In this document: positions 1 to 64,000 of the stretch, piece by piece
Layout: every line of letters begins with the position of its first letter
How positions within the stretch are numbered: the first letter of the stretch is position 1
The notes under the pieces: model-generated
Told to the model about the DNA's origin: nothing
The model's database searches: none
The model's input: only the letters and a program-made list of their open reading frames with translations
Virus record (IMG/VR): IMGVR_UViG_3300030331_003482
Coordinates: 1 to 64,000 of that record
Source of the DNA: an uncultured virus (IMG/VR IMGVR_UViG_3300030331_003482)
Taxonomy: Duplodnaviria > Heunggongvirae > Uroviricota > Caudoviricetes
DNA length: 64,000 nt
Reading direction: 5' to 3' (one strand)
Made by a program: the position numbers and the translations under genes

Positions 1-1
1 T

Positions 2-676
2 AATGGAACTGATGTGGGTAAATTTAAAGTTGCTAGTGCAGGTGTAAACCACGCTGTTCAAATAGGTAGTATTAGTAATAACGAAGTGCAATTTCACACT
101 AACAATAGTGAAAAAATGCGTATTACGTCAGCAGGAAACGTAGGAATAAACATAACAAATCCAGGTCAAAAACTTACTGTTAGTAGCGATGGTAGCGGTA
201 CTTCAGATGTAGTTAGAATTAATCATGGTAATGGTAGTCACACTGGCTATGGGTTAAGTATTAGATCAGGAAATACAGGTAATGCACTGCATATTGACGG
301 GACATCTGGTAGTGGTTTTGCAACAATAACATCAGCTTATAATTCAAATCCTTCGCTTCAAATATCTGGTGATGTTGTTGCTTTTGCTTCTTCTGATAAA
401 AGATTTAAAGATAACTTAGAAGTTATTAAAAATCCTATAGATAAATTACAACATTTAAATGGATATACTTTTGAATGGAATAACAAGCAAGATGTTTACA
501 AAGGAAAAGATTATGGAGTTGTTGCTCAAGAAGTAGAAAAAGTAGCTCCTGAGTTAGTAAACACTAGGTTCGATGGTTATAAAGCCGTTAAATACGAAAA
601 ATTAGTACCCTTATTAATTGAGAGTATAAAAGAATTAAAGCTTGAAATAGAAGAACTTAAAAAACAAATAAAATAA
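2..676 (+). CDS. Tail fibre C-terminal part with peptidase S74 intramolecular chaperone (5'-truncated by window edge)
   Basis: Frame is open from the window start. It has the fibre repeat EKMRITSAGNVGI, then S74-type SDKRFKDN...LNGYTFEW...YGVVAQEVE...VKYEKLVPLLIESIKEL and a coiled coil. Confidence 0.85.
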   Translation, partial: NGTDVGKFKVASAGVNHAVQIGSISNNEVQFHTNNSEKMRITSAGNVGINITNPGQKLTVSSDGSGTSDVVRINHGNGSHTGYGLSIRSGNTGNALHIDGTSGSGFATITSAYNSNPSLQISGDVVAFASSDKRFKDNLEVIKNPIDKLQHLNGYTFEWNNKQDVYKGKDYGVVAQEVEKVAPELVNTRFDGYKAVKYEKLVPLLIESIKELKLEIEELKKQIK

Positions 677-1290
677 TGACCTTACCAGCATCAGGATCTT
701 TATCAATTGGCGCTATAAATGTAGAGATGGGTAGAACTAATACCACACAAAATACAAGTTTATCACAATTGTCTGATGGAACTCATGGAACTATAAATGT
801 AGCTAATTTAAATGAAAATAAACCAGATGCATCTCTACCTCATGTTATGAGCGAGTTTCATAAGTATGAACATGTTGTTACTGTAAACGCAGTACCTGGA
901 TCTTTTAGTCAATTTTCTAGTAGTTCTCACAGTAGCGCAGGAACTATTACTGTTACTCATGCAGAACACTCTACTTTTTATGTTTCTTCAAAACCTAGTT
1001 GGGTTACTATAACTTCAGGAAACTTTGGAAGTAGTTTAAAAGATACTGGAGATGGTAACGTAACATTTAACGTGTCTGCTAATAGCGGTAGCGCAAGAAG
1101 TGGAAACATAGTAATAACTTATGACGTAGGCACAACAGGTGGAGGTTTAGGTGATGCAAACACTACAACTACAAGATCTGTTTCTGTTAGTCAAGCTGGA
1201 ACTTCTAGTGGAGGTGGTGGTAACCAAGGCGGTGGACCAGGCGGTGGTGGAGGTATACCACCAGGTGGTGGTGGAGGAGAAGCACCATAA
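676..1290 (+). CDS. Putative tail-tip adhesin with BACON-like domain and Gly-rich tail
   Basis: N-terminus MTLPASGSLSIGAINVE resembles fibre-associated small proteins. PSWVTIT..G.G.VTFNVSAN.G.ARSG.I...VSVSQAG matches the BACON pattern. Confidence 0.6.
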   Translation: MTLPASGSLSIGAINVEMGRTNTTQNTSLSQLSDGTHGTINVANLNENKPDASLPHVMSEFHKYEHVVTVNAVPGSFSQFSSSSHSSAGTITVTHAEHSTFYVSSKPSWVTITSGNFGSSLKDTGDGNVTFNVSANSGSARSGNIVITYDVGTTGGGLGDANTTTTRSVSVSQAGTSSGGGGNQGGGPGGGGGIPPGGGGGEAP

Positions 1291-1386
1291 GAAATTTAAA
1301 ATAACAGTAAATACTGTAATTATAATTACATGCGGTAAAACCGCTTTATAAATATAAAATTTGTTTAACCTTTAAATTTAAATAAC

Positions 1387-1758
1387 ATGGCATTAAAAGG
1401 AGCTTATGATTACAAAGGTATCGCTATAAGTGATGCGTATGTAAAAATATCAAACGTAAATTGGAGCTGCAATCAAAGTTCTGAACAATACGTAAAGACA
1501 GCGGCTGTGTTCAATTCTGATGGTACAATTAAAACCCCTGAAGTAACTGATACTAGATGGGTACAAAATACTTTTGGAAATTGGCATGCAAATGTTTATA
1601 AAGATAAAGCAGCTAGAGATGCAAATCCTAACGAACATATCTGCTCAATTAGCGGATCTTTTGATATGGACTTGAAAGACAGCGCTAAAAATCCTGTAAA
1701 ACAGGCTTACGTTGCAGTAAAAGCAATGGATCTTTATAAAGATATGACAGACGCGTAG
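1387..1758 (+). CDS. Hypothetical protein (tail-fibre associated)
   Basis: 123-aa ORF with typical codon use and an A-rich leader. Confidence 0.7.
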   Translation: MALKGAYDYKGIAISDAYVKISNVNWSCNQSSEQYVKTAAVFNSDGTIKTPEVTDTRWVQNTFGNWHANVYKDKAARDANPNEHICSISGSFDMDLKDSAKNPVKQAYVAVKAMDLYKDMTDA

Positions 1759-1779
1759 TAGCTATGAAAATAGCTATTT
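1759..1779 (+). terminator. Small hairpin, possible weak terminator
   Basis: TAGCTAT-GAAA-ATAGCTA followed by TTT, immediately after a stop codon. Confidence 0.35.
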
Positions 1780-1842
1780 AATATTATTATATTGTATGTA
1801 ATAATATTATTATAAAATTTTAACACTTTAATAAAATAAATT

Positions 1843-2115
1843 ATGAATAAAGAAGTAAAAAAAATATCTGAGGAGCAGTTAACAGAGCTTCAAGGACACG
1901 TTAATAAAATTAACCAAGCGCAATTACAGCTTGGTGGCTTAGAATCTCAAAAACATAATTTACTACACGCTGTAGTAAAAATGCAGACTGAGTTAACTGA
2001 GCTTCAAGGTAAATTAGAGGAAGAATATGGTAAAGTAAGTATTAATATACAAGACGGAACTATTGCAGAAATTCCTGAAGAAAACGTGGAAAATGAAGCT
2101 AATAAGGAAAATTAG
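1843..2115 (+). CDS. Hypothetical coiled-coil protein
   Basis: 90-aa heptad-rich ORF. Confidence 0.7.
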   Translation: MNKEVKKISEEQLTELQGHVNKINQAQLQLGGLESQKHNLLHAVVKMQTELTELQGKLEEEYGKVSINIQDGTIAEIPEENVENEANKEN

Positions 2116-2311
2116 TATAGGCAAAGATTATAAAAATGACGCAATGCATTACTCCGTAGGCCAAGAAGTCTACGGAGGGCACGTCATTTGTGATATAGTT
2201 GAAGGCGAAACAAAGTATAGTATTTTTATAGAAAAAAATAAAGATGTTATTCCTTGGAAAGATTTTAACAAAAATATGGCTATATCAGTAGAATATAATC
2301 TTGAATATTAA
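2093..2311 (+). CDS. Hypothetical protein
   Basis: ATG at 2093 (MKLIRKISIGKDYK...); stop overlaps the next start. Confidence 0.7.
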   Translation: MKLIRKISIGKDYKNDAMHYSVGQEVYGGHVICDIVEGETKYSIFIEKNKDVIPWKDFNKNMAISVEYNLEY

Positions 2312-2856
2312 TGAAAAGTACGTTTTATTTTTTAATAAAACCTAAAGCGAAGCGATATAACAATACTAAGCAAGTTGGTGATAAAGAACTTATTTTAAAT
2401 ACTGAAATATTTTCACATCAATATATTAGTAGACAAGCTATTGTTGTAGGTTTACCTACGCAATTTAATACGCCTATAAATATTGGTGACGAAGTTATTG
2501 TTCATCATAATGTTTTTAGAAGGTGGCATAATGCTAGAGGTGAAGAAAAAAATAGTAGCAGTTATATAAATGAAAATTTATATAAGGTTGATGATATGCA
2601 ATTATACGCATATAAAAATAACAACACTTGGAAAGCTCTTCCAGGTTATACTTTTGTAAAACCTATAGAAAATGGTGTAGGTGAAGTACAATACTCTGAT
2701 GTTTACAAACAAGGTGATATAGTTAGTTATTTACCTGTAGGTGAATATGAGTTTATGATTGATGATCAAAAACTATACAGAGTAAAAACAAATTTTATTA
2801 CAATTAAATATGAATACAAACCAGAAAAAAAAGAGCATAATAGAAGCTGGGTATAA
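2311..2856 (+). CDS. Tandem GroES-like (Cpn10-fold) protein
   Basis: Two GroES-like units: FLIKP...ILNT...AIVVGLP...INIGDEVIVHH, and YTFVKPI...GEVQY...KQGDIVSY...YEFMIDDQKLYRVK. Confidence 0.5.
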   Translation: MKSTFYFLIKPKAKRYNNTKQVGDKELILNTEIFSHQYISRQAIVVGLPTQFNTPINIGDEVIVHHNVFRRWHNARGEEKNSSSYINENLYKVDDMQLYAYKNNNTWKALPGYTFVKPIENGVGEVQYSDVYKQGDIVSYLPVGEYEFMIDDQKLYRVKTNFITIKYEYKPEKKEHNRSWV

Positions 2857-3085
2857 AGCAGTTGATGAATTGATCAAAGTGGCAAAAGAGAAAATCGTCG
2901 ATTCTGATGACGATGTTTCTGCTGATAGACTTAAAAATGCTGCAGCAACAAAAAAATTAGCTATATTTGATGCTTTTGAAATACTTAATCGTATAGAAGA
3001 AGAAAAAAATATATTAGAAGATAAACCAAAAGAAGAAAGTAAACCTAAATCTTTTGGTGGTTTTGCAGAAAGAAGATCTAAGTAA
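2810..3085 (+). CDS. Putative terminase small subunit
   Basis: Small helical protein directly upstream of, and translationally coupled to, terL. Positional inference. Confidence 0.45.
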   Translation: MNTNQKKKSIIEAGYKAVDELIKVAKEKIVDSDDDVSADRLKNAAATKKLAIFDAFEILNRIEEEKNILEDKPKEESKPKSFGGFAERRSK

Positions 3086-5289
3086 TGTACGAACAAAGCT
3101 TATATAAAATAATAGAACCTATAAGGGCTAATACAATTAAACGTCTCAATAAAAGTAAAAAATGGGAATATGGTTATAACAAAGAACATGATGTTGTTGT
3201 TATATCTAAAGATGGTACTATAGGTGAAATATATAATATACAAAATCTTAAAATAGCATTACCAAAACAACCTAAAAAAGTTCACAGGTTTAATAGTGAC
3301 AAATGGGAAGTAACTCAATATCCAAAAGCTCTTGAAAGAATCAAGACTATATTTGATTGGAGAGATTATCCTAATAGTTTTAAAGATAAGTATATTGATT
3401 ATATTGAAAATGAATTTAGAAGAAGAGAAAGAGGTTTCTGGTTTTATAACAAAAACACTCCTTGTTATATTACTGGTACTCATTACATGTACCTCCAATG
3501 GTCAAAAATTGACGTCGGACACCCTGATTTCAGAGAAGCAAATAGATTATTCTACATTTTTTGGGAGGCCTGCAAAGCGGACCAGAGAAGTTATGGAATG
3601 TGCTATCTCAAAAATAGACGCTCAGGCTTTTCTTTTATGGCATCGGGGGAAACAGTTAACAGTGCCACAATATCTTCCGATTCACGCTTTGGGATACTGT
3701 CCAAATCTGGTCCCGATGCGAAGAAAATGTTCACGGATAAAGTTGTCCCAATTTCAGTTAACTATCCATTCTTCTTCAAACCTATCCAAGACGGTATGGA
3801 TCGACCTAAGACAGAACTGGCGTACAGAGTACCAGCATCTAAACTTACCAGAAAAAACATTACCACCTCTTCCAGTGATAAACCAGAAGAGCTCACAGGG
3901 CTCGATACAACTATCGACTGGAAAAATACCGGTGATAATTCGTATGACGGAGAAAAACTCAAACTCCTCGTCCATGACGAATCAGGCAAGTGGGAAAGGC
4001 CAAACAACATCCTCAACAACTGGAGGGTCACAAAGACAACATTAAGGTTAGGTAGTAGAGTTATAGGTAAGTGTATGATGGGATCAACATCAAACGCTTT
4101 AGATAAAGGTGGTGACAATTTTAAGAAATTATATTATGACTCAGACGTCACAAAAAGAAATCGCAATGGACAGACTAGCTCGGGATTATATAGTTTGTTC
4201 ATACCTATGGAATGGAACTACGAAGGATTCATTGATGCTTATGGTATACCTGTATTCGATACGCCAGAGCAAGAAGTTGAAGGACCGTACGGTGATTTTA
4301 TAGACGTTGGTGTTATAGATCACTGGCAAAATGAAGCAGACGGTTTAAAAAACGATCAAGATGCTTTAAATGAATTTTATAGACAGTTTCCAAGAACTGA
4401 AGAACACGCTTTCAGAGATGAAACTAAAAATAGTATATTTAATTTAGCTAGAATATACGAGCAAATAGATTATAATGATTATAATAAAAAACCTATAAAA
4501 GGTAATTTTCAATGGAAAGATGGTGTTAAAGACACACAGGTTGTTTTCTCACCAGATTTAAGTAACGGAAGATTTAATATATCATGGGTACCACCATTAG
4601 ATTTACAAAATAAATATGTTGTAAAAAATGGTTTGAAATATCCTGGTAATGAACACATAGGTGCTCTTGGTTGTGATAGTTACGATATATCAGGAACTGT
4701 TGATAAAAAAGGATCAAAAGGTTCTTTACATGGTTTAACTAAGTTTAGCATGGAAGATGCTCCACCTAATAAATTTTTTTTAGAATATATAGCTAGACCA
4801 CAAACAGCAGAAATATTTTTTGAAGATGTATTAATGGCTTGCGTATTTTATGGTATGCCAATATTAGCAGAAAATAATAAACCAAGATTATTATACTATT
4901 TAAAACGTAGAGGATATAGAGGTTACTCTATGAACAGACCAGATAAAATATGGAATAAGTTATCTGTGACTGAAAAAGAAATAGGTGGTATACCTAACTC
5001 AAGTGAAGATATAAAACAAGCTCATGCTGCGGCTATTGAAAGTTATATCTCACAACACGTTGGTGAGTCTGACAAAATACCATTTAATAGCACTTTAAAT
5101 GATTGGTCTAAATTTGACATTAATAATAGAACAAAGTTTGATGCTACTATTAGTTCAGGTTTAGCTATTATGGCTTGTAACAGACATTTATATACACCAA
5201 AACAAGAGAGATCAACTACAACAATAAATTTTGGTTTCTCAAAATATAACAATAAAGGAACAGTATCAAAAATAATAAATAATGATTAA
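3085..5289 (+). CDS. terL: Terminase large subunit
   Basis: Walker A variant LKNRRSGFS, Walker B LLVHDESGK, coupling motif GSTSN, C-terminal nuclease acidic motifs (GCDSYD, LAENN, FDATIS); directly upstream of the portal. Confidence 0.9.
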   Translation: MYEQSLYKIIEPIRANTIKRLNKSKKWEYGYNKEHDVVVISKDGTIGEIYNIQNLKIALPKQPKKVHRFNSDKWEVTQYPKALERIKTIFDWRDYPNSFKDKYIDYIENEFRRRERGFWFYNKNTPCYITGTHYMYLQWSKIDVGHPDFREANRLFYIFWEACKADQRSYGMCYLKNRRSGFSFMASGETVNSATISSDSRFGILSKSGPDAKKMFTDKVVPISVNYPFFFKPIQDGMDRPKTELAYRVPASKLTRKNITTSSSDKPEELTGLDTTIDWKNTGDNSYDGEKLKLLVHDESGKWERPNNILNNWRVTKTTLRLGSRVIGKCMMGSTSNALDKGGDNFKKLYYDSDVTKRNRNGQTSSGLYSLFIPMEWNYEGFIDAYGIPVFDTPEQEVEGPYGDFIDVGVIDHWQNEADGLKNDQDALNEFYRQFPRTEEHAFRDETKNSIFNLARIYEQIDYNDYNKKPIKGNFQWKDGVKDTQVVFSPDLSNGRFNISWVPPLDLQNKYVVKNGLKYPGNEHIGALGCDSYDISGTVDKKGSKGSLHGLTKFSMEDAPPNKFFLEYIARPQTAEIFFEDVLMACVFYGMPILAENNKPRLLYYLKRRGYRGYSMNRPDKIWNKLSVTEKEIGGIPNSSEDIKQAHAAAIESYISQHVGESDKIPFNSTLNDWSKFDINNRTKFDATISSGLAIMACNRHLYTPKQERSTTTINFGFSKYNNKGTVSKIINND

Positions 5290-7699
5290 AACAAAAGGTA
5301 AATCTAGTTTTCCAAGTCAGGCAGTGCCTGATGTAGAAAAATCTAGTTTAGAATATGGCTTGCAAGTTGCAAAGGCTGTAGAGTCCGAGTGGTTTAAGCA
5401 GGATCAAGGTAGATCAAGATACTACGATACAGCAAACCATTTCCATGAATTAAAATTATACGCAAGAGGAGAACAGAGTATACAAAAATATAAAGATGAA
5501 TTATCTATTAATGGTGATTTATCTTATCTTAATTTAGACTGGAAGCCAGTACCTATTATACCTAAATTTGTTGATATTGTTGTTAATGGTATATCAGAAA
5601 GATTATATAAAATAAAAGCATTTTCACAAGATTCTGTAGCAGCTCAAAAAAGAACTGATTATATTGAAGCTATGGTTGAAGATATGCAGTTTAAAACATT
5701 TAAAACAAATGTTCAACAGCAAACAGGTTTAAACACGTTTAATAACGATCCTAATAAATTACCTGAAAATGATGAAGAATTATCAGTGCACATGCAGCTT
5801 GACTATAAACAATCAATTGAAATAGCAGAAGAAGAAGCATTAGACAATGTAATGAATTTAAACAAGTATAGTTTAGTTAAAAAAAGATTAGATTATGATT
5901 TAGCTGTACTTGGTATAGCTTGTGTTAAAAACAGTTTTAATACAGCTGAAGGAATTAAAATAGAATATGTAGATCCTTCAAAGATTGTTTACTCATATAG
6001 TGATTCACCGTACTTTGATGATTTATACTACTTTGGTGAAGTTAGAAGAACAACTATAACAGAATTAAAAAAACAATTTCCTGAAATGACTCAAGAGCAG
6101 GTAGAAGATCTTGAGAAAAAATATACAGATTCAAAATACGATAAATATGTTTATTATCCTGAAGATAGCCAAAATTCAAATTATGTAAATGTATTGTATT
6201 TTGAATATAAAACTTTTCACAATCAAGTATATAAAGTAAAGCAAACTGCTAGTGGTGCAGATAAAGCTTTACAAAAAGATGATACATTTAACCCACCAAA
6301 AGATAATAGAGCTAAATTTGAAAGAGTAGCAAGATCTATAGAGGTTTTATATAGTGGTGTAAAGATATTAGGTCACGATGTTTTATTAGACTGGAAGATG
6401 TGTGAGAATATGACAAGACCAAAATCTGATATTACTAAAGTTGCTATGAGTTATAACTTAGTAGCACCTAGGATGTATAAAGGTAGACCTGAGTCTTTAG
6501 TTAGTAGAATGACAACGTTTGCTGACATGATTCAGTTAACACATTTAAAAATACAACAAGTAATGTCTCGTATGGTACCTGATGGTGTTTATTTAGATGC
6601 TGATGGACTTGCTGAAATAGATTTAGGTAACGGTACTAATTATAATCCACAGGAAGCATTAAATATGTATTTCCAAACTGGTAGTGTTATTGGTAGATCA
6701 ATGACGCAAGACGGTGATTTTAATAATGGTAAAATGCCTATACAAGAATTACAATCAAGTAATGGTCAAGCTAAAATAGGTAGTTTAATAAACGCTTACA
6801 ATTATTATCTACAAATGATAAGAGATGTAACCGGTTTAAATGAAGCAAGAGACGGTAGTAAGCCAAATGAAAAATCATTAGTTGGTTTACAAAAATTAGC
6901 AGCTGCTAATAGTAACACAGCTACAAAACATATTCTTGACGCTGGTATTTATTTAACACTAAAAACAGCTGAAGCTGTATCATTAAGAGTTTCAGATGTA
7001 TTAGAATATTCTAACAGTAGAAATCAATTTATTAATTCATTAGGTAGATTTAATGTTGGTACACTAAACCAAGTTAAAGAGTTACACATACATGATTTTG
7101 GTATATTCTTAGAGTTAGAACCAGACGAAGAAGAAAAACAAAGATTAGAAAACAATATTCAAATGGCGCTGCAACAAAAAGCAATAGAGCTTGAAGATGC
7201 TATTGATATTAGAGAAGTTAAAAATTTAAAACTAGCTAATCAATTGTTAAAACTTAGAAGAAGAAAGAAACAAGAAAGAGATCAAGCAATGCAACAGCAA
7301 AATATTAAAGCTAATGCAGATGCTAATGCTCAATCTTCTCAAGCTGCAGCTCAAGCAGAAGCTCAGAAGCAACAAGTTGTAACTGAAAGTAAAGTACAGC
7401 TAGCACAAATGCAGAATAAACTTGACATCGAAAAGATGGAAAAAGAAGCTCAAATAAAATTTGATTTAATGGAAAAAGAGTTTGAGTTGAACATGAAGCT
7501 TAAAGATGGTGAAAGACAAGTGATTAAAGATAAAGAGAAGTATAAAGAAGATCGTAAAGACGAAAGAACTAGAATACAAGCTACTCAACAGTCTGAATTA
7601 ATCGATCAAAGAAAAAAAGATTTACCAGCTAAAAAGTTTGAGTCTGCCGGCTTTGACAATTTAGGTGGTTTTGACTTGGAACAATTTGATCCAAGATAA
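5282..7699 (+). CDS. Portal protein
   Basis: 805 aa after terL. PIIPKFVDIVV and IRDVTGLNEARDG motifs, and a long Q/A-rich C-terminal coiled coil as in P22/crAss-like portals. Confidence 0.85.
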   Translation: MIKTKGKSSFPSQAVPDVEKSSLEYGLQVAKAVESEWFKQDQGRSRYYDTANHFHELKLYARGEQSIQKYKDELSINGDLSYLNLDWKPVPIIPKFVDIVVNGISERLYKIKAFSQDSVAAQKRTDYIEAMVEDMQFKTFKTNVQQQTGLNTFNNDPNKLPENDEELSVHMQLDYKQSIEIAEEEALDNVMNLNKYSLVKKRLDYDLAVLGIACVKNSFNTAEGIKIEYVDPSKIVYSYSDSPYFDDLYYFGEVRRTTITELKKQFPEMTQEQVEDLEKKYTDSKYDKYVYYPEDSQNSNYVNVLYFEYKTFHNQVYKVKQTASGADKALQKDDTFNPPKDNRAKFERVARSIEVLYSGVKILGHDVLLDWKMCENMTRPKSDITKVAMSYNLVAPRMYKGRPESLVSRMTTFADMIQLTHLKIQQVMSRMVPDGVYLDADGLAEIDLGNGTNYNPQEALNMYFQTGSVIGRSMTQDGDFNNGKMPIQELQSSNGQAKIGSLINAYNYYLQMIRDVTGLNEARDGSKPNEKSLVGLQKLAAANSNTATKHILDAGIYLTLKTAEAVSLRVSDVLEYSNSRNQFINSLGRFNVGTLNQVKELHIHDFGIFLELEPDEEEKQRLENNIQMALQQKAIELEDAIDIREVKNLKLANQLLKLRRRKKQERDQAMQQQNIKANADANAQSSQAAAQAEAQKQQVVTESKVQLAQMQNKLDIEKMEKEAQIKFDLMEKEFELNMKLKDGERQVIKDKEKYKEDRKDERTRIQATQQSELIDQRKKDLPAKKFESAGFDNLGGFDLEQFDPR

Positions 7700-7727
7700 A
7701 TTTTTATTAATTATATAATATTATATT

Positions 7728-8894
7728 ATGGCAGAAAAAAAAGAAGAGGTTGTAGAACAGTCGTCTGAACAAACTAAAGTTGAAGAAACTAAAGTTGAAG
7801 AAACGCCTGTTGAAGAACCTAAAAAAGATACTGGCTTCCAGGAAGACGGTACTTACAAAGTAGACTTTAATCAACAAGAAGAAAATGAAAAAGAAAAAGT
7901 TGATGGTAAAGTAAATATAGAGCCTGTTGAAGAAGAAAAACAGGAAGAAATAAAAGAAGAGTTAGTGCTTGAAGAAGTAACTAATGAAGAAGAGCAACCT
8001 GAAACTACTGAAGAAGTAGTAGAAGAAGAGGTTGAAGAAAAAATTGAAGAAAAAACTCCAGAAGTGGAACTACCAGAGAACATACAAAAAGTCGTAGACT
8101 TTATGAATGAGACTGGTGGAACGTTAGAGGACTACGTTCGCCTCAACGCGGATTACTCAAATGTAGATAACGAAGCACTCTTGCGAGAGTACTACAAATC
8201 TACAAAACCTCATTTGTCTTCAGAAGAAGTTAATTTTATGTTAGAAGATAATTTTAGCTACAACGAAGAGACAGATGAACCAAGGGACGTAAAGCGAAAA
8301 AAGCTTGCTTATAAAGAAGCGGTTGCACAAGCTAAAAACCATTTGGAAGGTTTGAAGAGCAAATATTACCAAGAAGTCAAGTTGGGTTCAAGGTTAGCTC
8401 CAGAACAACAAAAGGCTATAGATTTTTTCAATCGTTATAATGATGAGCAAGTTAAGGTTGAAGAGCTAAACGCAAAACAACAAAAACACTTTAATAAAGA
8501 AACTGATAAAGTATTTAATGAGAACTTCAAAGGTTTTGATTTTCAAGTTGGGGACAAAAAATATCGTTACAACGTTAAAGATGCTACGCAAACTAGAGAA
8601 GCTCAAAGTGATGTAGTAAAAGCTTTTAGTGGATTTATAAGTAAAGAGAATTTACTTCAAGATGCTAAAGGTTATCACAAGGCTTTGTTTGCAGCGCGTA
8701 ACGCTGATGCTTTAGCAAATCATTTTTACGAACAAGGTAAAGCCGATGCTGTAAAGCAAATGACCAGTGAAGCTAAAAACATTAATGTTAATAGACAAAC
8801 TTCAGATGGTCAGGTTAAAATCGGTAACCAAAAAATGAGAGTTATAAGCGGCGATAATAGTTCTAACCAAAAATTTCGACTTAAAAATTATTAA
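7728..8894 (+). CDS. Putative capsid scaffolding protein
   Basis: Very acidic N-terminus and helical C-terminus; lies between portal and capsid genes. Confidence 0.65.
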   Translation: MAEKKEEVVEQSSEQTKVEETKVEETPVEEPKKDTGFQEDGTYKVDFNQQEENEKEKVDGKVNIEPVEEEKQEEIKEELVLEEVTNEEEQPETTEEVVEEEVEEKIEEKTPEVELPENIQKVVDFMNETGGTLEDYVRLNADYSNVDNEALLREYYKSTKPHLSSEEVNFMLEDNFSYNEETDEPRDVKRKKLAYKEAVAQAKNHLEGLKSKYYQEVKLGSRLAPEQQKAIDFFNRYNDEQVKVEELNAKQQKHFNKETDKVFNENFKGFDFQVGDKKYRYNVKDATQTREAQSDVVKAFSGFISKENLLQDAKGYHKALFAARNADALANHFYEQGKADAVKQMTSEAKNINVNRQTSDGQVKIGNQKMRVISGDNSSNQKFRLKNY

Positions 8895-8922
8895 ACAAGT
8901 TAAACATTAAAAATTAAAAATT

Positions 8923-10365
8923 ATGGCAAACGTAAGTTTTTCTGGCCCACCGCAGGCCAGTTTGTTAAGCCCTGCTTATCAAAAAATGACGTTGGCGTCT
9001 AATTATTTAGACATCCAAAACAACGGGTGGACACAACAGTATCTACCTGAATTATACGAGCAAGAAGTAGATAGATATGGTAATAGAACTATATCTGGAT
9101 TTCTAGCTATGTTAAGTGCTGAAATGCCTTTACAGTCTGATCAAGTAATTTGGTCTGAACAAGGTAGGTTGCACTTAGCTTATAAAGCAACAATCAACTG
9201 TACAACTGGTGCTGTCACTTCTATTAAAAATATAGATGACAATAACTTAGCTGAAGCACACGCTGTAAGAAAAGGTGCTACTGTAGTAGCTTCTATTACT
9301 GGTGCAGGAGGTACTAAAGTATGCAAAGCAATAGTTGAAGAAGGTATTGAAACATCAACAACTGCTTTAAAACTAAGACCGTATGGTGCTCAAAACTTTG
9401 ACGACTTAGCAACATTAACTGGTAGTGATACTGCTGTAGCAATTAACTTCTTTGTTTATGGTTCTGAGTTTGACAAAGGTACAGATACTATGCAAAACTC
9501 TATAGAGCCTACATTTAAAACTTTTACTAATCAACCAATGATCATCAAAGATCACTTTGAAATCAATGGTTCTGATACTGCTCAAATCGGTTGGATTGAA
9601 GTAGCTGGTGAAAGTGGACAAGGTGGTTACTTATGGTACTTAAAATCTTCAGGTGATACTAGAACTAGATTCAATGATTACATGGAGATGACAATGGTTG
9701 AAGCTGAAAAAGCTGCTGTATCTAACACAGCTACTGCAAACTCTGAAGTAGGTGTTGCAGGTTCTGAAGGTTTATTCTCTGCTATTGAAAACAGAGGTAT
9801 TGTAGCTACTAACTTAGTAGATACTAAAACTGATGCTTTAGCAGATTTTGATAGCCTTTTAGCTGAATTAGACAAGCAAGGAGCTATTGAAGAAAATATG
9901 CTTTACTTAGACAGATCATCTAATCTAGTATTTGATGACATGTTAGCTGAAATTTCTGTTGGATCACAAGGTGGTACTGCTTATGGAGTATTTGAAAACT
10001 CTGAAGACATGGCACTTAACTTAGGTTTCACAGGTTTTAGAAGAGGTTCTTATGACTTCTACAAAACTGATTGGAAATATCTAAATGATCCTTCAACTAG
10101 AGGTTTAATATCAGACATTAAAGGAGTTTTAATTCCTGCTGGTACTTCTAGTGTATATGATCAGCAAGTAGGTGCTAATGTAAGAAAACCTTTCTTACAC
10201 GTCAGATATAGAGCAGGTCAAGCAGATGATAGAAAATTAAAGTCTTGGGTTACTGGATCAGTTGGTGGACCAACTAGTAACAGTATCGATAAGATGGAAA
10301 TACACTATCTATCTGAAAGATGTTTAGTAGTACAAGCTGCAAACAACTTTGCATTATTAAAATAA
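8923..10365 (+). CDS. Major capsid protein
   Basis: 480 aa, follows the scaffold, has highly expressed codon bias and a strong downstream terminator. Confidence 0.8.
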   Translation: MANVSFSGPPQASLLSPAYQKMTLASNYLDIQNNGWTQQYLPELYEQEVDRYGNRTISGFLAMLSAEMPLQSDQVIWSEQGRLHLAYKATINCTTGAVTSIKNIDDNNLAEAHAVRKGATVVASITGAGGTKVCKAIVEEGIETSTTALKLRPYGAQNFDDLATLTGSDTAVAINFFVYGSEFDKGTDTMQNSIEPTFKTFTNQPMIIKDHFEINGSDTAQIGWIEVAGESGQGGYLWYLKSSGDTRTRFNDYMEMTMVEAEKAAVSNTATANSEVGVAGSEGLFSAIENRGIVATNLVDTKTDALADFDSLLAELDKQGAIEENMLYLDRSSNLVFDDMLAEISVGSQGGTAYGVFENSEDMALNLGFTGFRRGSYDFYKTDWKYLNDPSTRGLISDIKGVLIPAGTSSVYDQQVGANVRKPFLHVRYRAGQADDRKLKSWVTGSVGGPTSNSIDKMEIHYLSERCLVVQAANNFALLK

Positions 10366-10383
10366 TTAATATTATTTTTTAAA

Positions 10384-10420
10384 GAGTTAGGCGCTTCGGC
10401 GCCTAGCACTTTATTTTTTT
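10384..10420 (+). terminator. Rho-independent terminator
   Basis: TAGGCGC-TTCG-GCGCCTA (cUUCGg tetraloop) followed by a T-rich tract. Confidence 0.85.
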
Positions 10421-10441
10421 AAACTTTTATTATATTATATC

Positions 10442-11200
10442 ATGGAAAAACAAAAAACAAAAAAACAAAAGCCCACGGAAAAGTGGCAAGTTAAAGATAG
10501 ATTATATGAGCTTATAGGTGAAGCAATACCTCCGGTTTATATGATGAAATCAAGAGGATTATACTGGTTTGATGAAGAAGCCGGTTATGAAAGAGAAATA
10601 AAGTATTGTAGAAACCAACAAACTGTATTTGTTGACGAAATGAAAGGACCACAAAGACTTGGTCATATTGTTTTTAGAAACGGAAACTTGTTTGTTGAAA
10701 AAGAACAAACTACATTACAAAAATTTCTTTCACTATACCACCCTGATTCAGGATCGGTATATAAAGAATTTGACGCAGACGTAAAAGCAGAAACAGATAT
10801 AGACATACTAGAGTTACAATTAGAAGCTATGAATTTAGTTAAAAATCTAGATGTTGATCACATGGAAGCAATATTAAGGTCAGAGATTGGAAATGACGTA
10901 TCTAGGATGACTTCTAAGGAGCTTAAACGTGATGCTTTTATATTTGCACAGAATAACCCACAATTGTTCTTAGAACTTGCTAATGATGAAAATATCAATA
11001 TTAGAAATATAGGTATAAAGTCTGTTGAGCAAGGTATAATTAAATTATCTAATGATCAAAGAACATTTAAATGGGGATCAACTGATAAAACATTATTTAA
11101 AGTACCATTTGATGAAAACCCATACTCAGCTTTAGCTGCGTATTTTAAAACTGATGACGGTATTGAAATTTTTAAAACAGTTGAGAAAAAACTAAAATAA
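10442..11200 (+). CDS. Conserved-type hypothetical protein (head module)
   Basis: 252-aa ORF after the capsid gene. Confidence 0.75.
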   Translation: MEKQKTKKQKPTEKWQVKDRLYELIGEAIPPVYMMKSRGLYWFDEEAGYEREIKYCRNQQTVFVDEMKGPQRLGHIVFRNGNLFVEKEQTTLQKFLSLYHPDSGSVYKEFDADVKAETDIDILELQLEAMNLVKNLDVDHMEAILRSEIGNDVSRMTSKELKRDAFIFAQNNPQLFLELANDENINIRNIGIKSVEQGIIKLSNDQRTFKWGSTDKTLFKVPFDENPYSALAAYFKTDDGIEIFKTVEKKLK

Positions 11201-11204
11201 ATCA

Positions 11205-11245
11205 TTTATAGAGTGGTCATCTCTATAGGTGACCACTACTATAAA
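11205..11245. other. Intergenic inverted repeat/hairpin
   Basis: AGTGGTCA...TGACCACT stem, extendable by TTTATA/TATAAA; no clear U-tract. Confidence 0.55.
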
Positions 11246-11256
11246 AAAAAGAAATT

Positions 11257-12297
11257 ATGGCGATTAACGTAAATAAAGTATATAAGTCTGTTTTATCAAT
11301 ACTAAACAAGGAGCAGAGAGGTTATTTAACGCCTGCAGAGTTTAACAATTTAGCTAGACAGGCACAATTAGAATTAGTAGATAAATTATTTTATCAATAC
11401 AATAAGTTTTTAAATATTGAAAACGTTAACCGTACAAACGAAGGCTATGCTGATTTAGCGCAAAAGATAGAAGAACAAATCGATATTCATTTTGCTCAAT
11501 CAACTATATCAAGTAACACGTTGGTTATAGGACCAGGCGGTGTTAATGATTTATACAAAACTATTGGCGTTTATAGAACGTCAAAAAATTCAGATTTAAA
11601 TGGACAAAACATTTTGTTTGAAACAGAAGTAGAAAAAGTAGAAAAATCAAAAGCAGTTTATTTGAACTCTTCTCCATTAACTGCTCCATCAAAAGACTTT
11701 CCAGTCTATTATCAAAATCACGCTACAATAATAACTATACCTGCTGATGCTAACGCAACAGAAGTTATAAGATATATAAAAAGACCTGCTAACCCAAGGT
11801 TTGGCTATACATTAAATGCTAATTATGGTATTGAGGTGTATGATGACTTAACTTTTGTAAATGGTGGTTTGATAAATAACAAAACATTAGCTAGCACAGC
11901 TGCTAACTATACAGAGAGTGGATCATACACTAATGGTACTTATACAACATTTACAACAAGCGGTAGTGGTACCGGAGCTTCATTGACATTAACTGTAGCT
12001 GGCAACGATCCAACAACATTAGTAGTTGGTAATGCTGGTAGTGGTTATAAAGTTGGTGATACAATAACATTTAGTGGTGTAGGTGGTAGTGGTACTATAG
12101 TATACACTATAAAAGCTGGTGATACATTTGATAGTAGCACTAGAGGTTCAACGGACTTTGAATTACATTTATCACAAGAAACAGAATTAATAATAAGTAT
12201 TTTGGCTTATGCTGGATTTATATTAAAAGATCCTAGTATAGTTCAAAGTGCTGTTCAGATAGGTCAAGGATCTGAAATGACAAAACAACAACAATAA
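11257..12297 (+). CDS. Head-tail adaptor/tail tubular protein with inserted Gly/Thr-rich module
   Basis: LNKEQRGYLTPAEFN N-terminus and YIKRP..P motif typical of adaptor ring proteins; position in the tail module. Confidence 0.6.
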   Translation: MAINVNKVYKSVLSILNKEQRGYLTPAEFNNLARQAQLELVDKLFYQYNKFLNIENVNRTNEGYADLAQKIEEQIDIHFAQSTISSNTLVIGPGGVNDLYKTIGVYRTSKNSDLNGQNILFETEVEKVEKSKAVYLNSSPLTAPSKDFPVYYQNHATIITIPADANATEVIRYIKRPANPRFGYTLNANYGIEVYDDLTFVNGGLINNKTLASTAANYTESGSYTNGTYTTFTTSGSGTGASLTLTVAGNDPTTLVVGNAGSGYKVGDTITFSGVGGSGTIVYTIKAGDTFDSSTRGSTDFELHLSQETELIISILAYAGFILKDPSIVQSAVQIGQGSEMTKQQQ

Positions 12298-12298
12298 T

Positions 12299-13408
12299 AT
12301 GGGATTACTAGGAACAACAAACGCTGAAAATTATTATACCTCAAGTCAAAAGTTTACAACGAGTACGTCACAAGCTTCTAGTGGAGACTATGTACTTACT
12401 GTAAGTAACTTACCTGCAGATGAAGATGCTTTTATTGTTTTTGTAAACGGAACTGAAGTTGGTAGAGATAAATACACTTTTCCAAAAACTAATACAAATA
12501 ATACAATAAACTTTACATCAAACTTACCAGTTGCTGGCGATACTGTTTTAGTTAAATTTACTGATAGAAAATTAGGTGATTATAGATATATAAATCTTGT
12601 TGATATTATAAACAATTTTATGTACGGTTATACAGGTGATGGTAAAGTTATTAATAAAGCAAAAAGATCTGATATATTATTTCACGCAAAAAGAGGTATA
12701 CAAGAGTTTGCTTACGATATATCAAGAGTTGAAAAAATACAAGAAGTAGAAGTTGGACCTGATCTGACCGTAGCTATGCCTCAAGATTATGTGAATTATA
12801 TTATGCTATCATGGGTTGATACTTCTGGACTTGAACACCCAATATTTCCAGCTGAATATACATCAAGACCAAGTGAGTCTATAGCTCAAGACGCTAATGG
12901 AGATTACTTATTTACAAGCCAAGGTGATACTATCACTCAAACAAGATTTAAAGATTTTGATTTAAACTTATATTCAGGTAACTTAGCTAATGATGATTAT
13001 TATTTATTTACACATTATGTTTCAAATAGAATATATAACAGAAGCGGTAGATATGGTATTGATCCAGTTAAAGCTAATTTTAATGGAGTATTCGTTGTTG
13101 ATGAAGCAAATGGTCAGTTTGGTTTTAGTAATGATCTATCTGGTAGAATAATAAATATAAAATATGTATCTGATGGTTTAGCAACTGATTCAGAAATGAA
13201 AATACATAAGTTAGCTGAAGATGCTATTTATAAATATATTTATCATGCTGTTTTATCTACAAAATTAGGTGTTCCTGAATACCAAGTTATGAGAGCTAAA
13301 AGAGATAGAAGAGCTGCTATGAGAAACGCAAAGCTTAGATTATCTGATTTAAATATAAAAGAGCTTACCAATATAATGAAAGGTAAAGCTAAACATATTA
13401 AACATTAA
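12299..13408 (+). CDS. Structural (tail ring/adaptor) protein
   Basis: Position in the tail module; MPQDYVNY and KYVSDGL motifs. Confidence 0.55.
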   Translation: MGLLGTTNAENYYTSSQKFTTSTSQASSGDYVLTVSNLPADEDAFIVFVNGTEVGRDKYTFPKTNTNNTINFTSNLPVAGDTVLVKFTDRKLGDYRYINLVDIINNFMYGYTGDGKVINKAKRSDILFHAKRGIQEFAYDISRVEKIQEVEVGPDLTVAMPQDYVNYIMLSWVDTSGLEHPIFPAEYTSRPSESIAQDANGDYLFTSQGDTITQTRFKDFDLNLYSGNLANDDYYLFTHYVSNRIYNRSGRYGIDPVKANFNGVFVVDEANGQFGFSNDLSGRIINIKYVSDGLATDSEMKIHKLAEDAIYKYIYHAVLSTKLGVPEYQVMRAKRDRRAAMRNAKLRLSDLNIKELTNIMKGKAKHIKH

Positions 13409-13412
13409 TTAA

Positions 13413-16400
13413 ATGCCAGAAATAAAAAATAACTTTCTAAAGGGGAAGATGAACAAAGACCTCGATGAGAGACTTATACAAAAAGGTGAATATAGAGAAG
13501 CTCAAAACGTAAATATTATAGAATCAGAATCATCTGATGCTAGCGCTATAGAAAATATAAAAGGTAATGTTGCTAAAAATGTTTTAGCATCAATATCAGG
13601 TTCTCCAGAAGTTATAGGTTTTGTGCCTGACGTTAAAAATAAAAAAATATATTACTTTGTAACTAATTTTAGTGGAGGTAATAATTTTAATGATAATATA
13701 AGAAATATAGATAGAAGCACGTCGGCTGTTTGTAAAATAATACAATACGATACTAGTATACAACAGAACACTGTTCTTTTAGAAGGCAGTTTTTTAAATT
13801 TTAGTAAAAATCATTTAATAACTGGAGCGCAAGTTATAGATGATTTATTATTTTTTACAGATGATTATAACCAACCTAGAAGAATTAATGTTAAAAGATG
13901 TGTAGAAAGTAACTCAACAACCTACTACACTACTGAAGATGAAATAAGTATAGCTAAATATGCACCTTACACGCCTATACGGTTAGTAAACACAAATGGT
14001 GTTTGGGCTAATAGTAATAGCGTTTCATCAAATGTTGCTGCTGATAAAACTAATCAAAATATAAAATCAGATTATTTAAGAGAAAATTTTGTTAGATTTT
14101 CATATAGATATAAATATGAAGATGGAGAATATTCTTTGTTTGCACCGTTTACACAAATAGTTTTTGAACCTTTAAACAATGGTGAAATAAAAACACAAGA
14201 TGGTCAAAGAAACTCTACAACTAACGAGCCTAATGTTCCTATAAGCGCTCAAGATATTTTAAAGAAAACAAAAGTTGATTTGATGCAAAACGCTATCAAC
14301 AAGGTTATACTAAGAATACCTGTTCCTAATGCTGATGAAAGAGGACATACAACTGATGATTTTCAAAATCAATATACTAATCCATATAAAATATCTGAAA
14401 TACAAATAGTATTAAAAGAAGCAGATAGCAGAGCAATAAAAGTTGTTAAAAATATAAAAATAAGTGATACTAGTAATATATTTGAAACGTATACTATAAA
14501 GCCTAAAAGTGATGGTTCAACAACTTATTTTAGGCAAGTGTTAAAGCATATTTACAGATCAGAAAAACCTTTTCAAGTTTTACCAGAAGATCAAACTACA
14601 AGAGTTTATGATCAAGTACCTTTATTAGCTAAATCATTAGAAATAGTAGGTAATAGAGTTGTTTTTGGTAATTATGTAGAAAACTATGAGTTTCCTAAAG
14701 ATCAAGGTGGTAAAAAAGGTATGAACTACTTTGTTGGTTTATCAACAGCTAAATCAGATGTTGAACATAACAAAACTTTTGGTTTATTGCAAAACACATT
14801 TAATGCGTATAGACATCATAATATAAAGCAAAGAAGAACTTATCAAGTAGGTATTGTTTTTGCAGATAAATTTGGTAGGCAATCACCTGTAGTACTTTCG
14901 TCACATAGTGGTAATATAACAGACACATTTACAGTTGGACCTGACGTTGAAGATAAAAAAGCAAAATTTAACAGTAACACTTATAGTTGGAGCTCAAATA
15001 GAGTTGCTTATGGTCAAGCTTTACAAATAGATTTTCAAGATCCGGTTTTATTTGAAAACGTAAAAGACCTTTACAACGGTAACAAAGCAAGTGCTGATTA
15101 TAATCCACATGGATGGTATTCATATAGAATTGTTGTAAAACAAACAGAGCAAGAGTATGATAATGTTTACGGTAATTACGCTGCTAACTCATGGAGTAAC
15201 GTTGGAACAACAGAAACAAGGTTTGATGATAATGGTAACATAAGTAACACAGGATCAAACTCACAGATAATTGATGGTAGGCAAGACTTAACAGCTGGCG
15301 GTAGATCTTGGTTTACTCTATATGGTGATAATATAAACAAAGTGCCTAGAAACCCATCAGAACAAGATTTTACAAGAGAAGGTATATCAGGATCAGATGC
15401 TACGTTGTACCCTAAAGTAATACCACAAGATGGTGCTGGAAAATCAAAAATGGGTGATGTTAATCAAGAACCTGTAGATGTTATAAGTATTGGTACTGCT
15501 ATAGAACAAGGTTTATTTTCTGACAATCCCATAATAAAACCAACTACATTAAGCTTAGCTAACAAACCAAGAATATATAACTTTGTATATGGTAAAGACA
15601 GAAACCCTTTGGTTGCAGAATTACCTAATTTAAAAGTAGAACCAGTTGGTATTGATAATATAGACATTGATGTAACACAGTCAAATAGTAACACTACCGA
15701 TACACCTATTGGTTATCCAACAGATGGTAATATTGGTATAGGAGAAAACCCTCAATTTGGATCAGAAGGTTTAATGGTTTTTGAAACAAAACCTTTTGAA
15801 TCTAAAATAGATATTTTTTATGAAAGTGGTACTTGTGGTTTAGTTCAAGATCTTGATGATCAGTTAGAGGTTACGGAAAATACAGCTAATCCAGATGATA
15901 TTGAAATAAGTCCAGCTAATGGACAGTTTCCTGAATCAACTGCTATTGGTGGTACTGTTGTAACTGTTTCTGCTGATGATAACACAGGTTCTTCAAATTT
16001 AAGTTTTGCAATACAAAGCGCGTCAACAGGTAACGGTCAAGATGTTACAAGTAGATTTAATATAAACTCAAACACTGGTGTTGTTACTTTAGCAGGTGGT
16101 TTTAGAAGAACAGATACTACTGCTGATACAATAACTTTAAATGTTGCTGTTTCAGATCCTGACGCTGGAACTGCTTACTCAGCAAAAACATTAACTGTTA
16201 TGAACTCAGCGCCAACATCAACAGGTCCTTCTAGTGTTAATATACCTAACAATGCTGGTAATAATTATACTGTAGCAACTCTTACTATTAAAAACGGAAC
16301 TACAATAACTAGCGAAGATCACATTGGTTTATCTGTAACCCACGTATTAGGAAATACTAATTTTAATAATTATTTTAATACATCTATATCAGGTAATATA

Positions 16401-16871
16401 CTAACTATTAAAACAACTTCTCAATGGACTGTTTCTAATGCTAACACGTTTTTTGGAAACTCAAGCTCAAATAGAACTATTACAATTACAATAAATGATG
16501 GCTTAAGTACTAATAACACAGTTACTGATACTGTACAAGTAAATCAACAAACTACATCAGTTACTGGTACCTTAGATATTGGTCAAAACATTTCTGTTTG
16601 TGGTTATTGTGGAGCCTCACCAGGAACTTTTTATGCCGTTGCAGGTAGCGGTACAACGCCGACTGTTGTTAACGGTGAACTTAGAGTACATGCTGGTAAC
16701 CAAATATTTACAAATGTTGGTTTAAGTAATACAGCTTCTGCTGGTGATTATTTTTATGAAAACGATAGCGCACAATTTCCTGACGAAGCTTATTATTGTG
16801 TTAGTATTAATAGTAGTGGTCAAGTAACGGCTGTAAATTTAACTGAAGAATGTGATGATAACCAAGGATAA
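13413..16871 (+). CDS. Tail stabilisation/tubular protein B-like, with C-terminal cadherin/Ig-like extension
   Basis: N-terminal FLKGKMNKDLDERL...GEYREAQNV, LFFTDDYNQPRRINV and YQVGIVFADKFGRQSPV. The C-terminus has a cadherin-like pattern (PESTAIGGTVVTVSADD...FNINSNTGVVT...VAVSDPD). Confidence 0.65.
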   Translation: MPEIKNNFLKGKMNKDLDERLIQKGEYREAQNVNIIESESSDASAIENIKGNVAKNVLASISGSPEVIGFVPDVKNKKIYYFVTNFSGGNNFNDNIRNIDRSTSAVCKIIQYDTSIQQNTVLLEGSFLNFSKNHLITGAQVIDDLLFFTDDYNQPRRINVKRCVESNSTTYYTTEDEISIAKYAPYTPIRLVNTNGVWANSNSVSSNVAADKTNQNIKSDYLRENFVRFSYRYKYEDGEYSLFAPFTQIVFEPLNNGEIKTQDGQRNSTTNEPNVPISAQDILKKTKVDLMQNAINKVILRIPVPNADERGHTTDDFQNQYTNPYKISEIQIVLKEADSRAIKVVKNIKISDTSNIFETYTIKPKSDGSTTYFRQVLKHIYRSEKPFQVLPEDQTTRVYDQVPLLAKSLEIVGNRVVFGNYVENYEFPKDQGGKKGMNYFVGLSTAKSDVEHNKTFGLLQNTFNAYRHHNIKQRRTYQVGIVFADKFGRQSPVVLSSHSGNITDTFTVGPDVEDKKAKFNSNTYSWSSNRVAYGQALQIDFQDPVLFENVKDLYNGNKASADYNPHGWYSYRIVVKQTEQEYDNVYGNYAANSWSNVGTTETRFDDNGNISNTGSNSQIIDGRQDLTAGGRSWFTLYGDNINKVPRNPSEQDFTREGISGSDATLYPKVIPQDGAGKSKMGDVNQEPVDVISIGTAIEQGLFSDNPIIKPTTLSLANKPRIYNFVYGKDRNPLVAELPNLKVEPVGIDNIDIDVTQSNSNTTDTPIGYPTDGNIGIGENPQFGSEGLMVFETKPFESKIDIFYESGTCGLVQDLDDQLEVTENTANPDDIEISPANGQFPESTAIGGTVVTVSADDNTGSSNLSFAIQSASTGNGQDVTSRFNINSNTGVVTLAGGFRRTDTTADTITLNVAVSDPDAGTAYSAKTLTVMNSAPTSTGPSSVNIPNNAGNNYTVATLTIKNGTTITSEDHIGLSVTHVLGNTNFNNYFNTSISGNILTIKTTSQWTVSNANTFFGNSSSNRTITITINDGLSTNNTVTDTVQVNQQTTSVTGTLDIGQNISVCGYCGASPGTFYAVAGSGTTPTVVNGELRVHAGNQIFTNVGLSNTASAGDYFYENDSAQFPDEAYYCVSINSSGQVTAVNLTEECDDNQG

Positions 16872-16881
16872 AATATAAAAT

Positions 16882-18270
16882 ATGGGACAAATATTAGAAG
16901 TATCTTATTACAACTCTTTTATTTTAGCCGGTGGAACAACTTCATCCGGTAGCACAAATCAAAATCATAAACCTGGTGTTTATCATATTGAAGAAGCTAG
17001 AATAAAAGGAGAGTTTAATGGAAAGTCGGTTGACTTTGGAGCTAGAGCATACGCCACAGATGATGAGTATGGTACTAGAAGAAGATCTAACGCTATGATA
17101 TATTCTGGTATATACAACTCAAAAACAAAAGTAAATAAAACTAATGAATTTCCTATAGGTGCAGCTATCACTAGATCAGTTGATATTGCACATGGTAGTA
17201 TACAAAAACTACATGCTGAAGAAACTAACTTAAATATATTGCAAGAAAACAAGGTTAGTAGAGCGTTAATTGATAAAGACGCTATATTTACAGCTGAAGG
17301 TGGTAACTTAACTGTATCTGGTTCTAAAGTTATAGGCCAAGTTGTAGCATACGCTGGTAAATACGGTATAAGTACACATCCTGAAAGCTTTGCTGTATTT
17401 GGCACAAGAAAATATTTTGCTGATAAAAATAGAGGTGTTATATTAAGATTATCTCAAGATGGTTTAACTCCTATATCAGAAGCTGGTATGAAAGACTTTT
17501 TTAGAGATAATTTAAAAATAACTAACGCAAAAATATATGGTATGTATGATGAGGTATATGATCAATACTATATATCAATGCAAAAAAATAATCCATCTAG
17601 TAATATAACACATGGTAGTCAAACTACAAACGGATCAACATTATCAGCTATAACAGATTATGTAACGTTATCTTACTCAGAAAAATCAAAAGGTTGGGTA
17701 TCATTACATACATTTAAGCCTAGTTTTGGTGTAAGTTTAGGTAACGAGTTTTTTACATTTAGTGGTAAAGATATTTATCAGCATTATGTAGGTGATTATA
17801 ACAATTTTTATGGATCACAATATCAACAACCTTCTTATGTTAAACTTATAATGAACGATATGCCTAGCAGCATTAAAACATTTAGAACTATTAACTACGA
17901 AGGATCTAAAGGTTGGTCAATGGAATCAGCGGTAGCTGAAAGTGTAATGAAAGATGGTTACACATTTGAGACTCAAGCAGAAGAAGCATATAAAATACCG
18001 AAGAAAGGTGTAACTATAACTGATGAGAATAGCATATCTATTAACGTTGGTTTTGAGTTGAAAGAAAGTAAATACTACAAAGACTTAAGACAAAAAGTAC
18101 CTTATACTAGTACAAGCTATGATATTGATTTTAATAACAATACATTAAATACTACAACTGGTATAAAAGGTTATCATGCAGAGTTTAAAATACAGTACTG
18201 GGAACCAAACCCAATACCAGGTGAAACTAAAGCAGAACTTTTTGCAGTGTCAAACGAAATAACATTATAA
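16882..18270 (+). CDS. Tail stabilisation protein, second part (beta-propeller-like)
   Basis: YGISTHPESFA, YFADKNRGVILRLSQDGLTPISEAGMKDFF and KGWVS motifs. Confidence 0.6.
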   Translation: MGQILEVSYYNSFILAGGTTSSGSTNQNHKPGVYHIEEARIKGEFNGKSVDFGARAYATDDEYGTRRRSNAMIYSGIYNSKTKVNKTNEFPIGAAITRSVDIAHGSIQKLHAEETNLNILQENKVSRALIDKDAIFTAEGGNLTVSGSKVIGQVVAYAGKYGISTHPESFAVFGTRKYFADKNRGVILRLSQDGLTPISEAGMKDFFRDNLKITNAKIYGMYDEVYDQYYISMQKNNPSSNITHGSQTTNGSTLSAITDYVTLSYSEKSKGWVSLHTFKPSFGVSLGNEFFTFSGKDIYQHYVGDYNNFYGSQYQQPSYVKLIMNDMPSSIKTFRTINYEGSKGWSMESAVAESVMKDGYTFETQAEEAYKIPKKGVTITDENSISINVGFELKESKYYKDLRQKVPYTSTSYDIDFNNNTLNTTTGIKGYHAEFKIQYWEPNPIPGETKAELFAVSNEITL

Positions 18271-18280
18271 ATAAAAAAAT

Positions 18281-18970
18281 ATGGTAACAGCAATAGCGGG
18301 AGCAGCAGCTTCGATGATTGGCGGATTATTCCAGGGATTTGGTGCTAGAAAAGCTGCCAGAAGACAAGAGCGTAGATCTAAAAAATTACAACGTGATTTA
18401 AATAGATTAGAGGCTAATAGACAAGATATTATTGATCCATCAAGAAATATAGTTGATAGATCATCGCTCATTAGTAATACTATGGGTAATTTACAAGTAT
18501 CAACCCAAGCAGCTGAGTTTCAAGCTGAAGAGGCTGATTTAAGTTTAGCAAGTACATTAGATACGTTAAGAGCTACAGGAGCTGGAGCAGGTGGAGCTAC
18601 AGCGTTAGCACAGGCTGCGTTAAGAAGTAAAGCGGGTATAGCTGCTACTATAGATCAACAAGAAGCACAAAATGCTAGACTAAGAGCGCAAGGAGCACAA
18701 GCAGCTCAGGCAGCTAGATTGCAAGAAGGTAGTAGAGTAGATTCAGCAAGAATGCAGGGTGATATGTTCCAGTTTAATGTTAGAGAAGATAGAGAACAAA
18801 TGAAGCTAGATAGAACCGCTGGTTTACTAGATCAATCAAGAATGCAAGCTGCTAATTTAAAATCACAAGCTAGCCAAGGATTTGGTCAAGCTTTTGGAGC
18901 TTTAGGTGGCGTTGTGGCAGGTCAAGCTGCTTCAGCTGAAGGTTTTAAAAATATATTTGGCAGCGGTTAA
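18281..18970 (+). CDS. Putative internal virion (ejection) protein
   Basis: Ala/Gly/Gln-rich helical protein with hydrophobic Gly-rich ends, placed after the tail genes. Confidence 0.55.
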   Translation: MVTAIAGAAASMIGGLFQGFGARKAARRQERRSKKLQRDLNRLEANRQDIIDPSRNIVDRSSLISNTMGNLQVSTQAAEFQAEEADLSLASTLDTLRATGAGAGGATALAQAALRSKAGIAATIDQQEAQNARLRAQGAQAAQAARLQEGSRVDSARMQGDMFQFNVREDREQMKLDRTAGLLDQSRMQAANLKSQASQGFGQAFGALGGVVAGQAASAEGFKNIFGSG

Positions 18971-18981
18971 AATAAAATATT

Positions 18982-21012
18982 ATGAGTTATAGACATCCAA
19001 GATTTTACAAAGAAGATTATACAGGTTTTAACAAAGGAGCATCAGCTGCTTTTCAACAATCCTTTACAGACGTTAAAGGATATTTCGATAAAAAAATAGA
19101 ACAGAGAAAAGAATATGAAGCTGATCTACATGCACAAGCTGATAAAATGCGTGAAGCAGCAGCTGCATCAGGTCAAGTTGGCGCTGAGTTTCAAAAGAAA
19201 CTAGAAGAAAATATACAAAACTTCTTGAAAGAAGGTATGGCTGTAGATGGTATGGATAAACCTGGTTTCTTTTTTCAAAACGTAAAAGAAACTGGTAAAA
19301 AAGATAAATTAGATTTAGATAAAGCTAATGCTAATTTTAATGCTGAAATAGCAGCCGCAAACAATATAACAGATAGAGCTTTTGTTGCTGGTTTAGAAAT
19401 AGATGAAGATTACGATCATGGATCAGGTAGTTATTTAGAATATGCGTCAGTTGTTAAAGCTTTACAAAGTAATTTCAAAGAAGGTGGTAACGTAGATTTT
19501 AAATATAAAGGCGAAGGTAGTAATGAGTTTGGTTTTGGTGTTACAATAAACAACCCAAGATGGAGACCTGGTGATCCTGAAGAAGAAAAGATGATAACGT
19601 ATAGCGCTCAAGATGTGCAGAGACTTATCGGTGAAAATGATCCGAAAGCTAGAGCACAAATAGAAGAAAATATAAATACAGCTGTGGATTCTTTAGTTAA
19701 AACTGCTAAATCTGATTTAGATGAAAGATTTGCTAGTGGTAGAGCTAGTGGTAAAGATGGTGTATTATATAAAGGTGAAACATCAGTAGAAAACACTGTT
19801 GCTCAGTATATGAGAGAGATGAGACAACAAGATGAAAATAACCCTGATGATCCTAGTATTATAGATGATATATTTAACAATAAGGTTAAATTTAATGACA
19901 ATATACGACTACAAGAATTAGAAAGAGTTGAAGGTAGCGCGGGTTTAATAGGTTTAGCAAACAATGAAGATAATGCTGAAAAATTAGCTATGTTACTAGA
20001 CATGCCTCATAATGAATTATCATATTCAAAAAAGATATTAAATGAAATGGGTGTTAAAGATGTTGATGGAGCTTTAAAAACTTTAGAAGCTGCTAAGAAC
20101 AACATGGTTGAAAGATATTTAAAAAACGAGGTTATGGGTAGTGGTATTGCTAGTAAATATATTGATCCTAAAGCACCAGAAAAACCTAAAGGTCCTCCCA
20201 CTAAACCACCAAAAGTAGATAATTACGCTATACAACAAGGCTCAAGAACTATGGAAACAATAAATGAAACTCAAAGTGCTATAGAAAGAGCTGCTGAAGT
20301 ATTACCAGGTGTTTTAGATGGTACCTACGAAGGAGGTAGTTTAATTACAGCTGCTTTAGCGCAAGATCCAAGCGTTCAATTAACAGATTTTAAAGAAAGT
20401 ATGACAGGTCAAACATTTAAGTATGGTGGTACTAATGTTCCAGTAAAAGATTTTGACATTGACAAAGATGGTAATATGATATTTACTTTTGAGCGAGGTA
20501 GTGCTACTGAAGATGAGGTAGATGAAGATGGTAACAAAACAGGTAGAAAAACAAGAGTTGATTTTCAAAAAGATTCTGAAACCTTTAATATATATGATCC
20601 TGAAGATATGAGAGGCTTTTATAAAGCTATATCTCCAGAAATGGGAGGATCAACAGAGTACAGTAGAAACTTCTCATCTATAGCTTTTGATGAAAATATG
20701 GTAGAAAACTTTATTAATAGTGATGATTTTATAAGCAAAATTAGTAATCCAAAATATGAAAAATGGGTTGATTGGGTTAGTAAAAGAACTAAAAAGGTAA
20801 GTAATAAGGACGGCGATTTAGTAACAAGTTATTATGGTAGAGAAGAAATTATCAATAAAATAGCTAATGATCCAGCTATTATAAATCACATAGACCCTAA
20901 TGATAAAGAAAATTACAAACCTGCTTTAGCTAAAGTTTACAATAAATTTAAAAGTGAAATAGATAGCAGAGAAATAGATAGGTTAATGTCAGTTAGAGGA
21001 TTTGGCAATTAA
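18982..21012 (+). CDS. Putative internal virion protein
   Basis: 676-aa charged helical protein in the ejection cluster. Confidence 0.5.
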   Translation: MSYRHPRFYKEDYTGFNKGASAAFQQSFTDVKGYFDKKIEQRKEYEADLHAQADKMREAAAASGQVGAEFQKKLEENIQNFLKEGMAVDGMDKPGFFFQNVKETGKKDKLDLDKANANFNAEIAAANNITDRAFVAGLEIDEDYDHGSGSYLEYASVVKALQSNFKEGGNVDFKYKGEGSNEFGFGVTINNPRWRPGDPEEEKMITYSAQDVQRLIGENDPKARAQIEENINTAVDSLVKTAKSDLDERFASGRASGKDGVLYKGETSVENTVAQYMREMRQQDENNPDDPSIIDDIFNNKVKFNDNIRLQELERVEGSAGLIGLANNEDNAEKLAMLLDMPHNELSYSKKILNEMGVKDVDGALKTLEAAKNNMVERYLKNEVMGSGIASKYIDPKAPEKPKGPPTKPPKVDNYAIQQGSRTMETINETQSAIERAAEVLPGVLDGTYEGGSLITAALAQDPSVQLTDFKESMTGQTFKYGGTNVPVKDFDIDKDGNMIFTFERGSATEDEVDEDGNKTGRKTRVDFQKDSETFNIYDPEDMRGFYKAISPEMGGSTEYSRNFSSIAFDENMVENFINSDDFISKISNPKYEKWVDWVSKRTKKVSNKDGDLVTSYYGREEIINKIANDPAIINHIDPNDKENYKPALAKVYNKFKSEIDSREIDRLMSVRGFGN

Positions 21013-21022
21013 ATAATTTAAT

Positions 21023-24000
21023 ATGAATAGATCGGAATATATGAATAGTCTTGTTGACCAAGGATTAAGTAAACAAGAAATACTCAATAAACTCGCGGAA
21101 TATGACGCGGGAAAGTCACAGGACCCTGCAACTGTAGAGGCGAATGTAGGGTCAAACAATACGGCCTCAAGCTCGGAGAGTGGTTCATCGGAATCACAAG
21201 AAAACAATAATCTAAGTGTTTTTGAAAACCAAAACAAAAATTACCTTCAAAGAAGAGAAGATTATATAAACGCTGAAGGTGAGTTTGATACACCTGAAAT
21301 GAAAGCTATACCACTAGCAACTAGAGCTAAAAATGTTGATAAATTTGTTACAGCTCCAGATGTATCTGAATATGAAAGAGGTGTATCTTTAGATCAAGAC
21401 GGCAAATCTAGAAAACAAAAAACAAGTTTTTATAATGAATTTGAAGATAAACTTAATAAACATTTAGATGCTAATTTTAATGTTACTAGAGATAAAGATG
21501 GTAACATAAACGACATAAGACATAAAACTGATACTGAAGAATATGATAGAGCTAGAGGCGAAGGTATGTTCGGTATAAAAGACATGCAAACTAGATATGT
21601 AGCTTCTAGTGATGAGGAAATTGGTAGGGCTATAAATGATGTAATTAAAAATGAGTTTATAGCTAAAGATCCTGTTTTAAAAAGAAAAACAGAAGAATAT
21701 AACAAAAAAATACAACCAAAAATAGAAGCTATACGAGAAGAGTTAATACAAAAATACCAAGGTAGATTAACTTCAGATGCTAAATTTAACGAAGATATTT
21801 ACGATCAAATGAACAAAGAGTTTGAAGATCGAAGAAGATTACTTGGTGAAGATTTGTATGATGATCCAGAGTTTCAAGCTAGAATTCAAAAATACGAAAA
21901 AATTAGAAACAATTATTTTGATTCTAGTATTAAAAAAATTAAAAGATTTAGAGATCCATCTCTAAGACTTTATGACAATATTCCTTATGTTGGTAACCTA
22001 TTAGAGGGTATGGATAGTGCTGTTGCTGGTATGATACAAGGAGGTAAAGGTGTTGTTTTAAATAAAGAAGAAAAAGATATAACAAGTGCTCAAAAGGAAC
22101 TAACTGAACTAAAAAATAAGTTAGCTAAAAACCCTGAACTTGGGGATCAAGAAAAAGAGTATATAACAGGCACAGTTGAACTTTTTGGTAAAGATGATAA
22201 AGGAGAACAAAGAACAAGAGTTAAAAAAGAAAAAGGAACTCTTAACGATCTTATAAAGAAAAAAGAAGATGAACTAGCTGAACACACAAAGAACTATTTA
22301 AGTGTTTTAGAAAGCTACGAAAAAGGAAAGGACAAACAAGCTTTGTATAGATCTTTTTCTATAACAGATGGTGATGTTGATTTAGGTGATGTTTTAGGTA
22401 CTATAGGTAACGTAGCTCCTTATATGGCTGTTGCTGTAACGCCATACGTTGGAGCTCCTTTAATAGCAGCTACTTCATACGGTAATTCAAGACAAGATAT
22501 ACTTGCTAATCAAATGTCTAAAAAGTTAGGTAAAGATGTTTCTGAATTAACAGCTCAAGATTATGTTGATTTTGCTAAAAATAATGAAGAAGAAATAAAT
22601 GAGTTTTATGTTGGAGCAGGCGCTGTTGCTATGGCTTATTTAGAAAGATTAGGTGCAACAAAAGTAGCTAGCAAAACAGCTAAAGTATTAGGTTTAGGTA
22701 AATCAGCTAATTCTCAAGTTTATGGTTCATTATTAAAAGGACATTTTGGTAAATTTGCTCAAGGTTTATCTGGTAGAGCTAAAGATGCTACACTTTCTTC
22801 AGTTTTTGAAGGTGGAACAGAGGTTTTACAAGAAACTATTGAAGGTGTTGGTAATTACCTTGGAGACGAGACTATAAACGACAAGAGTTTCAATAATGCT
22901 TTTTTAAACAATGAATATGTTAGAGCAGATGAGCTATTAGAAGCTGGAGCTGCTGGTGCTTTAATAGGTGGTATTTTTCCTGGTTTAGGTGGTATAGCTA
23001 AACAAACCACGGTTGAGTTAAGAACAGCTGCAAGGATGTTTTCTACTAAGTTTGACATGAAAAATAATTCAGCTAGAGCAGAGCAGTATTTTGATGGTTT
23101 AAAACAAGAGTTAGAAAGAAGAAAAGGATTATCACCAGGTAATCCACTACGTTTAACAGAAGCAGAGTATAAGCAAGAAATAGATTACATGCAAGATCTA
23201 TATGGTAAATCTATGAGAGTTAAAGGTAACTTAGATGCTAATGTTAAGCATGATATATTTAAGTTAATGTATGAGAGAGATAACGTTAAAAAAGAATTAG
23301 CTGATCCTAACGTGGATGAGTCTGCTCATAAAAAATTAAATTCTAGATTAGTAGAAATAAATGCTGAAATAGAAAACAAACAAGGTGTTGACTTTGTTAA
23401 ATCTGGCATCAAGCAACTAAAAGATTTAGGATTTACAGAAGATTTAGATATTGATGCTGGTAAAAGTCAAGCTGAACTAGAAAAAGAGTTTGAAGGTAAT
23501 GAAGATGCTGTAAAAACATCTTATGGTTGGTTTGATCCTAAAACAAACAAAATGTTTGTTAATTCAGAGCTAGCGAATATGGATGGTAACGTTACTACAG
23601 CTCAACATGAATTTTTACATCCAATAACAAAAGCATTAATACAGTCTGGTAAAATTAAAAAAGAAACAATATTAGACTTAGTTAATAAGTACGATACTAA
23701 TAATTATGTTCAAGGTAGAATAGATGGTGATAAGGAGACTTACACAGATGAATACATGGATAAAAATCTTGATGAGTATTTAGCTATGTTTGGTGAAGGC
23801 GTAGCCGCTAATGAAATAAATATAGAAAACGAATCAACATTTACCGGTGTTAAGAATTTTGTAAAACAAGTATTAGGCGTTGCTTTACCGAAAGCAAACA
23901 TTGATTTTAACACTGTTGATGGTCTAAAAAACTTTATGGTAGAGTACAGTAAGTCTGATAGGGAAGGTAAGCTTACTGAAAGTTTAGTTAGTAGTTTAAA

Positions 24001-27000
24001 AGGAGTTAAGCAAGTTGGTAGAGAAGGTGAAGCTGTTATGTCATCAAGGCTAGCAGATAAGTTAAGTGAATATGGTGGTAACAAGACAAGATTAGTAAAT
24101 GAAACATTAATGTCTACGCCTGACGGTAGGATGGTTGACATGCAATCAGTTCCTTTAACTGAAAGTGAGTTTGGTCAAGAGATCGGTGGCGTTGTTGAGA
24201 GTATAACTAAAAGATTATTTGATAAAATACCAAGTGATTTAACTAGAGTATTAAATGAAGATAGAGGAAAAGCTAGACAAGCTTATAAAGACGCTTTAGT
24301 ATCAAAAGCAGCTACTATATTACAAAATGAGTGGGATCCAAGTAAACAACGTGGACAAAGTTTAGATAGTTGGTTAACACAGTTATTAAATCAAAGAGCT
24401 AACTCTTTAGCAACTGAGCTAGGTGTTGAACAAACGTTTACACAAGAAGCAACTGGTCAAGAGGCTACAACTGAAATAGAAACAACTCAAGAAGCAGATA
24501 AAGAATTTATTAACATAAGAGAAGGTGTATTTAGAATAGAAACTGGTAGTCCTCAGTATGAAAAAATATTAAATAAAGTAAAAGATATTATTACTAGAAA
24601 AAACCTTGTAAAAAGAAGTGGTAAAAAAGTTGTACTTGATTTTAATAATAAAAATCTTAGAAAAGATTTAAATGAAATATTTCAAAAAGAAGTAAGAAAA
24701 ATATTAGTATCTGAAGGTCTAATACCTAAAAATGTAGATGATTATAAAGCTTGGTTAGGTAAGAACAAAGGTAGGATATGGTCTAAGTTATCACAAGACG
24801 TTATTAACAAAAGATTTCCAGATTTAGTTACAAAGGTTGTTGATAGACAAACAAGAAAACAATCTAAATTAGATATAAATACAAAAAACATAAATGCTGG
24901 TAACGCTTTGTTTATTAAGAACAACATTGATACCGATGCTTTTGTTGAATATTTTTCAGGTAGAGCAAGAAAAGAATCACTTGGTCAAGCTCTTGCTATA
25001 GAACTAGCAAATGATGCAACTGTACAAGTAATGGGTGATCCTGATGTTTTATTAAAAAGAGATCAAGAAGGATTAAATAAAGGTACAATGAAAAATGAAT
25101 CAGCTAAAGCTGCTATGGCTAAAGTTGTTCAAAGACCTACTGATTTAGTATTTAGTAAAAAAGCAGCTGAGCTATCAGTTGGTGACGGTCCACAAAAATC
25201 AGATTATGATAAAATTATAGATACTTTTAAATCAAAAGATTTTATAGATGATTTAGATAAGTACGCGTCTGATCCTTCTGGTAAAGTAAGATCTTCTATA
25301 AAAAGAATAATAAATGAGCATTTAAGAAAAGCTGGGTTAGAAACAGTTAGTATAGGTGATATATCTAAAATAGCTGATCAAATGATACCTGGCGCTATAA
25401 AGGTAGATGTACAAGGTAATTTAGACATTGAAAATGCTGGTCAAACTATTGCAAATTATTTACTATCAACACACGAAGGTTCAAGAGAAGTCATAAGCGT
25501 TAAAGCTGGAGTTGAGGGTGGTTTTGATAAATCTGATTTAAAAGTTATAAACAATGGTAGAAAAGCCGTTAAGTCTTCTACTGAAGCAATATTAGATGGT
25601 GAAATATACGATGGTGATAAAAAGGTAAAACTAAAAACAGACCCTAAAAATCTAAAACTTATAAACAGAGCTTATGTAAATCCAGGTGACATGGGTGGTT
25701 TTAAAAGTAAAAATGGAACTACACCTGCTGATATTAAAGTAAAAGAAACTGAAGTACAAAAGAAAGACGGTCAAAAAAGAACATCATTATTTTTAAATGA
25801 AAGCGACTTTTCTAATAACGTTTCAAGTTTACAAGATCAAAATTCTTTAACAAGTAAATTAGGTTCTAAAGATGCTTATATAAATGATAAAAATGTAGAC
25901 ATAAATCCTAATGACTACAAACAAATAAGAGACGATGGTATTAAAGCTAAAAAAATACTACAAGATTATATTGATGATTTAAGGCTATTAGTAAAGCACG
26001 GTTACATATCAAATAAACAAGCAAGAATATTGATAGAGTCACAGTTTCAAGACACTAATGGCTTAGGTAGACAAGCCGCAGTTTTATCTTATATACCTAC
26101 AAAAGGTATAGACGCAATAAGAAAGTTATTAAACATAGATGGTGATAACTTTGTTTTTGAGCATATGATACCTGCAAATAATATAGCCACATTAGCTTAC
26201 AATTATATTATAAACGGTGATGCTAAATCTAAAAAAGATTTTGACGCTGAATTTAAAAACTATAAATCAGCTATTATACCAAAAGCTATAGATAATGTTT
26301 TAAAGGATAAAGGTACTATGTCTATAATGGGTATAAAGCATAAGCTTGGTCAAGATCCATTAACCTCAAGGTATGAGAATATACTAGATAATATAGAAGT
26401 ACATGACCTTGAAAATGGAAATATTATAGGTGAAAATAAAGTTGTATTGTCAAAAAGCTACAAAAAAGATCAATTAATAGACAAAGCTATTGAGATGGCA
26501 AGAAGAACTGATGCGCCTAAAAAAGGAATAACAGTTATGGACTTTGATGATACTGTTGCTAAAACAAAAAGCAAAATTGGTGTAACAATGCCTGATGGTA
26601 AATTTAAAAAGATTAATGCTACTGAGTTTGCTAAAGCATCTAGCGAATTGTCAGAGCAAGGAGCTATATTTGATTTTTCAGAATTTAATGAAGTAAAAAG
26701 CGGTCAAAAAGGTCCTTTGTTTGATATTATTAAAAAACGTGTAGAAAAGTTTGGAAATAAAGATGTATTTATATTAACAGCTAGACCACAAGAATCAGCT
26801 GGTGCTATTAAGAAGTTTTTAGAAGATAATGGTGTTGATATACCTATAGAGAATATAACCGGGTTAGAAAATGGTAGCCCAGAAGCAAAAGCTGATTTTA
26901 TGATAGCTAAAGCAGCTGAAGGTTATAATGATTTTTATTTTGCTGATGATGCTATAAAAAATGTTAAAGCTGTTAAAGACGTATTAGATATAGTAGACGT

Positions 27001-29113
27001 TAAGTCAGACATACAACAAGCTAGAGAAGATATTGTGTTTAGTAAGCGTGGTAAAAAGAGTCAAAAGTTTAATGAAATACTAGAAGAAACAAAAGGAATA
27101 AGAGCTGAAACTGAATATTCAGACGCCGCAGGTAAAGCAAGGGGTGCAAGAAAAGGTAAATTTAGTTTCTTTATACCTCCATCGGCTGAAGATCTTATGG
27201 GTTTAATGTATAGATTCATGGGTAAAGGTAAACAAGGCGAAGCACACAAAAAGTTTTTTGAAGATATGATAGCTAAACCTTTAGCTAGAGGTATAGACAG
27301 TATAAATAGAGCTAAACAAGCTTTAAGAAATGACTATGAAGCTATTAAAAAAGAATATAAAGATGTTCATAATAAACTTAAAATAGATAGTGGCTATAAT
27401 AACTTTACAAACGATGTGGCTGTAAGGGTTTACTTATGGACTAAAGCTGGTATGAAAATACCTGGTTTATCTAAAACAGATATTAAAAACCTTACTGATA
27501 TAGTAAAAAATGATCCTAGGATGTTAGAGTTTGCCAATAAAGTTTCGGCTGCTACTAAATTAAAAGAAGGATACATTGAACCACAAGATGACTGGTTAGC
27601 TAGCAGCATAGGTTTAGATATATTAAACATAAACCAAACAATAAGAAGAGGTGAGTATTTAAAAGAGTTTAATGACAATGTGGCTGAAATATTTAGCCCT
27701 GAAAATAAAAATAAAATTAGAGCTTTATATGGTGATAATTTTGTTGAAGCATTAGAAGATGTCATATATAGAGTTCAAAATGGTACTAATAGAAATTTTG
27801 GCAAAAATAGATTAGTAAATAATTTTATGACATGGATAAACTCTGCTACTGGTACTATAATGTTTTTTAATACGAGATCAGCGGTGTTGCAGACAATATC
27901 TTTTGCTAACTTTGTTAACTTTACAGATAATAATATATTAGCAGCTGGTAGAGCTTTTGCTAACCAAGGTCAGTTTTGGAAAGATTTTGGAACATTATTT
28001 GATTCAGACTTTTTAAAACAAAGACGTGGTGGTATGAGTCAAGATGTTAACTGGCAAGAAATAACAGACGCAATAAAAGGATCTAAAAGTCCAGTTACAA
28101 GAGCTATATCATTATTACTACAAAAAGGATTTTTACCTACACAAATAGCAGATAGTTTTGCTATAGCTTTAGGTGGTGCTAGTTTCTTTAGAAACAGAAT
28201 AGGTAAATATGAAAAAGAAGGTATGTCTCCTGGTGATGCTGAAAAACAAGCATTTTTAGATTTTCAAGAGGTAGCTGAAAAAACACAGCAGTCTGGTAGA
28301 CCTGATTTAATATCACAGCAGCAAGCAAGTCCACTTGGTAGAGTTTTATTAGCTTTTCAAAACGTTACTATGCAGTACAATAGGTTAGCTAAAAAAGACG
28401 TACTAGACTTAGTTAATGGAAGAAGGGAGCCTGGCGTTGATTCTTACACAAAAAGCGCTGCTATAAAAGTTGGTAGAGTTGCTTATTATATGGGTATGCA
28501 AAACCTAATATTTAATGCTATGCAACAAGCTTTATTTGCTATGATATTTGATGATGAAACTGACGAGGAAGAAAAAGAAAGATATAATGGTATAGCCAAT
28601 GGTATGGCTGATTCAATACTACGTGGTATGGGTATAGCTGGTGGTATTGTTGCTACACTAAAAAACATGGCTATAAGATTTGCTAGAGAAGATGCTAAAC
28701 CTGGAGGTAGAGGTGACTATGCTTACGTGTTAATAGAAGGTATTAATGTTTCTCCACCGGTTGGTAGTAAAGCAAGAAAGGTTTATAGCGCATTAAAAAC
28801 ATACGAGTTTAACAAAGAAGAAATGAAAAGAAAAGGTTTATCATTAGATAACCCAGCTTATGAAGCAGCCGCTAATGTTATATCAGCTGGTACTAATGTA
28901 CCTACAGACCGTTTATATTATAAAATAGAAAGCATTGGCACTATGTTAGATAACGAAACTCAAGCTTGGCAAAGAATAGCGTTAGCCTTAGGTTGGAGAG
29001 ACTGGCAGCTTGGTTTAACAGATGCTAAGCCTAAACCTCCTATGGTATATGATAGAAAAAGACAAAGTAGAGATTCGGGTGCAAGAAAAACTATTTCAAG
29101 AAAATCTAATTAA
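21023..29113 (+). CDS. Giant multidomain internal virion protein (zincin-like, sigma-region-2-like, HAD phosphatase domains)
   Basis: 2696 aa. AQHEFLH at ~23600; VVESITKRL...WDPSKQRGQSLDSWL at ~24190-24400; MDFDDT...LTARP...FADD at ~26540-26950. Confidence 0.8.
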   Translation: MNRSEYMNSLVDQGLSKQEILNKLAEYDAGKSQDPATVEANVGSNNTASSSESGSSESQENNNLSVFENQNKNYLQRREDYINAEGEFDTPEMKAIPLATRAKNVDKFVTAPDVSEYERGVSLDQDGKSRKQKTSFYNEFEDKLNKHLDANFNVTRDKDGNINDIRHKTDTEEYDRARGEGMFGIKDMQTRYVASSDEEIGRAINDVIKNEFIAKDPVLKRKTEEYNKKIQPKIEAIREELIQKYQGRLTSDAKFNEDIYDQMNKEFEDRRRLLGEDLYDDPEFQARIQKYEKIRNNYFDSSIKKIKRFRDPSLRLYDNIPYVGNLLEGMDSAVAGMIQGGKGVVLNKEEKDITSAQKELTELKNKLAKNPELGDQEKEYITGTVELFGKDDKGEQRTRVKKEKGTLNDLIKKKEDELAEHTKNYLSVLESYEKGKDKQALYRSFSITDGDVDLGDVLGTIGNVAPYMAVAVTPYVGAPLIAATSYGNSRQDILANQMSKKLGKDVSELTAQDYVDFAKNNEEEINEFYVGAGAVAMAYLERLGATKVASKTAKVLGLGKSANSQVYGSLLKGHFGKFAQGLSGRAKDATLSSVFEGGTEVLQETIEGVGNYLGDETINDKSFNNAFLNNEYVRADELLEAGAAGALIGGIFPGLGGIAKQTTVELRTAARMFSTKFDMKNNSARAEQYFDGLKQELERRKGLSPGNPLRLTEAEYKQEIDYMQDLYGKSMRVKGNLDANVKHDIFKLMYERDNVKKELADPNVDESAHKKLNSRLVEINAEIENKQGVDFVKSGIKQLKDLGFTEDLDIDAGKSQAELEKEFEGNEDAVKTSYGWFDPKTNKMFVNSELANMDGNVTTAQHEFLHPITKALIQSGKIKKETILDLVNKYDTNNYVQGRIDGDKETYTDEYMDKNLDEYLAMFGEGVAANEINIENESTFTGVKNFVKQVLGVALPKANIDFNTVDGLKNFMVEYSKSDREGKLTESLVSSLKGVKQVGREGEAVMSSRLADKLSEYGGNKTRLVNETLMSTPDGRMVDMQSVPLTESEFGQEIGGVVESITKRLFDKIPSDLTRVLNEDRGKARQAYKDALVSKAATILQNEWDPSKQRGQSLDSWLTQLLNQRANSLATELGVEQTFTQEATGQEATTEIETTQEADKEFINIREGVFRIETGSPQYEKILNKVKDIITRKNLVKRSGKKVVLDFNNKNLRKDLNEIFQKEVRKILVSEGLIPKNVDDYKAWLGKNKGRIWSKLSQDVINKRFPDLVTKVVDRQTRKQSKLDINTKNINAGNALFIKNNIDTDAFVEYFSGRARKESLGQALAIELANDATVQVMGDPDVLLKRDQEGLNKGTMKNESAKAAMAKVVQRPTDLVFSKKAAELSVGDGPQKSDYDKIIDTFKSKDFIDDLDKYASDPSGKVRSSIKRIINEHLRKAGLETVSIGDISKIADQMIPGAIKVDVQGNLDIENAGQTIANYLLSTHEGSREVISVKAGVEGGFDKSDLKVINNGRKAVKSSTEAILDGEIYDGDKKVKLKTDPKNLKLINRAYVNPGDMGGFKSKNGTTPADIKVKETEVQKKDGQKRTSLFLNESDFSNNVSSLQDQNSLTSKLGSKDAYINDKNVDINPNDYKQIRDDGIKAKKILQDYIDDLRLLVKHGYISNKQARILIESQFQDTNGLGRQAAVLSYIPTKGIDAIRKLLNIDGDNFVFEHMIPANNIATLAYNYIINGDAKSKKDFDAEFKNYKSAIIPKAIDNVLKDKGTMSIMGIKHKLGQDPLTSRYENILDNIEVHDLENGNIIGENKVVLSKSYKKDQLIDKAIEMARRTDAPKKGITVMDFDDTVAKTKSKIGVTMPDGKFKKINATEFAKASSELSEQGAIFDFSEFNEVKSGQKGPLFDIIKKRVEKFGNKDVFILTARPQESAGAIKKFLEDNGVDIPIENITGLENGSPEAKADFMIAKAAEGYNDFYFADDAIKNVKAVKDVLDIVDVKSDIQQAREDIVFSKRGKKSQKFNEILEETKGIRAETEYSDAAGKARGARKGKFSFFIPPSAEDLMGLMYRFMGKGKQGEAHKKFFEDMIAKPLARGIDSINRAKQALRNDYEAIKKEYKDVHNKLKIDSGYNNFTNDVAVRVYLWTKAGMKIPGLSKTDIKNLTDIVKNDPRMLEFANKVSAATKLKEGYIEPQDDWLASSIGLDILNINQTIRRGEYLKEFNDNVAEIFSPENKNKIRALYGDNFVEALEDVIYRVQNGTNRNFGKNRLVNNFMTWINSATGTIMFFNTRSAVLQTISFANFVNFTDNNILAAGRAFANQGQFWKDFGTLFDSDFLKQRRGGMSQDVNWQEITDAIKGSKSPVTRAISLLLQKGFLPTQIADSFAIALGGASFFRNRIGKYEKEGMSPGDAEKQAFLDFQEVAEKTQQSGRPDLISQQQASPLGRVLLAFQNVTMQYNRLAKKDVLDLVNGRREPGVDSYTKSAAIKVGRVAYYMGMQNLIFNAMQQALFAMIFDDETDEEEKERYNGIANGMADSILRGMGIAGGIVATLKNMAIRFAREDAKPGGRGDYAYVLIEGINVSPPVGSKARKVYSALKTYEFNKEEMKRKGLSLDNPAYEAAANVISAGTNVPTDRLYYKIESIGTMLDNETQAWQRIALALGWRDWQLGLTDAKPKPPMVYDRKRQSRDSGARKTISRKSN

Positions 29114-29171
29114 ATTTTCACTAAAAACAAGTGATTACATACTAAGTAAAAGACTTTAACTAAACTACAAA

Positions 29172-29468
29172 ATGCCGACAGAAATATTAGACAAACAAGT
29201 AGGAATTGATATAGACGGTGATAAAAAACCAGACATAAAACTAGACATAAAGACGATAGCTATCGTTGTGGGTTTTATAATTAGTGGCTCAATGGGTTAT
29301 CAAACTTTAAAGCAGGAAATAGAATTAGCTAAAGAATTACCTGTATATGAAGTTAAAGAAACATCTGATGGGTTATTACAAAAGCAAAAGCTTGAATACT
29401 TAGAGAAAGAAATTGAAAAACTAGAAGCTAAAGTAAATGATCTAGAAAATAAAGTTTATAAAAAATGA
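29172..29468 (+). CDS. Single-TM coiled-coil protein (inner-spanin-like)
   Basis: TM segment IAIVVGFIISGSMGY followed by a coiled coil; paralogous to 30279-30587. Confidence 0.55.
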   Translation: MPTEILDKQVGIDIDGDKKPDIKLDIKTIAIVVGFIISGSMGYQTLKQEIELAKELPVYEVKETSDGLLQKQKLEYLEKEIEKLEAKVNDLENKVYKK

Positions 29469-29785
29469 TAGCAAAATTATTATTTATATTCCTAGCTCTT
29501 AATAATATAACTCTAAAGGTAAATGGATTAACATGTAGTATGTGTTCGTTTAGTATAGAAAAGAGCGTTGAAAAGGTATATTTTGTAGAAGATGTAGAGG
29601 CTAATATAGAAGATACTACATTTAAGATAATTTTTAAAAAAAATAACTACGTAGATTTTTTTGCATTACAAAACGCTGTTGAAGATGCTGGTTTTTTTAT
29701 AGATAAAGAATCTGTTATAATTGATACAAAAAATTCAAATGAGTTTTGGCAAAATAGTAATTATATAATTTGGAAAAATAATTAA
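29465..29785 (+). CDS. Heavy-metal-associated (HMA) domain protein with N-terminal hydrophobic leader
   Basis: LKVNGLTCSMCSFSIEKSV...VEDVEAN...NAVEDAGF matches the HMA (GMTCxxC) pattern. Confidence 0.75.
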   Translation: MIAKLLFIFLALNNITLKVNGLTCSMCSFSIEKSVEKVYFVEDVEANIEDTTFKIIFKKNNYVDFFALQNAVEDAGFFIDKESVIIDTKNSNEFWQNSNYIIWKNN

Positions 29786-29792
29786 TGTGATA

Positions 29793-30254
29793 ATGGAAAA
29801 AATAAGTAAACATATAAGTTACAAAGAAGGTGTGTATAGCATAACAGCTTTAAGGCTAGGTTTAAATAATGATCCCTCTGATGATCATTTACAAAACATG
29901 AAGCTTTTGGCAGAAAAAGTATTTGAACCTCTTAGAGCTCACGTAGGAGGTCCTATAAAGATAAATTCGTTTTATCGTGGACCAGAACTTAATGCTGCTA
30001 TAGGAGGATCAGCTAAATCTCAACACTGTCACGGACAAGCAATAGATATTGATGACACTTATGGTCATATGAAAAACTGTGATATGTATGAATTTATAAA
30101 AGAAAATTTAGATTTTGACCAGATGATATGGGAGTTTGGTGATGATAAAAATCCAAACTGGGTGCATGTTAGTTATAATAATCCTGGTGAAAATAGAAGA
30201 AGATGCTTAAAAGCTTACCGTGAAGATGGTAAAACCAGATACATGGTAATATAG
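29793..30254 (+). CDS. Endolysin, peptidase M15 family
   Basis: INSFYR..LN.AIGG...SQHCHGQAIDI and WVHVSY zinc-binding motifs. Confidence 0.85.
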   Translation: MEKISKHISYKEGVYSITALRLGLNNDPSDDHLQNMKLLAEKVFEPLRAHVGGPIKINSFYRGPELNAAIGGSAKSQHCHGQAIDIDDTYGHMKNCDMYEFIKENLDFDQMIWEFGDDKNPNWVHVSYNNPGENRRRCLKAYREDGKTRYMVI

Positions 30255-30278
30255 ACTAACCAGAAACAACATAAAAAA

Positions 30279-30587
30279 ATGGCAAAAAAAATAAGTGAAG
30301 ATACAGAAGTAAAATTAGACATTAAAACTATAGGTTTATTAGTTGCCGGTGTAATATCGCTAGCTAGTATGTGGTTTACCCTACAAGGAGAAATACAAGA
30401 AATTAATAGCAAAGTAGAAAACATTAGTAGTGAAGAGTTTGTACAAAAAATGGAGTTTCAATTAAAGGACGAACTTGTTAGATCAACTATTATACAAATA
30501 GAAAAATCAACTGAAGTTTTAAAAGAAGATATACTAGACAATAAAGAATCAATAAAAGAATTAGAAGATAAAGTTTATAGAAGATGA
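30279..30587 (+). CDS. Single-TM coiled-coil protein (paralog of 29172-29468)
   Basis: Shares KLDIKTI, a TM segment and a C-terminal LE.KVY++ with 29172-29468. Confidence 0.55.
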   Translation: MAKKISEDTEVKLDIKTIGLLVAGVISLASMWFTLQGEIQEINSKVENISSEEFVQKMEFQLKDELVRSTIIQIEKSTEVLKEDILDNKESIKELEDKVYRR

Positions 30588-30907
30588 AAAATTTAATAAT
30601 AATACTATTTATACTATTTAGCTTTGCAGCTAAAGCCCAAGAACAGATTACTGTTATACATTTTAACTACAAGTGGAATGATAGAAATAATTATAACATT
30701 AAAGGGCTTAAAAACGCTAAACTTCAATATGCTTGGTTAGAAGAACAACCTGATCATATTAGAGAAACAATAAAAGCAGTTCCTGTTATAGTTGTTTTAG
30801 GAAAAGACGGTAAGGTAAGAGGTCAGTTTTCAGCTGATATATCGTTTAAAATTCAAGCAAAAAAAGAAGATATACAAAAGTTTATAGATACTATTAAAGA
30901 CAAATAA
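30584..30907 (+). CDS. Secreted thioredoxin-fold-like protein lacking CxxC
   Basis: Signal peptide ending AKA|Q; VIHFNYKW and IKAVPVIVV (cis-Pro-like) segments. Confidence 0.45.
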   Translation: MKNLIIILFILFSFAAKAQEQITVIHFNYKWNDRNNYNIKGLKNAKLQYAWLEEQPDHIRETIKAVPVIVVLGKDGKVRGQFSADISFKIQAKKEDIQKFIDTIKDK

Positions 30908-30913
30908 TTAATC

Positions 30914-31186
30914 ATGCCAGCTAAAACAAAAAGAAAACCTGATGTAAGAAAAACTACTAAAGGTAAGAATAGAAACTTTAGGACTATTAAAGAAGGCGCT
31001 GGCATGACTAAAAAAGGAGTTGCGGCTTATAGACGTAAAAATCCTGGTAGTAAATTAAAAACAGCGGTAACAGGTAAAGTAAAGCCTGGTAGTAAAGCCG
31101 CTAAACGTAGAAAATCATTTTGCGCTAGATCAAAAGGTTGGACCAGCGAAAGAGGTCGAGCAGCTAGACGTAGATGGAGATGTTAA
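30914..31186 (+). CDS. Small basic protein
   Basis: K/R-rich 90 aa (RRKSFCARS...RRRWRC). Confidence 0.7.
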   Translation: MPAKTKRKPDVRKTTKGKNRNFRTIKEGAGMTKKGVAAYRRKNPGSKLKTAVTGKVKPGSKAAKRRKSFCARSKGWTSERGRAARRRWRC

Positions 31187-31190
31187 AAGT

Positions 31191-31349
31191 ATGAAAGATA
31201 GAGGGTTAGGTGATACAGTTCACCGATTTACAAAAGCAACAGGAATAAAATCAATGGTTGATAGAGTTTCAGAAGGTTTAAACATACCCTGTGGTTGTGA
31301 AGGGAGACGTAAAGCTATGAACGCTTTATTTCCGTATAAAAAGAAATGA
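31191..31349 (+). CDS. Small protein with GLGD...CGC motif (missed by ORF track)
   Basis: MKDRGLGDTVHRFTKATGIK...PCGCEGRRKAMNALFPY, 52 aa. Confidence 0.7.
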   Translation: MKDRGLGDTVHRFTKATGIKSMVDRVSEGLNIPCGCEGRRKAMNALFPYKKK

Positions 31350-31423
31350 CAAGTATAATAATTTTAATACTAGCGTGTGGTATATTTTATTTTTTATACA
31401 ACGCGTTTAAAAACGATTGGTAA
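31346..31423 (+). CDS. 25-aa single-TM peptide
   Basis: MTSIIILILACGIFYFLYNAFKNDW; ATGA overlap upstream and a 1-nt gap downstream. Confidence 0.45.
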   Translation: MTSIIILILACGIFYFLYNAFKNDW

Positions 31424-31424
31424 T

Positions 31425-31652
31425 ATGTGGGCATTATTTAAAGACAAAAACGATATTAACGAAAAAAATATTGTAGGATTTGCATCATTTATAGTTATGG
31501 TATTATTTGCTGTAGCAGATCTATTAACTAGTTTAATAGCTGATAAAGATCTTATTATTAACGAGGTGGTTTATAACTCATTTGTATGGGTTACATTAGG
31601 CTGCTTTGGTATATCATCAATAGAAAAATTTAAAAGCAATGGGAAAAATTAG
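31425..31652 (+). CDS. Two-TM membrane protein (holin-like)
   Basis: ATG at 31425; two hydrophobic helices and a GISSIEKF C-terminus. Confidence 0.5.
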   Translation: MWALFKDKNDINEKNIVGFASFIVMVLFAVADLLTSLIADKDLIINEVVYNSFVWVTLGCFGISSIEKFKSNGKN

Positions 31653-31776
31653 TCCAGCTTGTAAAGCTGCAGCGAAAAGAAAATTTAAAGTATGGCCTAG
31701 CGCTTACGCTTCAGGTTGGGGTGTAAGATGTACAAAGGCAGGTGGACCAGGTAGAATGGGTAAGTCTAAAAAGTAA
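31639..31776 (+). CDS. Small basic protein with WPSAYASG motif (missed by ORF track)
   Basis: MGKISPACKAAAKRKFKVWPSAYASGWGVRC..., 45 aa, coupled to the next ORF. Confidence 0.65.
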   Translation: MGKISPACKAAAKRKFKVWPSAYASGWGVRCTKAGGPGRMGKSKK

Positions 31777-32054
31777 TGGCTGATCCAGTTAAAGGCACAG
31801 GTAAAAAACCTAAAGGCAGCGGTAGGCGTTTATATACTGACGAAAACCCTAAAGATACAGTTAGTATAAAGTTTGCTACACCCGCAGATGCTAGAGCTAC
31901 TTGCGCTAAAGTAAAGCGTATAAGTAAGCCTTACGCTAGAAAAATACAAATACTTACAGTTGTTGAGCAAAGATCTAAAGCTGCAGGTAAAAGAGAACAA
32001 GCTAGAATAGCTAAAAGATGTAAAATAGCATTAAAAAGAAAACATGGCAAGTAA
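31776..32054 (+). CDS. Small basic protein
   Basis: GTGKKPKGSGRRLYTDENPKDTV; K/R-rich. Confidence 0.7.
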   Translation: MADPVKGTGKKPKGSGRRLYTDENPKDTVSIKFATPADARATCAKVKRISKPYARKIQILTVVEQRSKAAGKREQARIAKRCKIALKRKHGK

Positions 32055-32283
32055 AAGACCCACATGGAAAGACTCTGACGCGCCAGACGCTAAAGGCAAG
32101 ATGAAAAGTTTATCTTGCTCCGCTTTAGCTAGCTGGATGATTAAGTCAAGAAAAGGTAACGTTAAAAAAATAGTTGGTAGTTTAAATCAACAAATAGTTT
32201 TTAATAGAAAACGTAATCCCAGCTACGCTGCTAAAATGAAGTGCGCTAGAAATAAAGCTGTAAATAGATTAAAGAAAAAATAA
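32044..32283 (+). CDS. Small basic protein
   Basis: 79 aa, K/R-rich, overlapping its neighbours. Confidence 0.65.
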   Translation: MASKRPTWKDSDAPDAKGKMKSLSCSALASWMIKSRKGNVKKIVGSLNQQIVFNRKRNPSYAAKMKCARNKAVNRLKKK

Positions 32284-32963
32284 TGGCATTTAAAATGAAA
32301 AGTGTAAACGATGTATTAAGTTTGCACCATACATCTAACCATAACGATAACGTCATAAAATTAGTTGATATGCCAACTGATAAACATTGGGGTTATATTG
32401 ATGAGCATAAAACTATACATGTTAACAAGAATATAAAGCCGCATCAAATGGCTAAGACTATTAAGCATGAAAAAGTACATAAGAAACAAATGGAAGAAGG
32501 TAGATTAGATTTTAATAGCTTAAGGTACAAGTGGAAGCCTGGTAGAAATGCAGAGACAATAACAATACCTACAGATAAAATAGATACAAGAAGAAGAGAT
32601 TTACCATGGGAAAAAGAAGCTGATCATAAGCCAGCTAATATAAAAGATAAATTAAAAAATAAGCTTGATAAAGCTAAAAATAAAGTAAAAGAAAAAACAG
32701 GTATAGGTTCTGGCAAAGATATTAATGAGTATGGCTACACTAATAAAGAGTGGAAAAACATGGACATACTTAAAAAAATTAGAATAGAAAGAGATCATGA
32801 TATAAAAACTGGTAAAGTTAAAATATCAACCAAAGGTATGGGTGAATATTTAAAATTAAAAGGAGATCCAAGAGCTGATGAAGTTATAAAAGCATTAGAT
32901 CCAGACGGCGTACCTTTAAAACATTGTACAATAACTAGAAACATAAAACGTAAAAAAAGATGA
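32283..32963 (+). CDS. Zincin-like (HExxH) basic protein
   Basis: GYID...IHVN...TIKHEKVH...LPWEKEA. Confidence 0.55.
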   Translation: MAFKMKSVNDVLSLHHTSNHNDNVIKLVDMPTDKHWGYIDEHKTIHVNKNIKPHQMAKTIKHEKVHKKQMEEGRLDFNSLRYKWKPGRNAETITIPTDKIDTRRRDLPWEKEADHKPANIKDKLKNKLDKAKNKVKEKTGIGSGKDINEYGYTNKEWKNMDILKKIRIERDHDIKTGKVKISTKGMGEYLKLKGDPRADEVIKALDPDGVPLKHCTITRNIKRKKR

Positions 32964-33112
32964 AAGTAAAAGCACCAAAAGGCTACCACTGGATGAAACA
33001 AAGATCCGGTGCACCAAAATTAATGAAAAACCCAAAAGGCGGTTATAAACCACATAAAGGAGGAAGTTTATCATTTAACTTCAAAATGCAAAAAGTTCAT
33101 GCCAAGAAGTAA
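32960..33112 (+). CDS. Small basic protein (missed by ORF track)
   Basis: MKVKAPKGYHWMK...GGYKPHKGGSL, 50 aa, ATGA overlap. Confidence 0.6.
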   Translation: MKVKAPKGYHWMKQRSGAPKLMKNPKGGYKPHKGGSLSFNFKMQKVHAKK

Positions 33113-33353
33113 GATAAAAGGCGGAGGTACTAAAAAAGTATGTCTACCTTATGCTAAATACAAAAGCATGAGTAAAGCTGAAAGGCAAAAAGTTATACGT
33201 GCTAAACGTACAGCTGCCGCTCAAGGTAAGTATAAAAGATCTAGTAAATCAAACGTAAAAGGTGCTCGTAAAAAAGGAGCAACACTACGTGATTGGTTTA
33301 AAAAAGAACGATGGGTTAACATCGCAAACGGCAAGCCTTGCGGGGCTAAATAA
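33099..33353 (+). CDS. Small basic protein
   Basis: KVCLP...LRDWFKKERWVNI..GKPCG. Confidence 0.65.
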   Translation: MPRSKIKGGGTKKVCLPYAKYKSMSKAERQKVIRAKRTAAAQGKYKRSSKSNVKGARKKGATLRDWFKKERWVNIANGKPCGAK

Positions 33354-33382
33354 AAAAAGGGGCATAAGCCCCTATTTTTTTT
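33352..33382. terminator. Bidirectional terminator between convergent late and replication arms
   Basis: A7-GGGGC-ATAA-GCCCC-TA-T8. Confidence 0.85.
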
Positions 33383-35114
33383 AACCATCACAACTCAAAC
33401 AATTTGGATCCATTGCTTGATCCGCTATGTCTCCTCTCAGTACCGATTCGGTACGCATATAATATAAAGTCTTAATACCCTTCTTCCAGGCTTCTAAATG
33501 TATTTTATTAATCCATTTAGGATCTACCTGTGCAGGAAAAGCTAAGTTTAAACTTACGGCTTGATCTATATATTGTTGCCTTATGCCAGCCTGATTAACT
33601 AACTCTAGCTGATTTATTTCCTTGAAAGTTTTGAATACTTCTTTGATTGGTATGTCGTGATCTCCCAATGTAATTTTCTCTAATTGTTTTATACCTTGTA
33701 TTGAACCACCGTCTTTCAAAATTTGATCCCATATTTTATCTTTATTTAAATTATGTTCTTCTAATACTTCGACCAAAGTAGGGTTTTTACGTATAAACGT
33801 ACCCTTCGCACTTTGATCCGTAAATACATTAGCAGCCCATGGCTCGATTCCTGGGCTAATATTGCCAGCAAGTTTTGAATTAGAAACGGTAGGTGCAATA
33901 GCACGAAGGTGAGTATTACGGAATCCGGTACCCACACACCATAGCGGCTCACCATACGTCTCTGCAAGCGCCATACTAGCTCTTTCGCTTTCAATTTTAA
34001 TCTGACTAAAAATCCTTCTTGTTTCATATTGTGCTAGTAATCCTTCAAAAGGAAAACCTTTTTGCTGTAGATATGTGTGCCAGCCTAAAACACCTAAACC
34101 AAGTGCTCTACCTTTTTCTGCAGATCTTACAGCGTTTTCAAAGCCTCTTCTATTTTTGGCTTTCTGTATAAACTCTTCTAACACGCCATCTAAAAACCAT
34201 ATACTATCGTATATTAAGTTTGAGTCTTTCCACTCGTGATATTTAGCTAGATTTAAACTAGATAAACAACATACAAAACTATGATTTTCATCTGTGTGTA
34301 AAACTATCTCTGAACATATGTTTGTCATAAACACTTTCAGAGCATTATCCTTATACATACTAGGATTTTGTTTGTTAACATTACCCTTAAACATAATATA
34401 AGGCTCACCAGTTGCTTTACGTTTTTGTAGTAATTTACCCCATTTACGCCTTGCAACTTTATCACCGTCTCTAAGTTTTCTCATAAACTTATCACCTATT
34501 ATAGTACATTGATGTAAGTTAAGTGATTGTCTATTTACATCACCCTTTGGTTCTCTTATTTCTAACCAATCTTCCCAATCTTTATGATCTATATTTAAGT
34601 TAACTGATGCAGCTCCTCTACGTACAGCACCTTGGTTAGTAGCTAGTATAGTTGAATCATATATCTTACAGAAAGGTACAACACCATCTGATGTACCATT
34701 CATTGTAATTTCTGCACCTGACGGTCTGATCTGATTTATACCAACACCAACTCCACCACCGTGTTTAGCTAATAGCATCATTTCTAGGTTTTTAGTTCCT
34801 ATGTCTAATATGCTATCAGCAACATCAATACCAAAGCAAGATATTGGTAATCCTCTTTCAGTTCCTGTATTTGACAACACTGGAGAGGCAAGACATAACC
34901 AGCCTTTCCATATGTAATCAAAAAACGTATCAGCCATTTCTGGCTTTTTTAAACGTCTAGCTACAGTTGTAGCTACACGCATATAAGCTTCTTTAGGTGT
35001 TTCGCCGTTATATAAATAACCACCTGTTATAGTTTTTTTATAAACATCTGCGTCTGCCCACTCTGGGTAATCAACGCCTTTCTTCCATCTATTACTCCAC
35101 ATATTATTTACCAA
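33381..35114 (-). CDS. nrdA: Class I ribonucleotide reductase alpha subunit (no ATP cone; alternative start 35102)
   Basis: PISCF, GGGVG, RRGAA, TNICSE (thiyl Cys), IAPT.S, DQAVS.N, KTLYY and C-terminal CLSCDG. Confidence 0.95.
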   Translation of the reverse strand: MVNNMWSNRWKKGVDYPEWADADVYKKTITGGYLYNGETPKEAYMRVATTVARRLKKPEMADTFFDYIWKGWLCLASPVLSNTGTERGLPISCFGIDVADSILDIGTKNLEMMLLAKHGGGVGVGINQIRPSGAEITMNGTSDGVVPFCKIYDSTILATNQGAVRRGAASVNLNIDHKDWEDWLEIREPKGDVNRQSLNLHQCTIIGDKFMRKLRDGDKVARRKWGKLLQKRKATGEPYIMFKGNVNKQNPSMYKDNALKVFMTNICSEIVLHTDENHSFVCCLSSLNLAKYHEWKDSNLIYDSIWFLDGVLEEFIQKAKNRRGFENAVRSAEKGRALGLGVLGWHTYLQQKGFPFEGLLAQYETRRIFSQIKIESERASMALAETYGEPLWCVGTGFRNTHLRAIAPTVSNSKLAGNISPGIEPWAANVFTDQSAKGTFIRKNPTLVEVLEEHNLNKDKIWDQILKDGGSIQGIKQLEKITLGDHDIPIKEVFKTFKEINQLELVNQAGIRQQYIDQAVSLNLAFPAQVDPKWINKIHLEAWKKGIKTLYYMRTESVLRGDIADQAMDPNCLSCDG

Positions 35115-36067
35115 ATATTTTCGAAATCTTCTCCTTCGTTTGCTTTGCTGTAATCTGTCGGCCTAATAGCAAAAAAGTCAGTATGGGTATGACCACCAGT
35201 AAGATGATAAAACCAATCAAGGTTTTTTGCTGCTTTTTTGTCGTAGTCGAAGAGTTCTTTATATCCGAGCTCTTTAAGTTTTTCATTTGTTCTTCTTCTT
35301 ATAAATTGTTTTAAATCGTATTTAGTTAAATTTTCTAAATCACCCATTTCAAACATTTTATCTATATACTTTTCTTCTAGCTCTAACATTGTCATAGCAG
35401 CGTCTTCTATATGTGGTTGACAAGTTTTTCTAAGAAAATCTTTTTCTTCACACATATGGTTAAACAACCTACAACCCATTTTACTATGTAATGATTCATC
35501 TCTTACAGACCATTTCATTTGTTGACCAATGCCTTTAAGTAAATTGCGTAGCTGAAAACTATATAACACTGCGAAAGCAGAGTATAAACTAACACCTTCA
35601 GCAAAAGCGCTAAATACAGCTAATGATTTACCTATTTCAACAGGATCACTACCATCATAACTTACTAGATTATCAAATCGTTCAGCGGTTGCTGGCTCGT
35701 GTAAAAACGCTTCAAAGTTTTCAAGCCCGAGAGTTTCATTTAAATAACTATAAGCTACAGCGTGTATTGTTTCTTGACTTCCAAACATCATAGCCATTTG
35801 TTGTATTTCATGTTTAGGAAACCAACCTACAACTTTCTGAGTCCAGTAATCTGATACTGCACATTCAGTTTGAGCAAAGCCTAGTAGTATATTTCCTACT
35901 AAATTTTTTTCTGCATCAGTTAGTTTTTCGTTCCAGTCTTTTACGTCACCTGACATAGGTATTTCTGTGTGTAGCCAAAAAGCTTGAGCTTGTTTCAACC
36001 AACCCTCGTTATAATACTCAGGGTACTCAAAAGGTTTATATGCTATTCTGTTATCAAATAATCCCAT
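35108..36067 (-). CDS. nrdB: Class I ribonucleotide reductase beta subunit
   Basis: FWLHTEI.M..DVKDW, ETIHAVAY, EGVSLYSAF, RDESLH, TDFF....TDY. Confidence 0.95.
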   Translation of the reverse strand: MGLFDNRIAYKPFEYPEYYNEGWLKQAQAFWLHTEIPMSGDVKDWNEKLTDAEKNLVGNILLGFAQTECAVSDYWTQKVVGWFPKHEIQQMAMMFGSQETIHAVAYSYLNETLGLENFEAFLHEPATAERFDNLVSYDGSDPVEIGKSLAVFSAFAEGVSLYSAFAVLYSFQLRNLLKGIGQQMKWSVRDESLHSKMGCRLFNHMCEEKDFLRKTCQPHIEDAAMTMLELEEKYIDKMFEMGDLENLTKYDLKQFIRRRTNEKLKELGYKELFDYDKKAAKNLDWFYHLTGGHTHTDFFAIRPTDYSKANEGEDFENIW

Positions 36068-36068
36068 A

Positions 36069-36218
36069 TTAATTGTATTGTAAGGTTAAACATATATCAA
36101 ATAAAAATATATAAAATACGTGATCTATTTTATTATTATCTACATCTGGATAATTTCTGTATCCAAATAAAAGCCCTGTAAATAATCCAAAGCTTAATTC
36201 CCATTTTTGTAGTTCCAT
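36069..36218 (-). CDS. Small hypothetical protein
   Basis: ATG at 36218 (MELQKWELSFGLF...). Confidence 0.55.
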   Translation of the reverse strand: MELQKWELSFGLFTGLLFGYRNYPDVDNNKIDHVFYIFLFDICLTLQYN

Positions 36219-36219
36219 A

Positions 36220-36360
36220 TTATCTTCCTTGTCCACGGTACTTAGGACCACTATAGTACTTACCGTGTTTTTGTTTTGTGTTTCTGTTTTTACTGTGAAC
36301 TCCTGGTCTTTTCTTTTTAGGTTTAAACCTATATGCTTGTAAGTTTAATCTTTTAGCCAT
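36220..36360 (-). CDS. Small basic protein ending YRGQGR (missed by ORF track)
   Basis: MAKRLNLQAYRFKPKRKRPGVHSK...KYRGQGR, 46 aa. Confidence 0.65.
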   Translation of the reverse strand: MAKRLNLQAYRFKPKKKRPGVHSKNRNTKQKHGKYYSGPKYRGQGR

Positions 36361-36520
36361 TTAAGTTATATTTTTTAAATTTATCCATAAGCTCTTTCCA
36401 AAGTACTTTGCCTCTCATATCCCAACTCCATTTAACCCACTTATCAATTTGTCTTTCAGCATACTTACGTCTTGCTAATTGCTTTTCAACTTCTGTATTA
36501 ATCTTATTGTTTCGTCGCAT
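36353..36520 (-). CDS. Small hypothetical protein (missed by ORF track)
   Basis: 55 aa (...ARRKYAERQIDKWVKWSW...), fills the gap in the operon. Confidence 0.5.
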   Translation of the reverse strand: MRRNNKINTEVEKQLARRKYAERQIDKWVKWSWDMRGKVLWKELMDKFKKYNLNG

Positions 36521-36924
36521 TCTTTTTGATTTTGTGGTTTGTACAATGTAACATTAGGTAAATGTTCTTGCACGTACTTTTTAAACATCTTCCAACGTAA
36601 AGGAAAACTTTCATTTGCTCTACCTTTACATTCAATAATAAATCCCTTACCCATGAAGTCTGGTGTATAAGATATATTTAATATTTTTTTATTACCCCTA
36701 TCTTTATATTCACCTTTACCATTAGCGCATCTTTCATATGCTGAGGATTCGTAATCAAAACCTGGAAATATTTCGTATGTATGCCCTTCATAAACAGCTT
36801 GTATTCTAGCTTTTTTAAGAGCAACATGCATATACTTTTCCAAACCTGATGCAAAGGTTATCCCGTCGTAAGTAATTTTCTTACTTACAACAGGTCCTTT
36901 TTTTCTCCTAATTTTTCTTCTCAT
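36475..36924 (-). CDS. T7 endonuclease I-like Holliday junction resolvase
   Basis: FASGLE...YTPDF....IIECKG PD-(D/E)XK motif. Confidence 0.8.
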   Translation of the reverse strand: MRRKIRRKKGPVVSKKITYDGITFASGLEKYMHVALKKARIQAVYEGHTYEIFPGFDYESSAYERCANGKGEYKDRGNKKILNISYTPDFMGKGFIIECKGRANESFPLRWKMFKKYVQEHLPNVTLYKPQNQKECDETIRLIQKLKSN

Positions 36925-37132
36925 CCTCCAAACATTTTTTAGCAGCTTCAATGTACAACAGAGCATCCATTATCTCTTCTTGCACATCTGTTAAAAACAT
37001 ACATAAGCTTTTCTTACCTGTTTCTACTTCGTTACACATTGTTTGACCATATTTCTTTTGGCCAGTAATGCTACGATTATCCATCTTCCTTAGTACAGCT
37101 TGTACTATCTTATCTTTAGTTTTAATCTGCAT
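36908..37132 (-). CDS. Small all-alpha NTP-pyrophosphatase-like protein
   Basis: G.KKYG...QEEIMDALLY acidic helix. Confidence 0.4.
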   Translation of the reverse strand: MQIKTKDKIVQAVLRKMDNRSITGQKKYGQTMCNEVETGKKSLCMFLTDVQEEIMDALLYIEAAKKCLEDEKKN

Positions 37133-37913
37133 CTTTAACAAATGTTCCGTTAACCATTTTACCCTTTCGTTTTGATATAACGTTGTAAGCCTCAGCTATA
37201 CAAGTTTCAATATGTACGTTGTTTAAATGAGCTAAATTAGTTAGTACTACAACCATATCACCAATAGCATCAATAACTTCTGCTTGATCTTTTTCTAGTG
37301 TAGCTTTAGCTAGCTCACCCATTTCTTCTTGTAATTTGATTAATTGAGTTTTAGCGTCACCCTTGTCATATATGCCTCTTTCATCAGCCCATTGTCTAAT
37401 AAGTTCAAACATTTTTAAAGGTTTTTTAGAGCATTTAACAACTTTAGTTTCTTTTGTATTAGTAAGGTTTTCAGCAAATACTGCAAAAGCCTTATTGTAC
37501 ACATATGATCTATCGTTGTTAAACATAGATGTTTTTACATTTTTCATTATCCAGTCTATTGTTCTTGGATTAATTATAAAATCACCGTGATCCGTTGTCC
37601 ATTCGTAGCCGATCATATCAAACAACCTGCCTTTTAATTTATCTACTGGACATGGAAAAGTAGTAGTTTGTTCAGTCACATTTAAGTCCATCATAGTTTT
37701 TCTATTTAAGTTTTTATAAGGTACCATATCTACTCGGTAGCCATATTCTCGTTGTAGTGTTCTTTCTTTAGCTGATATATAATCAACGTCTTCAGAACTT
37801 TCTAGTATTTCATATTCACTTGGTGAATAACCTTGTTGAACTGTGACCCGGTTATTAAGGTCACACGTTACGCCAATTTTTTTACCAGGAATATGATATA
37901 AATAATACATCAT
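37122..37913 (-). CDS. MazG-like nucleotide pyrophosphohydrolase with GIY-YIG-like N-terminal domain
   Basis: C-terminal QWADERGI...KLQEEMGELA...IDAIGDMVVVL...KRKGKMVNGTFVK; N-terminal YYLYHIPGKKIGVT...R....G. Confidence 0.75.
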   Translation of the reverse strand: MMYYLYHIPGKKIGVTCDLNNRVTVQQGYSPSEYEILESSEDVDYISAKERTLQREYGYRVDMVPYKNLNRKTMMDLNVTEQTTTFPCPVDKLKGRLFDMIGYEWTTDHGDFIINPRTIDWIMKNVKTSMFNNDRSYVYNKAFAVFAENLTNTKETKVVKCSKKPLKMFELIRQWADERGIYDKGDAKTQLIKLQEEMGELAKATLEKDQAEVIDAIGDMVVVLTNLAHLNNVHIETCIAEAYNVISKRKGKMVNGTFVKDAD

Positions 37914-38551
37914 AATTTATCGTTATAAATATGCATGTTATGTGCGTGGTGATAATACCAACCAACTGGTATTTTTAATCTCTCTGCAACTAATTTTTGT
38001 AACATACTAAAACAGTATTGATCGTTACAGAAACCGTACCAGAGATCATTAGAACGCATATAAACAGACATATTAAGTTTATCATCAACAATTGTAAATT
38101 GAACAGCATACGTACAAGGGGTATCTTTCTTGTATTTGTCATGCTCTTTACAATCGTATATACTAATAGCAGCGTGTCTAGTTTCTTTATGTTTTATTAA
38201 CTTTTTGATAACATACTCTAACTGATTTTCACGTTGCCACTGCCAACCATAATTGCTATTAACTTCGCCTTTATTGTTAGCCATTCGCACCCATATTGGT
38301 GGTATTTTACCATATATTGCTCCTAGCTTTCTAATACTATTGTCGCCTGATAAATACCATTGCCACTCAGCTTCAGCGTAATCAAGTTTCCAATTACGAT
38401 CTTCATTTGTTATAACATTGTCTAATGGTTTTTCAATAGTAAAGCCACAGTTAAATATAGCTTTAGTATTATCAAAATCAACACCATTTTTTATTATATA
38501 ATCCCAAAGATAATTGTATGCGTGATTAGCGTTGTAAAATTTATTTTCCAT
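37910..38551 (-). CDS. Thymidylate synthase-family enzyme, T4 gp42-like dCMP hydroxymethylase/methylase
   Basis: Catalytic PC; RSNDLWYGFCND has Asp at the ThyA Asn177-equivalent position; PPIWVRMANNKGEVNSNYGW resembles T4 gp42. Confidence 0.75.
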   Translation of the reverse strand: MENKFYNANHAYNYLWDYIIKNGVDFDNTKAIFNCGFTIEKPLDNVITNEDRNWKLDYAEAEWQWYLSGDNSIRKLGAIYGKIPPIWVRMANNKGEVNSNYGWQWQRENQLEYVIKKLIKHKETRHAAISIYDCKEHDKYKKDTPCTYAVQFTIVDDKLNMSVYMRSNDLWYGFCNDQYCFSMLQKLVAERLKIPVGWYYHHAHNMHIYNDKL

Positions 38552-38819
38552 ATTTATTATAATAATATAATTGATATTCAGCTACCTTTTGCCATATTCT
38601 AACTCTACCATAAACTTCAGGTGTTGAACCTAATAATTTTCTATTAGGATATTTACCCTTTTCTATGTCTATATGCCATATAGGTTCTCTCCATTTAGCT
38701 TGTCTTGGTGTTATTATTATATCGTTTTCCATACACCAAAGTCTAGCTTCTTCCTCTTCAGCTGTACGAGTATAACTACCCATACCATACTTCTTATTCC
38801 CATGGAAGGCCGCCGTCAT
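38541..38819 (-). CDS. Hypothetical protein
   Basis: 92-aa ORF overlapping both neighbours. Confidence 0.6.
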   Translation of the reverse strand: MTAAFHGNKKYGMGSYTRTAEEEEARLWCMENDIIITPRQAKWREPIWHIDIEKGKYPNRKLLGSTPEVYGRVRIWQKVAEYQLYYYNKYGK

Positions 38820-40518
38820 TCTTCTCGTCTAATACATTAACTTCTGGTACAAACGAACCTGATTTAGGCTCCCAAGTAAAAAAGGCTTCACCACCATTTT
38901 CACCTAAGTTTTGAAACTTAACTTTTAATACTTTTACTTTAGTATTTTTAGCTTCATAATCTCTGTGTACCAATAAACCGTGATAACTAGCATCATACCA
39001 TTCACCACCACCTTTTATGTTATACATATTAGGTTCTACAATTTTACCGTTTTCTCTTGGCATTTTAGTCGGATGAGCTACTATAAATGTTAAGACATCA
39101 TACTTTTTACAGAACTGCTCTATTTTACCTAGATAGTCCATAGTATATCTATTAACATCATCTGACACTGCATTAACGTCTCTAACCTTATTGTAAGGAT
39201 CGATAACTAAGCATTTTATACCTTTACGTTTTACTAGCTCAGCGCCTTTACGTAGTATAGACTCTAAACTATATTTATCCATATCAATAAAATAAAAATT
39301 ATCATTTACATGATTAGAAACTTCTTTCCATTTACTGCCACCTATTTCACCAGGCGATGGCATATCACCCCAACATTTACGCATAAGTTTATGTGCATGT
39401 AAATATATTGGAGCATTTTCAGGGCTAGCAAATGCTGTTTTCCAACCATATAATTTATTGTAACCTACAACCATTTGATCTACAAAATCAGACTTACCAG
39501 ATGATGGTATACCAGTTACAGTAATAAATTGACCTGTATAAGTACTGAATATACTATCAAAATTAGGTAAACCAACTTGATAACCAGGTTTAAAACCATG
39601 CTTAACAAAGTCTTTTAAATCTGATTCTACGTTTTTTAATGTGGTTACATTTTCAAGTGGTACTTGCTGCGATGTGTGTATAGCAGAGCGCAACTGCTCT
39701 GACCCATACTTTATTAAATAATCGTTCGCATCTTTACAATCTTCAAAATCAACTAGATAACATATTTCAGCGCCTAACCTACGTATAAGCTCTTGCTTTA
39801 ACATAGTGCCAGGTTCATCAGCATCAACTGCTATAATTACTTTTGTTTTATCTTCAAAGTAATCTATACAATTATCTAAGTAATCTAAGTTATTGTTATT
39901 TAATGTAGCACCATTTGGAACTGATACAACGTTTCTTATACCAGCTTCATGTAATGATAAACAATCTATTTCACCTTCAACGATAACACATTCATCGTGA
40001 CCAACTATACTGTTAATATTATAAAATACTTTTTCAGCACCTTTATATAACTTAAAGTTTTTAGCACCATCACGGTACTTAATATTTATCAATTGGTTAC
40101 CAATGAAATAATTAAATTTAATTGTGTTCTCTTCCTTACCAGTTTGCGGCATAAACTCAGGACCCTCAGAGACGTTTAGATCTTCAAGGGTCGACTGAGA
40201 TATACCTCTAGACTTAAACCATTCTACAACTTTACTACTAGGAGCCTTGTGAGTTTTTGTAGAAAAACTCGGCATAACGTATTCACGCTCGCTGGATCCC
40301 TTACGCTTGTAAGTGTGTAGTTGATAAGTTGAATTACAGTTATGGCAAGTACCGAGACCACGTTCCCAGTCGTATGAAGAACATTTCTTCTTACGATTTT
40401 CAGGTTTCCTATCGTGAGAACACAAGGGACAAATCCCCTGTGTTTTACCCACGCTAAGATTATATTGATTGAACTCGTCAATCAAAAAGCCATTGATCTC
40501 TTTATCTTCTACTTGCAT
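38794..40518 (-). CDS. Primase-helicase (T7 gp4/Twinkle-like)
   Basis: Zn finger CPLC..CHNC, TOPRIM IVEGEID and DAD, Walker A TGIPSSGKS, Walker B LVIDP, VAHPTK. Confidence 0.92.
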   Translation of the reverse strand: MQVEDKEINGFLIDEFNQYNLSVGKTQGICPLCSHDRKPENRKKKCSSYDWERGLGTCHNCNSTYQLHTYKRKGSSEREYVMPSFSTKTHKAPSSKVVEWFKSRGISQSTLEDLNVSEGPEFMPQTGKEENTIKFNYFIGNQLINIKYRDGAKNFKLYKGAEKVFYNINSIVGHDECVIVEGEIDCLSLHEAGIRNVVSVPNGATLNNNNLDYLDNCIDYFEDKTKVIIAVDADEPGTMLKQELIRRLGAEICYLVDFEDCKDANDYLIKYGSEQLRSAIHTSQQVPLENVTTLKNVESDLKDFVKHGFKPGYQVGLPNFDSIFSTYTGQFITVTGIPSSGKSDFVDQMVVGYNKLYGWKTAFASPENAPIYLHAHKLMRKCWGDMPSPGEIGGSKWKEVSNHVNDNFYFIDMDKYSLESILRKGAELVKRKGIKCLVIDPYNKVRDVNAVSDDVNRYTMDYLGKIEQFCKKYDVLTFIVAHPTKMPRENGKIVEPNMYNIKGGGEWYDASYHGLLVHRDYEAKNTKVKVLKVKFQNLGENGGEAFFTWEPKSGSFVPEVNVLDEKNDGGLPWE

Positions 40519-40527
40519 CTATAATAT

Positions 40528-40851
40528 TTAAAACGGTAAATCATCTACTGGTGCAGCTGTAGCGCCTCCTGCTGTAATAGGTTGTGCTACTGGCTGATCT
40601 TGCCTTGGAGCAACAGCAACATTAGCGCCGTTAGTCCAAACAACTTTTACGTTACCAAGATAAGTCTTTTCAGTCTTAGCATCTCTTTCCTCTTTAGTTT
40701 GTTGAACTACTACAGGACCTTGATTACCAAACTGATCTTGCTCATCGTTTAACGTAATAGTAATTGGTAAGTATTTACCTTTCTTGCCTTCGATAATTTT
40801 ATCTTTAGGTATTTTTGTAAGGTCAATACTTGTAGCTATTATACTCGCCAT
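40528..40851 (-). CDS. Putative single-stranded DNA-binding protein
   Basis: Small beta-rich domain, low-complexity linker and an acidic DDLPF tip. Confidence 0.65.
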   Translation of the reverse strand: MASIIATSIDLTKIPKDKIIEGKKGKYLPITITLNDEQDQFGNQGPVVVQQTKEERDAKTEKTYLGNVKVVWTNGANVAVAPRQDQPVAQPITAGGATAAPVDDLPF

Positions 40852-40852
40852 A

Positions 40853-41020
40853 TTAATAAGTATTTAATTGGTTAAACATTCTGGTCATCTGTTGCTTTGT
40901 AGCTCCAGTTAACCTTCTCAAATTGTCAACAGCTTTTACGTGCGATTGATTAGTGTAAAAATTGTTAACGCTTGTATTCATGCCAGTTACGTCGCATGTT
41001 CTTTTTCTTGTTCTAGCCAT
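40853..41020 (-). CDS. Small hypothetical protein (missed by ORF track)
   Basis: MARTRKRTCDVTG..., 55 aa. Confidence 0.6.
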   Translation of the reverse strand: MARTRKRTCDVTGMNTSVNNFYTNQSHVKAVDNLRRLTGATKQQMTRMFNQLNTY

Positions 41021-41029
41021 AATATTTAA

Positions 41030-41762
41030 TTAAAGTGTTTTGCTTATGAAATATTGTTTTGGATTAAAATCCTTGGTTTTATAGAACAGCTCATAAGCTT
41101 GTTCTGCTCTATCAACCTTATCTTTGCCCGAAGATAAAAACTCAGGCGAACAGTCAAACACACCTAACTGATGTGTTGTCTTATCTATTGCAATAAACAC
41201 CATATCATAACCAAATAACTTTTGGTATATATATGCTTGTGAATCGTAATTATAACGATAAGCACTGCTCTTAAATTTATTTATGTCCGCGGTTGTTTTA
41301 ATGTCAACTATTAACTGATCTGTGTGGTTGATAATATCTGCTTTTCCTTTCCACATATACTTTCNNNNNNNNNNCAACACCAGGTTGCTCATAATCTACA
41401 TTATCTGCTTGAATTAAACCTTTACAAACCTCATTACTCATCATCTTATCAGTCATCAGTTCAATGTGATCAACTTCATGTTGTAATAAGCATAACTCAC
41501 CACCCGACATTTCTTTGTACATCTTTGTATTTCTAGTTGTTGCTGGTATTATCTTAAACTTCTTAAGCTTATCTGGCTCAAGTATTGCTGTATGAAAATA
41601 ACCACCTACTAAAAATGCAGATGAAGGTTTACTTGGTTGTCCTAACGCTAGTGGATTACTAAGTAATGTACTAATATCAGAATTACTCAAGTACTTCTTA
41701 CCAAAGTCTCCATAATAATGGGTATCATCTTTCAACTTTGCAATGATATTTTCTTTTTTCAT
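41030..41762 (-). CDS. PD-(D/E)XK exonuclease (RecE/ExoVIII-like); one gene split by the N gap at 41365-41374
   Basis: LSNSDI, G.YFHTAILEP, KGKADII...IVDIKTT, Y.Y..QAY.Y. Confidence 0.8.
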
Positions 41763-42287
41763 TTATAATGTAGTTAATTCCTTTTCTTGTTCAGGAGTTA
41801 ATTGATACTTAGCTTTTATTGCATCTATTTTACCTCCGGATTTTACATAACTAACAGCCTTCTTAATATCCTGTAGTTTTTCTTTTCCGTGTGTATTAGT
41901 TGCATCAGAATCTTGAGTATCATCTATTAAAAATAAATTACCTAAAGCATATTTCTTACCGTAAGATGATGCAGAACCAAACTGTTGTGGGGTTTGCATA
42001 CCTTTTTGCATTAAGTCTACTCCGACTATAGCAGACGTTGATAACGTCATACCTTTTTCGTCGTGTAATGTAGCTGTTGATTTTAGTACTGGGACACCGT
42101 CAGGCACGTCAGTTCCTACAAACTTTTCGTCTACCGTAACAGTTACGTTGTACTTTAGTAAGAAAGGCTTTATCGATTCAAGTATATCTTCAGCTGACCT
42201 GAAATAATACTTTCCAAAAGAGTTAAATCTACTCTTTTTAGCCTTGAGCTCAGTTTGAATCTGAGCCAGTTTTTGTTGTAAAGTCAT
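41763..42287 (-). CDS. ERF-family single-strand annealing protein
   Basis: FGKYYFRSAEDIL...QQFGSASSYGKKYALGNLFLIDDTQDSD. Confidence 0.85.
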   Translation of the reverse strand: MTLQQKLAQIQTELKAKKSRFNSFGKYYFRSAEDILESIKPFLLKYNVTVTVDEKFVGTDVPDGVPVLKSTATLHDEKGMTLSTSAIVGVDLMQKGMQTPQQFGSASSYGKKYALGNLFLIDDTQDSDATNTHGKEKLQDIKKAVSYVKSGGKIDAIKAKYQLTPEQEKELTTL

Positions 42288-42362
42288 ATTATAAAATTAA
42301 ATTGTCTATATATATAATTACATATTGGTGAACACCATTTACATAAATATTCACTCTATAAC

Positions 42363-43130
42363 TTAAAGATAATCAAGCACTTGCGTGTAATCTACATTAT
42401 CAATAAGCTTCTGAACAGCTTGCTTTTTTAACTGAGATACTCTCACATAAGCGCTGCTACCGTTAACACCAATTTTTGCAGCAATATCTACCGCGTTGTG
42501 TTTATCACAATCAAGACCATAACTAAGCCTTAGTACCTCATACTCTTTGTCATTAAGATGTTTCTTAAGTAAACCTTTTAAATACATATTTAATAAATTC
42601 ATATTATAAGGTTCTGACTTGTCAGGTATTTGATAAGCATAGTTTTCATCTTGATTAGGTTTTTCATCAATACTTAAGAATATACTATTGAAAAACATTT
42701 CTACCATTTTTCTATTTTTACCAAAGTTTTTACGTATTTCATTTAGTTTATGCTCAGGTATTCTCATGTTACCACGATTAATATCTATAGCTCTACGTAT
42801 TGCACCTTTGATACGTTTAGATAAAAATGATTTTAGAGTTTTCTCTTGATCTTCTGAATCTGCAAGCATTGATCTATCAAGTTTACCAACAGCAAGTGTT
42901 AGACCTGCGTTGCCTTCTTGTATAAGATCTAGTATTGTCATAACACCAGATGCTTGTTGACTAGTTGAGAACTTTCTAGCTACATTTTCAACTAATGGTA
43001 AAAACATAATTATCAACTCTTCATCACTAAACTTAGTATAATCACCGTTCATAACGTCAGGTAATTTACTAATCTTAGTTTGCATATCTTCTTTGTATCT
43101 GATATAATTTTCTAAATTATACTTCTTCAT
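42363..43130 (-). CDS. Sigma-70 family RNA polymerase sigma factor
   Basis: Region 2 LPLVENVARKF...DLIQEGNAGL...RIKGAIRRAI..MRIPEH; region 4 LNDKEYEVLRLSYGL...IAAKIGV...RVSQLKKQAVQKL. Confidence 0.9.
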   Translation of the reverse strand: MKKYNLENYIRYKEDMQTKISKLPDVMNGDYTKFSDEELIIMFLPLVENVARKFSTSQQASGVMTILDLIQEGNAGLTLAVGKLDRSMLADSEDQEKTLKSFLSKRIKGAIRRAIDINRGNMRIPEHKLNEIRKNFGKNRKMVEMFFNSIFLSIDEKPNQDENYAYQIPDKSEPYNMNLLNMYLKGLLKKHLNDKEYEVLRLSYGLDCDKHNAVDIAAKIGVNGSSAYVRVSQLKKQAVQKLIDNVDYTQVLDYL

Positions 43131-43716
43131 TTAATATTCGTTTTTCTTGTTTTAACTCGTCACACATGTGGCGATGTATTGTTCTTGTAGAACATTCAAG
43201 TAAATCAGCTAACTTACTAATAGTAATTTTTTGTTTATTACCATTTAAGTTAAGCATAGCATCGTATATCATTTCTTTATCAATGCTTGATCTACCAATT
43301 AATTTGCCTACAATTTTTAATTTATCACTCAAGTCTAACCCAGAGTACGGTTTGAATATTACTTTGCGTGATTTGTTTAGAGGTGGATCACCACCTTGCT
43401 GCAAAACATCTTCTATCATTTCATCTAGTATTCGCTGTTTAATGAAGAAGGTAACAAAGCCGTTTTCTTTATCAGCTATAAATTTAAATACATGTTTTAA
43501 ATCTATATTATCATTAAGATAATATAATACCAGCATGTGCCACTTCAAAGATTTATATGTAGTTATTTTAGCCTTGCTATTAAACAAATGATAACACTCA
43601 TATGTACCATTTTCATAGTACATGTATTGATCTGTTTCTATAGTAGGTATATCATTATCAGGATCTTTCCTGTATATGATTCTTCTATCATTTAACCATT
43701 TTATATTTCGTGACAT
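43117..43716 (-). CDS. DNA-binding protein with C-terminal HTH (regulator or replication initiator)
   Basis: KITISKLADLLECSTRTIHRHM helix-turn-helix. Confidence 0.65.
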   Translation of the reverse strand: MSRNIKWLNDRRIIYRKDPDNDIPTIETDQYMYYENGTYECYHLFNSKAKITTYKSLKWHMLVLYYLNDNIDLKHVFKFIADKENGFVTFFIKQRILDEMIEDVLQQGGDPPLNKSRKVIFKPYSGLDLSDKLKIVGKLIGRSSIDKEMIYDAMLNLNGNKQKITISKLADLLECSTRTIHRHMCDELKQEKRILNEEV

Positions 43717-43754
43717 TAGCCTATTACTATATAATCTTTATAACCTATTGTCAT
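43710..43754. promoter_or_regulatory. 45-bp imperfect palindromic element, copy 1
   Basis: Minus strand reads ATGACAATAG...ATAGTAATAGGCTAATGTCAC; same length and ends as 50275-50319. Confidence 0.6.
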
Positions 43755-44091
43755 CGTTGAGTATCTCAACTCTGACGTTTTCCCATTTTCCACCTTTTAA
43801 ATCTTCATTGACTAAAAAGTCAATACGATTTGTCCATCTTTTGTTCATGCGATCTTGTACTGTCCATATACCGTCAAGATCACCTGCTCCGGTAACGTAG
43901 ACTTTTACGCCAAACGTTAAACCTTTTTCTTCCAAATCTCTTGATACAGCTATCCATCTGTGTTTTAATGGATTACCAAGATCTATTATTTTATTGCTAG
44001 CCGTTATATGCGGAGTGCTATCCGTCTGCTCCGGCGTAGCATGATAAATCGTCGCTGTAACCAAAAGTATCTTTAATGTATTTAGTATCAT
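43738..44091 (-). CDS. 3D-domain/DPBB-like cell-wall protein
   Basis: ATIYH...QTDSTPHITAS...IAVSRDL...G.W.VQD.M......IDFL. Confidence 0.65.
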   Translation of the reverse strand: MILNTLKILLVTATIYHATPEQTDSTPHITASNKIIDLGNPLKHRWIAVSRDLEEKGLTFGVKVYVTGAGDLDGIWTVQDRMNKRWTNRIDFLVNEDLKGGKWENVRVEILNDDNRL

Positions 44092-44551
44092 ATAATGATT
44101 CTTTGTTATGCGCTATATGTTTTTTGTCATACACGTAGTATAACCAGTATGCGTGTATAGCACAATCACGCTTAAACTCTTCGGGCATAGCTTGTGGTGG
44201 TTGTGTAAACTCATCACCTTGTATATGCGCTGGCGGTTTAGCCAAAAAGTCTTTACATTTAGTTATTGTTAAATGTGTTTTACCATATCGTTTTGTATAC
44301 TCATCACCAAGAGCCATCATGTGATTATATAACCACATATAAGTTGATCTTGATTGTCTAGCCCATATAGTTGATGGGTGATTTAAATGAGCTTGTTTGT
44401 AAGGTACATTATCCCTTTGCCATTTATCACCATAACAGTGATGAGCTGTACAAAGCATTTGTGCTGATTCAAGTATCATCTTAACTACATGTTTGTTATA
44501 TTGTAGTCTTGCTGCTTTATCAGGACATTTATCTAGGTAAAATATATTCAT
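44018..44551 (-). CDS. Pyrimidine-dimer DNA glycosylase (DenV-related family)
   Basis: MNIFYLD...KHVVKMILESAQML...H.NHPSTIWAR...EYT.RYGK.H...PPQAMP. Confidence 0.75.
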   Translation of the reverse strand: MNIFYLDKCPDKAARLQYNKHVVKMILESAQMLCTAHHCYGDKWQRDNVPYKQAHLNHPSTIWARQSRSTYMWLYNHMMALGDEYTKRYGKTHLTITKCKDFLAKPPAHIQGDEFTQPPQAMPEEFKRDCAIHAYWLYYVYDKKHIAHNKESLYDTKYIKDTFGYSDDLSCYAGADG

Positions 44552-44688
44552 AAAGTTTCTCTTATCATTACATCTGTTAGTTTATCACATAACTTGTCGT
44601 AATCATTTTCTTTAATATTGTATTCTTGTTTACCGTTTACAGTAACCTCTACTCTAAACGTAATATCGTTTTTAAATTTTCTACTCAT
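44548..44688 (-). CDS. Small hypothetical protein
   Basis: Probable ATG at 44688 overlapping the ligase stop. Confidence 0.5.
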   Translation of the reverse strand: MSRKFKNDITFRVEVTVNGKQEYNIKENDYDKLCDKLTDVMIRETL

Positions 44689-45517
44689 AGTCTCGTAAAC
44701 CTTTGTATAATGGATGTCTGTAACTACCAGCATTAGTTCTTTGAAAATATGTAAACGTCGCACGCTTGCCAATAAATTGATCAATGTTCTTGAGCATATC
44801 AGCTAGATCTTTGTAAGTGTAGCCTTTGCCGGGAGGGCAACCAAACTTAACACCTTCATCATCAAGCATAAGGAATTTGCCAAGCGTACCTGAACGCTTA
44901 CCTTTACCGATTTCGTAGCCAACTATTGTAGCTTCGGTATCTGAAAAATCTTTAAACTTCATAAGATCATACGATCTACCTTGTTTGTACAGGCCATTAA
45001 GTCTGATAATAGAGCCTTCGTAACCATCTTCAAGGTATTTAGCATGAATATCTCTTGCTTGTTCGTAGCTAGTAACTCTTTTAGCTTGTACATATTTAAT
45101 TTGAGTATCATATATATTAGAGCAAGTAAGATTAGCTTGTCTTTCCGCATATGATTGATTATCATTATCTATATAATCGTAGCAATGAAACTGTACGAGA
45201 TGTTGTGCATCTATTCTATCAGTATCAGTAGGTTTTTGTTTTCTGACAAGAGATATAATCTTTTCAAAGTTATGTTTCAGCTTGTGATTGTATAACTCGC
45301 CATCAAGTGTAACGTTAGGGTGTTGATCAAAGAAAGACTTAAGAGCCATTTCAATATGTCTAACGTTCATAAATTGTTTGTGGTTACGCGAATACGCACC
45401 ATATTTTGTAAATAAGCATCGAACACCATCGAGCTTAGGTTGTATGTATACGACCTGATTCCAGTCTACTCTAGACTTGTCAAATTTGTGGGCCAGCATT
45501 GCCTTGTGTTGTATCAT
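44681..45517 (-). CDS. ATP-dependent DNA ligase (minimal)
   Basis: QPKLDGVRC (adenylated Lys), LDGELY, EGSIIR, LMKFK and OB-fold FTYFQ...YRHP. Confidence 0.92.
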   Translation of the reverse strand: MIQHKAMLAHKFDKSRVDWNQVVYIQPKLDGVRCLFTKYGAYSRNHKQFMNVRHIEMALKSFFDQHPNVTLDGELYNHKLKHNFEKIISLVRKQKPTDTDRIDAQHLVQFHCYDYIDNDNQSYAERQANLTCSNIYDTQIKYVQAKRVTSYEQARDIHAKYLEDGYEGSIIRLNGLYKQGRSYDLMKFKDFSDTEATIVGYEIGKGKRSGTLGKFLMLDDEGVKFGCPPGKGYTYKDLADMLKNIDQFIGKRATFTYFQRTNAGSYRHPLYKGLRDYE

Positions 45518-45809
45518 CTAAGTTATCTAATTTATTTTGTATTATTTCTAATCTTCGTTTTATTATCGCCGCTTTCATATATTCTTCTTTACCTTCATAT
45601 ATTGCAAGCAGCGTGTGTAGTCTAGCCATTTCAGCAACTAAAAATTCTTCTTCAGTTTCTTTGAAAGGCATATAACCTTTCATTATGTCAGCAATAGTCA
45701 TTGGCGTAGACATTTGATGTTCTTCTTGTTTAAACTTCCACAGCATCTTTTTAATTACCGCATCCGTTATCATATCAATTGTTGCATCGTTTATATTATC
45801 TAAATCCAT
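45480..45809 (-). CDS. Hypothetical protein with UvrB/C-like C-terminal helix pair
   Basis: EEYMKAAIIKRRL motif. Confidence 0.55.
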   Translation of the reverse strand: MDLDNINDATIDMITDAVIKKMLWKFKQEEHQMSTPMTIADIMKGYMPFKETEEEFLVAEMARLHTLLAIYEGKEEYMKAAIIKRRLEIIQNKLDNLDDTTQGNAGPQI

Positions 45810-45826
45810 TCGTATTTAGTTTGTTT
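45794..45826 (-). promoter_or_regulatory. Early motif copy (AAACA-N5-AATACGA-N9-GATAATA)
   Basis: Matches the six-copy consensus; upstream box partly degenerate. Confidence 0.6.
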
Positions 45827-46292
45827 TTGCTAGTTGTTCTATTTTTTTAAATCTTTGTGTTAGTCTAGTATCCTTTTCAAAGTCAGTATAATCCATATCT
45901 GATTTATATTTTTCTATAATTTTATCAGGGGTTAACACAAATACACATTTACTAGTGTATTGATCATAGCAGCTAATCCATATATCATCAGCGCCTGTCC
46001 ATATGACGTAAGTGTAGTTATGATCTATAGATTGTGGCTCTGCATATAAGTAGCAACTGTCATAGTACATATCGTGTACTAACTTAGCTGCCATTGCGGT
46101 ACCATCTTGTCTAGCATTAGCTTTACACCAATTTGCTAGCTGTACACCTTGCCACTCAGGATAACCATCGTGATGTAAATACATATTTACATAGCTTTTG
46201 TCACCTAAATTCCAAGGATCTTGAGCAAAACCTAATTCGTGATTTTGTGCGTAGTCTCTATCAACTACCATTGTTAAATTTCTTGTACTCAT
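45816..46292 (-). CDS. Hypothetical early protein with YxHxDGYP motif
   Basis: MSTR...MYLHHDGYPEWQG. Confidence 0.7.
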   Translation of the reverse strand: MSTRNLTMVVDRDYAQNHELGFAQDPWNLGDKSYVNMYLHHDGYPEWQGVQLANWCKANARQDGTAMAAKLVHDMYYDSCYLYAEPQSIDHNYTYVIWTGADDIWISCYDQYTSKCVFVLTPDKIIEKYKSDMDYTDFEKDTRLTQRFKKIEQLAKTN

Positions 46293-46456
46293 TTTATTCC
46301 ACCGTTTTTAATTGTTCTTCTTATTTCCATCAGATAATCATGAAACTTACTCCACTTATCTGAATCATCTTCATATGTTGCTGCCTCGATTCTAAATTTA
46401 AAATCTTTTATAAGCATAGTCAACATATTGTTTATTACTTCTTTTGGTATTGGCAT
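46289..46456 (-). CDS. Small hypothetical protein (missed by ORF track)
   Basis: MPIPKEVINNMLTMLIKDF..., 55 aa, coupled at both ends. Confidence 0.55.
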   Translation of the reverse strand: MPIPKEVINNMLTMLIKDFKFRIEAATYEDDSDKWSKFHDYLMEIRRTIKNGGIK

Positions 46457-46764
46457 TATCTTTCATCTTTAAATAACGCTAAACCAAGTTTAGCATAGTT
46501 AATAATATCAGCAAATCTACTATCAATAGACTCTGCTTTCTTTACGTTAGCATGATTAACATGAGCAAATACACTATTGACTTGTTTGTCAAAGTATGTA
46601 GCCCATACTTTTAATGCACTAGTATTCAGCCTGTTGGCTGTGCTTTTAAAATTATTTAGTACATCATCATTCATTAGTGTATACTCAGGGCCTTTGTCAC
46701 CCATTATATTTTTAGCCATAAGTGATATAGCTTTATCTAGTTTATTAAATTCTGCTTGTGTCAT
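46456..46764 (-). CDS. Nucleotide-modification-associated all-alpha domain protein (tentative)
   Basis: K..EY....D.L.NF...ESIDSRFADIINYA pattern. Confidence 0.5.
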   Translation of the reverse strand: MTQAEFNKLDKAISLMAKNIMGDKGPEYTLMNDDVLNNFKSTANRLNTSALKVWATYFDKQVNSVFAHVNHANVKKAESIDSRFADIINYAKLGLALFKDER

Positions 46765-46775
46765 TTTTTTATTGT

Positions 46776-47069
46776 TTAATCTAGTAATGTCATATAAGCT
46801 GTAGGGTTTTCTGATCTAAACCAGTCTACAGCTTTTATCATATCCTTTTGTAATTTAACCATTGCAGGATCTTCTATGTAAAAGTCACCTGAGTTTTGAG
46901 CGTTTACAGCTAATGTATACTCAGCGCCTTTTATAAAATCATACATAGATAACTCTGGACCTGATATTAAACACTTTGCGCCTGAAAAAGGATTTTTTAC
47001 TATATCACCTTGTGTGTACCAAGTACCTTTAAACCATTTTGGTTTTTCTTGTTTATTCTTTGTATCCAT
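46776..47069 (-). CDS. Hypothetical early protein
   Basis: VKNPFSG...WFRSENPTAYMTLLD. Confidence 0.7.
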   Translation of the reverse strand: MDTKNKQEKPKWFKGTWYTQGDIVKNPFSGAKCLISGPELSMYDFIKGAEYTLAVNAQNSGDFYIEDPAMVKLQKDMIKAVDWFRSENPTAYMTLLD

Positions 47070-47511
47070 CGTATTCTTTGTCTAGTAATTCATCTTTCTT
47101 ATCATCAAACTTGTTACTATACCAATCTTGGTATTTATCAGTGCAAATACTAAGAAAATCATATTCCATATCTTCCCATATAGCTGGATCAATCCAAACC
47201 ATATCACCGTCATTTAAAGTATCAAGTACTCTATCAGACCACTCAGGGTGATCTTCATAATAGTATACATCATTATCTATACTTGGAGCACCGTGATCTC
47301 TAGTACAAACATAAACATCATACTGATCAGCTGTGGTGTTAGTATATATTATTAAGTTTTCAGTGCCATTCGCCCAACTGCTTTTAACATCTAACGTTCC
47401 TGAGTACTCTTCTTTCAATACTTTCCAAGCATCTTCATCTTGTAAGCCAAAAATGATACCATCTTTTTCTAGTTCTTCTCTGACTATATCTGGCGTTAAT
47501 ATATTACTCAT
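47053..47511 (-). CDS. Highly acidic early protein
   Basis: 152 aa, very D/E-rich. Confidence 0.7.
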   Translation of the reverse strand: MSNILTPDIVREELEKDGIIFGLQDEDAWKVLKEEYSGTLDVKSSWANGTENLIIYTNTTADQYDVYVCTRDHGAPSIDNDVYYYEDHPEWSDRVLDTLNDGDMVWIDPAIWEDMEYDFLSICTDKYQDWYSNKFDDKKDELLDKEYDGYKE

Positions 47512-47734
47512 TTATCATAATGTTTTCGCCATATATAAAATCATAAGGAGACATTTTATAGCTTGTTAAACTTGTGTATGTAATGAGCTCGTTTATTTGT
47601 TGTATGGTAAGCTCAGACCATAATGACTTAGACATGAGAGTATATTTAAGCATTCTAGCGGTATCATACTTCTTAGCGCTAGACCTTAAATCAACTTTAA
47701 CCTCTGTCTTTAGTTTATCATATATTGATTTCAT
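47504..47734 (-). CDS. Hypothetical early protein
   Basis: Probable start MKSIYDKLK at 47734, just downstream of a motif copy. Confidence 0.6.
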   Translation of the reverse strand: MKSIYDKLKTEVKVDLRSSAKKYDTARMLKYTLMSKSLWSELTIQQINELITYTSLTSYKMSPYDFIYGENIMINE

Positions 47735-47752
47735 AATTGTTAAATTTATATT

Positions 47753-47785
47753 TATTATCCTATTGTCATCGTATTTTGTTTGTAA
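47753..47785 (-). promoter_or_regulatory. Early motif copy
   Basis: TTACA-AACAA-AATACGA-TGACAATAG-GATAATA. Confidence 0.75.
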
Positions 47786-47787
47786 TA

Positions 47788-47916
47788 AGTGGCGGCCAAC
47801 CTGTGAGCAATGTCTTAAGCTTCTCACGATGGACCGAGTTACGTATTGTTCACTTTGGGCTCACTTCTGAACGAAGTTACCTCGCCACCCCAATACTGCG
47901 GTGCTTCCATCAGCCT
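47788..47916 (-). ncRNA. GC-rich structured RNA of unknown class, probably pseudoknotted
   Basis: Complementary pairs GATGG/CCATC, ACCG/CGGT, GTATTG/CAATAC, ACTTC/GAAGT and GTGAG/CTCAC, plus non-nested GTGGCG/CGCCAC and GTTCA/TGAAC. Confidence 0.55.
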
Positions 47917-47920
47917 GTAG

Positions 47921-47994
47921 TGGACGTGGCAGGAGTCGAACCTGCGTCTGGCACCTTTGCTTACGCCGAGGTTGCCGCCAACCATTACACGCCC
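47921..47994 (-). ncRNA. Ala-identity tRNA-like / tmRNA tRNA-like-domain RNA without a canonical anticodon arm
   Basis: Acceptor GGGCGTG/CACGTCC with G3:U70 and A73; T-arm GCAGG-TTCGACT-CCTGC preceded by GAC; no encoded CCA. Confidence 0.75.
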
Positions 47995-48215
47995 TATATC
48001 TCGTCGTAATAAGGATTAGTTATTACTCCAAGTTGCAATGCTAGCTGCCTAGCAACAAGTTGCATGAGATAACTATGAGTGTCGTTGAATTGTTTGCCCT
48101 CAAGATCTTCATACTCCTTGCTGTCTAGTGCCCAGCTGCATTGTCTTTTAATATCTTTTTTAACTAAGCTTGCTATTGCTTTTGCTTCTATATCTAAGTT
48201 TTTAATTCTTCCCAT
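47994..48215 (-). CDS. Hypothetical early protein
   Basis: 73-aa ORF ending at the tRNA-like RNA. Confidence 0.6.
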   Translation of the reverse strand: MGRIKNLDIEAKAIASLVKKDIKRQCSWALDSKEYEDLEGKQFNDTHSYLMQLVARQLALQLGVITNPYYDEI

Positions 48216-48300
48216 AATATTCTTCTATTGTTACCCATTTGTCTATTTCTTGACAGTAAATCATACCATCAATTACGTTATTTTCTTCAAATCTACACAT
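48202..48300 (-). CDS. 32-aa hypothetical peptide
   Basis: MCRFEENNVIDGMIYCQEIDKWV..., fills the operon gap. Confidence 0.4.
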   Translation of the reverse strand: MCRFEENNVIDGMIYCQEIDKWVTIEEYYGKN

Positions 48301-48301
48301 A

Positions 48302-48523
48302 TTATACATTTCTTAGCATTGTACCATAACCTCTGCGCTCGGTTAACTTACGTATACGTTTCGCCTGTTCTTTCGGCATAATCTGGATAGTATTACCGGT
48401 TTTGTGGTAGTTTATACTTATACAACCATAAGGTTGCGTAGTACTGCAGTTGACGCAAGAGGTATACCCTAGGGCCAACCGAGCTTGAGGTATTATATTT
48501 TTACATTTACAATATTTTTTCAT
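48302..48523 (-). CDS. DksA/TraR-like C4 zinc-finger protein
   Basis: YCKC...IPQARL...SCVNCS. Confidence 0.65.
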   Translation of the reverse strand: MKKYCKCKNIIPQARLALGYTSCVNCSTTQPYGCISINYHKTGNTIQIMPKEQAKRIRKLTERRGYGTMLRNV

Positions 48524-48530
48524 ACAATTA

Positions 48531-48563
48531 TATTATCTTGCTTTAATCGTATTTTGTTTGTAA
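48531..48563 (-). promoter_or_regulatory. Early motif copy
   Basis: TTACA-AACAA-AATACGA-TTAAAGCAA-GATAATA. Confidence 0.75.
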
Positions 48564-48997
48564 TTCTTTAAATAGTATTCTAACATATAGTTTAATCTAG
48601 CTAAGCTTGACCGTACTTTAGCCCTTGCTTTACCTATAAACTTTCTAGTTTGTAGTTTACCATCGATCAAGAACGTAGTTCTTTGCTCTTGATTATACGT
48701 TTTATTTATTTGATATGGTGAATAACAACCATTTTGTTTTCTAACATAACCTGATTTGAAGCAAGCTAGTCTTAATCTTGGTGTATTTTCCCACTTAGTT
48801 CCGCTTGATATTAACCATCTTTTGTAATAAGCGTTAGTATTAGCGTACGTAGAAACAGGAAACTCAAATTCTCTTGTACCATTTATCGCTTGTTTTTGAG
48901 TGGTTACCTCTTTAATATTATACTTAATTAGCAATTGTCTTACAAAAGCGTTCTCAAGTGCTTCTTGTTCTAGTTGATATTTAGTTGCTTGTGTCAT
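48533..48997 (-). CDS. Hypothetical early protein
   Basis: 154-aa basic ORF. Confidence 0.7.
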   Translation of the reverse strand: MTQATKYQLEQEALENAFVRQLLIKYNIKEVTTQKQAINGTREFEFPVSTYANTNAYYKRWLISSGTKWENTPRLRLACFKSGYVRKQNGCYSPYQINKTYNQEQRTTFLIDGKLQTRKFIGKARAKVRSSLARLNYMLEYYLKNYKQNTIKAR

Positions 48998-49256
48998 AGT
49001 TTTTATTAATTTTATTCGCCATTTTTATAAATTCAAAATCTTTTTCAAAGCCTTCAGGTGCATACTTGTTATATAAATCTACTAGTTCTTGCGTCCACCC
49101 GCCTAATTCTTGTACTTTGCTACTGATAATTTTTGCTTGACGCCTACCAGAATCATAGTATCTATTATCGTCACTCATCATGTAAGTGTGATCGTGACAC
49201 TTAAACATGTCTTCTATTGATAAATCTTCAAATGTTTTTGACATAACTCTTTCCAT
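48981..49256 (-). CDS. Hypothetical early protein
   Basis: HDHTYMMSDDNRYYDSG motif. Confidence 0.65.
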   Translation of the reverse strand: MERVMSKTFEDLSIEDMFKCHDHTYMMSDDNRYYDSGRRQAKIISSKVQELGGWTQELVDLYNKYAPEGFEKDFEFIKMANKINKNYDTSN

Positions 49257-49407
49257 TTATTGTTATATAGTTGTTACACATTTTCGCATAAGGTACTCTG
49301 TGATAAACAGAACCTTCAATTAAACCATCGCTATCGACAGTGTCATACAAGATGACGCTTTGTGGTACATCATGTATATCATAGTTAGTAAATTTTATTG
49401 TATTCAT
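49228..49407 (-). CDS. Small hypothetical protein (missed by ORF track)
   Basis: MNTIKFTNYDIHDVPQ..., 59 aa, ATG 5 nt after a motif copy. Confidence 0.5.
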   Translation of the reverse strand: MNTIKFTNYDIHDVPQSVILYDTVDSDGLIEGSVYHRVPYAKMCNNYITINGKSYVKNI

Positions 49408-49412
49408 ATTAT

Positions 49413-49445
49413 TATTATCTTACTATGTTCGTATTTAGACTGTAA
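49413..49445 (-). promoter_or_regulatory. Early motif copy
   Basis: TTACA-GTCTA-AATACGA-ACATAGTAA-GATAATA. Confidence 0.75.
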
Positions 49446-49618
49446 ATTCATCACTTGAATCTAATCTATCATACCAATCATCTAAAATCATTTGTATTTG
49501 TTCTGAAGTGAGAACAGTTATCCTATTATTACTAGTGCTACCCATAGTGTTAAAGTTAAAAGTGTTAAAAATATTATGTTTTCTAATGTTTCTTTTATAT
49601 TCATAGTTATATATTTAG

Positions 49619-49662
49619 TTCTCGTGTGAGTAATCGAAACCCACCTCTGCTCCAAGACGAGA
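49619..49662 (-). ncRNA. tRNA minihelix-like element (acceptor plus T arm only)
   Basis: TCTCGT-CTTGGAGCAGAG-GTGGGT-TTCGATT-ACTCAC-ACGAGA-A: 6+6 bp stems and a 7-nt TTCGA loop, intergenic. Confidence 0.55.
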
Positions 49663-49679
49663 TGTGAGGTTGAGTTAGA

Positions 49680-49907
49680 TTATACTAACTCTTTACCTCT
49701 TAATACTACTGGAATATTATTAGTCGCAGTGTAAGACTTATATTTTAACCAACATGGTAATTTAGTAAGTGTATCTTTCATTAGTGAAAATACTTTATCG
49801 TGATTATAAGTTATTGTATCACCTTTTTTGTTAGTGAATTCAATAGTTTGATTTTTACCGATTAGTGATTGTCTTACAACAAATCTTTTAGAAATTAAGT
49901 TACTCAT
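49680..49907 (-). CDS. Hypothetical early protein
   Basis: 75-aa ORF, first clear gene of the minus-strand arm. Confidence 0.7.
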   Translation of the reverse strand: MSNLISKRFVVRQSLIGKNQTIEFTNKKGDTITYNHDKVFSLMKDTLTKLPCWLKYKSYTATNNIPVVLRGKELV

Positions 49908-49934
49908 AGTTATTATATTTAAGTTATTTATATT

Positions 49935-49967
49935 TATTATCTTTTGAGTTTCGTATTTAGTTTGTAA
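49935..49967 (-). promoter_or_regulatory. Early motif copy
   Basis: TTACA-AACTA-AATACGA-AACTCAAAA-GATAATA. Confidence 0.75.
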
Positions 49968-50063
49968 AAGTATGTGAATTGTTTACTTGTAAATTTGTTA
50001 TTAATAGTATACCGCAATCACTCTCTTTATTAAACATATTTATTATTTTTTTAAACTCATATA

Positions 50064-50096
50064 TATTATCTTTATATAGTCGTATTTATTATGTAA
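50064..50096 (-). promoter_or_regulatory. Early motif copy
   Basis: TTACA-TAATA-AATACGA-CTATATAAA-GATAATA. Confidence 0.75.
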
Positions 50097-50274
50097 ACTT
50101 AGTGAGTATATATTATAAAAATTTAACTATATACATGTAAAATGTGAAAATATTTACACAAATATATATAAAAAGGGGGCCCCTACTCTTACAAAAATGA
50201 TTTTTTTTATACAGACAAAGTACGATAGAGTAGTGGCAACACTACACCTCATTACATCTCAAGCATATTTTTAT

Positions 50275-50319
50275 ATGACAGTAGCCTTATAGATACTAAT
50301 AGTAATAGGCAAATGTCAC
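50275..50319. promoter_or_regulatory. 45-bp imperfect palindromic element, copy 2
   Basis: ATGACAGTAG...ATAGTAATAGGCAAATGTCAC, in the divergent intergenic region. Confidence 0.6.
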
Positions 50320-50358
50320 CTTTTTAAATCATACTAAATACATGTAATATATTATAGT

Positions 50359-50592
50359 ATGGCGAAGCAGAAATTATCACTAAAAGCTAGGGCTGCTAAA
50401 AAACGTAGAGACCTAAGAGCAGCTAATAGCGACAGGCGCAAAGCTATGAGAGCTGAAAACCAGCGTAAAAGACGTGCTGCTATTAAAGCCGGAAAAAATA
50501 TACGTGGCAAAGACTACGATCACAAAACCAAGAAGTTTACAAGTATAAAAGCGAACCGTGGAAACAGGGGACACGGTACGCGTAATGAATAA
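50359..50592 (+). CDS. Small basic protein with HNH-like remnant
   Basis: R/K-rich; GKDYDH...ANRG. Confidence 0.6.
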   Translation: MAKQKLSLKARAAKKRRDLRAANSDRRKAMRAENQRKRRAAIKAGKNIRGKDYDHKTKKFTSIKANRGNRGHGTRNE

Positions 50593-50625
50593 CTATTCCC
50601 CTGCAACCTAATAAAAACCAAAACA

Positions 50626-50916
50626 ATGACGTATTTTTATTACAAAACCAATACTTGGGGTAACTCCAACCCACAAGTAACCGAGGAGACCAAAGATTTT
50701 TGGAAACACCTTGTTGAGAAAAAGAATTGGAGAATTGTACAATTACCTAACGGTTTCTATCAAACAGAATATAAGGACATGGAAGATGTCTGGACTGATG
50801 TTACAAGAAGAGAAACTATAGAAAGTGCTGAAGCTGCTATTGATGGTAGCATCGAGCATTATACTAAAAGGTTAGACTTTTTAAAAGGACCTAAGGTAGT
50901 TAAGACGTTTAAATAG
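50626..50916 (+). CDS. Hypothetical protein
   Basis: 96 aa (NWRIVQLPNGFYQTE) upstream of groEL. Confidence 0.7.
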   Translation: MTYFYYKTNTWGNSNPQVTEETKDFWKHLVEKKNWRIVQLPNGFYQTEYKDMEDVWTDVTRRETIESAEAAIDGSIEHYTKRLDFLKGPKVVKTFK

Positions 50917-50938
50917 CAATATAATAAAATTTAATTAA

Positions 50939-52513
50939 ATGGAATATAATCAACCAAGCCAGATCGTCAAGAATCTTGACTATGGCTTAAATGCTAAACG
51001 CAAAATAATAGATGGTGTAGACAAACTGAATAATGCAGTTAAATCTACACTGGGAGCCTCAGGAAAATGTGTCATCTATGAAGACGCATTAGGCAAGCCG
51101 GTGATTACAAAAGACGGTGTAACGGTAGCTCAATCCGTTGTCTTATATGATCCGGTTGAAAATATCGGAGCCACACTTATTAAAGAGGCTGCGAATAATA
51201 CAGTGAAAGAAGCAGGTGATGGTACCACTACGGCTACTGTCCTTGCTCACTCACTATTAACAATTGCAGAAGAATATGAAAAAGAAAATCAAAGAGAAGT
51301 TAAAGAAGGTATTAGATCTGGTACAGAAAAAGTTATCTCTCATTTGGAGAAACAAAGTATTAAGGTTACTGATGATCTATTACAACAAGTTGCTACGATA
51401 TCTACTAACAACGATGAAGAGTTGGGTGGAATTATTGCAGAAGCATATAAGCAAGTAGGAAAAGATGGTATAGTCTTAATGGAAGGATCGCCAACGGGTG
51501 AAACATATGTTGATGTTGTTGATGGTATACAAATGAAGTGTCCACTTAAATCACCTTATTTAATTACAGATAAAGATAAAGGCACGTGTGTATTAGAAAA
51601 TCCTGCAATACTTATATCTTCATCACCTATACCTAATATAAGAAAGATACAGAATATATTAGAACATTGTATAAAAGGTAATAAACCTTTATTAATAGTA
51701 GGTGATATTGAACAGCAACCAAAAGCTGCATTACTTACAAATAAAGTAAAAGGTAACATAAAAGTTAACTTTATTGATTTACCTGGTTTTGGTCCTACAA
51801 AAGAAGATACTATAGAAGATTTAGCTATAGTAACAGGTGCTAAAATTATAAATGAAGAACTTGGTGACGATTTTGAGCTAATAGATCCTAGTTGCTTAGG
51901 TGAAGCTGTTAAAGCAGTAACTGATGATAAGCATACAGTGTTAACTGTAAATAAATCAGGTAAAGAGTTAAAAGATCGTGTAAAACAAGTAAAAGATATA
52001 ATTAAGAAGGAAACTAAAAATCCCTTCTTAAAAAAGAAACAACAAGAGAGATTAGCAATACTTAACGGATCCGTTGGTATCGTATTTGTAGGTGCTGATA
52101 GCGAAGTTGAGTTAAAAGAAAAGAAAGATAGAGTTGAAGATGCTATTTATGCTACGAAAGCAGCATTACAAGAAGGCATCGTACCAGGTGGTGGTATAGC
52201 GTTATTAAATGCCGCCAAGTCTATCAAACCAAAAAATGTTGGTGAAGAGATATTATTACAGGCGATAACAATGCCTTTTCAAACCATATTAGATAATGCT
52301 AATATTGATGTGCCTGAAACTAAACTCAAAACAGGTTACGGGGTTAATGTCATAAACGGTGAAATAGTTGATATGGTTAAGTCTGGTGTTATTGATCCGG
52401 TTTTGGTTACAAAATCGGCGCTTAAAAATGCTGCATCAGTAGCAAGCACTATAATATCTGCAGACTGTATAATAAGTAACGTTAGAATATTAAAACAAGA
52501 TGAAAGCAGTTAA
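50939..52513 (+). CDS. groEL: Phage-encoded chaperonin GroEL
   Basis: ITKDGVTVA, AGDGTTTATVL, EKKDRVEDA..AT.AA..EGIVPGGG, GVIDP..VT..AL.NAASVA. Confidence 0.95.
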   Translation: MEYNQPSQIVKNLDYGLNAKRKIIDGVDKLNNAVKSTLGASGKCVIYEDALGKPVITKDGVTVAQSVVLYDPVENIGATLIKEAANNTVKEAGDGTTTATVLAHSLLTIAEEYEKENQREVKEGIRSGTEKVISHLEKQSIKVTDDLLQQVATISTNNDEELGGIIAEAYKQVGKDGIVLMEGSPTGETYVDVVDGIQMKCPLKSPYLITDKDKGTCVLENPAILISSSPIPNIRKIQNILEHCIKGNKPLLIVGDIEQQPKAALLTNKVKGNIKVNFIDLPGFGPTKEDTIEDLAIVTGAKIINEELGDDFELIDPSCLGEAVKAVTDDKHTVLTVNKSGKELKDRVKQVKDIIKKETKNPFLKKKQQERLAILNGSVGIVFVGADSEVELKEKKDRVEDAIYATKAALQEGIVPGGGIALLNAAKSIKPKNVGEEILLQAITMPFQTILDNANIDVPETKLKTGYGVNVINGEIVDMVKSGVIDPVLVTKSALKNAASVASTIISADCIISNVRILKQDESS

Positions 52514-52757
52514 TTATTATATAGTTATTGATAAAATTAAAGAAAAACCTAAATCAGAGTCTGGCTTTGTATTATCTGAAGCACAAAGCGAAGATGTAAG
52601 GTTTTCTAAAGGTAATGTAATTAGCGTGGGTGAAGCAGTTAACGGTATTAACGAAGGTGATATTGTGTGGTATGACAAACACGCTGGTAACGGAATTGAG
52701 TATGATAACAAATATTATTATGTTATCAAACATGGGGATGTTGTTATAATAGAATGA
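52500..52757 (+). CDS. groES: Co-chaperonin GroES
   Basis: SESGFVL mobile loop, GNVISVG, GDIVWY; overlaps groEL. Confidence 0.85.
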   Translation: MKAVNYYIVIDKIKEKPKSESGFVLSEAQSEDVRFSKGNVISVGEAVNGINEGDIVWYDKHAGNGIEYDNKYYYVIKHGDVVIIE

Positions 52758-53194
52758 AATTAAGTGCATCTGACTTAAGAGAAATTCAATTATTTAAGTA
52801 TTACAGGCTTGTTCGCAAATGGGCCTGTAAAACTTATAAACTTACTGACGCAGACCTTGAATTATTAATATACTTAGATTGTAAAGAAAGATTTACACGA
52901 CAAGAATTTATCGATGGCACATACACTATGTCATGGGACAAACAACGTTGGGATAAATTAAGATCCAAAGGTTGGATAGATGTATGGAGACATCGAAACA
53001 GAACTACAATTAAATTTTCTATTTTTAAAACTTCATTTAAATGTTCGCAATTAATTAGCAGAATATATCGTATACTATTAGGCGAAGAAGATCTGCCAAC
53101 TAGTGAACGCAATGTATTTTTTAAAAATAAATCATATAGCGATAAAGTCTTTAATAAAGCTATCGATGATATGATTAAAGATAAAGATCGTTAA
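52754..53194 (+). CDS. Hypothetical protein, possibly winged helix
   Basis: LTDADLELLIYL...WDKLRSKGWI. Confidence 0.55.
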   Translation: MKLSASDLREIQLFKYYRLVRKWACKTYKLTDADLELLIYLDCKERFTRQEFIDGTYTMSWDKQRWDKLRSKGWIDVWRHRNRTTIKFSIFKTSFKCSQLISRIYRILLGEEDLPTSERNVFFKNKSYSDKVFNKAIDDMIKDKDR

Positions 53195-53211
53195 CAATTA
53201 AAAATAAAAAA

Positions 53212-53706
53212 ATGGCAAAACATAAAAAAATGGTTGATATTAGTAATGTACCAGCTGGTCAACAAAAATTAATTAAAGGTATAGTCAAGAAATCTGGTGG
53301 TGGACCACATATGGTTGGTTCAAAAGAAAAGGATACACCGGGTAACTTTGCTGAATACCATCACATGAAAATGATGGGATCACCTTTATATTATGGCAAT
53401 AAACCAGATATGTATGGTGGTAAAGATAAACCAGATATGTATGGTGGTGGAGGTAAACCAGATATGTATGGTGGTGCAGGTAAACCAGCTGGTGGCCCAT
53501 TTGTAGGTGGTAGCTATAAAGCCACTGATACTAATAAAGAAGTTTTTTCTGAAGAGAAAGAAGAGAAAAAAGAAGAAGGTAGTAAAAAATCAGAAGGTAC
53601 TAAAAGATTATCAGCTGCTAGATCAAGAAGAAAAGAAGCTAGAAAAAATCTTAAAGCGGACAGACTAAACAGAAGAGCTGACCGTATGGAAGCTAGAAGA
53701 AGGTAA
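53212..53706 (+). CDS. Low-complexity protein with KPDMYGG repeats and a basic tail
   Basis: Translation of the ORF. Confidence 0.65.
   Translation: MAKHKKMVDISNVPAGQQKLIKGIVKKSGGGPHMVGSKEKDTPGNFAEYHHMKMMGSPLYYGNKPDMYGGKDKPDMYGGGGKPDMYGGAGKPAGGPFVGGSYKATDTNKEVFSEEKEEKKEEGSKKSEGTKRLSAARSRRKEARKNLKADRLNRRADRMEARRR
53401..53487 (+). repeat. 27-bp in-frame tandem repeat (3 copies plus a partial)
   Basis: AAACCAGATATGTATGGTGGT-N6 units. Confidence 0.9.
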
Positions 53707-53870
53707 TGGCTAAAGCTTACCGTGGAGTTTTAAAAGCCCGTATAAATAAATTATATGGAGGCGATGTAACCTGCGGTAAGGTTAAAAAGCTAAAGTCACG
53801 TAAAGGTGCTACAAAGCGAGATGTGCAGCTCGCAAACTGGTTTATAAACATGCACGACTGTAAAATATAA
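53706..53870 (+). CDS. Small basic protein (missed by ORF track)
   Basis: MAKAYRGVLKARINKLYGGDVTC...ANWFINMH, 54 aa. Confidence 0.6.
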   Translation: MAKAYRGVLKARINKLYGGDVTCGKVKKLKSRKGATKRDVQLANWFINMHDCKI

Positions 53871-53874
53871 TACA

Positions 53875-54273
53875 ATGAGTAAATTATTAGGTAAATTATT
53901 AGGTAATGCTGGAGGTAGCGTAATAAACAAGCTAGCCGGTGTTGCTGATAAATTTATAAGAACAAAAGACGAGAAAGCAGAGTTTGAAAAACAAATGACG
54001 CAAATATTTATTGAAGCTGAGGCTGCGATGCAAAAAAATGTAACCGAAAGGTGGAAAGCAGACTTAGAGCACGGAAACTGGTTAACGCGTTCAGTTCGTC
54101 CTCTCGTACTCATATTCCTCATAGTGGCGACCGTGCTCATGATATTTATTGATAGTGGATCTATTAAGTTCGACGTAGAGCAGAAGTGGACAGACCTACT
54201 TCAGCTAGTTTTGATTACTGTAATCGGAGCCTATTTCGGCGGACGAAGTTTTGAGAAGTTTAAAAAGAATTAA
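53875..54273 (+). CDS. Holin (3TM, GTA-type)
   Basis: RW.AD...WL...VRPL followed by TMs and AYFGGRSFEK. Confidence 0.75.
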   Translation: MSKLLGKLLGNAGGSVINKLAGVADKFIRTKDEKAEFEKQMTQIFIEAEAAMQKNVTERWKADLEHGNWLTRSVRPLVLIFLIVATVLMIFIDSGSIKFDVEQKWTDLLQLVLITVIGAYFGGRSFEKFKKN

Positions 54274-54276
54274 CAT

Positions 54277-55047
54277 ATGCCTAAAATCCAAAACATACAG
54301 GTTGATCAGGTAATAGACAAAAATGATAAGTTACTAGGATCAGATTCCGGTGGTGGCACCAGAAATTATGTTATAGGTGATGTAACTAAATTTTTTAAAA
54401 ATACTAACGCAGCTGGTATAGCTGGCCAGTTTACATATCAATACAAGAGTGCAGCCCCATTTAATGCTGGCTCTATGAGAGTTACTTTTTCTAGTGGCTT
54501 AACATTTCAAAACGCAACATCAATAAAGATTAGTAAGTTTATTCACAACTCAACTGAATCATACGAAAATATTTTAACAATACTAACTGGTAAGCAGTTA
54601 TTAATAGTGGATCTTGAAGATCAAGATAACTACGCTATATATAACGCTGGAACGTTAACTCAAGACACAAACGAAACAGATTTTTTTAATCTAGACTTAA
54701 GTACACCAACAAAGTTTAATGGTTCGTTTACAAATGAAAAATTTTATGCAATAATATCTATTGGTGGTGGTGGATCAGATAAGCACGCTGTTTTATCTTT
54801 TACGTCTAGTAATTTTGCTAGCACAACAGACGGCGAAGGTAATGTCACACAGTTAACTGAAAACATCAACGGTTCTACAATGAAGTATGTAGACTTTCAG
54901 CATGACTTAGCTAAAAGAGCTAGCATTACAGTAGCAGAGTCAGGATCACCAGAACAGGTAGCACATGTACCTGTTAAATATATAAACGATAATAAAGTAA
55001 GGGTTTACTTTACAGGAACAACTAGCGGAAAAATATACGCTAACTAA
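54277..55047 (+). CDS. Virion structural protein (tail fibre base/collar)
   Basis: Beta-rich; C-terminal FQHDL...V.VYFTGTTSGKIYAN. Confidence 0.55.
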   Translation: MPKIQNIQVDQVIDKNDKLLGSDSGGGTRNYVIGDVTKFFKNTNAAGIAGQFTYQYKSAAPFNAGSMRVTFSSGLTFQNATSIKISKFIHNSTESYENILTILTGKQLLIVDLEDQDNYAIYNAGTLTQDTNETDFFNLDLSTPTKFNGSFTNEKFYAIISIGGGGSDKHAVLSFTSSNFASTTDGEGNVTQLTENINGSTMKYVDFQHDLAKRASITVAESGSPEQVAHVPVKYINDNKVRVYFTGTTSGKIYAN

Positions 55048-55076
55048 GAAATTATAAAATTTAAACAACTACAACT

Positions 55077-56099
55077 ATGGCAATACCATTTCTTTCAAAC
55101 ATTAATATGAATAAAAACGAGATACAAAATCTCGTTCTTCATACACAAAACTCAGACCCAACTGGCACAGAAGGTCAAATTTATTATAACTCTAGTACAA
55201 ACAAAGTATTAATACACAATGGAAGTAGCTTCATAAACATAAGTGGAGATATAACTGAAGTTATAGCTGGTAATGGTTTAACAGGTGGTGGTACTGTTGA
55301 CGCTGTAACATTAAACGCTGTAGGTGGTGATGGTATAACAGTAACTGCTAACGAAATAGAAGCAACAGTTGATGGTGTTACTATAGGCCTTAATAATACT
55401 AATGGTCAAGGAGCGTTATTTGTAAAAGATAACAGTATAACTGGTGATAAATTATCAGATGATGTTACAATTGCAAACGACTTAACTGTAACTGGAGATT
55501 TAACTGTACAAGGTGATACAATAACAGCAAACGTTGGAACTTTAGATGTTGAAGATAAAAACATAACATTAAACTTCCATGCAAGCAGTGACACTAGTTC
55601 TACAGCAAATGGAGCAGGTATTACAATTCAAGACGCCGTAAATGCTACTACTGATGCTACAATATTATGGAATACTTCTAATGATAACTTTGTATTCTCT
55701 CATGAAATAGCAGTACCAAGCTTAGATATATCAGGTAACGTTGATGTAGATGGTACAATGGAAGCAGACGCTATAACAGTAAATGGAACAGCATTAAATA
55801 CAGTTATAGAAAACGCAATTAAAGCTAGACAGTTTAAAGCTAATATTCCTTCTACCGCAAAAACAGCTGGCACAGCGTTTACAGTAGATCACAACTTAAA
55901 TTCAAGAGATATTATAATTCAGGTATATAACAACGTAACAAACATAGATGGTGACGGCGGTAATACTAATGAAATTGATAATCAATATGAGACTGTTAAT
56001 GTTGAAGTTTTTAGAAACACAGCAAATCAAGTAACTATAAAATCAGGCGTTGCTTTAGCAGCAAACTCATTAAAGGTACTTATAACCGAAATAGGTTAA
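55077..56099 (+). CDS. Tail fibre-like structural protein
   Basis: AGNGLTGGG and LTVTGDLTVQG...LDVEDKNITLN fibre motifs; HNLNSRDIIIQVY. Confidence 0.65.
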   Translation: MAIPFLSNINMNKNEIQNLVLHTQNSDPTGTEGQIYYNSSTNKVLIHNGSSFINISGDITEVIAGNGLTGGGTVDAVTLNAVGGDGITVTANEIEATVDGVTIGLNNTNGQGALFVKDNSITGDKLSDDVTIANDLTVTGDLTVQGDTITANVGTLDVEDKNITLNFHASSDTSSTANGAGITIQDAVNATTDATILWNTSNDNFVFSHEIAVPSLDISGNVDVDGTMEADAITVNGTALNTVIENAIKARQFKANIPSTAKTAGTAFTVDHNLNSRDIIIQVYNNVTNIDGDGGNTNEIDNQYETVNVEVFRNTANQVTIKSGVALAANSLKVLITEIG

Positions 56100-56120
56100 T
56101 ATACAAAACTAAAATAAAAT

Positions 56121-59100
56121 ATGGCACAAACTTTCTTATCCGATATTAAGCTTGGAGATAATATCTTCATACGCCTTGGCGATGCCACCAATGGTGATCT
56201 TCAAGTATATCACGATGGTAACCATAGTTATATTCAGGACGCCGGAACCGGCGAATTAAGACTTGCAGCAAATGTTTTTAGAGTATTAAACGCTAATGCT
56301 TCTGAAACAATGATCTACGCCGAGCAAGACGGCAAAGTACAATTAAGATTTAACGAGCAAACAAGGTTTGAAACAACAAACACAGGAGTTGATGTTACAG
56401 GTAACTTAGATGTTAGTGGTAGTGGAACTTTTGGAGGCATGGTAACTGTTAATGGTGGAGGTATTGATATTGACAATGATGATGATATAAGATTAAGATT
56501 TGATAATGCTAGTACTTTTAAAGCAGGACTACAAGTAGTAACTACTATTGGAGATATGATAGCAAACAGTGCAGTGAATGATTTTGCTATTCGCTCACAA
56601 ACAAACATGCTGTTTGCTACTGGTGGTAATACAGAACGTATGCGTATTGATTCTAGTGGTAAAATTGGTATAGGAAAAACGCCAAGCACGTGGGCTTTTG
56701 ACGTTGACACAGGCCTTATATATATCGCGTCGTTTGATGGGGCTAATAATACTGGTGTTGTTATTAATAGTAATAACGCAACAGCTGCTCAGATTATGGG
56801 TTATTCTAACTCAGCATCAACTTACAACGACTTAGATATTAGAGCTAACGCTACAGCAGGTAGCGGCGTTTATGTTGATGGTAGTGCGTCAACTGTTGGA
56901 ATCGGGACAACAACCCCTTTGCAAAAACTTACAGTTAATGGTGCTACATTTATAACAGGTGCATTAACTTCACCTGGTTCAGCAGGTTCTTATACCTATA
57001 ATGGCACAGCAGTTGATTATCATTCAGATGGAGCTAGATATTGGTCTTGGGGTAATGCTACAACTAGAGGTACTTTTAGTTTTATACAATTAGAAAACGA
57101 TGGTCAAAATCAACAAACGGCTTTAAGCATTAACAGCTCAGGCGCGGCAACTTTTGCAGGTAATGTAGGTATTAAAGAATCAAGTATTGATGCAAACTTA
57201 CATATAACAGATACTAATCCAAATATAAAATTTGAAAGATCGGGTCAAGGTAAATGGGCTTTTGGTATACCAAATAATCAAACATATTTAGCTTTTGATG
57301 AAACAAGTGATGATTTATCAACACCAACGATGGTTCTTACTAAAACCACAAAATTTGTAGGAATTGGAAATTCAGACCCATCACAACGCTTACATCTTGG
57401 CGACGGCACAGATGCACTTAGAGGTATAATGGCTATTGAGGGTGCGGGTGGACAACACTTAATATTTTCAGAGGCTTCAGATTATGGCAGTGGTGCAAAC
57501 GCTTTTGCTTTAAGACCTGCGGCAGGAACAAAATTTTTAATACAAGAAGATGGCGCATCTACAGTTGCTTTTTCAGTAAACACAAATGGTAATGTTGGTG
57601 TTGGTGTTGGCGCAGCATATAAAGAACTTGAAATAATTGGAGACTTACAATTAGATGCTGCAGATGCAAATATTTGGATTAAATCAGGTGCAGTTGGAAC
57701 AAATGGATTTATTAATTGGACATTCAACACGAATGATACTGTATTTAACAAAGTTGGTATTGATTATGATACAAGAGCCACTACAGGTTTTCATATTGAT
57801 GCTGGTTATCCTATAACTATTGATGGTACAACTTTTATAAATTTTGCTCTATCTGGTATTAATCAAGGGTCATGGAACTCAACTGGATTAGGTATTGGAA
57901 CAGGTTCAAGTATTGATGAGAGATTACACGTGCAAGGTAGCGTTAATAATGACGATGTTGCTATTAAAATAGAAAACACTTTTGACGATGATGGAGCTTC
58001 TAGCGCTCCTGCTTCTGCATTACTGTTTGCAGCAGCAAGTAACAACGGATATATAAGACTTACAGGTTCTCCTTCTGATAATGCTGCTCAACATAAATTT
58101 GAAATAGGTAGTACAGCTAGTGATAGTTTTATTACATTTAAGCCTTCAGGTGGCATAGCTTTAACATTAGATTCATCACAAAATGCTAAGTTTGAAGGAA
58201 GTATCACTATGAATAGTGGTGCTAATTTCTTCTCAGATAGTATATTTCAGTTTTTAAATACAGGTAGTGGAGCTCAATACGGTAAATTTAGAGGTATACA
58301 AGTATCTACATCATATTCTGGTACACCGCCTTCACAAGGTATATTATTTGGAACAGATACTAATTTATATAGAGATTCAGCAAATGTTTTAAAAACAGAT
58401 GATAGCCTAGTAGTAGATGGAGATCTTACAGTTAACGGCACAACAACTACAATAAACACTACAACTGTAGAGGTTGAAGATAACATATTACAACTTAATA
58501 CAACACAAGGTTCACCAGACACAGCAACAGCTGCTACATCTGGTATTTCTATTTATAGAGGTGATGGTGTTACGCAAGCTAGCTTTATATTTGATGATGC
58601 AGATGATACATGGGATTTAACAAATAATTTAAATGTTGCGGGTAATGTAACTGTAAACACTGTAACATCAGGAGATATAAATATTTCCAAAACAGATCCT
58701 ACAATTACTCTTTTTGATAATAGTGGCGCTAATACTGATCCACATGGTAGAATAGTATTTAAAGAAACTGCAAATTCAGAAAATTTTGATATAAATTATA
58801 ATGGCACAGATGATAGGTTAGAGTTTAGAGGAAGAATAGGTAATAATGATAATACAGATTTAGTATATATAAATAGAGATTTAAGTAACGCGTTGCAAGT
58901 TGTAGGTGTTTTAAATGTAGGAACTTTTACATCTACAGGCACTAGCAATTTAAATATAATATCAGAAGCTGAACATGATACAAAATTAGGATTTTTTGAA
59001 GATAACCTTAATCATGGTTTTAGTTTAAATTACGATGGTGGAGATAATGACTTTATAATAAAAAGACATGACAGCTCGGCAGGTGGAACGCCTGTTTTAA

Positions 59101-61332
59101 CTTTATTTAGAGAAAACAATCATGTTAAGTTTGAAGGTAATATTGCAATAGGTGGTCTTGATGTAGATAGCGCTAAAGCATTAAGAATAAAATCACAATC
59201 AACAAGTGCACAGTCTTCAGCAATAGAGGTTATACAAAATGGAACTGGTACTAATCCTATCATACGTATGGGCGAAAAATCTACCGATGGTGCTAGATTA
59301 CATATGTTTGATGGTGGTACAGAAAAAATTGCTTTTTACACAGATGGTACTAACAATCATATTTCTGCAGGAAACTTAGGAATTAATGATGTATCGCCAA
59401 GTAAAGGTAAATTGCAAATAGACCAAGAAAGTAATACGTTATCTTCAATTCAGTTAGTAAACACCGCACAAGCCTCTTCTAATTTTGCTAGTTATCCTAT
59501 ATCTATATTTTTTGGTGATGAACAAAAAGGTTCTTCTGCAAGACATCAAGCATCAATAAATGCCGTTCGTGAGGCATGGAACAATTCTCCAGCAGCATTG
59601 ACGTTTAAAACATCAGCAACAGTAAATGGAGCTACTGAAAAAATGCGTATCACATCAGCAGGGCTGGTTGGTATTGGAACTGAAAGCCCTGATGAATCAC
59701 TTCATATTAAAAATAACGATGGAGCTAATATCATATTAAATTCTGATACTAATACAAATGACAGTGGAATTTACATGTCTGAAGGAGCAGATGCTACTCC
59801 TACACAAAATGGTGCTTATGTTTATTATGATGCAAGTGCAAATGAGTTTAAAATTGCAACAGGTGGTAGTTCATTAACAGATAGGTTAACAATAGCAAGA
59901 GACACTGGTAACGCAACTTTTGCAGGAGCTGTCGGTATAAAAACAGCTGCTACTTATACAGCAAATACAGTTGCTGATGAGTTAGTTATAGGTGATGGCA
60001 CTGGTCATCACGGCATAACAATACACACAGGTACTACACATCAAGGTTCTATTTATTTCGCTGATGATTTAGACGCGGAAGCTGCTGGTGATAATCCAGT
60101 TGGTAACAGAGATGGTGTGTTTAGGTATGATCAAANNNNNNNNNNCATTAACAGATAGGTTAACAATAGCAAGAGACACTGGTAACGCAACTTTTGCAGG
60201 TGATATAACTTTAGATGATAACTCTGGAGCATCACCTTCTTTGTTCTTTAAAAATGAGGATAATAATTTTTGGAGAATATTTTGTGGTAGTAGTTTAGAT
60301 TTAACATTTAGAGTTGGTACTGTTACAAAATTTGATATTGATTCTTCTGGTAATGGAACTTTTGCAGGCGAAGGAACTTTTGGCGGAGGTATAGTAAATG
60401 TTAATGGAACAACAACTTCTGCTTTAGCGCTTAATGCATCAACCCACGATACTAATACTGCAAATGTAGCAACTCTTTCTTTTTCTTATGCTCACTCTGC
60501 AGGTGTTGGAGTTGGTCACATAAAATTAACTGAAGATGCTAATAACAGCTTTGGTGCTGATATGACTTTTGGTGTGCCTCACAATAATGGAAGTGGTGGT
60601 AGCACAACAAGAACAGCGTTAACTTTAGATGGTGGTACTTTAAACGCAGCTTTTGTAGGTAACGTTTCTGTTAATACTACATCAGCACCTGTTGGTAATT
60701 TGCAAGTTGTAGGTGATGCAGGTAGTGCAGGTAGAATATACATAAGTGATGTTGATGAAGGTACAACCACTGGAAAAAGCGCTCTTGCCATGAAGAGTGG
60801 TATTCATGCTTATTATTACAATAGAGATAGTGGTAATTTATATTTAGGAACAAATGATGACCCTAATAAATTAATAATAAATGATTCAGAAGCAATTTTT
60901 GCAGGCAAAATATCTGTGGCTGGAACATCAGAAGTAGGTAGTTCAAACGGTAAAGTTCTACATGGTTCTAAAAGTGTTAATATTGGAGAAAATACATTTA
61001 CTACGGTGTTAACAGTTTCTTTAGCAAACCACACAAGTTGTTATGTGAAAATATTTGGTACAGGAGATTGGAGTAGTCACTCAGCTGTAACGTACTTAGG
61101 AGAGTTCTTTTTACAAAATGGAGCTAATGGTTACAATGAGCCTGGTATGATTATAAGAGAGGTAGATAATACTAAAACAGATGCTATAGTAGCTAAAATA
61201 GTAGATCCAACAGGAAATACAAATCCTAAAAATTTTGAAATACAACTTAAAGCAGATGATACTGTAGCAGCGGTAGGACCTACAATTAAACTAACATATG
61301 AAGTAATGGGAGTTTTTGGCATAGTAAGTTAA
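56121..61332 (+). CDS. Long modular tail fibre (interrupted by N gap 60136-60145)
   Basis: Repeated ERMRI.S.G.VGIG and ATFAG junctions. ORFs 56121-60158 and 60088-61332 are separated only by the scaffold gap. Confidence 0.8.
59872..60200 (+). repeat. Exact 55-bp direct repeat (59872-59926 and 60146-60200) next to the N gap
   Basis: CATTAACAGATAGG...GCAACTTTTGCAGG is identical in both copies. Confidence 0.9.
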
Positions 61333-61355
61333 AATATAATATGTAATATAAAGAT

Positions 61356-64000
61356 ATGGCAGATAAAACAACAGCAGGATTAAGATTTAGAGAATTAAAC
61401 GCGACTTTTGCAGCGAATATTTTAGGAGGAGCTACTGACTTTAAAATTGGAGCAAATACTTCTGATGGTTCTGATAACGCGCAATTAAAAATAATGGGTG
61501 GTGGTGACGCCACGGATGTAAGAGGAGCTTCTATTCATTTAGCTGGTAATGAACATGGAAACGCAGGTTTATTGCAACTAAGGGCTGGTGATGGTACTAC
61601 TGGTGGAATTAGACTATACGAAGGTGGTTCTGAAAGAATGAGAATATCTGCTGGTAAAGTAATTATATCAAACACAGGAAGTACTGGCACGCCGTCTGGT
61701 TTACTACATATAAAAGGTACAGGTGACGCTATAAGAGTAGAATCAACAAACACAGGCGCTGGTGGTGCTCAAATAGATTTATTGCATTTTACAACTTCTC
61801 CAGCAGATGAAGATACTCATGGTATGATAAACATGGGTGGTTATTACACTGGAACAACATCTGTATATGGTTCTCAAATATTAAGTAAATGGACTGATGT
61901 ATCAGCAAGACACAGTAGATTAGAATTTAAAACTTTAGATACAACATTAAGCACAGTGCTAACTCTAGCGCATGATAAATCCGCAACTTTTGGAGGGGAT
62001 GTAAGAATACCACAAGGAGCTTTTATTGCAGCGCAATCTTCTCTTACAAATCCTGTGTTAAGATTAACAAACACAGATGTTAACAACTACGACTTTACTT
62101 TTCCAAATAATTCTACACTCCAATTAGGCTCAAATGTAAATTCTGATTTAATATTTAAACTACTAAACGCTGGCACGGGTAATTTTAATTTAGCCGTTAA
62201 CGGTGGTGTTACAGCTATTGGTGCTATGTCGTCTTTTGAAACAACATTAACTAATAATGATGACTGGCAAAATTCACCTATAAGTATATTAGAAAGAGAC
62301 AATGTAGGTTCTGGTCAAACGGCTGATAAATACTCTCCTAATCTAAACTTTCATTGGGGAGGTATAGTATCTAGATCACTTTGGATGGACGCTAATGGTC
62401 ATTTGCATTATGGTGAATATAGTACCACTGGAATACCAGATGATCAATCTGGTCATTTTCGTGCTAATGAAATTCACGCTAATATATTTAGAGACAAAGG
62501 TAGTACAGGTTTTTATTTAGATCCAGCTAGCACAGGTACATCTTTAAATATAGCTGGTGCAATAGAGTTAGACGATGCAAAACCTATTAAATGGGGTACA
62601 GAAAATATATTAAGTCATAATGGTACTCAAACTTATTTAGGTGATGCGACCTCAGCATCAGCATTAACATTAAGCGGTGGAAATGCAACTTTTGAGGGTG
62701 ATAATTCAACTAATGGCATAATAAGATCTGCTAAAAATATAGTTTCAAACTCTGTATACAACCTTATATCAATGCACAGTACAAGAGGTATTGATGACTA
62801 TGGTGGTTTAGGTAAAAACTATATGCAGTTAAACTTAGTAACACCTGGCGCGAGTACAACAGGTGGCAGTTCAGCTCATGGCTTTGGTAACTTCTCGTTA
62901 AATTTAGCTAATAGTGGCTCTAATTCTAATATGACTGAAGTTTTAAACATAACATCTGGTGGTGCTGCAACTTTTGTAGGTCCTATGACAATATCGGGAT
63001 CTTTTTCTAGCCCAGGAGATTTATTAACTCTTTATAATACTAATAACGGCGGAGGTTCTGGTATAAGATTTAGTGATCAAGGGGGTTCTAATCCTTCAGC
63101 ACAAAAAGGATTTTTTAAATTTCATCATGTTAATACCGCAAGTCATGGTGGTGGTGCAGCTTTTGATATGACAAGTACAGAAGATAATTTAGTATTAGCT
63201 GTAGGTAATGCAGACGCTACTCATGGAAGAATAGTTGTTTGGGGCGGTGCTAATAATCAACAACCAGATTATGGTTTTGCTCAAGATTTAGATACTGGTA
63301 TGTTAAGAACAGGTACTAATGCAATGAGGTTTGTTACTGGTGGCACCCCAGCTTTAGATTTTGATTCATCTCAACTCGCAACTTTTGGAGGAGACACAGT
63401 AGCACCAGGTGTATACGTTGGTTCAAGAAATGTTGCTTTTGACTTTTATAATAATGGCACAAGTTATTTTAATGGTGACGTAGAGGTAAATGCTAAGCTG
63501 CACATTTCTGATGAGCACCTTGTTCTTAGATCAAGTTCACCAGAATTTTATTTTGCTACAACAGGCAATAATCATTATAACTGGATGATTGCAGCTCAAG
63601 AAAATGTAGATGGTGGTTTAGAGTTCGGACACTCATCGGCTACAACTTCAACTTTAGACTTAGATGCTAGTAATTACGTAAGAACTCTAACACTTAACTC
63701 TGATAACTCTGCAGCTTTTGCAGGTACTATTAAACCTAGTAAAGGTATTGGATGGCCAACAACACAAGGTATGAACTCTGGTGGTGGAACTGCTTACAAA
63801 AGAATAGGTACTTGGAAAGCTGGTCAACAGGGTAGAAACTTATATCTATGTATAGTTGCTGGTAGTGGGTATAATGCATCATATGCACAACAAGGAGAAA
63901 TTCATATATTACTTAGAACTTCTAACGCTAGTAGTACAAAAACAGCTACACAAGGTAGTGCTGTGGAATTTGACGGCTACTATTATCAAACTGGAACAGT
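61356..64000 (+). CDS. Long modular tail fibre, 3'-truncated by window edge (absent from ORF track)
   Basis: ATG at 61356 (MADKTTAGLRFRELNATFAANILGG...); same ATFxG modules, and I saw no stop before the window end. Confidence 0.8.
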   Translation, partial: MADKTTAGLRFRELNATFAANILGGATDFKIGANTSDGSDNAQLKIMGGGDATDVRGASIHLAGNEHGNAGLLQLRAGDGTTGGIRLYEGGSERMRISAGKVIISNTGSTGTPSGLLHIKGTGDAIRVESTNTGAGGAQIDLLHFTTSPADEDTHGMINMGGYYTGTTSVYGSQILSKWTDVSARHSRLEFKTLDTTLSTVLTLAHDKSATFGGDVRIPQGAFIAAQSSLTNPVLRLTNTDVNNYDFTFPNNSTLQLGSNVNSDLIFKLLNAGTGNFNLAVNGGVTAIGAMSSFETTLTNNDDWQNSPISILERDNVGSGQTADKYSPNLNFHWGGIVSRSLWMDANGHLHYGEYSTTGIPDDQSGHFRANEIHANIFRDKGSTGFYLDPASTGTSLNIAGAIELDDAKPIKWGTENILSHNGTQTYLGDATSASALTLSGGNATFEGDNSTNGIIRSAKNIVSNSVYNLISMHSTRGIDDYGGLGKNYMQLNLVTPGASTTGGSSAHGFGNFSLNLANSGSNSNMTEVLNITSGGAATFVGPMTISGSFSSPGDLLTLYNTNNGGGSGIRFSDQGGSNPSAQKGFFKFHHVNTASHGGGAAFDMTSTEDNLVLAVGNADATHGRIVVWGGANNQQPDYGFAQDLDTGMLRTGTNAMRFVTGGTPALDFDSSQLATFGGDTVAPGVYVGSRNVAFDFYNNGTSYFNGDVEVNAKLHISDEHLVLRSSSPEFYFATTGNNHYNWMIAAQENVDGGLEFGHSSATTSTLDLDASNYVRTLTLNSDNSAAFAGTIKPSKGIGWPTTQGMNSGGGTAYKRIGTWKAGQQGRNLYLCIVAGSGYNASYAQQGEIHILLRTSNASSTKTATQGSAVEFDGYYYQTGT

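Follow-up and report, generated by a model that had tools for sequence, protein, structure and literature searches.

What is the 74-nt RNA encoded on the minus strand of an uncultured caudovirus genome, between positions 47921 and 47994, and what might it do in the infected cell? An earlier note on this DNA had described it as a stand-alone RNA with the marks of alanine identity, resembling the tRNA-like domain (TLD) of tmRNA and lacking a message part. The window, i.e. the whole stretch of 64,000 nucleotides analysed here, represents nearly all of a 65,226-base IMG/VR record (IMGVR_UViG_3300030331_003482), which is complete according to CheckV and has a G+C content of about 32%. The genome encodes a terminase, a portal, structural proteins, a ribonucleotide reductase, a thymidylate synthase, a primase-helicase and Erf, as well as a sigma-like factor, an ATP-dependent ligase, GroEL/GroES and a holin; a protein of 2,696 amino acids gave no family match. 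Since the terminase is closest to those of podoviruses of Flavobacterium, Cellulophaga, Tenacibaculum and Maribacter, and since one ORF has a BACON domain, the host is probably a marine member of the Flavobacteriia. Scans of 66 ORFs against Pfam and of 48 against PHROGs revealed neither SmpB nor an integrase, and ARAGORN detected no tRNA gene and no tmRNA in the whole window.

The sequence quoted in the earlier note was recovered letter for letter at 47921-47994 of the minus strand, and the acceptor pairs described there, including G3:U70, as well as A73 and the T arm, can be read directly from it. The 5′ strand of the acceptor stem, GGGCGUG (G1 to G7; 47988..47994), pairs at 7/7 positions with the 3′ strand CACGUCC, which together with the discriminator A73 occupies 47921..47928; the pairs are G1-C72, G2-C71, G3:U70, C4-G69, G5-C68, U6-A67 and G7-C66. 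The T arm, GCAGG-UUCGACU-CCUGC (47929..47945), has a stem of 5 bp, three of whose five pairs covary in the family described below, and the loop UUCGACU. The 42 nt between the two ends of the element contain neither a D stem nor an anticodon loop of 7 nt. They are made up of an unpaired analogue of the D loop, UAAUGGUUGGC (47977..47987), which has no D stem and aligns with the tmRNA consensus AucuGGaUU.C; of a P2-like hairpin, GGC-A-ACCU-CG-GC-GUAA-GC-AA-AGGU-GCC (47950..47976); and of a linker from P2 to the T arm, AGAC (47946..47949), for which the tmRNA consensus in the cmscan alignment is GGAC. The trailer that follows A73 is CUA (47918..47920), and CCA is not encoded. The minimum free energy of the element is -31.9 kcal/mol (z = -2.31), and 3 of 200 shuffled sequences folded equally well. 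G1 is also the final base of the TAG stop codon of the ORF located upstream. No Rfam family reached its gathering score over the window; this result and the absence of any ARAGORN call bear out the previous claim that a canonical anticodon arm and a tag ORF are both lacking in the RNA.

In a permissive local scan of 501 bases, the best family was tmRNA, RF00023 (31.7 bits, E 4.2e-11; gathering score 47), a match that goes beyond chance, and two other families of the tRNA clan matched the same place with lower scores. When the whole record was searched, the element scored 40.2 bits (E 3.1e-16), still below the gathering score. The alignment runs end to end, covering model positions 1-374, with 304 interior positions replaced by 10 nt, such that the pseudoknots PK1-PK4 and the long P2 helix of tmRNA are absent from the element. 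The published "TLD only" RNA of mycobacteriophage DS6A, which lies in an unannotated gap of JN698994.1 (28478-28560), is likewise aligned end to end by RF00023 (34.7 bits), with 312 positions replaced by 20 nt. The covariance model of the family (R1; see below) detects the DS6A RNA at 35.6 bits, in a search that covered DS6A and 24 of 55 pattern loci and in which true tRNAs scored at most 25 bits. A two-piece (permuted) tmRNA was considered and rejected: tmRNA_permuted reached only 18 bits (E 0.13) and was likewise weak for DS6A (22 bits), the 3′ acceptor strand cannot form pairs with the GGGGUGG found downstream, and a 5′ strand is already present in the element itself.

The ATP-dependent ligase gene, found on the minus strand 2.4 kb downstream of the element, was used as an anchor and led to 80 loci in viral contigs (60-81% protein identity), many of them from genomes of 60-70 kb. 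R1 was built from the RNAalifold consensus of an alignment of 18 short members. At E ≤ 0.01, R1 found a single match in the window (72.3 bits), with no second copy of the element, and 67 matches in 63 of the 80 loci, all of them on the same strand as the ligase gene and most at 2-2.5 kb upstream of it. At E ≤ 1e-6, a search that covered the window plus the 59 strongly matching loci returned 62 matches; thus, 59 of the 80 ligase-anchored relatives carry a strong match. Among the 17 loci with no match, some, such as L057 and L059, extend too little upstream. Of five complete relatives (97-100%) with no match near the ligase gene, however, four had no R1 match anywhere and the fifth had one of 22.9 bits; the element is therefore common, yet accessory. 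A pattern for the 3′ half of the family was found in at least 120 viral contigs. Among deposited phages, 4 kb around the element (megablast) and the 241-nt RNA region (blastn) found no relative, only a chance match of 29 nt in a Microbacterium phage; the ligase (tblastn) found only distant relatives, below 36% identity, and R1 had no match in Flavobacterium phage elemoE (NC_055854.1).

The 62 sequences form 56 distinct rows of an alignment which was itself fitted to the model, and in which standard pairs account for 97.7% of the cells, as compared with at most 51% when the partners were slid by one to three columns. Compensatory changes on both sides were seen in 10 of the 15 pairs, and the covariation score was 0.448 against at most 0.054 in the slid controls. 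The RNA fold is real and conserved. G3:U70 is present in 53 of the 56 distinct rows, and the three remaining members, with A3:U70, keep the rest of the fold. A73 is found in 55/56, the T loop UUCGANU in 56/56 and the GG of the D-loop analogue in 55/56 of the distinct members. Pair 4:69 varies freely (CG 37, AU 14, GC 2 and UA 1 of 56). It is the only pair of the acceptor stem to do so, and because almost the whole stem is conserved in a closely related family, the constancy of G3:U70 counts for less than it would seem. The linker before the T arm is mostly NAAC (TAAC 26, AAAC 15 and AGAC 3 of 56), and the GAC that precedes P2 in tmRNA, found in only 15/56 distinct members, is GGC in the window. 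In the 51 relative loci submitted to ARAGORN, not one element was called, so the homologues are no ordinary cloverleaf tRNAs. In the window too, where ARAGORN made no call, a canonical tRNA-Ala was rejected, as the covariation-supported fold has neither a D stem nor an anticodon arm.

The ends of the family lead back to the Bacteroidota. Two variants, L082 and L136, start with GGGG-G-UGA-NN-UGGUUUUGAC, and the 5′ segment GGGG-N-UGA-NN-UGGUUUUGAC also occurs in at least 120 bacterial genomes, mostly of Bacteroidota, including Flavobacteriales, among the matches listed. Over the first 20 nt, the two variants and the bacterial tmRNAs are the same except at covarying positions. All five of the bacterial loci tested were full tmRNAs (137-158 bits) with no encoded CCA, as in the element, and one tmRNA of the Flavobacteriales ends in UCCA-CAA, again with no encoded CCA. 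As judged from sequence and model alignments, the family looks like a Bacteroidota TLD in which the interior was swapped for a short hairpin, and the copy in the window appears as a more diverged member, with GGC for the GAC of tmRNA and the linker AGAC. The alignment to the tmRNA model, the likeness to DS6A, the covariation and the Bacteroidota-matching ends together support homology of the element to the TLD of tmRNA, with no message part, and bear out the structural part of the earlier note, namely a stand-alone RNA that carries alanine marks and resembles tmRNA in its TLD only.

The middle of the molecule behaves differently from its ends. Across the family, the middles measure between 0 and 113 nt, with a median of 46 in the 61 elements where one is present, and fold as one hairpin in 50/61 and as two hairpins in 11/61 cases; L110, a member of 47 nt, has no hairpin at all. 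There are 53 distinct middles among the 62 elements, which fall into 27 clusters of unrelated sequence, and one cluster of 21 elements spans the acceptor frames GGGCGUG, GGGAGUG, GGGCGCG and GGAAGUG. Two folds had been proposed for the middle of the window's copy. The P2-like helix (GGC-A-ACCU / AGGU-GCC, with the cap GC-GNRA-GC) is kept in 7/7 elements that have the same tip module, with compensation of GGC/GCC to GAC/GUC, i.e. of a G-C by an A-U pair, and with a change of the loop from GUAA to GAAA. The GGUUG/CAACC hairpin, in contrast, is not supported, as it is complete only in the window and in its near-twin L064, the other five elements having 3/5 of the pairs. In 1.155 Mb of viral loci, the 20-nt tip module of P2 turned up 11 distinct times, ten of them with a T loop 10-34 nt downstream, and varies at only two positions, unpaired positions included. 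This is more than a mere spacer would need. The module was found only inside such elements, and the permissive local scan returned no Rfam family for it. The middles of the 62 elements share no conserved open frame. The candidate tag frame of the window has 5 codons; this mini frame, GCG-GCA-ACC-UCG-GCG-UAA, which lies within the P2 helix, was rejected because its stop codon is lost in the variants with a GAAA loop and no frame is conserved.

Other RNAs of related build occur in the same clade. A second class of anticodon-less tRNA-like RNA (AACUAGG..UCUAGUUA), similar in build and with a non-alanine acceptor stem, was found at 7 loci, one of which carries the P2-tip module of the window; its best Rfam match is tRNA-Sec, at 19 bits. 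In MW202828.1, the R1 match of 23.6 bits corresponds to a different, non-alanine RNA, anticodon-less and tRNA-like, which bears a D arm and has U3:A70. Thus, at least three kinds of anticodon-less tRNA-like frame exist in the clade.

On the minus strand of the window, the element is preceded by a promoter-like bipartite motif (48531..48563, a pattern match), which heads the unit that ends with the element, and by two ORFs of 73 amino acids. The second of these (47994..48215), apparently co-transcribed with the element, has no PHROG or Pfam match, and its TAG stop codon overlaps G1 by one base. After the element come a non-coding piece of about 130 nt (47788..47917), GC-richer and outside the tRNA-like fold, and the next promoter-like motif (47753..47785, an exact pattern match), which marks the end of the RNA region. 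The bipartite motif has 6 minus-strand matches between 45.8 and 50.1 kb, where none would be expected. The non-coding piece is made of modules common to other loci: the 44 nt at its 3′ end recur in L120, L125 and L126, and a module of about 60 nt (47834-47894) is also found in the insert of the second L124 element. In all, it has 4 distinct occurrences among the viral loci examined. It was considered as a second copy of the element and rejected, as it has no T arm and no 3′ acceptor strand. An attachment-site remnant was also considered for the element itself, and dismissed on account of the complete 5′ strand and of the absence of an integrase among the scanned ORFs.

None of the 62 family members has a promoter-like motif within the 120 nt upstream, such a motif follows closely in 11/62, and in 21/62 an ORF of at least 40 codons ends between -30 and +12 of G1; an overlap between stop codon and G1 is seen in only 3/62. 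The absence of close upstream motifs and the ORF ends near G1 suggest that the RNA is cut from a longer transcript. The trailer is UCCA-CUA in 56/62 and UCCA-CAA in 6/62 members. The C-U/A-A trailer also follows the true tRNAs that neighbour the element in relatives, and CUA follows the DS6A element. In relatives, the element is found in or beside tRNA-Met/Gln clusters, often with tRNA-Met (and tRNA-Gln) directly on its 3′ side. This position beside tRNA genes and the trailer in common suggest a processing like that of tRNAs. The stretch is represented in 14 marine DNA runs, at half or more of the sampled words, and partly in five RNA runs. Four metatranscriptome runs from two studies left a 2-kb stretch mostly uncovered, and only the ends of contigs were used, as depth at this level cannot rank genes. 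One contig of 110 nt from an RNA library, with one mismatch and a different upstream sequence, spans the element and ends one base past 47920; another, of 197 nt, is an exact copy of 47995-48191 and stops one base before G1. The contig ends at both borders of the element are a weak hint of cleavage, being ends of contigs that may stem from contaminating DNA.

The function that we favour, at somewhat less than an even chance, is that of an alanine-charged competitor of the host tmRNA for SmpB and stalled ribosomes, by which tagging would be blocked. The earlier note had named three options, namely an SmpB/EF-Tu decoy altering trans-translation, an RNA for ribosome rescue with no tag, and a decoy against tRNA-targeting defences. 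The TLD, together with SmpB, is delivered by EF-Tu to ribosomes stalled at the ends of mRNAs. As described in PMC8012679, the TLD is charged by the canonical AlaRS and is bound by EF-Tu about as well as tRNAs are, and SmpB, which is required, fills the space of the missing anticodon arm. Moreover, a TLD-only molecule of the DS6A type is reported to inhibit the tmRNA that E. coli itself encodes, "perhaps acting by titrating SmpB" (PMC4131195, PMC11915505). Besides this inhibition and the known biology of the TLD, competition with tmRNA is favoured by the homology to the TLD, by the conservation of the fold and of its alanine marks, by the Bacteroidota-like ends, by the missing message and SmpB, by the tRNA-like processing context and, as a weak hint, by the contig ends. 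The element, which closes an early or middle transcription unit on its 3′ side, would be excised from the longer transcript by a cut at G1, of the kind made by RNase P, and by another just after A73, and CCA would then be added. The RNA would be charged with alanine and bound by SmpB; as no SmpB was found among the scanned ORFs of the phage, any such partner must be that of the host. It would then compete with the host tmRNA for SmpB and stalled ribosomes and, because it has no resume codon and no tag frame, it would be unable to direct tagging itself. The net effect would be a suppression of SsrA tagging and of host trans-translation during infection. A study of AcrIIIA1 (PMC11662646) was considered as a parallel and set aside, as the account given there is of host tRNA and tmRNA fragments bound by a phage protein and has no bearing on a phage-encoded TLD.

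Several observations count against competition with tmRNA. Three of the 56 members have A3:U70 and keep the fold; the tmRNA GAC is present in a minority (15/56) and the 3′ linker is mostly NAAC, not GGAC. There are non-alanine, anticodon-less relatives of the same build, which fits a more general role of tRNA-like frames, and the sequence of the P2 tip is kept even at unpaired positions. Finally, the element is accessory, being absent from 4/5 of the complete relatives with no match near the ligase gene.

The sister RNAs make a generic tRNA-like scaffold, an option absent from the earlier note, the main rival, albeit a rather unlikely one. The acceptor and T-arm frame would then serve only for excision by RNase P, 3′ trimming, CCA addition and stability, and the exchangeable hairpin, displayed in place of the anticodon arm or of the tmRNA interior, would be the working part, for example as a binding site for a host or phage protein. 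Engineered "tRNA scaffolds" are the counterpart of such an arrangement. The hypervariable middle (0-113 nt), whose modules nevertheless recur across different acceptor frames, the nearly invariant 20-nt tip module, confined to such elements and present in one class-2 element with a non-alanine acceptor, and the three or more anticodon-less frames of the clade all speak for it. A scaffold, however, has no need for a G:U at 3:70 (53/56), for A73 (55/56) or for a D-loop analogue of the tmRNA type; the 27 unrelated clusters of middles and the hairpin-less L110 indicate a tip that can often vary freely or be dispensed with, and the permissive local scan gave no Rfam match to the module. A second, more novel possibility, which we regard as doubtful, is raised by the modular hairpins and by the sister frames of non-alanine type: the tRNA-like frames of the clade, i.e. 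the tmRNA-derived alanine frame, the AACUAGG frame with an extra arm and the D-arm-bearing frame of MW202828.1, would be natural, interchangeable display scaffolds, and the recombining hairpin modules their functional cargo, excised and CCA-capped by the tRNA-processing enzymes of the host. The conserved, GNRA-capped 20-nt module of the window would be one such cargo, and might bind a host or phage factor. The frame could instead, as in t-elements, be mere punctuation, a fold that marks the cuts by RNase P and the 3′ trimming enzymes and so sets the 3′ end of the upstream mRNA and the next 5′ end. The element does always lie at the end of a unit, with no promoter-like motif close upstream in any member, with one closely after in 11/62 and with an ORF end near G1 in 21/62; the window, L120, L125 and L126 have a conserved, structured piece after it, and the contigs that end at both borders are a weak hint in the same direction. 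We consider this distinctly improbable. With only 4 distinct occurrences among the viral loci examined, the downstream piece is too rare to account for the family; a cutting signal has no use for G3:U70, A73 or a tmRNA-type D-loop analogue, and in most relatives the adjoining true tRNAs could already punctuate the transcript.

If the RNA does act on stalled ribosomes, it might rescue them without a tag instead of competing with tmRNA, the first steps being common to both roles. Charged and bound to host SmpB, it would enter ribosomes stalled on cleaved or non-stop (phage) mRNAs and accept the nascent chain, and the peptidyl-RNA would then be released or hydrolysed, with the result that ribosomes become available again and no degradation tag is put on phage proteins. 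We know of no release route after transfer of a nascent chain to a message-less TLD, which would leave no codon in the A site, and we hold this role to be improbable. The structural evidence for it is identical to that for competition with tmRNA, and in the window a cut at G1 would deprive the upstream stop codon of its final base and thus create a non-stop mRNA; the overlap of stop codon and G1, however, is found in just 3/62 members. Tag-less rescue also draws support from PMC11915505, where mitochondrial tmRNA apparently lacks a tag frame but is conserved alongside SmpB, and where two plastid forms, about 65 bp long, are apparently CDS-less; the only experiment cited, on the other hand, showed inhibition, not rescue (PMC4131195, PMC11915505). 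The earlier note had also raised a decoy for host defences that cleave or sense tRNAs, which we regard as very improbable. Phage tRNA-like genes are sometimes read in this manner, and the element is accessory, a frequent trait of counter-defence genes. Anticodon nucleases, however, usually target the anticodon stem-loop, and because the element has no anticodon loop to be targeted the idea is unsupported; nor did the Pfam and PHROG scans of the ORFs reveal a link to defence or counter-defence in the neighbourhood. That the element is a decayed, functionless remnant of a tRNA or tmRNA gene is hardly credible. It is missing from some complete relatives, but pairing at 97.7%, compensatory changes in 10/15 pairs among 56 distinct sequences, a conserved position upstream of the ligase gene and the presence of the 3′ half of the family in at least 120 viral contigs all argue against decay.

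An RNA of the DS6A type is now seen as a conserved, covarying gene in a large and abundant clade of marine phages with Flavobacteria-like hosts. ARAGORN finds none of the elements, the copy in the window falls below the Rfam gathering score and the DS6A copy is unannotated in GenBank. Should it truly be a decoy, then disturbing ribosome rescue and protein tagging would be something that phages do recurrently, and not a curiosity. The natural variation of the family, with its free 4:69 pair, the loss of G3:U70 in three members and P2 arms of 0-113 nt, also amounts to a mutational series for the needs of AlaRS, SmpB and EF-Tu.

Among known RNAs, a canonical tRNA-Ala shares with the element G3:U70, A73, the T arm, the length of 74 nt and the context of tRNA-gene processing, but the element has no D stem, no anticodon arm and no anticodon. 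The TLD of the tmRNAs of Bacteroidota (Flavobacteriales) resembles the family in the G3:U70 acceptor, in the 5′ segment UGGUU..GAC, in GAC/AAC followed by the T arm and in the lack of an encoded CCA; the interior of about 350 nt, with the P2 extension, the pseudoknots, the resume codon and the tag frame, is reduced to a hairpin of 27 nt in the element, which also differs by its score below the gathering score of RF00023 and by GGC for GAC. The CDS-less tmRNAs of mitochondria and of two Mallomonadaceae plastids, as described in PMC11915505, resemble the element in having little beyond the TLD (about 65 bp in the plastids) and no tag frame; that likeness is one of description only, and the organellar RNAs are kept with an organelle-targeted SmpB (PMC11915505), so that they presumably serve the cell itself in rescue and are no viral competitor. 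The closest counterpart is the "TLD only" RNA of DS6A (JN698994.1; PMC4131195, PMC11915505), the sole phage CDS-less (TLD-only) tmRNA named in the published accounts consulted, up to March 2025, with a single experiment, the inhibition described above; literature searches for phage TLD decoys listed no other. Each of the two is a stand-alone RNA encoded by a phage, about 75-83 nt long, with G3:U70 and A73, a T arm, a stem-less D-loop analogue and one capped P2 hairpin; both align with the tmRNA model end to end with the interior deleted (34.7 bits for DS6A and 31.7 bits for the element); and both are followed by CUA, not CCA, and are neither found by ARAGORN nor annotated. They differ in the host, which is of the Actinomycetota for DS6A and Bacteroidota-like for the element, and share no sequence similarity beyond the common frame. 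Moreover, DS6A is a single case in the published accounts, whereas the element is one of a large family whose P2 arm is modular and hypervariable, and it has tRNA neighbours in relatives. The element thus belongs to a known but barely described kind of RNA, and what is particular here is the large marine clade, the conserved synteny, the modular hypervariable arm and the sister non-alanine frames.

The element at window positions 47921-47994 (minus strand) is flanked on its 3' side by a GC-richer, non-coding piece (47788-47917, minus strand), the last ~44 nt of which are common to three related loci (L120, L125 and L126) and comprise a GUGAG-N15-CUCAC hairpin plus AGGUUGGCCGCCAC. In these three relatives the downstream piece is ~80 nt long and begins directly 3' of the element. 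A ~60-nt module of the window piece (47834-47894) was found elsewhere only inside the P2 arm, the capped hairpin that replaces the tmRNA interior, of the second element of locus L124 (3364-3466). The window piece resembles a product of recombination between an element of the TLD type and a different small RNA. On the 5' side, the TAG stop codon of an upstream 73-aa ORF (47994-47996, minus strand) overlaps G1, the first base of the acceptor stem, and an RNase P-type cut at G1 would therefore strip the mRNA of this ORF of its stop codon. A +1 stop/G1 overlap is also present in L058 and L124; as it occurs in just three of the 62 elements overall, it is not a feature of the family. About two thirds of the relatives have no ORF ending at the element; comparison of the 12 nt upstream of G1 revealed instead a few recurrent sequences, for example GUGCCUCGAAAA, UGCCUCUCAUAA, CUGCUGCCUUAU and CUCACCUUUUUA, which may represent another small RNA or the 3' strand of a hairpin conserved upstream of the element.

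A bipartite promoter-like motif, TTACAAAC-N-AAATACGA-N8-GGATAATA, occurs in six copies in the window against none expected by chance (45794-45826, 47753-47785, 48531-48563, 49413-49445, 49935-49967 and 50064-50096, all on the minus strand), and every related locus holds several copies. Among the other genes of the window, a 2,696-aa ORF 3' of the structural genes had no match in Pfam or PHROG, both GroEL and GroES (Cpn10) are encoded, and one small ORF carries a BACON domain, which fits a Bacteroidota host; these genes lie at 21023-29113, 50939-52757 and 676-1290, all on the plus strand.

A minimal member of the family is an RNA of only 47 nt (L110:3676-3722), formed by the acceptor stem, the D-loop analogue and the T arm, without any P2 hairpin; it scores 42.7 bits with R1, the covariance model built from the family. 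RNAs of the TLD-only type are widespread outside the clade of the window's phage: TLD-only-like RNAs of 63-80 nt, with G3:U70, a UGGUUUCGAC-type segment, one hairpin and a T arm, were found across many samples on unrelated viral contigs (matches at ~1501-1580 of L003-L006, L013, L015, L016, L023, L029, L034, L040, L041, L046-L048, L053 and L055), some adjoining tRNA arrays, and score 33-55 bits with R1. For one of these contigs, ARAGORN returned a starred tmRNA call (L053:1169-1591) that overlaps four tRNA genes and has its 3' end in the TLD-only-like element at 1501-1578; the call is probably false, seeded by that element.

The loose pattern scan of viral contigs also catches a large group of ~70-nt RNAs located inside the tRNA arrays of big phages (matches at ~1501-1571 of L007, L010-L012, L014, L017-L020, L022, L024-L028, L030, L032, L033, L035-L038, L042-L045, L049, L050, L052 and L054). 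These share the UAAUGGG 5' segment of the TLD-type elements, yet have a UUGCAA or UUGCGA loop, and their R1 scores are low (12-32 bits). Three of those tested with ARAGORN (L018, L024 and L052) were called as tRNA-Ala(UGC), while others were missed. The array RNAs may be tRNAs for alanine in which the D arm is reduced.

A second class of tRNA-like RNA without an anticodon (class 2) was seen in seven relative loci (L089:3214-3302, L090:3258-3346, L104:4580-4655, L114:3988-4099, L116:3658-3754, L130:~3990-4083 and L136:~3318-3402). Its acceptor is AACUAGG/UCUAGUU, with C3:G70 and A73 as the discriminator, followed by a CUA trailer; the remainder consists of a UAUGG segment, a variable hairpin, a short extra arm (UACY-GACG-RGUA) and a T arm. 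The top Rfam match of class 2 was just tRNA-Sec (19 bits, E 0.15). L089, L090, L114 and L136 carry class 2 together with the alanine-type element; in L104, L116 and L130, class 2 was the sole type found close to the ligase. The L104 copy has its 20-nt tip module in common with the window's element.

A third type of tRNA-like RNA without an anticodon (532-627; L381) lies in an unannotated gap of MW202828.1, a deposited freshwater podovirus (64% terminase identity). It has an AGUGCAG/CUGCACU acceptor (U3:A70) with A73, a D-arm-like segment, a long hairpin replacing the anticodon arm, and a T arm; ARAGORN made no call in this interval. The published TLD-only RNA of mycobacteriophage DS6A, which maps to the gap between gp33 and gp34 (JN698994.1, 28478-28560; L257:979-1061), is without annotation in its GenBank record. 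The DS6A RNA and the window's element are alike in having CUA, and not CCA, directly 3'.
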